Shown here: positions 1-64,000 of the stretch, piece after piece | How the letters are laid out: the number at the start of each line of letters is the position of its first letter | How positions within the stretch are numbered: position 1 is the stretch's first letter | Assembly: GCF_003334255.1 (NCBI RefSeq) | Contig: NZ_QOWU01000012.1 | Reading direction: 5' to 3' (one strand) | Length of the DNA stretch: 64,000 nucleotides | Source of the DNA: Escherichia coli | GTDB taxonomy: Bacteria > Pseudomonadota > Gammaproteobacteria > Enterobacterales > Enterobacteriaceae | Program-made: the position numbers and the translations under genes | Notes under the pieces: generated by a model | The model's input: the letters and a program-made list of their open reading frames with translations, nothing else | Database searches by the model: none | What the model was told of the DNA's origin: nothing

Positions 1-1
1 T

Positions 2-259
2 ATTACGCGCCAGCTTCAGCGTCATCCGACCATGCGTGTGTTCCATAAGTTAATGGATTACCACTTAAATGAAGCGGAAGAAGGGCGTGCCAAAGAGAGC
101 CTGATGGTGCTGCGTGACATGGTTGGCGAGAAGGTACGTAGTAAGCCTCGTTATCGTTGCCAGAAATGTGGTTTTACCGCATACACCCTCTACTGGCATT
201 GTCCGTCTTGTCGGGCCTGGTCAACCATTAAACCGATTCGCGGTCTTGATGGCCTGTAA
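2..259 (+). CDS. lapB: LapB (YciM) C-terminal fragment; 5' end lies outside the window
   Basis: Frame open from window edge to stop at 257-259; C-terminal CxxC...CxxC rubredoxin-like motif (CQKCGF...CPSCRAW); sits directly upstream of pyrF as in E. coli. Confidence 0.85.
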   Translation: MTRQLQRHPTMRVFHKLMDYHLNEAEEGRAKESLMVLRDMVGEKVRSKPRYRCQKCGFTAYTLYWHCPSCRAWSTIKPIRGLDGL

Positions 260-452
260 TTTTTAAAAAAAATCCGACTTTAGTTACAACATACTAATTA
301 TTAATGTTCCATTGTGCTCCGGCAACGACGGCGCAGAAAAAGCCTGCCAGGGGAGAAATCGCAACTGTTAATTTTTTATTTCCACGGGTAGAATGCTCGC
401 CGTTTACCTGTTTCGCGCCACTTCCGGTGCCCATCATCAAGAAGGTCTGGTC

Positions 453-1190
453 ATGACGTTAACTGCTTCATCTTCTTCCCGCGCTGTTACGAATTCTCCT
501 GTGGTTGTTGCCCTTGATTATCATAATCGTGATGACGCGCTGGCCTTTGTCGACAAGATCGACCCACGCGATTGTCGTCTGAAGGTCGGCAAAGAGATGT
601 TTACATTGTTTGGGCCACAGTTTGTGCGCGAACTTCAACAGCGTGGTTTTGATATCTTTCTTGACCTGAAATTCCACGATATCCCCAACACTGCAGCGCA
701 CGCTGTCGCTGCTGCAGCTGACTTAGGCGTGTGGATGGTGAATGTTCATGCCTCTGGTGGGGCGCGTATGATGACCGCAGCGCGTGAGGCACTGGTTCCG
801 TTTGGCAAAGATGCACCGCTTTTGATTGCTGTGACAGTGTTGACCAGCATGGAAGCCAGCGACCTGGTCGATCTTGGCATGACACTGTCACCTGCAGATT
901 ATGCAGAACGTCTGGCGGCACTGACGCAAAAATGTGGCCTTGATGGTGTGGTGTGTTCTGCTCAGGAAGCTGTGCGCTTTAAACAGGTATTCGGTCAGGA
1001 GTTCAAACTGGTTACGCCGGGCATTCGTCCGCAGGGGAGTGAAGCTGGTGACCAGCGCCGCATTATGACGCCAGAACAGGCGTTGTCGGCTGGTGTTGAT
1101 TATATGGTGATTGGTCGCCCGGTAACGCAATCGGTAGATCCAGCGCAGACGCTGAAAGCGATCAACGCCTCTTTACAGCGGAGTGCATGA
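453..1190 (+). CDS. pyrF: Orotidine-5'-phosphate decarboxylase
   Basis: 245-aa product from internal ATG at 453 (ORF track begins at 393); translation [23 protein letters not shown]... with the OMP decarboxylase DxK active-site region ([11 protein letters not shown]). Confidence 0.93.
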
Positions 1191-1516
1191 TGAGTGATTC
1201 CAACAGCCGTCTGGTCTACTCAACGGAAACCGGACGTATTGATGAGCCCAAAGCGGCCCCTGTACGCCCTAAAGGCGACGGTGTGGTGCGTATTCAGCGT
1301 CAGACCAGTGGACGTAAAGGTAAGGGCGTTTGCCTGATTACCGGTGTCGATCTCGATGATGCCGAACTGACAAAACTTGCAGCGGAACTGAAGAAAAAAT
1401 GCGGCTGCGGCGGAGCAGTTAAAGATGGAGTTATTGAAATCCAGGGCGATAAGCGTGATTTATTAAAATCACTACTTGAAGCGAAAGGGATGAAGGTAAA
1501 ACTCGCAGGCGGTTAA
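1190..1516 (+). CDS. yciH: SUI1-family translation initiation factor homolog YciH
   Basis: 108-109 aa ORF overlapping the pyrF stop (ATGATGA); SUI1-like sequence; start 1187 or 1190. Confidence 0.9.
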   Translation: MSDSNSRLVYSTETGRIDEPKAAPVRPKGDGVVRIQRQTSGRKGKGVCLITGVDLDDAELTKLAAELKKKCGCGGAVKDGVIEIQGDKRDLLKSLLEAKGMKVKLAGG

Positions 1517-1520
1517 CATA

Positions 1521-1547
1521 AAAAGCCACGGATATATCCGTGGCTTT
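1521..1547 (+). terminator. Stem-loop downstream of yciH (aaagccacgga / tccgtggcttt)
   Basis: Perfect 11-bp inverted repeat with 4-nt loop 5 bp after the yciH stop, followed by a T-containing tract. Confidence 0.6.
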
Positions 1548-1641
1548 CGAATATTTTACTGTGCGTATTATTCAGTTATTTCGTACTGAACAGAATCAAG
1601 CGTATTATAATTGCGAGTCGATAATCGACATTTATTTACGA

Positions 1642-1860
1642 TTATTTACCGACCTGGTGACCAATAACACCACCGACAGCTGCACCACCTAATGTACCCA
1701 ACGTACTGCCATCGGTCAGTACTGCACCGCCTAATGCCCCTGCACCCGCGCCGATTGCGGTGTTGCGGTCCCGTTTAGACCAGTTAGAACAGGCACTCAG
1801 AGACATTGCCAAAGTAATTGCCAGAACAGCCGCGGTCATTTTTTTGCTCGTTACAAACAT
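1642..1860 (-). CDS. osmB: Osmotically inducible lipoprotein OsmB
   Basis: 72 aa, lipoprotein signal with lipobox LSAC, glycine-rich repeats GAGAGALGG. Confidence 0.93.
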   Translation of the reverse strand: MFVTSKKMTAAVLAITLAMSLSACSNWSKRDRNTAIGAGAGALGGAVLTDGSTLGTLGGAAVGGVIGHQVGK

Positions 1861-2128
1861 AATACTCTCTCCTGAATTTATGATTCACGGAAGTAAGCTC
1901 TCTATAACTATAATAGCTAAGAATAAGCCTGGTGAAATTATTCCGTGAAATCTGCTCGCGCGCAGGGTTATATCACGCAGGTGATAATGACTTCCTGTTA
2001 TATCGCTGATAATAATTTTATATCTTGAGAGTGTTAATAACAGGTAAATAGTCTTAATTATCAACCAGGAATCATCTTAGAGCGGATGATTTGCCAAACT
2101 GCAAATCATCCGTAGAGAAGGGAAATGG

Positions 2129-2878
2129 TTAAATGTCAACGACGTGAACGGTGAGTTTACTGTGCTCAAGATGCATCAGATCGCTGGCGCGTATTTTCGA
2201 ATCGGTAATCACGCGATTGAATCGCTCAACGGGACCGATGGAGTATGAATGTACAGCACCAAATTTCGAGCTGTCAGTCAGGACTATCGCTTCGCACTCT
2301 TTTTCCAGCACGGCATTGACCACATCGGTACGCATCATATCGCGACCGGTAAATCCAGTTTCAGGTTGCCAGCCATCAATACCAATAAATGCTTTGCTGA
2401 AATGCACCTGTTGGATGCACTGGCGTGTCAAAGGGCCAACCATACTTTCGCTTTTTTTCTGATACACGCCACCGAGCAAAATAACTTCACAAGGCGCGTC
2501 TTTCAGCAAATGCGCGATGTAGCTGCTGACCGTGATGATAGTGACATTTTTCTTCTGCTCGCCCAGAGTCCGGGCGAGTAGGGCATTGCTGCTGCCATTT
2601 TCGATAAAGATGGTTTCGCCCGGTTGAACCAGCGACGCGGCAAACTCGGCGAGTTCACGCTTCAGCGTATAGTTGCTCATCATACGGGTTTCGACGTCAT
2701 CACTATCAAGCGAAACAGCAAAGCCATGTGCACGGCGGAGGTAACTCAGTTTTTCGAGTGTGTTGAGATCCTGGCGAATGGTAACTTCAGAAACTCCAGT
2801 GGCTTTTGCCAGATCGGTTACGCTAACCTGACCCTGGTCAATGACCATCTGTAGAATAGTTTGTTGTCGGGAATTCAT
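2129..2878 (-). CDS. yciT: DeoR-family transcriptional regulator YciT
   Basis: 249 aa; N-terminal HTH (DeoR type) plus sugar-binding-like C-terminal domain; position between osmB and yciZ. Confidence 0.88.
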
Positions 2879-2967
2879 CGCTGTAATTCTTATAACGTTA
2901 TAATACTTAATAAAAAAATACTGACGCGCCGGGCATCCTCAAATAGGAAAACCTGAAGGCACGATTG

Positions 2968-3141
2968 TTAAATCTCCCACGGTGCCTTCGGGATGTCTGG
3001 CGTAGATTCAGCAACCTGGCGCAAGAGTTCTGCTTTAAGTATCTCGAGATTATGGATCGCAGAGTGGTAATCGCCTGCCACAAGGATATCTAACACAATA
3101 TCAATACGTTCGGCAACGCGCTGGGCATCAAATTCAGACAT
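2968..3141 (-). CDS. yciZ: Small protein YciZ (UPF0509)
   Basis: 57-aa product from internal ATG (ORF track 60 aa from 3150); [20 protein letters not shown]... Confidence 0.75.
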
Positions 3142-3288
3142 CAAGGACATCCTTATAGCAAAAGGGGGAAAATGAATAATGCAAAAATTGCCGCTAAAAG
3201 AGAAGTGTTTAACAGCAACGGCTAATTATCATCCAGGAATACGATATATAATGACGGGATATAGCGCTAAGTATATATATTCATCTAC

Positions 3289-5274
3289 TTATGCGCGCTT
3301 CAGATAGCGTTTATACCAGCGTTCGAAGGCGACGGCGGGCATCGGTTTGGCAAACAAAAATCCTTGCCGCTCATTGATCCCGTTCTTGGTTAAAAAAGCA
3401 TCTTCCTTTGCACTCTCTACACCTTCGGCGATCACCTGAAGATTCAATGCCTGGGCCACAGCGACGATCGCCCGGACCAGTGACTGCGAGACAGGTTGTT
3501 TGTGAATATCTCGAACAAAAACCTGGTCAAGTTTGATGGCATCGATCGGAAAGCGCGCCAGTTGCGAAAGTGAAGAGTAGCCGGTACCAAAATCATCCAG
3601 ATGCACTTGCGCACCTAGTTGGCTAAATTGTTGAATAACAGACAGTGCCAGTTCATCATTCTCAATCAGACAACTCTCTGTCAGTTCAACATCTATAGGG
3701 CAGTATTCAAAATTGAGTTCCTGGAGAACCTGTTTCAGGGCGGTGAAAATGGTTTGATCGGCGAGCTGACGTGCAGAAATATTTACCGCCACTCGCAGGT
3801 TTATGCCTTTATCCCGCCACTTTGCCACCTGGCGTACGACATCGAGAATCACCCAACGGCCTAAAGGCACAATTAGCCCTGACTCTTCGGCGTAGGAAAT
3901 GAAGTCCAACGGTGGAATCAACCCACGTTCAGGTGACTGCCAACGTACTAGTGCTTCCAGACTGCGCACTTCGCCACGCCAGGTGATTTTCGGTTGATAG
4001 TGAATAACCAACTGATCGTTTTCCAGTGCTTTACGCAAGTTGGTATCCAGCCAGAGATATTCAAATACCCGTTGATTCATTTCTGGGGTAAAAACGCAAA
4101 ATTGTCCTCGTCCGCCTTCCTTCGCTGTGTACATTGCTGTGTCGGCGTGACGAATAATAGCCGTGCTGTCTGAACCATGTTCGGGAGAGAGTGCAATACC
4201 TACTGAACAGCTGGTATAAACTTCAATTAAACCAATGCGAAAGGGGAGCCGTAAGCGGGTCAAAATTCGTGATGCCATTGCTTCCAGCGCGCTTTGTGAG
4301 GTGTTGGATGCCAGTACCAGAAACTCATCCCCACCTGGACGCGCCAACACCTGGTCATGTTCGAGACAGCTTAAAATAGCCAATGACACGTCGCGTAATA
4401 ACTGGTCACCAAACAAATGCCCATAGGCGTCGTTGACCTTTTTGAAATTATCCAAATCAAGATACACAACCCCAACTTTATTGTTATCTGCATGATTAAT
4501 AGCGTGATCGATTAAATCCTGCATTGCGTTACGATTCGGCAGTCCGGTGATACTGTCGGTATTTGCCAGAATACGCAGTCGCTCCTGAGCGCGGCGCTCT
4601 TCGGTAATGTCGGTGCCGGAACAGATTAAAAAAATCTCGTTTTTGCCACTGCCGCTGTGGACAAATTTATTGCGAAACAGAAACAGCCGCTGGCCTTTAC
4701 ATGTTGGTATCCACAGTTCGACTTCATATGCATTGCCGCTTCGAAAAAATACACGGTTATTGCGCCTGGATGCCGCAGCTTCACGACGGCTCATAAACAG
4801 TTTAAACACGCTTTGCCCAATGACGTCGTGTTCTTTCAACCCTGTGTAATCTTCACATAACCGATTGAAGCGTTGGATATTCCCCCGGCTGTCGAGAATC
4901 ACTATTGCGGAATGTGCTTCAGAAACTACCTGCTCAGCAAAGGAAAGCCCGTGTGATAAATCACGAGCAACCGCCGGTGTGTCATGCCATGCAGACGCGT
5001 TGCCAGCCCATTCCCGTTTATTGATTTTTCGTCCTACCAGATGCACAGAAAGATCGCTTTCATCGACGGTCAGACTCATCATCAGGCTGGAGGTGATGAC
5101 CGTCATTTCCCTGATGCGAGCAGCCTGTTCGGCAGATAACTGCAATGTACGATCAGGTTCTGTGGTTTCGGTGGTAGAAAAGCGCAAAACATCGCTGCTT
5201 TCCGTCAACCGCCAGTATGGATTGTGCGATCCGAGAAAGTTGTACAACGTTGTGGACTCCCTAACGGTTTTCAT
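3289..5274 (-). CDS. pdeR: Cyclic di-GMP phosphodiesterase PdeR (YciR/Gmr), PAS-GGDEF-EAL
   Basis: 661 aa; GGDEF motif region (RPGGDEFLVL) followed by EAL domain (EALVRW... QGFLFAKP). Confidence 0.93.
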   Translation of the reverse strand: MKTVRESTTLYNFLGSHNPYWRLTESSDVLRFSTTETTEPDRTLQLSAEQAARIREMTVITSSLMMSLTVDESDLSVHLVGRKINKREWAGNASAWHDTPAVARDLSHGLSFAEQVVSEAHSAIVILDSRGNIQRFNRLCEDYTGLKEHDVIGQSVFKLFMSRREAAASRRNNRVFFRSGNAYEVELWIPTCKGQRLFLFRNKFVHSGSGKNEIFLICSGTDITEERRAQERLRILANTDSITGLPNRNAMQDLIDHAINHADNNKVGVVYLDLDNFKKVNDAYGHLFGDQLLRDVSLAILSCLEHDQVLARPGGDEFLVLASNTSQSALEAMASRILTRLRLPFRIGLIEVYTSCSVGIALSPEHGSDSTAIIRHADTAMYTAKEGGRGQFCVFTPEMNQRVFEYLWLDTNLRKALENDQLVIHYQPKITWRGEVRSLEALVRWQSPERGLIPPLDFISYAEESGLIVPLGRWVILDVVRQVAKWRDKGINLRVAVNISARQLADQTIFTALKQVLQELNFEYCPIDVELTESCLIENDELALSVIQQFSQLGAQVHLDDFGTGYSSLSQLARFPIDAIKLDQVFVRDIHKQPVSQSLVRAIVAVAQALNLQVIAEGVESAKEDAFLTKNGINERQGFLFAKPMPAVAFERWYKRYLKRA

Positions 5275-5461
5275 GATGCATATCCTCCGGTTAACAGCGG
5301 AGTCCGCGGTTAAATAAAAGGAACAACATGACTTACATGAAATTAACGGCGGCTAAACGCATTGTTTTTTTTATATATTTATTTGTAATCCAGTTTTGGA
5401 AAAACGCCAGTTTTCAAACGAAAGTCAGTTAAAAAATCTGCCTGGATATAACGAAGGTAGA

Positions 5462-5499
5462 GCGGGGAAATAAACGGCCCATCCATGAGGAATGGGCCG
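5462..5499 (-). terminator. Intrinsic terminator of rnb
   Basis: Hairpin cggcccat / atgggccg immediately downstream of the rnb stop, followed on the minus strand by TTTATTT. Confidence 0.65.
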
Positions 5500-5509
5500 T
5501 GAAAGGAGA

Positions 5510-7444
5510 TTACGCGACCGGGCGCGCAATAATGCTGCGGGTTTCCATGCGGACTTCGGCAATAGTGACGTCAATAACGTCAGTCACTTTGTAAACCGTT
5601 TCACCTTTAATTTGTACAGTGCCGTTTTCCTGGCTGCAAACCAGTTCATCGCGCACAGCGTGTAAGAAAGGTGCCGGAATAAAGGCGATAGCGCCGTTAT
5701 CAACCAAACGAACACGCATGCCGCCACGGCTGATATCGACAATTTCCGCTGCGAAACGGGTGTCGGTCCCGGCTTTGTCTTTCAGGAAGCGTGCGTATAA
5801 CCAGTCACCAACATCACGTTCTGCCATCCGGTTGAGACGGCGACGCTCGGCCATTTGGACAGTGATTTCATCCTGTGGGCGCGTCGCAGTTTCGCCTTTG
5901 ATAACCGCTTTCAGCAGACGGTGGTTGATCATGTCGCCATATTTACGGATCGGCGAAGTCCAGGTGGCGTATGCTTCCAGACCGAGGCCAAAGTGAGGAC
6001 CGGGTTCAGTGCTAATTTCAGCAAATGACTGGAAGCGACGAATGCGGCTGTCGAGGAAACCAGTTGGTTGCGCGTCCAGTTCACGACGCAGTTTGCAGAA
6101 ACCGTCCAGCGTGAGCACTTCTTCGGCATCGACATGCAGACCGTGCGTTTTCAGCAACGCTGCCAGCGCGTCGGCATTCGCCGGATCAAAGCCCATATGC
6201 ACGTTATAGATGCCAAAACCGAGCTTATCGCGCAGTACGCGGGCCGCACAAATGTTAGCGGCAATCATCGCTTCTTCGACGATACGGTTGGCAATGCGAC
6301 GAGGCTCGGCGACGATATCCAGCACTTCACCTTTTTCACCGAGAATAAAGCGGTAATCCGGGCGATCTTTAAACACCAGTGCGTGGTTATGACGCCACTC
6401 GCCGCGGCGTTGGCAAATTTGCGCTAGCAAACGGACTTGTTCGGCAATTGCTTCACTTTCAGGCTGCCAGTCACCGGTATTTTCCAGCCAGTCAGAAACC
6501 TGGTCATACACCAGCTTTGCTTTGGATTCGATGGTGGCGGCAAAGAATTCGATATTATCTTCAATGGTGCCATCAGCGGAGAGCGTCATGCGGCATGCCA
6601 GTACCGGGCGGACTTCATTGGCGCGCAGTGAGCAGAGATCGTCAGAAAGCTCGCGAGGCAGCATAGGGATGTTGAAGCCAGGCAGATAGTTGGTGAATGC
6701 GCGAATTTTCGCGGCTTTGTCCAGCTTGCTGCCTTCAGCAATCCACGCGGTTGGATCGGCAATCGCCACAATCAGCTGAAGTTTGTCATCCGGCAACGCC
6801 TTAGCGAAAAGGGCGTCATCCATATCTTCTGTGCTGGCACTGTCGATGGTGACAAAATCCAGCGCGGTCAGATCTTCACGAACCAGACCTTCATCGAGCA
6901 TTTCGGTAGCGACGCCGTCTGGTGCTTCTTTTTCCAGATTATGGCGTGCAAGGGTAACCCACCACGGTACAAAGTGATCGTCACCAAAAGTGATGTATTG
7001 TGTCAGTTCTGCATAGAAAGAACGATCGCCTTTCAGCGGATGACGGCGCATTTCGGCAACCGCCCAGTCGCCTTCTTTAAACTCGTGGTTCAGGCCACGG
7101 GCTGCGCGGCAAGGAATGGCGTCTTTTAAGAGTGGATGATCAGGAACGATGGCCAGACGGTCATTTTTGCCCTGAACCTTACCCACGAAACGAGTCAGGA
7201 ACGGTTCAACCAGTTCTTCTGGCTCTGCGGATTCACGTTCTTTTTCACTGTGGATCACCGCGATAATTCGGTCGCCATGCATGACTTTTTTCATCTGCGG
7301 CGGCGGAATGAAATAACTTTTTTGCGCGTCGACTTCCAGGAAGCCAAAGCCTTTTTCTGTGGCTTTTACCACCCCTTCAGCGCGTGGCGTCTGGGAATGC
7401 AGTTGCTGTTTAAGCTGCGCTAGCAGCGGGTTGTCCTGAAACAT
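5510..7444 (-). CDS. rnb: Exoribonuclease II
   Basis: 644 aa; RNB catalytic domain and C-terminal S1 domain; [22 protein letters not shown]-terminus. Confidence 0.95.
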
Positions 7445-7511
7445 AATTGTCTATTTTGGTGGCCATTAGAGCGGCTGACAGTTTTACGCGAATCTGTCTG
7501 ACGCGGCAAGG

Positions 7512-8639
7512 TTAATATGTCTCACCCAACGCGATTTTTAAGCGATTTATCCAGCCACACAGCCCGCTCCATACCAGCAGATTAATAATCTGCGTTGATG
7601 ATTTTTCGTGTTCGAGTAAAGGGCTGAACTGGGCGGCGCTAAAGCGATCGGGTGCTCGGGTCAGCCATTGTATCGCCTGAACGGTAGCGCGCTCAACAGA
7701 ATGACGGTCAGCCCATTGGTTAATTTCATTTTCGCCCTTGCGCATAAGGGTGCTGATTTTTTTATATTCATTTGATGAATCCATACAGGTGGCAAAACAA
7801 GCAGGACTGCCATTTATACGCGCGCATAACAACGCCGCAAGCTGATTATCCGGCTGTGTATTGCCCCGTGTGCTGTTTAACAACTTTTCGAGAAGGGAAA
7901 GTGAAATAGGGTGGAGAGAGAGTATTTCGGCCAGTTGGCAAAGTTCTGCAGTTGAACTTTTTGTGTGCTCTTCAGGTAGTTTTTCCACCTCATAGCTGCT
8001 TCGCCAGCGTAATGATTCATCAGCAAACAGTGACGCGTCGGCGTAGTTTTGTATCTCCAGCCCGGGTAACCAGCGTACCGGATGCCCGAGATAAGCCTGA
8101 AATGTCGCAATTGTCCGCGCCTGAAAGCCAATAAAACCAATGATTTGGCTAATGATCACACAGTCCCAGGCAGTAAGACCGACGTCATTCAGATGCTGGC
8201 GCGATCGGTTGTCGATAATAGAAGGCGAGCTAGCCAGTTGGCGGGCATATTGCGTGATTTGTGCCAACCGATGATTACTTTCCCTGGTGGAATCAGGCCC
8301 GGGGAGCGGCGTAAGTCGCGCCGAATAGTAGTTACATAACCGCTGGACGCCGCAAACCTGAGCAACCGTCAGGGCCGTCGACAAGCGTTCATAAGCGGTG
8401 AAGGTCTGTGAACGGGTCACGGTAAGCTGGTCAGGGAACAAATCCACTGCAAGAACACGCGCAGGGTCCAGCCATGAAAGGAAGGGGGCCAGCGTTTCTT
8501 TTTCAAGGATCACGTCGAGTAGAAAGGGATCGCTGACCTTTGCGGCTTCCGGGACCAGAGGCAGAACGTCATACTCCGTAGTACTGGATTGCGTTTCATG
8601 ATACCAGTGGCTTTTGCCGGTGATGTGGCGTTGTTCCAT
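7512..8639 (-). CDS. yciW: Uncharacterised protein YciW (CMD/AhpD-like fold)
   Basis: 375-aa product from internal ATG 8639 (ORF track 401 aa from 8717); translation [17 protein letters not shown]... Confidence 0.8.
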
Positions 8640-8782
8640 GGGCGCTCCTTGGTCGTAAAGGAAATCGTTATCCTGACGCAAGGCGGGAAGGGGAGAAAGA
8701 CGGATCGGCGATAACAAATATCAGAAAGGTATAACAGAGATAACGGGCGGCAGAACGCCGCCCATCTTTACCAACAGAACGA

Positions 8783-9571
8783 TTATTTCAGTTCGAGTTC
8801 GTTCATTGCAGCAATGCTGAAACCGCCGTCAACGTGGACCACTTCACCGGAGATACCGGCAGAGAGATCGGAGCACAGGAATGCCGCAGAGTTACCCACA
8901 TCTTCAATAGTAACGGTACGGCGAATCGGGGTAACGGCTTCGCAATGAGCCAGCATTTTGCGGAAGTCTTTGATACCGGAGGCCGCCAGAGTACGGATCG
9001 GACCAGCAGAGATGGCGTTAACACGCACACCTTCCGGACCCATCGCGTTCGCCATATAGCGCACGTTCGCTTCCAGAGACGCTTTTGCCAGACCCATAAC
9101 GTTGTAGTTCGGGATAGCGCGCTCAGCGCCAAGGTAGGAAAGGGTCAGCAGGGCAGAACCCGGATTCAGCATGGAGCGGCAAGCTTTTGCCATTGCAACG
9201 AAGCTGTAGGAGCTGATGTCGTGGGCAATTTTGAAGCCTTCACGGGTAACGGCGTTAACATAGTCACCATCCAGCTGATCGCCAGGTGCAAAACCAATAG
9301 AGTGTACGAAACCGTCAAATTTCGGCCAAACTTTCCCCAGTTCAGCGAACATGGTGTCGATGCTGGCATCTTCTGCAACATCGCACTGCAGAACGATGTC
9401 AGAACCCAATTGAGCGGCAAATTCTTCTACGCGGCCTTTCAGTTTGTCGTTCTGGTAGGTGAATGCCAGTTCAGCTCCTTCGCGGTGCATCGCCTGAGCG
9501 ATACCGTAGGCGATGGATAGTTTGCTGGCAACACCGGTTACCAGAATGCGCTTACCGGAAAGAAAACCCAT
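8783..9571 (-). CDS. fabI: Enoyl-[acyl-carrier-protein] reductase (NADH) FabI
   Basis: 262 aa; [26 protein letters not shown]...; SDR-type enoyl-ACP reductase. Confidence 0.96.
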
Positions 9572-9699
9572 AGCTTTAATCCTTATTGTTGATGCTTGTT
9601 GTGCCTGAAAATCAGGCGATTCGTCGTTTTAGTAAACAGTACGAACAGATAAACGGTTATTATAATCAACCTGGCTGTGAGTAGCTATAGTTGCCAGGT

Positions 9700-9790
9700 C
9701 CGACCGGAGCAGGCTGCGGCAGGGGGGGCGCTTTTCCCCTCACCCTAACCCTCTCCCCAGAGGGGCGAGGGGACCGTATTGTGCAAATAT
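9700..9790. repeat. GC-rich imperfect palindromic intergenic repeat (family not assigned)
   Basis: cccctcaccctaaccctctcccc / agaggggcgagggg inverted segments; overlaps the 3' end of the ycjD reading frame. Confidence 0.4.
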
Positions 9791-10186
9791 TGTTACCCCA
9801 GCAACAAACAGGCTCATACAGCCCCTAACCCTTTCATGGCGATGGCTGGGACGGTTCAGACCTTGCCGAATATTCTCCAGCACCGTCTCCTCATTACAAT
9901 CAATCTCGTTATTCCAGAAACGCAGCACGGTCCAGCCCTGCGACTCAAGCCAGCTAGTGCGCCTGGAATCATAGGCAACTGCTAAATCATGCTGCCCACC
10001 ATCCAGCTCAACGACTACACGCGCCGAGCAGCAAGCAAAATCGAGAATGTAGCTCCCCACTGGATGTTGACGGCGAAATTTGAAATCACTAAAACGTCGG
10101 CTGCGAAGATATCGCCAGAGCTTTCGTTCCTGCAAAGTGAGATTGCGTCTTAAATCACGCGCATTTGATTTAATTTTATCTATCAC
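9740..10186 (-). CDS. ycjD: DUF559-family protein YcjD (C-terminal ~30 aa read into a GC-rich repeat)
   Basis: 148-aa ORF; N-terminal ~115 aa match YcjD (MIDKIKSNARDLRRNLTLQERKLW...); the tail ...GPLAPLGRGLG is encoded by repeat sequence. Confidence 0.7.
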   Translation of the reverse strand: MIDKIKSNARDLRRNLTLQERKLWRYLRSRRFSDFKFRRQHPVGSYILDFACCSARVVVELDGGQHDLAVAYDSRRTSWLESQGWTVLRFWNNEIDCNEETVLENIRQGLNRPSHRHERVRGCMSLFVAGVTIFAQYGPLAPLGRGLG

Positions 10187-10253
10187 CTCATTCTGACAAG
10201 ATTTAATCTTTTGTCAGAATGAGGTGAATAATCTGGAAGGAGGATTCAGAAAA

Positions 10254-11060
10254 TTAGCGATCTTTACGCCACGCATCCGCCGTCAATGCCTCGCCAAAAT
10301 GACCGGCAATCAGCCGTTTGGTGAGTTCATGCAGCGGCGATGCCAGCACATCCGCGGTGCTGCCTCGCTCGACAACCTCGCCCTGATGCATCACCAGCAC
10401 CTGGTCGCTAATGTGCTTCATCATTCCGATATGCTGGGTAACATAAATATACGAAATGCCCTGTTTTTCCTGTAATTCCAGCATCAGATTAATCAACTGC
10501 GAACGCATCGACATATCCAGTGAAGCGAGGGCTTCATCGGCAATAATGACTTTTGGGCGCAATATCAGCGCGCGCGCCAGACCCAGACGCTGTTTTTGTC
10601 CGGGTGCCAACATATGCGGATAGTAACTGACGTGATCCGGTAGCAGCCCAACCATACGCATCGTTTCAATAATCTGTTTGCGACGCTGTTCCGGTTCCAG
10701 GTCGGTGTTCAGGCGCAGTGGAAAATCCAGAATTTGCGAGATACGTTGACGGGGATTCAACGAGGTCGAAGGATCCTGAAAAATCATGCGAATACGCTGA
10801 CTGCGGAAGGAATAATCGCCAAAATGCAGTGGATGATCGTCAATCAATAACTCGCCGCTGGTAGGCTCTATCATTCCCGCCAGCATTTTTGCCAGCGTGG
10901 ATTTACCCGAACCATTCTCGCCAATAATCGCCAGTGTCTGGCCTTCACGTAGCGTAAAGCTCAAGGGTTTTACCGCTTCTACGGTCTGACGACGAAACCA
11001 GCCGGTCCGGTAGCGGAACGTTTTACTTAAATTACGCACTTCAAGCAGCGTTTCGATCAT
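10254..11060 (-). CDS. sapF: ABC transporter ATP-binding protein SapF
   Basis: 268 aa; Walker A GENGSGKST, ABC signature. Confidence 0.93.
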   Translation of the reverse strand: MIETLLEVRNLSKTFRYRTGWFRRQTVEAVKPLSFTLREGQTLAIIGENGSGKSTLAKMLAGMIEPTSGELLIDDHPLHFGDYSFRSQRIRMIFQDPSTSLNPRQRISQILDFPLRLNTDLEPEQRRKQIIETMRMVGLLPDHVSYYPHMLAPGQKQRLGLARALILRPKVIIADEALASLDMSMRSQLINLMLELQEKQGISYIYVTQHIGMMKHISDQVLVMHQGEVVERGSTADVLASPLHELTKRLIAGHFGEALTADAWRKDR

Positions 11061-11061
11061 C

Positions 11062-22657: not shown

Positions 22658-23938
22658 ATGACCGAACATACCAGCAGTTACTACGCCGCCAGTGCGAATA
22701 AATATGCACCATTCGACACGCTGAATGAGTCAATCACCTGCGACGTTTGCGTGGTTGGCGGCGGCTATACCGGGCTCTCCTCCGCGCTGCATCTGGCGGA
22801 AGCGGGCTTTGACGTAGTGGTTCTCGAAGCCTCACGCATCGGCTTTGGCGCAAGCGGGCGCAATGGCGGACAGCTTGTGAACTCCTACAGCCGCGACATC
22901 GACGTGATCGAAAAAAGCTACGGCATGGACACCGCCCGTATGCTCGGCAGCATGATGTTCGAAGGTGGTGAGATCATCCGCGAACGTATCAAACGTTATC
23001 AGATTGACTGCGACTACCGCCCCGGCGGCCTGTTTGTGGCGATGAATGATAAACAGCTCGCCACACTTGAAGAGCAGAAAGAGAACTGGGAACGCTACGG
23101 CAATAAACAGCTGGAATTGCTGGACGCCAACGCCATTCGCCGTGAAGTAGCCAGCGATCGCTATACCGGTGCGCTGCTGGATCACAGCGGTGGGCATATT
23201 CATCCGCTAAACCTTGCCATTGGCGAAGCGGACGCCATCCGCCTCAACGGCGGGCGCGTGTATGAACTTTCTGCCGTGACGCAGATCCAGCACACCACGC
23301 CAGCCGTTGTGCGAACTGCCAAAGGTCAGGTGACGGCGAAGTATGTGATTGTCGCCGGGAATGCGTATCTGGGCGATAAAGTAGAGCCGGAACTGGCGAA
23401 ACGCAGCATGCCGTGCGGCACGCAGGTGATCACCACCGAACGGCTGTCGGAAGATTTAGCCCGTTCGCTGATCCCGAAAAACTACTGTGTGGAAGACTGT
23501 AACTATCTGCTTGATTACTACCGTCTTACCGCCGACAACCGCCTGCTGTACGGCGGCGGCGTGGTCTACGGCGCGCGCGACCCGGATGACGTTGAGCGCC
23601 TTGTGGTGCCGAAACTGCTGAAAACCTTCCCGCAGCTGAAGGGCGTGAAAATTGATTACCGCTGGACGGGCAACTTCCTGCTGACCCTGTCGCGTATGCC
23701 GCAGTTTGGTCGCCTCGATACCAACATCTATTACATGCAGGGCTACAGCGGCCACGGCGTGACCTGTACTCATCTAGCCGGACGTTTGATTGCCGAACTG
23801 CTGCGCGGCGACGCCGAACGTTTCGATGCCTTCGCCAATCTGCCGCATTACCCGTTCCCCGGCGGGCGCACGCTGCGTGTGCCGTTTACCGCGATGGGCG
23901 CGGCGTATTACAGCCTGCGCGATCGTCTGGGCGTTTAA
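22658..23938 (+). CDS. puuB: Gamma-glutamylputrescine oxidase PuuB
   Basis: 426 aa; FAD-binding GxGxxG (VVGGGYTGLSSA). Confidence 0.92.
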   Translation: MTEHTSSYYAASANKYAPFDTLNESITCDVCVVGGGYTGLSSALHLAEAGFDVVVLEASRIGFGASGRNGGQLVNSYSRDIDVIEKSYGMDTARMLGSMMFEGGEIIRERIKRYQIDCDYRPGGLFVAMNDKQLATLEEQKENWERYGNKQLELLDANAIRREVASDRYTGALLDHSGGHIHPLNLAIGEADAIRLNGGRVYELSAVTQIQHTTPAVVRTAKGQVTAKYVIVAGNAYLGDKVEPELAKRSMPCGTQVITTERLSEDLARSLIPKNYCVEDCNYLLDYYRLTADNRLLYGGGVVYGARDPDDVERLVVPKLLKTFPQLKGVKIDYRWTGNFLLTLSRMPQFGRLDTNIYYMQGYSGHGVTCTHLAGRLIAELLRGDAERFDAFANLPHYPFPGGRTLRVPFTAMGAAYYSLRDRLGV

Positions 23939-23975
23939 TTTCCGATTAACCGTGAAGAGTTAAAAGGTGTGAAAC

Positions 23976-25241
23976 ATGAGCAACAATGAATTCCATCAGC
24001 GTCGTCTTTCTGCCACTCCGCGCGGGGTTGGCGTGATGTGTAACTTCTTCGCCCAGTCGGCTGAAAACGCCACGCTGAAGGATGTTGAGGGCAACGAGTA
24101 CATCGATTTCGCCGCAGGCATTGCGGTGCTGAATACCGGACATCGCCACCCTGATCTGGTCGCGGCGGTGGAGCAGCAACTGCAACAGTTTACCCACACC
24201 GCGTATCAGATTGTGCCGTATGAAAGCTACGTCACCCTGGCGGAGAAAATCAACGCCCTTGCCCCGGTGAGCGGGCAGGCCAAAACCGCGTTCTTCACCA
24301 CCGGTGCGGAAGCGGTGGAAAACGCGGTGAAAATTGCTCGCGCCCATACCGGACGCCCTGGCGTGATTGCGTTTAGCGGCGGCTTTCACGGTCGTACGTA
24401 TATGACCATGGCGCTGACCGGAAAAGTTGCGCCGTACAAAATCGGCTTCGGCCCGTTCCCTGGTTCGGTGTATCACGTACCTTATCCGTCAGATTTACAC
24501 GGCATTTCAACACAGGACTCCCTCGACGCCATCGAACGCTTGTTTAAATCAGACATCGAAGCGAAGCAGGTGGCGGCGATTATTTTCGAACCGGTGCAGG
24601 GCGAGGGCGGTTTCAACGTTGCGCCAAAAGAGCTGGTTGCCGCTATTCGCCGCCTGTGCGACGAGCACGGTATTGTGATGATTGCTGATGAAGTGCAAAG
24701 CGGCTTTGCGCGTACCGGTAAGCTGTTTGCCATGGATCATTACGCCGATAAGCCGGATTTAATGACGATGGCGAAAAGCCTCGCGGGCGGGATGCCGCTT
24801 TCGGGCGTGGTCGGTAACGCGAATATTATGGACGCACCCGCGCCGGGCGGGCTTGGCGGCACCTACGCCGGTAACCCGCTGGCGGTGGCTGCCGCGCACG
24901 CGGTGCTCAACATTATCGACAAAGAATCACTCTGCGAACGCGCGAATCAACTGGGACAGCGTCTGACAAACACGCTGATTGATGCCAAAGAAAGCGTTCC
25001 GGCCATCGCGGCGGTACGCGGTCTGGGGTCTATGATTGCGGCAGAGTTTAACGATCCGCAAACGGGCGAGCCGTCAGCGGCGATTGCACAGAAAATCCAG
25101 CAACGCGCGCTGGCGCAGGGGCTGCTCCTGCTGACCTGTGGCGCATACGGCAACGTGATTCGCTTCCTGTATCCGCTGACCATCCCGGATGCGCAATTCG
25201 ATGCGGCAATGAAAATTTTGCAGGATGCGCTGAGCGATTAA
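23976..25241 (+). CDS. puuE: 4-aminobutyrate aminotransferase PuuE
   Basis: 421 aa; class-III PLP aminotransferase. Confidence 0.92.
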   Translation: MSNNEFHQRRLSATPRGVGVMCNFFAQSAENATLKDVEGNEYIDFAAGIAVLNTGHRHPDLVAAVEQQLQQFTHTAYQIVPYESYVTLAEKINALAPVSGQAKTAFFTTGAEAVENAVKIARAHTGRPGVIAFSGGFHGRTYMTMALTGKVAPYKIGFGPFPGSVYHVPYPSDLHGISTQDSLDAIERLFKSDIEAKQVAAIIFEPVQGEGGFNVAPKELVAAIRRLCDEHGIVMIADEVQSGFARTGKLFAMDHYADKPDLMTMAKSLAGGMPLSGVVGNANIMDAPAPGGLGGTYAGNPLAVAAAHAVLNIIDKESLCERANQLGQRLTNTLIDAKESVPAIAAVRGLGSMIAAEFNDPQTGEPSAAIAQKIQQRALAQGLLLLTCGAYGNVIRFLYPLTIPDAQFDAAMKILQDALSD

Positions 25242-25257
25242 TAGCCCAACGCAATAA

Positions 25258-25342
25258 TGTCTGATGCGCTGCGCTTATCAGGCCTGCAAACGACGTATTG
25301 ATTATGTATGCCGAATAAAGCATTCACGCCGCATCCGGCAAG
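25258..25342. repeat. REP/BIME-type palindromic units between puuE and pspF
   Basis: ctgatgcgctgcgcttatcaggcctgc and ccgaataaagcattcacgccgcatccggca both match REP consensus variants. Confidence 0.7.
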
Positions 25343-25360
25343 TTGTATTGCTCAACTTCG

Positions 25361-26338
25361 CTAAATCTGGTGCTTTTTCAACAACGCGCGGAACTGATGA
25401 TAAGTTAACCCCAGTAATTCAGCCGCGCGCTTCTGGTTATATTTCCCTTGTTGCAAACTGAGTTGCAGCAACTCTTTTTCCTGCTGCATCTGAAACTCAC
25501 GTAAATCCAGCGGCAGTGTTGGAAGCGAGGTGGTTTCTGAAACGGCGATAGCGTCTTCAGGCGGACGCCGTTTAAAGGGATCAATAATGATGTCATCAAG
25601 CGGATAATCGCTGGTGCCGTGGCGATACACTGAACGTTCCACCACGTTTTTCAATTCACGAATATTTCCCGGCCAACGATAATTCAGCAATGTTTCTCTG
25701 GCGCGCTCCGTAAACCCCGGGAACAGAGGCAGCTTGATTTCCCGACACATCTGGATGGCAAAGTGTTCTGCCATCAACATTATGTCGCTTTCGCGCTCGC
25801 GCAGTGGTGGCAGTTGTACAACATCAAAAGCCAGTCGGTCGAGCAGGTCAGCGCGAAAAGTGCCTTCATTGACCATCGCCGGGAGATCGGCATTCGTCGC
25901 GCATACCAACCGCACATTCACCTGCAATGGCTGGCTGCCGCCAACGCGCTCCAGTTCACCGTACTCAATCACGCGCAATAATTTCTCCTGCACCATCATC
26001 GGTGCCGTAGCGAGTTCATCAAGAAATAGCGTACCGCCGTCGGCACGTTCAAATCTCCCTGGATGACGTTTTTGCGCACCGGTAAACGCCCCCGCTTCGT
26101 GACCAAACAGTTCGGAATCCAGCAGATTTTCATTTAACGCCGCGCAGTTAAGGGAAATAAACGGCCCTTGCCAACGGGAGGAGAGATAATGCAGGCGGCT
26201 GGCAATCAGCTCTTTACCGGTGCCGCGTTCGCCGATGATGAGCACCGGTTTGTCCAGCGGTGCGAGATGCGAAACCTGTTCCAGCACTTCGAGAAAGCTG
26301 TTCGCCTCACCAAGTAAATTATCTTTGTATTCTGCCAT
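25361..26338 (-). CDS. pspF: Sigma-54 dependent activator PspF
   Basis: 325-aa product (MAEYKDNLLGEAN...); AAA+ sigma-54 interaction domain with GAFTGA loop and C-terminal HTH. Confidence 0.94.
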   Translation of the reverse strand: MAEYKDNLLGEANSFLEVLEQVSHLAPLDKPVLIIGERGTGKELIASRLHYLSSRWQGPFISLNCAALNENLLDSELFGHEAGAFTGAQKRHPGRFERADGGTLFLDELATAPMMVQEKLLRVIEYGELERVGGSQPLQVNVRLVCATNADLPAMVNEGTFRADLLDRLAFDVVQLPPLRERESDIMLMAEHFAIQMCREIKLPLFPGFTERARETLLNYRWPGNIRELKNVVERSVYRHGTSDYPLDDIIIDPFKRRPPEDAIAVSETTSLPTLPLDLREFQMQQEKELLQLSLQQGKYNQKRAAELLGLTYHQFRALLKKHQI

Positions 26339-26432
26339 GATGAAATTCGCCACTTGTTAGTGTAATTCGCTAATTCATCCTGGCATGTTGCTGATGATTC
26401 TTCAATCAGATCTTTATAAATCAAAAAGATAA

Positions 26433-27173
<741 letters not shown>

Positions 27174-27226
27174 TAACATCCAGGCGGCGTCCGAACGCGC
27201 CGCCGCTCATCGTCTAAGGAGTACTT

Positions 27227-27451
27227 ATGAGCGCGCTATTTCTGGCTATTCCGTTAACCATTTTTGTGCTGTTTGTTTTACCGATCTGGTTATGGCTGCA
27301 TTACAGCAATCGTTCTGGTCGCAGTGAATTGTCGCAAAGTGAGCAGCAGCGATTAGCGCAACTGGCTGATGAAGCAAAACGGATGCGCGAACGTATTCAG
27401 GCGCTGGAATCTATTCTTGATGCAGAACATCCGAACTGGAGGGATCGCTAA
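27227..27451 (+). CDS. pspB: Phage shock protein B
   Basis: 74 aa single-TM protein. Confidence 0.93.
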   Translation: MSALFLAIPLTIFVLFVLPIWLWLHYSNRSGRSELSQSEQQRLAQLADEAKRMRERIQALESILDAEHPNWRDR

Positions 27452-27810
27452 TGGCGGGCATTAATCTCAATAAAAAATTATGGCGTATTCCACAGCAGGG
27501 CATGGTCCGCGGCGTCTGCGCCGGGATTGCCAACTATTTTGATGTACCGGTAAAACTGGTGCGTATCCTGGTGGTGCTGTCGATTTTCTTCGGTCTGGCG
27601 CTGTTTACCCTGGTTGCTTACATCATTTTGTCATTTGCGCTTGATCCAATGCCGGACAACATGGCCTTTGGTGAGCAGCTACCTTCCAGCAGCGAATTGC
27701 TGGATGAAGTCGACCGTGAACTGGCGGCAAGTGAAACGCGTTTACGCGAGATGGAACGTTATGTCACTTCCGATACTTTCACGTTACGTAGCCGTTTCCG
27801 TCAACTGTGA
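27451..27810 (+). CDS. pspC: Phage shock protein C
   Basis: 119 aa; start overlaps the pspB stop. Confidence 0.93.
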
Positions 27811-27818
27811 GGAAAGTT

Positions 27819-28040
27819 ATGAATACTCGCTGGCAACAGGCCGGGCAAAAGGTAAAGCCTGGTTTCAAATTAGCAGGCAAGCTGGTACTTCTTACCGCAC
27901 TGCGCTATGGCCCGGCGGGTGTGGCGGGCTGGGCGATAAAATCAGTTGCTCGCCGACCGCTGAAAATGTTGCTGGCTGTGGCGCTGGAACCGCTGTTAAG
28001 TCGGGCTGCTAATAAACTGGCACAGCGTTATAAAAGGTGA
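27819..28040 (+). CDS. pspD: Phage shock protein D
   Basis: 73-aa product from ATG 27819 with RBS ggaaag upstream. Confidence 0.88.
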
Positions 28041-28114
28041 GGGGAGTTTCGCAAAAATTGTTAAATCTCAGGCGTATAATGGATGGCAATTTTCATCCAT
28101 AGAAGGACGCTTAC

Positions 28115-28429
28115 ATGTTTAAAAAAGGCTTACTTGCTCTGGCACTGGTGTTTTCACTGCCCGTTTTCGCCGCTGAACACTGGATCGATGTTCGTGTTCC
28201 AGAGCAGTATCAGCAAGAGCACGTTCAGGGGGCCATCAATATTCCCCTGAAGGAAGTGAAAGAGCGCATTGCCACCGCCGTTCCGGATAAAAACGACACC
28301 GTGAAAGTGTATTGCAATGCCGGACGCCAGTCAGGGCAAGCAAAAGAGATCCTTAGCGAGATGGGATATACCCACGTTGAGAACGCCGGTGGCCTGAAAG
28401 ACATCGCAATGCCGAAGGTCAAAGGTTAA
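28115..28429 (+). CDS. pspE: Periplasmic rhodanese (thiosulfate sulfurtransferase) PspE
   Basis: 104 aa; signal peptide; rhodanese active-site Cys (VYCNAGRQS). Confidence 0.93.
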   Translation: MFKKGLLALALVFSLPVFAAEHWIDVRVPEQYQQEHVQGAINIPLKEVKERIATAVPDKNDTVKVYCNAGRQSGQAKEILSEMGYTHVENAGGLKDIAMPKVKG

Positions 28430-28443
28430 AAGAATTCACCATG

Positions 28444-28470
28444 AGCGGCGCTTATGCGCCGTTTTTTTTT
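28444..28470 (+). terminator. Intrinsic terminator of the psp operon
   Basis: ggcgc ttat gcgcc stem followed by a run of 9 T. Confidence 0.85.
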
Positions 28471-28615
28471 CTGTCACACCTTATTTACATCCCCATAGAT
28501 TATTTGCGTCAGCTCACAAATACGCTTTTTCCCTGGTAAAAAATGATTTCCTGCGTGACTAAAACCCTTGTGCTCAATTGACAGTTTATTTTCTGCGGAG
28601 TAGTCTCTCGTTTCA

Positions 28616-28629
28616 TGGGACCGCTACCA
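28616..28629. promoter_or_regulatory. Candidate YcjW (LacI-family) operator upstream of ycjM
   Basis: TGGGACCGCTACCA, a partial palindrome around a central CG; identical 14-mer recurs at 38544-38557. Confidence 0.45.
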
Positions 28630-28641
28630 CGGAAAGGCAAC

Positions 28642-30321
28642 ATGAAACAGAAAATTACGGATTACCTGGACGAAATCTACGGTGGAACATTTACCGCAAC
28701 TCATTTACAGAAACTTGTAACGCGTCTTGAGAGTGCGAAACGATTAATTACACAGCGACGTAAAAAACACTGGGATGAAAGTGATGTCGTGTTAATTACC
28801 TATGCCGATCAATTTCACAGCAATGATTTAAAACCATTACCCACATTTAATCAGTTTTACCATCAATGGCTGCAAAGCATTTTTTCACATGTTCATTTGT
28901 TGCCGTTTTATCCATGGTCATCTGATGATGGCTTTTCGGTAATTGATTATCATCAGGTCGCCAGTGAAGCGGGGGAGTGGCAGGATATTCAGCAACTCGG
29001 TGAATGCAGTCATTTAATGTTTGATTTTGTCTGCAACCATATGTCGGCAAAAAGTGAATGGTTTAAAAACTATTTACAACAGCATCCAGGTTTTGAAGAT
29101 TTTTTTATTGCCGTTGACCCGCAAACCGATCTCAGCGCCGTCACTCGCCCGCGTGCGTTACCGTTATTAACGCCATTCCAGATGCGCGATCATTCAACGC
29201 GCCATTTATGGACCACCTTTAGTGACGATCAAATTGACCTGAATTACCGTAGCCCTGAAGTGTTGCTGGCGATGGTGGATGTTTTACTCTGTTACCTTGC
29301 GAAAGGTGCTGAGTATGTCCGCCTGGATGCCGTTGGCTTTATGTGGAAAGAGCCGGGAACAAGCTGCATCCATCTGGAAAAAACACATCTGATTATCAAA
29401 CTGTTACGGTCGATTATTGATAACGTTGCGCCAGGTACAGTGATCATTACCGAGACCAATGTTCCGCATAAAGACAACATTGCTTACTTTGGCGCAGGCG
29501 ATGACGAAGCACATATGGTGTACCAGTTCTCGCTGCCGCCACTGGTGCTGCATGCGGTGCAAAAACAGAACGTTGAGGCGCTTTGTGCGTGGGCGCAAAA
29601 CCTGACACTACCTTCCAGCAACACCACCTGGTTTAACTTCCTCGCCTCTCACGATGGCATCGGGCTAAACCCGCTACGGGGCTTGTTGCCTGAAAGCGAA
29701 ATATTAGAGCTGGTCGAGGCGTTACAGCAGGAAGGTGCATTAGTAAACTGGAAAAATAATCCCGACGGTACACGCAGTCCGTATGAAATAAATGTGACCT
29801 ATATGGATGCGTTAAGCCGCCGTGAGAGTAGCGATGAAGAACGTTGCGCCAGGTTTATCCTTGCCCATGCGATTTTGTTAAGTTTCCCCGGTGTGCCAGC
29901 GATATATATTCAAAGTATTCTTGGCTCGCGTAATGATTACGCAGGTGTCGAAAAACTCGGATATAACCGTGCGATTAACCGTAAAAAATATCACAGTAAA
30001 GAGATAACCCGAGAACTGAACGATGAAGCTACATTAAGGCATGCGGTATATCATGAGTTGTCGCGTTTAATTACACTTCGTCGCAGCCATAACGAGTTTC
30101 ATCCGGATAATAATTTTACCATTGATACGATTAATTCATCCGTAATGCGTATTCAAAGAAGTAACGCTGATGGTAATTGTCTGACTGGATTGTTTAATGT
30201 CAGTAAAAATATTCAGCATGTAAATATTACTAATCTGCATGGTCGGGATCTGATTAGTGAAGTTGATATATTGGGTAATGAAATAACGCTGCGCCCCTGG
30301 CAGGTTATGTGGATTAAATAA
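28642..30321 (+). CDS. ycjM: GH13 sucrose-phosphorylase-like glycoside phosphorylase YcjM
   Basis: 559-aa product from ATG 28642 (RBS ggaaagg); GH13_18 family. Confidence 0.88.
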   Translation: MKQKITDYLDEIYGGTFTATHLQKLVTRLESAKRLITQRRKKHWDESDVVLITYADQFHSNDLKPLPTFNQFYHQWLQSIFSHVHLLPFYPWSSDDGFSVIDYHQVASEAGEWQDIQQLGECSHLMFDFVCNHMSAKSEWFKNYLQQHPGFEDFFIAVDPQTDLSAVTRPRALPLLTPFQMRDHSTRHLWTTFSDDQIDLNYRSPEVLLAMVDVLLCYLAKGAEYVRLDAVGFMWKEPGTSCIHLEKTHLIIKLLRSIIDNVAPGTVIITETNVPHKDNIAYFGAGDDEAHMVYQFSLPPLVLHAVQKQNVEALCAWAQNLTLPSSNTTWFNFLASHDGIGLNPLRGLLPESEILELVEALQQEGALVNWKNNPDGTRSPYEINVTYMDALSRRESSDEERCARFILAHAILLSFPGVPAIYIQSILGSRNDYAGVEKLGYNRAINRKKYHSKEITRELNDEATLRHAVYHELSRLITLRRSHNEFHPDNNFTIDTINSSVMRIQRSNADGNCLTGLFNVSKNIQHVNITNLHGRDLISEVDILGNEITLRPWQVMWIK

Positions 30322-30334
30322 AAAGGAACATCTC

Positions 30335-31627
30335 ATGATTAAATCAAAAATCGTGCTGTTATCAGCACTGGTTTCATGCGCCCTGATTTCAGGCTGTAAA
30401 GAAGAAAATAAAACGAATGTATCCATCGAATTTATGCATTCTTCGGTGGAGCAGGAGCGCCAGGCCGTTATCAGAAAATTGATTGCCCGTTTTGAAAAAG
30501 AAAACCCTGGCATCACCGTTAAGCAAGTGCCCGTGGAAGAAGATGCTTATAACACTAAAGTCATTACTCTTTCACGTAGCGGTTCGCTGCCGGAAGTGAT
30601 CGAAACCAGCCATGACTACGCCAAAGTGATGGACAAAGAGCAGCTTATCGATCGCAAAGCGGTTGCCACAGTCATCAGCAACGTTGGTGAAGGCGCGTTT
30701 TACGATGGCGTACTGCGTATTGTGCGTACCGAAGATGGTAGCGCATGGACCGGTGTTCCTGTCAGCGCCTGGATTGGCGGTATCTGGTATCGCAAAGATG
30801 TGCTGGCAAAAGCGGGGCTTGAGGAGCCGAAAAACTGGCAACAGCTGCTGGACGTTGCACAGAAACTGAATGACCCGGCGAATAAAAAATACGGCATTGC
30901 GCTGCCTACAGCAGAAAGCGTGTTGACGGAACAATCCTTCTCCCAGTTTGCGTTATCCAACCAGGCTAACGTCTTTAACGCCGAAGGCAAAATCACCCTT
31001 GATACACCAGAGATGATGCAGGCACTGACCTATTACCGCGACCTTGCTGCCAACACTATGCCGGGTTCTAACGACATCATGGAAGTGAAAGACGCCTTTA
31101 TGAACGGCACCGCGCCGATGGCGATTTACTCCACCTATATCCTTCCGGCTGTGATTAAAGAAGGCGACCCGAAAAACGTCGGTTTCGTGGTGCCAACCGA
31201 GAAAAACTCTGCGGTCTACGGCATGTTGACCTCGCTGACCATTACCGCCGGGCAAAAGACCGAAGAGACGGAAGCAGCAGAAAAATTTGTCACCTTTATG
31301 GAGCAGGCAGACAACATTGCCGACTGGGTGATGATGTCGCCAGGTGCTGCGCTGCCGGTGAATAAAGCGGTGGTGACTACCGCCACCTGGAAAGACAACG
31401 ACGTTATTAAGGCGCTGGGTGAACTACCGAATCAGCTAATCGGTGAACTGCCAAATATTCAGGTTTTTGGCGCAGTAGGGGATAAAAACTTTACCCGCAT
31501 GGGTGATGTGACGGGTTCTGGCGTGGTGAGTTCAATGGTGCATAACGTCACCGTGGGTAAAGCCGATCTCTCTACTACGCTGCAAGCGAGCCAGAAAAAA
31601 CTGGATGAACTGATCGAACAGCACTAA
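30335..31627 (+). CDS. ycjN: ABC sugar transporter periplasmic binding protein YcjN
   Basis: 430 aa; lipoprotein-like signal (LISGC). Confidence 0.88.
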   Translation: MIKSKIVLLSALVSCALISGCKEENKTNVSIEFMHSSVEQERQAVIRKLIARFEKENPGITVKQVPVEEDAYNTKVITLSRSGSLPEVIETSHDYAKVMDKEQLIDRKAVATVISNVGEGAFYDGVLRIVRTEDGSAWTGVPVSAWIGGIWYRKDVLAKAGLEEPKNWQQLLDVAQKLNDPANKKYGIALPTAESVLTEQSFSQFALSNQANVFNAEGKITLDTPEMMQALTYYRDLAANTMPGSNDIMEVKDAFMNGTAPMAIYSTYILPAVIKEGDPKNVGFVVPTEKNSAVYGMLTSLTITAGQKTEETEAAEKFVTFMEQADNIADWVMMSPGAALPVNKAVVTTATWKDNDVIKALGELPNQLIGELPNIQVFGAVGDKNFTRMGDVTGSGVVSSMVHNVTVGKADLSTTLQASQKKLDELIEQH

Positions 31628-31647
31628 ACCCAGGACAGGAATCCGCA

Positions 31648-32529
31648 ATGAACAGGCTTTTTTCAGGTCGTTCCGATATGCCCTTTGCGCTGCTGCTTCT
31701 CGCGCCCAGCTTATTACTGCTGGGCGGTCTGGTGGCGTGGCCGATGGTGTCGAATATCGAAATCAGTTTTTTACGTCTGCCGCTCAATCCCAACATCGAG
31801 TCAATGTTTGTTGGGGTGAGCAACTATGTGCGTATCCTCTCCGATCCCGGCTTCTGGCATTCGCTGTGGATGACGGTCTGGTATACCGCGCTGGTGGTGG
31901 CGGGCAGCACCGTGCTCGGGCTGGCGGTGGCGATGTTTTTCAACCGCGAGTTCCGCCTGCGCAAAACCGCGCGTTCGCTGGTGATCCTCTCCTACGTAAC
32001 GCCGTCCATTTCGCTGGTGTTCGCCTGGAAATACATGTTCAACAACGGCTACGGCATTGTTAACTACCTCGGCGTCGATCTTCTGCATCTCTATGAGCAG
32101 GCACCGCTGTGGTTCGATAATCCGGGCAGTAGCTTTGTGCTGGTGGTGCTGTTCGCCATCTGGCGCTACTTCCCGTATGCCTTTATCTCGTTTCTGGCGA
32201 TTTTGCAGACCATCGACAAATCGCTGTACGAAGCGGCAGAGATGGATGGCGCTAATGCCTGGCAACGGTTTCGTATCGTCACGCTGCCCGCAATTATGCC
32301 GGTCCTGGCGACGGTGGTGACACTGCGCACCATCTGGATGTTCTACATGTTCGCGGATGTTTATTTGCTGACGACCAAGGTCGATATTCTCGGTGTATAT
32401 CTCTACAAAACCGCCTTTGCCTTTAATGATTTAGGAAAAGCGGCGGCGATCTCGGTGGTGCTCTTCATCATTATTTTCGCTGTCATTCTGCTGACCAGGA
32501 AACGGGTGAACCTCAATGGCAACAAATAA
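31648..32529 (+). CDS. ycjO: ABC sugar transporter permease YcjO
   Basis: 293 aa; MalF/UgpA-type permease. Confidence 0.88.
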   Translation: MNRLFSGRSDMPFALLLLAPSLLLLGGLVAWPMVSNIEISFLRLPLNPNIESMFVGVSNYVRILSDPGFWHSLWMTVWYTALVVAGSTVLGLAVAMFFNREFRLRKTARSLVILSYVTPSISLVFAWKYMFNNGYGIVNYLGVDLLHLYEQAPLWFDNPGSSFVLVVLFAIWRYFPYAFISFLAILQTIDKSLYEAAEMDGANAWQRFRIVTLPAIMPVLATVVTLRTIWMFYMFADVYLLTTKVDILGVYLYKTAFAFNDLGKAAAISVVLFIIIFAVILLTRKRVNLNGNK

Positions 32530-33358
32530 ACGCACACTCAGTCGCATCGGTTTTTACTGCGGGCTGGCGCTGTTTCTCATCATCACGCTGTTTCCATTTT
32601 TTGTGATGCTGATGACCTCGTTCAAGGGCGCGAAAGAGGCGATCTCACTGCATCCTACGCTGCTGCCGCAGCAGTGGACGCTGGAGCATTACGTCGACAT
32701 TTTTAACCCGATGATTTTCCCGTTTGTCGACTACTTCCGTAACAGTCTGGTGGTGTCTGTGGTTTCATCCGTGGTGGCGGTATTCCTCGGCATTCTTGGG
32801 GCTTACGCGCTTTCCCGCCTGCGCTTTAAAGGTCGGATGACCATCAACGCCAGCTTTTACACGGCGTATATGTTCTCTGGCATTTTGCTGGTGGTGCCGC
32901 TTTTCAAAATCATCACCGCGCTTGGCATTTACGACACTGAGATGGCGCTGATCATCACCATGGTGACGCAAACTCTGCCCACCGCCGTGTTTATGCTGAA
33001 AAGCTACTTCGACACCATCCCCGATGAGATCGAAGAAGCGGCGATGATGGATGGCCTCAACCGTCTGCAAATTATCTTCCGCATCACCGTGCCGTTGGCG
33101 ATGTCCGGGCTGATATCCGTGTTCGTCTACTGCTTTATGGTGGCGTGGAACGACTATCTGTTTGCGTCGATTTTCCTCTCCAGCGCCAGCAATTTCACCT
33201 TACCGGTGGGCCTGAACGCGCTGTTCAGTACGCCAGATTACATCTGGGGACGGATGATGGCGGCCTCACTGGTGACCGCATTGCCGGTGGTGATTATGTA
33301 TGCGCTTTCGGAACGTTTTATTAAGAGTGGTTTGACCGCCGGTGGCGTGAAGGGCTAA
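32516..33358 (+). CDS. ycjP: ABC sugar transporter permease YcjP
   Basis: 280 aa; MalG/UgpE-type permease; overlaps ycjO by 14 bp. Confidence 0.88.
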   Translation: MATNKRTLSRIGFYCGLALFLIITLFPFFVMLMTSFKGAKEAISLHPTLLPQQWTLEHYVDIFNPMIFPFVDYFRNSLVVSVVSSVVAVFLGILGAYALSRLRFKGRMTINASFYTAYMFSGILLVVPLFKIITALGIYDTEMALIITMVTQTLPTAVFMLKSYFDTIPDEIEEAAMMDGLNRLQIIFRITVPLAMSGLISVFVYCFMVAWNDYLFASIFLSSASNFTLPVGLNALFSTPDYIWGRMMAASLVTALPVVIMYALSERFIKSGLTAGGVKG

Positions 33359-33388
33359 AGCGGCCAGTTTCTTTACAAGGAGTTTTAA

Positions 33389-64000: not shown

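Follow-up and report, generated by a model that had tools for sequence, protein, structure and literature searches.

A perfect palindrome downstream of yciT forms an RNA hairpin next to the mapped 3′ end of the yciT transcript

The window, the whole 64,000-nucleotide stretch of Escherichia coli DNA analysed here, contains the gene arrangement pyrF-yciH / osmB-yciT-yciZ-pdeR. In the list of open reading frames, yciT, encoding a DeoR-type regulator of 249 amino acids, occupies 2129-2878 on the minus strand, with its stop codon at 2131-2129, and osmB occupies 1642-1860, its minus-strand ATG side facing the yciT spacer. The K-12 RefSeq annotation confirms the identities of the genes and leaves the 268-bp osmB-yciT spacer free of annotated features. 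In MG1655, yciT is annotated at 1,343,597-1,344,346 (-), which fixes the offset between the two frames (NC_000913.3 coordinate = window position + 1,341,468); the 100 nt around the palindrome described below are identical in the window and in MG1655.

Near its yciT end, the spacer holds a perfect inverted repeat. The arms are 12 bp long and 100% complementary, CGGATGATTTGC at 2083-2094 and GCAAATCATCCG at 2101-2112, and enclose a loop of 6 nt that reads CAAACT on the plus strand. The preliminary description had put a repeat at this place, and its location stands, with the arms and loop corrected from 11 bp and 7 nt. It also placed the repeat 17 bp beyond the yciT stop, which agrees with the 16 nt (2113-2128) that separate the stop codon from the stem. 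In the yciT-sense transcript, the 5′ arm is 5′-CGGAUGAUUUGC-3′ (2101-2112), the loop is 5′-AGUUUG-3′ (2095-2100), with a sequence that differs among species and among E. coli strains, and the 3′ arm is 5′-GCAAAUCAUCCG-3′ (2083-2094); both arms are supported by the inverted repeat and the RNA fold, and the 3′ arm also by the pair counts given below. Half of the base pairs (6/12) are G-C, as befits the stable, G+C-containing stem-loop of an intrinsic terminator. The tail is of a different kind: over the 8 nt past the stem, the minus strand reads CTCTAAGA, with 2 T (CUCUAAGA in the yciT sense, 2/8 U), and the plus strand TAGAGAAG, with 1 T, and a consensus terminator scan made no call at the palindrome. 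The earlier observation that the repeat has no T-tract is therefore correct.

The inverted repeat is real and non-random. Perfect inverted repeats with arms of at least 12 bp and a loop of 3-10 nt number 2 in the 64-kb window, against 0.02 expected from 100 dinucleotide shuffles of the window. Folded as RNA, the minus strand reaches -19.2 kcal/mol (z -5.5; z -6.2 over the 45 nt that lead up to the mapped 3′ end) and the plus strand -22.4 kcal/mol (z -7.7), and none of 200 shuffles folds equally well. The spacer is found in single copy in 5,423 of 5,426 complete E. coli genomes, and the palindrome occupies a median of 1 place per genome (5,421-5,423 genomes). A search of Rfam 15 gave no covariance-model match overlapping the site, even at E values up to 10.

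A published map of RNA 3′ ends settles on which strand the palindrome is read. A Term-seq 3′ end at 1,343,547 (-), classed as ‘primary’ for yciT, appears in Supplementary file 1 of Adams et al. (2021, eLife 10:e62438, PMC7815308); the sequence given for it divides into ...CGGATGATTTGCAGTTTGGCAAATCATCCGCTCT and AAGATGATTC. The end corresponds to position 2079 of the window, minus strand, 4 nt past the stem, so that the steady-state RNA finishes ...CAUCCG-CUCU-3′. It is represented by an average of 107,065 reads in LB at OD 0.4 and 37,489 reads in M63 at OD 0.4, and is absent from the listing for LB at OD 2.0 (PMC7815308). It follows that the palindrome is part of the yciT-strand transcript and that a stable RNA ends directly after it, with a precise steady-state 3′ end immediately behind a stable stem-loop. 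Term-seq, which had been proposed as a check, was thus an apt one. The yciT 3′ end is already part of a public dataset, though it was never discussed individually, and our literature search found no paper naming both osmB and Term-seq; a preprint on 3′ stem-loops contains no entry for yciT.

We compared the position across species using 80 yciT loci, of which 79 were usable, picked by protein alone from 100,044 species-representative genomes, a choice that introduces no bias as regards the hairpin. In 76 of the 79 Enterobacteriaceae loci, the yciT stop is followed within 20 nt by the start of a single hairpin of -9 kcal/mol or better. Over the 79 loci, the median folding energy is -14.7 kcal/mol and the median z against shuffles is -3.3, with z of -2 or lower in 67. 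The stems belong to at least ten unrelated sequence types. The type of E. coli, GATGATTTGC, is found in Escherichia, Citrobacter and Salmonella; the others include GCGCCCGA in Enterobacter and Lelliottia, TAGCCCGC in Kosakonia, ACGCCCG in Leclercia, ACCCGATGCG in Kluyvera, GTCCGGTACG in Trabulsiella, GGGCCAGC in Atlantibacter, GCCTGCACCCG in Pseudenterobacter and GATACCTCTGC in Pluralibacter, and there are further types beyond these nine. Conservation, another check that had been suggested, thus gives a divided answer: the palindrome itself is kept in Escherichia, Citrobacter and Salmonella and is replaced by unrelated hairpins in the other genera. A structure that holds its place as its sequence turns over is the hallmark of an RNA element and not of a protein operator, and the pattern indicates selection on structure rather than on sequence. 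At least 5 T in the 8 nt after the stem occur in only 6 of the 79 loci: one Leclercia, three Cedecea or Cedecea-like, Pseudenterobacter and one Citrobacter. In every genus the gene end has the same order, in which the yciT stop is followed by the hairpin, an RcsB box, a second conserved block and promoter-like -35 and -10 elements.

Among close relatives, the changes within the stem are also of the kind seen in paired RNA. In a gapless alignment of the 22 sequences that have the E. coli stem, 91.3% of cells hold standard pairs; shifting the 3′ partner by 1-3 columns lowers this share to 27-49%. RNAalifold gives the identical helix. Changes on both sides of a pair occur at 3 pairs (10 cells; 0 of 500 shuffles as high): the pair at the stem base is G-C in 8 sequences and A-U in 9, a pair near the loop passes from C-G to U-A via U-G intermediates, and the third is the outermost pair. 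The non-Watson-Crick cells comprise 17 G.U on the yciT strand and 2 A.C, the latter being wobble pairs on the opposite strand. Once shared ancestry is allowed for, roughly 7-11 independent events stand against 2, an asymmetry that suggests pairing in the yciT-sense RNA but is not decisive alone. Stem-only pair and wobble counts were used here as the strand test in place of the minimum free energy of the whole segment, sense versus antisense, which favoured the antisense strand and was dropped as being confounded by flank composition.

Of 5,422 E. coli records, 4,464 show at least 99% identity across the 70 nt surrounding the site, which in a match of full length leaves no difference. Three variants were sampled: the first has a changed loop and a U.G pair at the stem base, the second loses only the loop-closing pair, and the third has an altered RcsB box and an unchanged hairpin. 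In one of the 5,426 genomes, that of strain FMU073332 (NZ_CP017844.1), an IS1 element has replaced osmB together with most of the spacer; what is retained starts at window position 2088, within one arm of the hairpin, and both osmB and an intact yciT 3′ hairpin are missing. In Escherichia, and there only, the minus strand carries the heptamer GATGATT twice, once in the hairpin's 5′ arm (2103-2109) and once in the RcsB box (2068-2074), which would allow an alternative 7-bp pairing of the 3′ arm; the duplication is absent in Citrobacter and Salmonella. An anti-terminator formed by the 3′ arm and the GAUGAUU of the RcsB box was considered and rejected, as this pairing reaches -6.7 kcal/mol with a z of -0.4 and is not kept outside Escherichia.

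Beyond the hairpin, the untranslated yciT-osmB spacer (1861-2078, minus strand) also holds the regulatory region of osmB. The first element is an RcsB box, TAAGATGATTCCTG (2066-2079, minus strand), which is separate from the hairpin, lies 3 nt from it, and has as its first base the mapped yciT RNA 3′ end. It is the ortholog of the Salmonella osmB box TAAGACTTTTCTGA, which was validated by EMSA, sits 215 nt away from the ATG and spans -73 to -59 relative to the start of transcription (Huesa et al. 2021, NAR 49:2357, PMC7913699). The genuine protein site of this intergenic region is thus the RcsB box and not the palindrome. Box and hairpin adjoin each other in the same intergenic region, and the box too is pseudo-palindromic, but the box is a separate 14-mer conserved as sequence, with a match to the consensus TN(G/A)GAN4TC(T/C)NA (PMC7913699) 3′ of the hairpin in 78 of the 79 loci (gap of 2-41 nt in 77 of them), whereas the hairpin evolves as a structure. 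We read 2083-2112 by eye against the same consensus and found no match inside it. The last position of the box is G in E. coli K-12 and the consensus A in strain A30 (NZ_CP092500.1). The osmotic-shock activator motif of a reporter preprint is RcsB-like and unrelated to the hairpin.

The second conserved element is the block AATTAAGACTATTTACC (2058-2042, minus strand), which is nearly invariant across genera and always lies 21 nt past the start of the RcsB box; in the 79-locus set its TTAAGA is invariant at that distance. Its left half fits an RcsB half-site, and the block abuts a promoter-like -35 TTAACA (2037-2032) and -10 TATTAT (2014-2009), which together match in 10 of 12 positions. The predicted start at about 2002 is 142 nt before the osmB ATG, an offset equal to that of the Salmonella osmB start. 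The promoter and the block are probably osmBp1 with an activator site. A third RcsB-box-like sequence, TAAGAATAAGCCTG (plus strand, 1919-1932), overlaps a minus-strand promoter-like TTCACC/TATAGT (region 1907-1936); this promoter, with a predicted start at about 1900, is probably osmBp2.

Starting from a non-random hairpin, an in vivo RNA end 4 nt past its stem and the conservation of both its position and its structure, we consider it likely that the palindrome acts as an RNA hairpin that defines and protects the 3′ end of the yciT mRNA, after termination by Rho or an endonucleolytic cut followed by trimming. The palindrome would form the closing stretch of the yciT mRNA and fold into a 12-bp stem-loop 16 nt past the stop. 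The primary yciT transcript would have ended further downstream, in the untranslated yciT-osmB spacer, most likely through Rho that loads and terminates there, with endonucleolytic cleavage as the alternative. The 3′-5′ exonucleases PNPase and RNase II would then trim the RNA back until the hairpin blocks them, leaving a stable transcript that ends ...CAUCCG-CUCU-3′. If the primary cut were endonucleolytic, the part played by the hairpin as a 3′ barrier would be unchanged.

The yciT hairpin is probably an ordinary mRNA 3′-end stem-loop of a known class. Dar and Sorek (2018, NAR 46:6797, PMC6061677) described Rho-dependent E. coli transcripts with precise 3′ ends after stem-loops that lack a U-tract. 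Such ends are left when PNPase and RNase II trim back longer primary transcripts; the DNA beyond them has a mild bias of C over G, and they could become intrinsic terminators just by gaining U's (PMC6061677). yciT resembles this class in having a stable stem-loop right after the gene, with a steady-state end a few nucleotides past the stem; in the absence of both a U-rich tail and an upstream A-tract; in a slight excess of C over G downstream and a bicyclomycin-sensitive region close by; and in a hairpin that is not a REP element, as for 76% of the class. It differs in that, for yciT, Rho dependence and exonuclease trimming are inferred, and in that the ‘rut’ zone behind its hairpin is rich in A and T and serves at the same time as osmB promoter and RcsB-box region. 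REP (repetitive extragenic palindromic) elements that stabilise mRNA 3′ ends share with the yciT palindrome an extragenic position, RNA folding and, probably, the ability to block exonucleases, and the CGGATG of its arm resembles the REP core; the yciT palindrome, however, is single-copy, is not annotated as a repeat in NC_000913.3 and matches the consensus only over a hexamer.

The case for Rho draws on a second list of Adams et al. (2021). Their Supplementary file 2 contains a Rho-termination region with its best coordinate at 1,343,365 (-) (PMC7815308). This peak, at window position 1897, is 182 nt downstream of the mapped yciT 3′ end on the same strand, inside the 500-nt association criterion of that study (PMC7815308). 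Reads upstream and downstream are 101 and 25 without bicyclomycin and 259 and 233 with it (PMC7815308), and the resulting score of 3.63 (p 9.7e-9) rests on 800-nt windows, the downstream one of which includes osmB. The signal may be read-through from yciT. Because the downstream window includes osmB, bicyclomycin-induced osmB transcription could mimic such read-through, and because the peak coincides with the predicted osmB promoter start at about 1900, the signal may partly reflect osmB induction. Base composition gives a faint rut-like bias: the 120 nt after the hairpin contain 22 C and 17 G in E. coli, and C exceeds G downstream in 69 of the 79 loci (mean 24.9 versus 20.2). The spacer is AT-rich (C 18%, G 14%), a weak rut signature that counts against Rho. 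Rho dependence of the yciT end is most likely, then, rather than firm.

The main rival is direct but weak intrinsic termination, in which the hairpin would be a non-canonical terminator releasing the RNA at CUCU, perhaps aided by NusA or NusG, with Rho only as a back-up. We regard this as unlikely, though it has real attractions. In stem length, loop size and folding energy the hairpin is indistinguishable from intrinsic terminators, its stem is as stable as those of genuine ones, it lies directly past the stop, and the tail CUCU is pyrimidine-rich. Orthologs in Leclercia (TTTTTCTG), Cedecea (TTTTCCTC and TTTTTCTC) and Pseudenterobacter (TCTTTTGA) have T-runs, and mixed or transitional cases are explicitly allowed by Dar and Sorek (PMC6061677); these occasional T-runs in other genera fit a switching between Rho-dependent and intrinsic ends. 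The E. coli hairpin itself departs from an intrinsic terminator in its tail. An intrinsic terminator has a U-rich tract of 7-8 nt with the RNA end inside it, and E. coli RNA polymerase requires a U-tract for hairpin-driven release. Here just 2 of the 8 nt past the stem are U, the terminator scan is silent, the mapped end lies 4 nt past the stem instead of within such a tract, and a bicyclomycin-sensitive region follows downstream. The preliminary description was right that, with its U-tract missing, this is no classical intrinsic terminator.

A further possibility links the hairpin to osmB. As the mature yciT 3′ end abuts the RcsB box, yciT transcription that continues beyond the hairpin until Rho acts could influence osmBp1 through interference or occlusion, or the hairpin-ended 3′ fragment could act in trans. 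We hold this to be rather improbable; if true, read-through would couple the transcription of yciT itself to osmB, which rises in a yciT deletion. That rise (log2FC 1.83, padj 0.011) was seen with no YciT ChIP-exo site nearby (Gao et al. 2021, NAR 49:9696, PMC8464067), and may reflect either an indirect regulatory route or polarity or read-through across the hairpin caused by the deletion construct.

It is improbable that the hairpin marks the 3′ end of a stable small RNA, or of a decay fragment, that derives from yciT and acts as a regulator in its own right. The 107,065 Term-seq reads are many for a modestly expressed regulator (yciT baseMean 358), about half the count of the fabI terminator listed beside it, but Term-seq counts vary with ligation efficiency and are not measures of abundance. 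The sequence of the stem is unusually conserved over three genera, and a weak promoter-like site lies inside yciT (2277-2248); still, the putative 3′ RNA has no known 5′ end, the hairpin has no U-tail for Hfq, Rfam gave no match, and our literature search found no paper tying yciT to a small RNA.

The suggestion of the preliminary description that the palindrome is a protein-binding site fares worse. It would then be a DNA operator for a dimeric transcription factor, such as YciT itself or a regulator of osmB. The palindrome is perfect, its half-sites GATGATTTGC and GCAAATCATC and their 6-bp spacing are kept in Escherichia, Citrobacter and Salmonella, a box of validated type for RcsB is its neighbour, and osmB responds to the loss of yciT. 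Against this, other genera have unrelated hairpins at the position while the RcsB box and the TTAAGA block stay conserved around them, the one-sided changes are G.U wobbles that break the symmetry of the DNA and keep the pairing of the RNA, and an RNA 3′ end maps directly past the hairpin. The ChIP-exo binding-site file of Gao et al. includes 49 YciT sites (PMC8464067), and lists neither a site for osmB nor one whose nearest gene is yciT. Nor is the half-site enriched in the window: allowing one mismatch, it occurs at 4 places besides the two arms (6 in total, against 2.05 expected; 3 of 100 shuffles reach 6). An operator is largely refuted already, and we rate it very improbable. A roadblock of RNA polymerase by RcsB was rejected as the cause of the 3′ end, since the end is the first base of the RcsB box and a roadblocked polymerase stops well upstream of the edge of the protein.

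Read as a barrier hairpin at the end of the yciT mRNA, the palindrome has little import beyond annotation: what it adds is a mapped 3′ end and a mechanistic class for the little-studied regulator yciT. Here a perfect palindrome makes a ‘protein site’ tempting, and that reading is very probably wrong. The locus is also a clean example of a gene-end hairpin whose position persists across Enterobacteriaceae as its sequence and U-tract change, and it illustrates the proposed evolutionary switch between Rho-dependent and intrinsic ends. Since the hairpin is only 3 nt from the RcsB box of osmB, constructs of yciT or osmB that remove one can damage the other.

Two other hairpins of the window are of note. 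The other long perfect inverted repeat, at 46694-46728, has 16-bp arms, AATATGCCTGATGGTG and CACCATCAGGCATATT, and a 3-nt loop, and lies between convergent open reading frames at 45120-46688 (plus strand, with a TyrR-like C-terminus) and 46732-47238 (minus strand); it looks like a shared hairpin ending both genes, without a clear T-run. A canonical intrinsic terminator follows yciH at 1522-1547 on the plus strand, with an 11-bp stem AAAGCCACGGA/TCCGTGGCTTT and then CGAATATTTT. It stops plus-strand transcription that comes from pyrF-yciH and heads for the osmB-yciT spacer and offers, in the same neighbourhood, a classical example to contrast with the yciT hairpin.

Follow-up and report, generated by a model that had tools for sequence, protein, structure and literature searches.

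Under three different names, the dispersed repeat BoxC has been the subject of several studies in Escherichia coli. Its earliest description is that of Bergler et al. (1992) in a paper on envM (= fabI), as cited in PMC4666352; the PIT elements of Hoyne and Maher (2000, 2002) and the TMECO of Holder et al. (2015; PMC4666352) are, according to the latter paper, the same sequences. Published counts of TMECO stand at 23 in strain MG1655 and 19 in strain HS. Formation of an intrastrand triplex has been demonstrated in vitro for a TMECO-type sequence, and Holder et al. reported higher sequence variability at 1-500 nt from TMECOs as well as small deletions that leave the hairpin (PMC4666352). In the published descriptions, the elements always lie between genes and have no genes or functions assigned to them, nor was a common function found among the genes that flank them (PMC4666352); Hoyne and Maher, as cited in the same paper, reported no promoter, terminator or conjugation effect of PIT elements.

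Other described systems resemble parts of the locus presented here. REP/REPIN sequences and their RAYT transposases combine dispersed GC-rich palindromes with a nuclease gene, present once or in a few copies and flanked by inverted repeats, and solo repeat pairs are found elsewhere in the genome. Inteins with homing endonucleases and Rickettsia palindromic elements are placed in frame within host genes and leave the host reading frame unbroken. For the Vsr-like PD-(D/E)XK fold, PDB 3HRL and Caulobacter VsrA (PMC12907096) serve as comparison cases. At the position between sapF and fabI, E. coli strains of phylogroups A, B1 and C carry ycjD, while strains of other groups carry eefRABCD instead (PMC12817139); the same study noted, without explanation, a 12-nt difference in ycjD length between K-12 and ST69/ST182.

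We analyzed a stretch of 64,000 nucleotides of E. coli DNA (referred to as the window) in which ycjD is longer than in K-12 and ends inside a GC-rich palindromic repeat. Our overall account, which we hold with a probability of about 0.9, combines an old duplication of the ycjD 3' end, a 106-bp collapse of that duplication in the window, and a gene family that natively ends in BoxC, with an unstable 3' end and a cassette made of BoxC and nuclease gene as its more conjectural parts.

The ycjD gene and its BoxC element in the window

The gene order on the minus strand of the window is sapF (10254-11060), an open reading frame at 9740-10186, and fabI (8783-9571). BoxC was originally described at this very sapF-fabI locus, in 1992. 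The features of the locus are given here by window position:

9740..10186, minus strand: ycjD, collapsed allele; GTG start, TGA stop at 9740-9742, 148 aa (open reading frame list and translation)
9857..10177, minus strand: DUF559 domain (Vsr-like, PD-(D/E)XK fold), residues 4-110, intact (Pfam PF04480)
9736..9771, minus strand: BoxC / PIT / TMECO, type 'A mm', MG1655 no. 9, sense relative to ycjD (PMC4666352, Table 1)
9868..9890, no strand assigned: 23-nt direct repeat GAATATTCTCCAGCACCGTCTCC, the crossover or slippage site of the deletion (K-12 alignment and junction comparison)
9785..9867, minus strand: remnant of the decayed second copy of the ycjD 3' end, non-coding in K-12 and encoding residues ~107-134 here (RQGLNRPSHRHERVRGCMSLFVAGVTIF)
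9821-9845: BoxC-like relic within the second copy; CCCTAACCCTTTC matches CCCTAACCCTCTC of BoxC
9695..9735, no strand assigned: fabI-side edge of the ycjD-specific haplotype (megablast and alignment with strain A42)
10183..10227, no strand assigned: perfect 17-nt inverted repeat TCACCTCATTCTGACAA / TTGTCAGAATGAGGTGA in the sapF-ycjD spacer (repeat search)

The open reading frame at 9740-10186 is E. coli ycjD, a small gene of the DUF559 type (Vsr-like endonuclease fold). Its product matches Pfam DUF559 (PF04480) over residues 4-110 (E 2.9e-48) and the NCBIfam YcjD equivalog NF007294 over residues 1-117 (261 bits, as compared to a cut-off of 218), which agrees with the sequence-only reading of this DNA, where the DUF559 part had been judged to end at about residue 115-117. 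All of the family-invariant residues in the alignment columns (D49, E60, D62, H66, R76, W91-N92-N93 and others) are present. The closest solved structure is 3HRL, a Neisseria endonuclease-like protein, and on this fold-level similarity to 3HRL and to Vsr, YcjD is a putative endonuclease. Pfam returned only DUF559 and REase_MTES_1575, both of which are PD-(D/E)XK domains, and YcjD is therefore not a RAYT. PADLOC gave no match for the ycjD region, and the only PHROGs matches were weak ones to groups of unknown function. Among 5,426 complete E. coli genomes, blastn found ycjD in 3,378, always as a single copy, and no diverged second copy. The window gene shares with the DUF559/YcjD family (PF04480, NF007294) the full-length domain, an equivalog score above the cut-off and the sapF-fabI site, but its product has 148 aa as compared to 117 or 121 in the family, and the profile has nothing that corresponds to its last 38 residues.

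The final 10 ycjD codons and the TGA fall within a GC-rich imperfect palindrome, the arms of which (9735-9745 and 9763-9773; 11 nt each) are 91% complementary. Translation and repeat search thus bore out what had been read from the letters, i.e., a 148-aa frame that ends ...GPLAPLGRGLG* (also given as ...YGPLAPLGRGLG*) in such a palindrome at 9700-9833. The minus-strand sequence of 9736-9771, CCCTCGCCCCTCTGGGGAGAGGGTTAGGGTGAGGGG, is letter-identical to TMECO no. 9 of MG1655, which is entered in Table 1 of PMC4666352, among 23 motifs, at 29 min as antisense, type 'A mm' and upstream of fabI. The TMECO consensus (CCCTCNCCC-N3-6-GGGNGAGGG-N3-GGGNGAGGG) has one exact match in the 64-kb window, on the minus strand at 9737-9771, as compared to 0 expected from shuffles. 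The 41-nt BoxC core recurs across E. coli genomes at a median of 4 places per genome (megablast), and the single-stranded fold of the BoxC stretch is predicted to form a hairpin (-12.5 kcal/mol, z = -2.8). Conversely, the REP/BIME consensus (GCCKGATGCGRCGY...RCGYCTTATCMGGCCTAC) was not found in the window even when 3 mismatches were allowed, and an Rfam scan of 9400-10400 yielded chance-level miRNA-type hairpin matches only, all far below gathering scores.

We identify the repeat at the end of ycjD, by these matches, as a known BoxC element; of the repeat families that had been proposed for it, Box C was confirmed by the exact TMECO no. 9 match and REP/BIME was not found. The earlier claim that repeat sequence is fused onto ycjD was also correct, as the end of the tail is TMECO no. 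9 and its third block, GGGTGAGGG, provides the TGA of the fused frame. The window element has the published three-block structure (C-arm / G-arm / G-arm; type 'A mm'), the 'mm' types having a conserved G·A mismatch in the stem. Unlike the published BoxC/PIT/TMECO elements, for which no connection with DUF559 genes was noted, it has an open reading frame ending inside it, and ycjD normally ends in the neighboring antisense copy.

The two sides of the ycjD-specific haplotype differ in sharpness. On the fabI side, clear homology with eefRABCD-bearing strains ends at 9694, and weak similarity continues from there to the outer edge of BoxC. The sapF-side edge is fuzzy; the two haplotypes share a diverged hairpin there, and the last sapF codons differ synonymously. 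The GTG start of ycjD lies within the distal arm of the inverted repeat at 10183-10227, and the eefRABCD haplotype has the same hairpin with a compensatory change of T/A to C/G.

Loss of 106 bp from the 3' end of ycjD

When the sapF-fabI spacer of the window was aligned with that of K-12 (NEB5-alpha), a single gap of 106 bp was found, and the other 682 nt were 100% identical. The 23-nt sequence GAATATTCTCCAGCACCGTCTCC is present in two copies 106 nt apart in K-12 and in one copy in the window. In K-12, YcjD has 117 aa; the coding strand reads ...ETVLENILQELNRRSPSP*, and about 50 nt further on it contains a decayed copy of the 3' end (ETVLENIRQGLNRPSHRHERVRG...), followed by the canonical BoxC. 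Identity between these copies is 76% in K-12 (period 106 nt) and 86% in N96 (period 119 nt), as determined by pairwise alignment, the K-12 duplication being too diverged for Tandem Repeats Finder. All five divergent E. coli lineages examined, i.e., K-12, 2013C-4225, no107, Q65 and N96 (86-100% identity), contain two copies.

In every E. coli lineage examined, the 3' end of ycjD and the adjoining BoxC were thus once duplicated in tandem (period 106-119 nt). The first copy carries its stop codon within an antisense BoxC hairpin; the second copy has decayed, and the canonical sense BoxC (TMECO no. 9) is placed after it. In the window allele, one 106-bp unit was lost by recombination or replication slippage in the 23-nt stretch common to both copies. 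The native stop was lost together with these 106 bp, and the frame now crosses the decayed second copy for 31 extra codons before it reaches a TGA in the sense BoxC (third block), so that the predicted product has 148 aa and not 117. The frame reads through to this third-block TGA because the TGA of the second copy is out of frame (its spacer from CTGAAC is 17 nt in the alignment, as compared to 18 or 30 nt). The new 38-aa tail represents formerly non-coding sequence, with the DUF559 domain left untouched.

As a deletion between short direct repeats, this event shows nothing unusual. Exactly one unit is missing, the junction lies in the longest shared identity (23 nt), and the event recurs independently at shorter identities of 10 nt and 8 nt; the nearby hairpin- or triplex-prone DNA may raise the rate.

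With a query spanning the junction, the window allele was recovered uninterrupted and at 100% identity in 40 of 3,377 complete-genome records with the region (5,426 genomes in total), a number that includes several assemblies of the same strains and hence corresponds to fewer independent carriers. Among the carriers are HS, NCTC86, '167' and NDM3-6. The window stretch is 100% identical to NCTC86 and HS, in both of which PGAP annotated the equivalent of 9845-10186 as a pseudogene 'missing C-terminus'. A second collapsed allele, on a B1-type background and with its crossover in GTGCTGGAGA, is present in 4 complete genomes and many draft contigs, and a third junction, with the crossover in CTGAACCG, comes from a metagenome assembly. 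The collapse has thus originated at least three times, at different crossover points. It is nevertheless rare, the first two alleles together amounting to 40 + 4 of about 3,378 ycjD-bearing complete genomes. In addition, further E. coli proteins in the database have accidental tails of 129-160 aa that arose from indels in BoxC. The alignment and the junctions show both the 106-bp collapse in the window and its recurrence.

One could hypothesize that the single-copy, 148-aa form is ancestral and that a tandem duplication of 106 bp gave rise to the common 117-aa form. This arrangement would be structurally simpler, and tandem duplications do arise at such loci, e.g., in Klebsiella, where a 66-bp array with 3.1 copies starts in the BoxC hairpin. 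However, two copies are present in all divergent lineages including N96 (86% identical), and the copies are only 76-86% identical and hence old, while the flanks in the window are 100% identical to K-12; moreover, the single-copy alleles are hybrids of lineage-specific copies 1 and 2 with three different junctions. We thus regard an ancestral single copy as very improbable. The presence of two copies in five lineages, together with 76-86% identity between copies, argues for an old duplication, from which the single-copy form of the window is derived; the direction of the change, most probably a deletion rather than a duplication, is read here from distribution and divergence, and not from a rooted tree.

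We also regard it as very improbable that the extended C terminus is selected and functional, e.g., as a membrane-anchoring or interaction segment. In favor of this reading are the intact DUF559 domain, the persistence of the allele in several clones and a hydrophobic stretch (CMSLFVAGVTIFAQY) in the tail. On the other hand, the tail derives from decayed non-coding sequence plus repeat, shows zero sequence variation among carriers and is part of an allele that PGAP calls a pseudogene, and homologues show many accidental tails of the kind described above.

The sequence-only reading had attributed the fused tail either to insertion of a repeat in or beside ycjD or to a mutation of the stop codon near codon 118. 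The tail is indeed encoded by a repeat, and most other strains do stop at codon 118 (K-12, 117 aa), as had been suspected; the 148-aa frame, rather than being common to all strains, is carried by 40 of approx. 3,378 ycjD-bearing complete genomes, with identical sequence. Both proposed causes are nevertheless refuted by the alignment of the window with K-12 and retain hardly any probability, since BoxC no. 9 occupies the same place in K-12, between identical flanks, and since the native stop is not mutated but absent together with the 106-bp segment, which was deleted between 23-nt repeats with the junction inside the repeat. Finally, although tandem repeats are a classic source of assembly collapse and one is present here, an assembly artefact can be dismissed, as the copies, outside the 23-nt core, are mismatched at one position in four and hence easy to assemble, and as the allele not only recurs in many other strains but is found in independent complete assemblies of HS (NC_009800, CP092639, CP185286, CM173443) and NCTC86 (CP019778, LR217818).

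The native end of ycjD and TMECO-type motifs across phyla

A point that the sequence-only reading had missed is that the native stop of ycjD is itself located within a second, antisense BoxC. In Q65 and N96, the first copy ends ...LSPSPQPSP* on CCCTCACCC-CAA-CCCTCTCCC-TGAAA-GGGCGAGGG, which is a complete three-block TMECO on the opposite strand. The first copy of K-12 has the hairpin only, as 12 bp of the antisense TMECO are missing; this accounts for the 12-nt difference in ycjD length reported in PMC12817139. The native end of YcjD, …SPSP(QPSP)*, is thus encoded by antisense BoxC. Both the loss of 12 bp in K-12 and the 106-bp collapse in the window exemplify the variability and small deletions reported by Holder et al., and an intrinsically unstable, repeat-rich ycjD 3' end would explain the duplication, the K-12 deletion and the recurrent collapses alike.

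The same organization extends to other Enterobacteriaceae, in which the final 7 residues of the protein (PSPRPSP or SPSPQPSP) as well as the stop codon come from antisense BoxC. Among the best 120 database homologues, those of Enterobacter, Klebsiella, Kluyvera, Lelliottia, Leclercia, Phytobacter, Scandinavium and Franconibacter are nearly all 120 aa long and end ...PSPRPSP*, or in some cases ...PSPRPSPWKGEGE. Gene nt 340-374 formed an antisense type-B TMECO in every enterobacterial case examined, with a sense type-A TMECO 12-250 nt downstream of it; in enterics, antisense BoxC is found at +12 nt and sense BoxC at +58 to +168 nt. Genes of this type occupy at least 6 chromosomal sites in Enterobacteriaceae (hemW|yggM, cysP|yfeX, sapF|fabI and three singletons).

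In a comparison of 16 enterobacterial loci, nucleotide identity was 68% for the domain (48% at third codon positions) and 48% for the 12-nt spacer, as compared to 97.8% for the 21-nt CCCTCACCCnnnCCCTCTCCC. The difference between this motif and the third codon positions indicates a constraint on the DNA motif and not on the peptide. Conservation of the PSPRPSP tail as protein was ruled out, because all three frames are used across the motif and because the motif continues beyond the stop. These results show that ending in BoxC is the native state of the ycjD family; as the native stop lies within antisense BoxC, running into BoxC is normal for this family.

The association between such motifs and DUF559 genes was also assessed beyond Enterobacteriaceae, in a cross-phylum scan with one genome per species. 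The 80 loci among the matches listed belong to Gamma-, Beta- and Alphaproteobacteria, Chloroflexi, Bacteroidia and other groups. A hairpin of the CCCTCTCCC/GGGAGAGGG type was found within a few tens of nt of 65 of 85 domain ends among the matches listed; at the same loci, 4.7% of 4,124 control ORF ends had such a hairpin, as compared to approx. 75% for DUF559. Strict three-block TMECO motifs in the 80 loci listed were similarly concentrated, as 97 of 156 (62%) were located within 250 nt of the domain, a region that represents 3.5% of the 1.14 Mb covered. Upstream motifs (35 of the 80 listed loci) were usually sense copies 50-100 nt before the gene, and downstream motifs (38 of the 80) were usually antisense copies at +5 to +15 nt. 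The double C-block occurs in all three frames relative to the gene (17, 5 and 14 cases among the matches listed), giving tails of the form PSPxPSP, LTPxLSP or PHPxPLP.

As the query used to rank the 80 loci included the SPSP tail, their selection may be biased, and a search with the domain only was therefore performed against 1.84 billion representatives. A BoxC-like peptide followed the domain in 75 of the 145 top representatives and preceded it in 31 of the 145, as compared to 4 of 658 control windows. Overall, these sequence data show a strong association across phyla, at the DNA level, between TMECO-type motifs and this DUF559 subfamily. In the open-access literature, we found no paper linking DUF559 or YcjD to BoxC, PIT or TMECO.

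At no fewer than 10 loci, a unit of [BoxC-like linker]-DUF559-[BoxC-like linker] is located in frame within a host gene. In HrpA-like helicases (L038, L040) it lies between the DEAD and Helicase_C domains, and in valyl-tRNA synthetases (L057, L070) between the catalytic and anticodon-binding domains; DNA methyltransferases and trpF represent further hosts. Related Anaerolineae valyl-tRNA synthetases that lack the insert have a plain loop of 12-14 aa at this place and no BoxC-like peptide, from which it follows that the linkers are part of the insert. While these units resemble inteins with homing endonucleases and Rickettsia palindromic elements in being in frame and leaving the host frame unbroken, they differ from the former in that no Hint (intein) or splicing domain was detected in the two hosts scanned with Pfam (the L040 HrpA-like helicase and the L057 valyl-tRNA synthetase), and from the latter in that they carry a full nuclease domain. 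The E. coli unit, unlike the in-frame copies of other phyla, is free-standing and intergenic.

BoxC and the YcjD-type nuclease as a possible cassette

BoxC and the YcjD-type nuclease gene may form one cassette. We tentatively hypothesize, at somewhat below even odds, that BoxC sequences represent the terminal repeats, or gene-less derivatives, of a mobile [BoxC]-nuclease-[BoxC] cassette that is found between genes or in frame, and that the nuclease possibly acts on BoxC. Such a cassette could land between genes, in which case E. coli ycjD would be a resident copy, or in frame in essential genes, where the stop-free, C-rich BoxC strand would serve as a Pro/Gly-rich linker. Solo pairs of BoxC in E. 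coli always consist of one type A and one type B element in inverted orientation; this is the layout seen around the gene, and on that basis the solo pairs may be gene-less derivatives of the cassette. If the nuclease does act on BoxC DNA, as it may, this would explain the local instability reported around BoxCs.

With regard to MITEs, the solo BoxC pairs are inverted, but at hrpB-mrcB, where the 'empty' allele of a B2 strain has 15 unrelated bp as compared to 117 bp, there is no clean target duplication. The dispersed GC-rich repeats, the nuclease gene flanked by inverted copies and the solo pairs elsewhere are all features shared with REP/REPIN and RAYT. This likeness is an analogy, however, as the domain of YcjD is a Vsr-like PD-(D/E)XK domain and not an HUH/Y1 (IS200/IS605-type) transposase, and as the repeat is BoxC, the REP consensus being absent from the window. 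Published TMECO counts are 13-30 in phylogroups A/B1/C (ycjD-positive), 6-15 in D/E/F and 1-2 in B2, a trend in the direction expected for a cassette but confounded by phylogeny. E. coli lineages that do not have ycjD still carry 1-15 TMECOs, which counts against the cassette, as do the hrpB-mrcB site and the negative promoter, terminator and conjugation results of Hoyne and Maher.

Alternatively, the position of BoxC beside DUF559 genes could be incidental, with BoxC being a generic 3' hairpin (a terminator or mRNA stabilizer) or a by-product of GC composition that has no specific link to the gene. GC-rich palindromes are common after genes, most E. coli BoxC copies are far from ycjD, ycjD-less E. 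coli still have some BoxCs, and we know of no biochemical link between the nuclease and BoxC, all of which would fit a chance neighborhood. Nevertheless, the frequency of hairpins at DUF559 ends among the loci listed exceeds that at control ORF ends by far (approx. 75% vs. 4.7%). Moreover, it is a specific three-block sequence, and not a mere hairpin, that is conserved across phyla and read in all frames, and the motif is present upstream of the gene as well, in 35 of the 80 listed loci. The repeat also travels with the gene to new sites, including the in-frame sites in valS and hrpA, while related empty sites do not have the repeat. Published tests, as cited in PMC4666352, showed no terminator activity. 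Taking both sides together, we consider an incidental association rather unlikely.

Taken by itself, the feature in the window is an ordinary recurrent deletion in an allele that PGAP flags as a pseudogene and that ends in a repeat known since 1992. It represents a strain-specific 3' rearrangement of an uncharacterized gene and is a minor annotation matter; the 106-bp collapse explains why ycjD appears as a gene for 148 aa or as a 'pseudogene' in HS- and NCTC86-like strains. Previous work on BoxC has dealt with triplex formation and with the instability that it causes; to our knowledge, BoxC has not been given an origin, a partner protein or a function. The family rule of running into BoxC gives an orphan repeat and an orphan nuclease a partner that can be tested. 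If the nuclease partnership is indeed constant, YcjD would be a candidate cognate enzyme for BoxC, as RAYTs are for REPs, and BoxC would be a candidate substrate for the uncharacterized YcjD. The in-frame copies in valS and hrpA would then represent a further route by which a nuclease gene may colonize essential genes without splicing.

Alternative haplotypes of the sapF-fabI interval

The interval between sapF and fabI is occupied by alternative haplotypes, i.e., ycjD with BoxCs (approx. 0.5 kb) or eefRABCD (approx. 7.9 kb) (PMC12817139). The relevant features are:

Window 9695-10253: ycjD and BoxCs haplotype, ~0.5 kb
L017 (locus from another genome) 10124-18017: eefRABCD haplotype, ~7.9 kb
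Window 10183-10227: perfect inverted repeat of 17 nt between sapF and ycjD

On the fabI side, the two haplotypes diverge from the sense BoxC's outer edge or a point close to it, and on the sapF side four synonymous differences between them fall within the last five sapF codons. The GTG start of ycjD sits within the distal arm of the inverted repeat. This hairpin is common to both haplotypes: strain A42, which carries eefRABCD, has it too, differing by a compensatory change (CATTCTGA/TCAGAATG vs. CATCCTGA/TCAGGATG). Its presence in both is suggestive of a sapF terminator that has been conserved and that has had the ycjD start built into it.

BoxC variation in E. coli and Klebsiella

At hrpB-mrcB, where MG1655 carries the BoxC pair no. 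1 and 2 (117 bp with flanks; locus L101, 290-385), the B2 strain JJ1887 (locus L102) has 15 bp of unrelated sequence instead; the two strains also differ in the context of the hrpB stop codon, and their comparison at this site showed no target-site duplication. BoxC (TMECO) numbers among E. coli genomes form three bands, which track phylogroup. The highest band coincides with the ycjD-carrying phylogroups, a coincidence that is confounded by phylogeny; per genome, the bands comprise approx. 13-30, 6-15 and 1-2 TMECOs (PMC4666352, Supplementary Table S1).

Comparison of the antisense BoxC in the E. coli ycjD alignment (A2, columns 220-240) showed that 12 bp are absent in K-12-type ycjD, which retains the hairpin only and encodes a 117-aa protein (L002 1868-1900 vs. 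L006 and L005, all ycjD loci), and that the full three-block repeat is kept in Q65 and N96, with proteins of 121 and 120 aa, respectively. This loss agrees with published TMECO deletions ascribed to a "palindrome effect" (PMC4666352) and accounts for the 12-nt difference in ycjD length reported for ST69 and ST182 (PMC12817139). A tandem array was also found:

L012 6352-6556, Klebsiella quasipneumoniae: 66-bp unit, 3.1 copies, 95% matches

The array begins inside the hairpin of the antisense BoxC that ends the DUF559 gene and, alongside the E. coli duplication of 106 bp, provides a second case in which sequence between the two BoxCs has been amplified in tandem.

DUF559 units inside host genes

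In Betaproteobacteria, Chloroflexi, Bacteroidia and Alphaproteobacteria, DUF559 flanked on either side by BoxC-like Pro/Gly-rich linkers forms an in-frame insert of conserved host genes.

In-frame DUF559 inserts by host gene
L038, L040: hrpA-like
L057, L070: valS
L043, L053, L050, L081, L082: DNA methyltransferases
L062: trpF

Pfam detected no intein (Hint) domain in the two hosts scanned (L040 and L057). Related ValRS sequences lack both insert and linkers. Some ValRS without the DUF559 insert carry short BoxC-like peptides at other positions (protein fragments P0145, P0164 and P0238; e.g., ...TPGPSPVENHNSGGERA... and ...SGEGPSPLP...), which may represent solo in-frame repeat insertions.

Follow-up and report, generated by a model that had tools for sequence, protein, structure and literature searches.

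The malE-malF hairpin, a REP element in malEFG, lies between an abundant, long-lived upstream cistron and less stable downstream cistrons, and for malE mutational proof of its role exists. Dar & Sorek 2018 (PLoS Genet, PMC5927463) used this system as the model for a set of structures, among them those of tatA-tatB, ompR-envZ and ptsH-ptsI, in which the RNA 3' end is located just past the stem and no U-tract follows, and they assigned exonuclease resistance, not termination, to such structures. Two other kinds of transcript end are close in anatomy: Rho-dependent transcripts, whose precise 3' end at steady state falls at a hairpin that lacks a U-tract (Dar & Sorek, NAR 2018), and intrinsic terminators, represented in the psp locus itself by the one after pspE.

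The hairpin between pspA and pspB of Escherichia coli is a listed member of the set of Dar & Sorek 2018, beside 25 others. As in malE-malF, a stable hairpin stands between an upstream cistron that is more abundant, and probably longer-lived, and its downstream neighbours, and as in the listed structures the 3' end falls just past a stem that no U-tract follows. It differs from malE-malF in being single-copy and non-REP, and from most of the set in its location, being in the spacer whereas 17 of the 26 structures are inside the downstream coding sequence. For its decay ratio Dar & Sorek relied on Moffitt et al. 2016 and not on a measurement of their own and, unlike the case of malE, no mutational test of the pspA-pspB hairpin was found in the searchable literature.

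Published tables already contain the hairpin, the 3' end and the abundance step, and the feature is in this sense already known. What is new in this study is evidence from 80 species that the stem, and not a U-tract, is selected in Enterobacterales, and the observation that the published kinetic case for decay over termination is thinner than the tables suggest.

The pspA-pspB spacer and its hairpin

The window, as the whole 64-kb stretch of DNA analysed is called here, is from E. coli K-12, and its psp operon is identical to that of MG1655, with no difference in the 1925 bases that run from the start of pspA to the stop of pspE. Subtraction of 1341574 from an MG1655 coordinate gives the position in the window. 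The features of the locus are listed in Table 1.

Table 1. Features of the psp locus, numbered from the first base of the window
Feature	Position	Strand	Basis or remark
pspF	25361-26353	minus	
pspA coding sequence, 222 aa	26505-27173	plus	open reading frame list; MG1655 b1304; cistron with the probably stabilised mRNA segment
Tandem pspA stops, TAATAA	27171-27176	plus	first TAA 27171-27173, second in frame; 9 nt from first stop to hairpin start
pspA-pspB spacer	27174-27226		53 nt
Hairpin 5' arm, GGCGGCGU	27183-27190	plus	RNAfold and covariation
Hairpin loop, CCGAAC	27191-27196	plus	RNAfold; sequence and length differ among species
Hairpin 3' arm, GCGCCGCC	27197-27204	plus	RNAfold and covariation
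pspA RNA 3' ends	27207-27208	plus	Term-seq, two independent E. coli studies; 3-4 nt 3' of the stem
Second, weaker hairpin, GCUCAU (27205-27210) with AUGAGC (27227-27232)	27205-27232	plus	folds, -7.8 kcal/mol; restricted to one clade
pspB Shine-Dalgarno, AAGGAG	27216-27221		in the loop of the second hairpin
pspB coding sequence	27227-27451	plus	ATG at 27227; first cistron of the downstream segment, less abundant and probably less stable
pspC	27451-27810		phage-shock locus
pspD	end at 28040		phage-shock locus
pspD-pspE spacer	28041-28114		TATAAT-like hexamer and inverted repeat
pspE	28115-28429		phage-shock locus
Canonical intrinsic terminator after pspE, hairpin and T9	28443-28473	plus	terminator scan; internal comparison
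RNA 3' end at the pspE terminator	28467		MG1655 1370041 (Adams et al. 2021, PMC7815308)

The earlier note on this DNA described a ggcggcg/cgccgcc hairpin in the 53-bp spacer with no T-tract downstream, and both observations hold. GGCGGCG (27183-27189) and CGCCGCC (27198-27204) pair perfectly, and a U27190-G27197 pair added by RNAfold extends the stem to 8 bp; the range originally given, 27182-27205, takes in one unpaired base per side. The 10 nt 3' of the stem, GCTCATCGTC, contain 3 T and no T-tract.

The minimum free energy of the spacer is -19 kcal/mol (z = -2.4), a value equalled by 2 of 200 shuffled sequences, and that of the hairpin by itself is -15.4 kcal/mol. A scan of both strands of the window, set to accept perfect stems of 7 bp or longer that contain 6 or more G/C and enclose a loop of 3-8 nt, found comparable hairpins at 7 distinct places in the 64 kb. 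The odds of such a hairpin in one given 53-nt spacer are roughly 0.6%, so that its occurrence here by chance is unlikely.

REP and BIME elements are present in many copies with a shared consensus, a pattern that the pspA-pspB hairpin does not follow. A 201-nt query centred on the spacer found a match, with an identity of at least 95%, in 5420 of 5426 complete E. coli genomes, at a median of one place per genome, and no further copy of the hairpin is present in the window; the genome comparison is an indirect test, since a lone 22-nt repeat could escape megablast. A search of positions 25000-29000 against Rfam by E-value gave no match at the hairpin and chance-level matches elsewhere. The weak sub-threshold ones comprise two to naRNA4, a REP-derived family, in the puuE-pspF spacer (25224-25351, E about 5) and one to the sucA motif in the pspF-pspA regulatory region (26360-26442, E = 0.6), and are probably chance matches or REP sequence.

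A consensus scan also pointed to a terminator-like site on the minus strand (27198-27176). This candidate was rejected: no convergent gene lies downstream, its 'T-tract' is merely the complement of the TAATAA stops of pspA, and the sole Term-seq 3' end listed by Adams et al. 2021 with the coordinate prefix 13687 is on the plus strand.

Conservation of the stem and its tail in Enterobacterales

In order to compare the spacer among relatives, psp loci of 80 Enterobacterales species were collected using PspA as the query, and each pspA-pspB spacer was extracted. A hairpin of at least -11 kcal/mol strength occupies the equivalent position in 79 of the 80 species, with a median of -16.4 kcal/mol, and the median distances that separate it from the preceding pspA stop and the following pspB ATG are 8 nt and 23 nt. 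The only species without it is Pantoea coffeiphila (L074, 3166-3201), whose spacer is 35 nt long and has a best hairpin of -1.5 kcal/mol; this species would be a natural control for the dependence of the pspA:pspB step on the structure.

The letters of the stem differ by lineage and pairing is retained. The arms are GGCGGCG/CGCCGCC in Escherichia, GCGGCAC/GUGCCGC in Enterobacter, GGCGGCAUC/GAUGCCGCC in Kosakonia, CUGCGGC/GCCGCAG in Cedecea and Buttiauxella, and GUGGUGUC/GACACCAC in the locus L070. Covariation was evaluated by counting the 8-pair E. coli structure on an alignment that MAFFT made of 70 distinct spacers from sequence alone (alignment A1). Pairing was found in 89.4% of the cells, and changes on both sides in 6 of the 8 pairs, with 59 doubly changed cells in total; these values were reached by none of 500 shuffles. 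Sliding the 3' partner by 1-3 columns gave pairing of 24-66% and 4-26 doubly changed cells. The explicit count was adopted because RNAalifold, run on the MAFFT alignment, recovered just 4 of the 8 pairs, divergent rows being misaligned. As judged from this comparison, structure rather than sequence has been kept among the relatives, which is good evidence that the hairpin is a selected RNA structure.

The sequence following the stem follows another pattern, with 3 or fewer T in 8 nt in 73 of the 80 species. Across the whole set, the stem is selected and a T-rich tail is not.

In the remaining seven species (for example L065, L072, L073, L075, L080 and L059, with spacers at about 3170-3235 in each locus), 4-5 of the 8 nt after the hairpin are T. 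Among these lineages are an Enterobacteriaceae MAG, a genome labelled Citrobacter freundii M-21, Atlantibacter, Erwinia and Dryocola. In them the hairpin may act as a true terminator or attenuator, and one structure may have switched between barrier and terminator roles over evolution.

Some species have long spacers of 101-164 nt with extra structured, G+C-rich inserts, namely Kluyvera intermedia, two Raoultella, an Enterobacteriaceae isolate and two Pectobacterium (L055, 3169-3333; L062, 3166-3312; L063, 3166-3305; L051, 3169-3273; L077 and L079, 3166-3267). The GC-rich hairpin is kept beside the insert in at least L055, L062 and L063. At the Rfam gathering threshold, five of these loci (L055, L062, L063, L051 and L077) gave no match.

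RNA 3' ends and mRNA levels at the hairpin

Published Term-seq tables place a steady-state RNA 3' end immediately 3' of the hairpin. In Table S6 of Dar & Sorek 2018 (PMC5927463) this exact hairpin is given as a 3' protective structure, with an end at BW25113 1363039 (...GCCGCU, position 27207 of the window). The 'primary' pspA 3' end of Adams et al. 2021 (PMC7815308, Supplementary file 1, sheet LB 0.4) is at MG1655 1368782(+), that is position 27208, the RNA ending in ...CGCCGCC-GCUC. The homologous hairpin of Salmonella has its own Term-seq 3' end just past the stem (Dar & Sorek 2018, PMC5927463, Table S5).

The excess of pspA over pspBCD proposed in the earlier note is borne out by mRNA ratios of 2.7-3.2 in E. 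coli and 3.95 in Salmonella. The uniform coverage across pspA-pspB that the same note had set against its own proposal is not what published data contain; coverage steps down. For E. coli, Dar & Sorek 2018 (PMC5927463) reported the steady-state pspA:pspB mRNA ratio as 2.72 +/- 0.16, and for Salmonella the expression ratio as 3.95 +/- 0.26 (Table S5). They counted pspA-pspB among the differentially decaying pairs, the upstream gene being the stabilised one (Table S3), and gave a half-life ratio of 2.12 with Moffitt et al. 2016 as the source. Their filters had removed any pair that showed a U-tract terminator, an internal start site or Rho termination sensitive to bicyclomycin. An internal pspB promoter was considered here as well and rejected, there being no sigma-70-like match on the plus strand and pairs with independent start sites having been excluded by Dar & Sorek.

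In the wild-type data of Moffitt et al. 2016, pspA is present at 0.280 mRNA copies per cell and decays at 0.143 per min (95% interval 0.07-0.22), and pspB at 0.087 copies per cell with a decay of 0.303 per min (95% interval 0.034-0.57); for pspC (0.075 copies per cell) and pspD (0.037) no decay is reported. The step from pspA to pspB is clear, being 3.2-fold. The half-life difference is known from one dataset, in which the two mRNAs are present at about 0.1-0.3 copies per cell, and the intervals of the two decay rates overlap.

The time courses of the same study, at very low counts, differ between the two cistrons. After rifampicin addition the pspA level is flat over the first four time points and then decays, and promoter-distal pspB drops from the first time point. 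This order of delays is opposite to that of one co-transcribed RNA, and fits a separate, stable pspA-only species.

The Term-seq and half-life data behind the stabiliser reading are from uninduced cells. Under overproduction of PspF, the fold changes of pspA, pspB and pspC were 11.8, 3.6 and 2.4 (Bury-Moné et al. 2009, PMC2731931), which represents the same pspA/pspB step under induction.

At the distal end of the operon, pspE mRNA is present at about 1.07 copies per cell, approximately 30-fold over pspD (Moffitt 2016 data). Inspection by eye shows a TATAAT-like hexamer in the pspD-pspE spacer and, after it, an A/T-rich inverted repeat, ATGGATG-N8-CATCCAT, which sits just 5' of the pspE ribosome-binding site. 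The hexamer and the high pspE level fit the separate pspE promoter of the literature.

Explanations for the step between pspA and pspB

The earlier note had proposed that the hairpin acts as a partial terminator or stabiliser. The stabiliser half of this proposal is supported by the Term-seq 3' ends and the half-life ratio of 2.1, and the terminator half is the weaker one, given the missing U-tract and a negative terminator score. The hairpin is very probably the cause of the pspA excess, be it by the decay route or by the termination route, and probably acts as an intercistronic 3' protective stem-loop, an mRNA stabiliser of the malE-malF type.

According to this explanation, a pspABCDE transcript would be made from the sigma-54 promoter, and its downstream part, encoding the membrane proteins PspB and PspC, would be cut and degraded faster. 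Inner-membrane-protein mRNAs decay faster on average, the degradosome being located at the membrane (Moffitt et al.), and PspB and PspC are proteins of this class. The 3'-to-5' exonucleases, presumably PNPase and RNase II, would then run back and stall at the 8-bp G+C-rich hairpin. What remains would be a pspA-only mRNA, stable and translatable, with its end 3-4 nt past the stem, and in this way a single promoter would give about threefold more pspA mRNA than pspB-D mRNA. RNase E-like RNWUU sequences are found in early pspB (27260, 27275, 27298 and two more), and were set aside as the motif is too common to serve as evidence.

An unlikely rival is that the hairpin is a leaky, non-canonical intrinsic terminator, or attenuator, which would release a fraction of RNA polymerases after pspA, the 3' end being trimmed by a few nucleotides afterwards. 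Huvet et al. 2011 placed a termination site here, lowering pspB-E transcription to roughly 1:4, but the statement cites no experiment. Quantitatively, the abundance ratio of 3.2 exceeds the decay-rate ratio of 2.1 in the same dataset, so that an approximately 1.5-fold factor is left over. In the Moffitt table labelled 'Mutant replicate 1', pspA and pspB are both without measurable decay and their ratio is still about 2.2, which hints at a component acting at synthesis. The 4-5 T found after the hairpin in 7 of the 80 species, such as L065, L072 and L075, also point in this direction.

The anatomy in E. coli speaks against it. Of the two parts of an intrinsic terminator, the G+C-rich stem-loop is present and the U-rich tract 3' of the stem is absent, the tail being GCUCAUCGUC. 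The pspE terminator is similar in its G+C-rich 8-bp stem (-11.4 to -15.3 kcal/mol, compared with -15.4 kcal/mol) and in the 3' end just downstream, and differs in possessing a T-tract. The tail score is 0.48 for the pspA-pspB hairpin and 4.7-5.8 for the pspE terminator, and a score of the d'Aubenton-Carafa type is -40.5 against +35 to +58. A consensus terminator scan of the plus strand called the pspE terminator and made no call at the pspA-pspB hairpin. For pspA the RNA ends 3-4 nt beyond the stem, and for pspE about 6 nt beyond it, inside the T-tract, a difference that post-termination trimming could blur. In addition, as noted above, across the 80 species it is the stem and not a T-rich tail that is selected, and pairs with an intrinsic-terminator signature were excluded by Dar & Sorek 2018. 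Leaky termination could coexist with the stabiliser role as a minor component.

Rho could also terminate transcription within pspB or pspC; if exonucleases then trimmed the RNA as far as the hairpin, the same 3' end would be left, and the general pattern described for Rho-dependent transcripts (Dar & Sorek, NAR 2018) matches the anatomy at pspA-pspB. This explanation is nevertheless very unlikely. Neither bicyclomycin-sensitive read-through, as judged from literature tables, nor a rut region was found. For uninduced cells, the tables of Adams et al. 2021 (PMC7815308) contain no region of Rho termination at 13687xx-13691xx or under pspA, pspB, pspC or pspF, and criterion iv of Dar & Sorek 2018, applied to uninduced cells as well, admits to the list only pairs with no substantial bicyclomycin-dependent read-through. 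The C/G ratio in the downstream 78-nt windows is 0.64-1.24, does not exceed 1.06 over the first 240 nt and is mostly below 1, which indicates that there is no C-rich, G-poor, rut-like stretch; the C-over-G enrichment downstream of the hairpin that accompanies Rho-dependent transcripts is thus not seen here. The Shine-Dalgarno sequence of pspB is strong and invariant, so pspB is presumably translated.

Two readings of lower probability involve translation. In the first, which is decidedly speculative, the hairpin would be a translation-sensitive switch, with translation of pspA tuning either U-tract-independent polymerase release or exonuclease protection. Because the start of the hairpin is conserved at about 8 nt past the pspA stop, terminating ribosomes should melt its base. 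The distance from the first stop is 7-8 nt in 35 of the 80 species, close enough for a terminating ribosome to reach the base of the hairpin, and a tandem in-frame TAATAA ends pspA in 43 of the 80. If true, the switch would couple PspA synthesis to the pspBC message, that is, to the ratio of negative regulator to sensor.

In the second, which is hardly probable, the structure would serve mainly translation, either by spacing or insulating the pspB ribosome-binding site from ribosomes that terminate on pspA or by setting pspB translation together with the second hairpin. The fairly constant position of the hairpin relative to the pspA stop and the pspB ATG agrees with this, as does the fact that in E. 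coli the second hairpin pairs the pspB start codon, placing it in the stem and the Shine-Dalgarno sequence in the loop. The 5' arm of the second hairpin, GCTCAT, is found in 25 of the 80 species (Escherichia, Salmonella, Citrobacter, Pluralibacter and relatives), for which the predicted probability of the AUG being unpaired has a median of 0.04, against 0.52 in the others; its 3' arm is coding, and for this reason the second hairpin cannot covary. Against the reading, the second hairpin is missing in 55 of the 80 species while the first is present in 79, and an effect on translation leaves the mapped RNA 3' end and the mRNA abundance step unexplained. The published pspA 3' ends lie within the 5' arm of the second hairpin. 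If the switch described above were real, the masking of the pspB start by the second hairpin in the Escherichia-Salmonella-Citrobacter group would add a layer to it.

That the hairpin is a functionless chance palindrome or REP-like relic has nothing specific in its favour beyond the absence of an Rfam family, and is effectively refuted by covariation. Compensatory substitutions have kept the structure in 79 of the 80 species; E. coli genomes have it as a single copy, and hairpins of its kind are seen at only 7 places in 64 kb.

The hairpin bears on the balance of the phage-shock response. PspA, the effector and at the same time the negative regulator of PspF, has to exceed the membrane sensors PspB and PspC in amount. 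An RNA element acting in cis to set the PspA:PspBC ratio from one sigma-54 promoter would be part of this balance.
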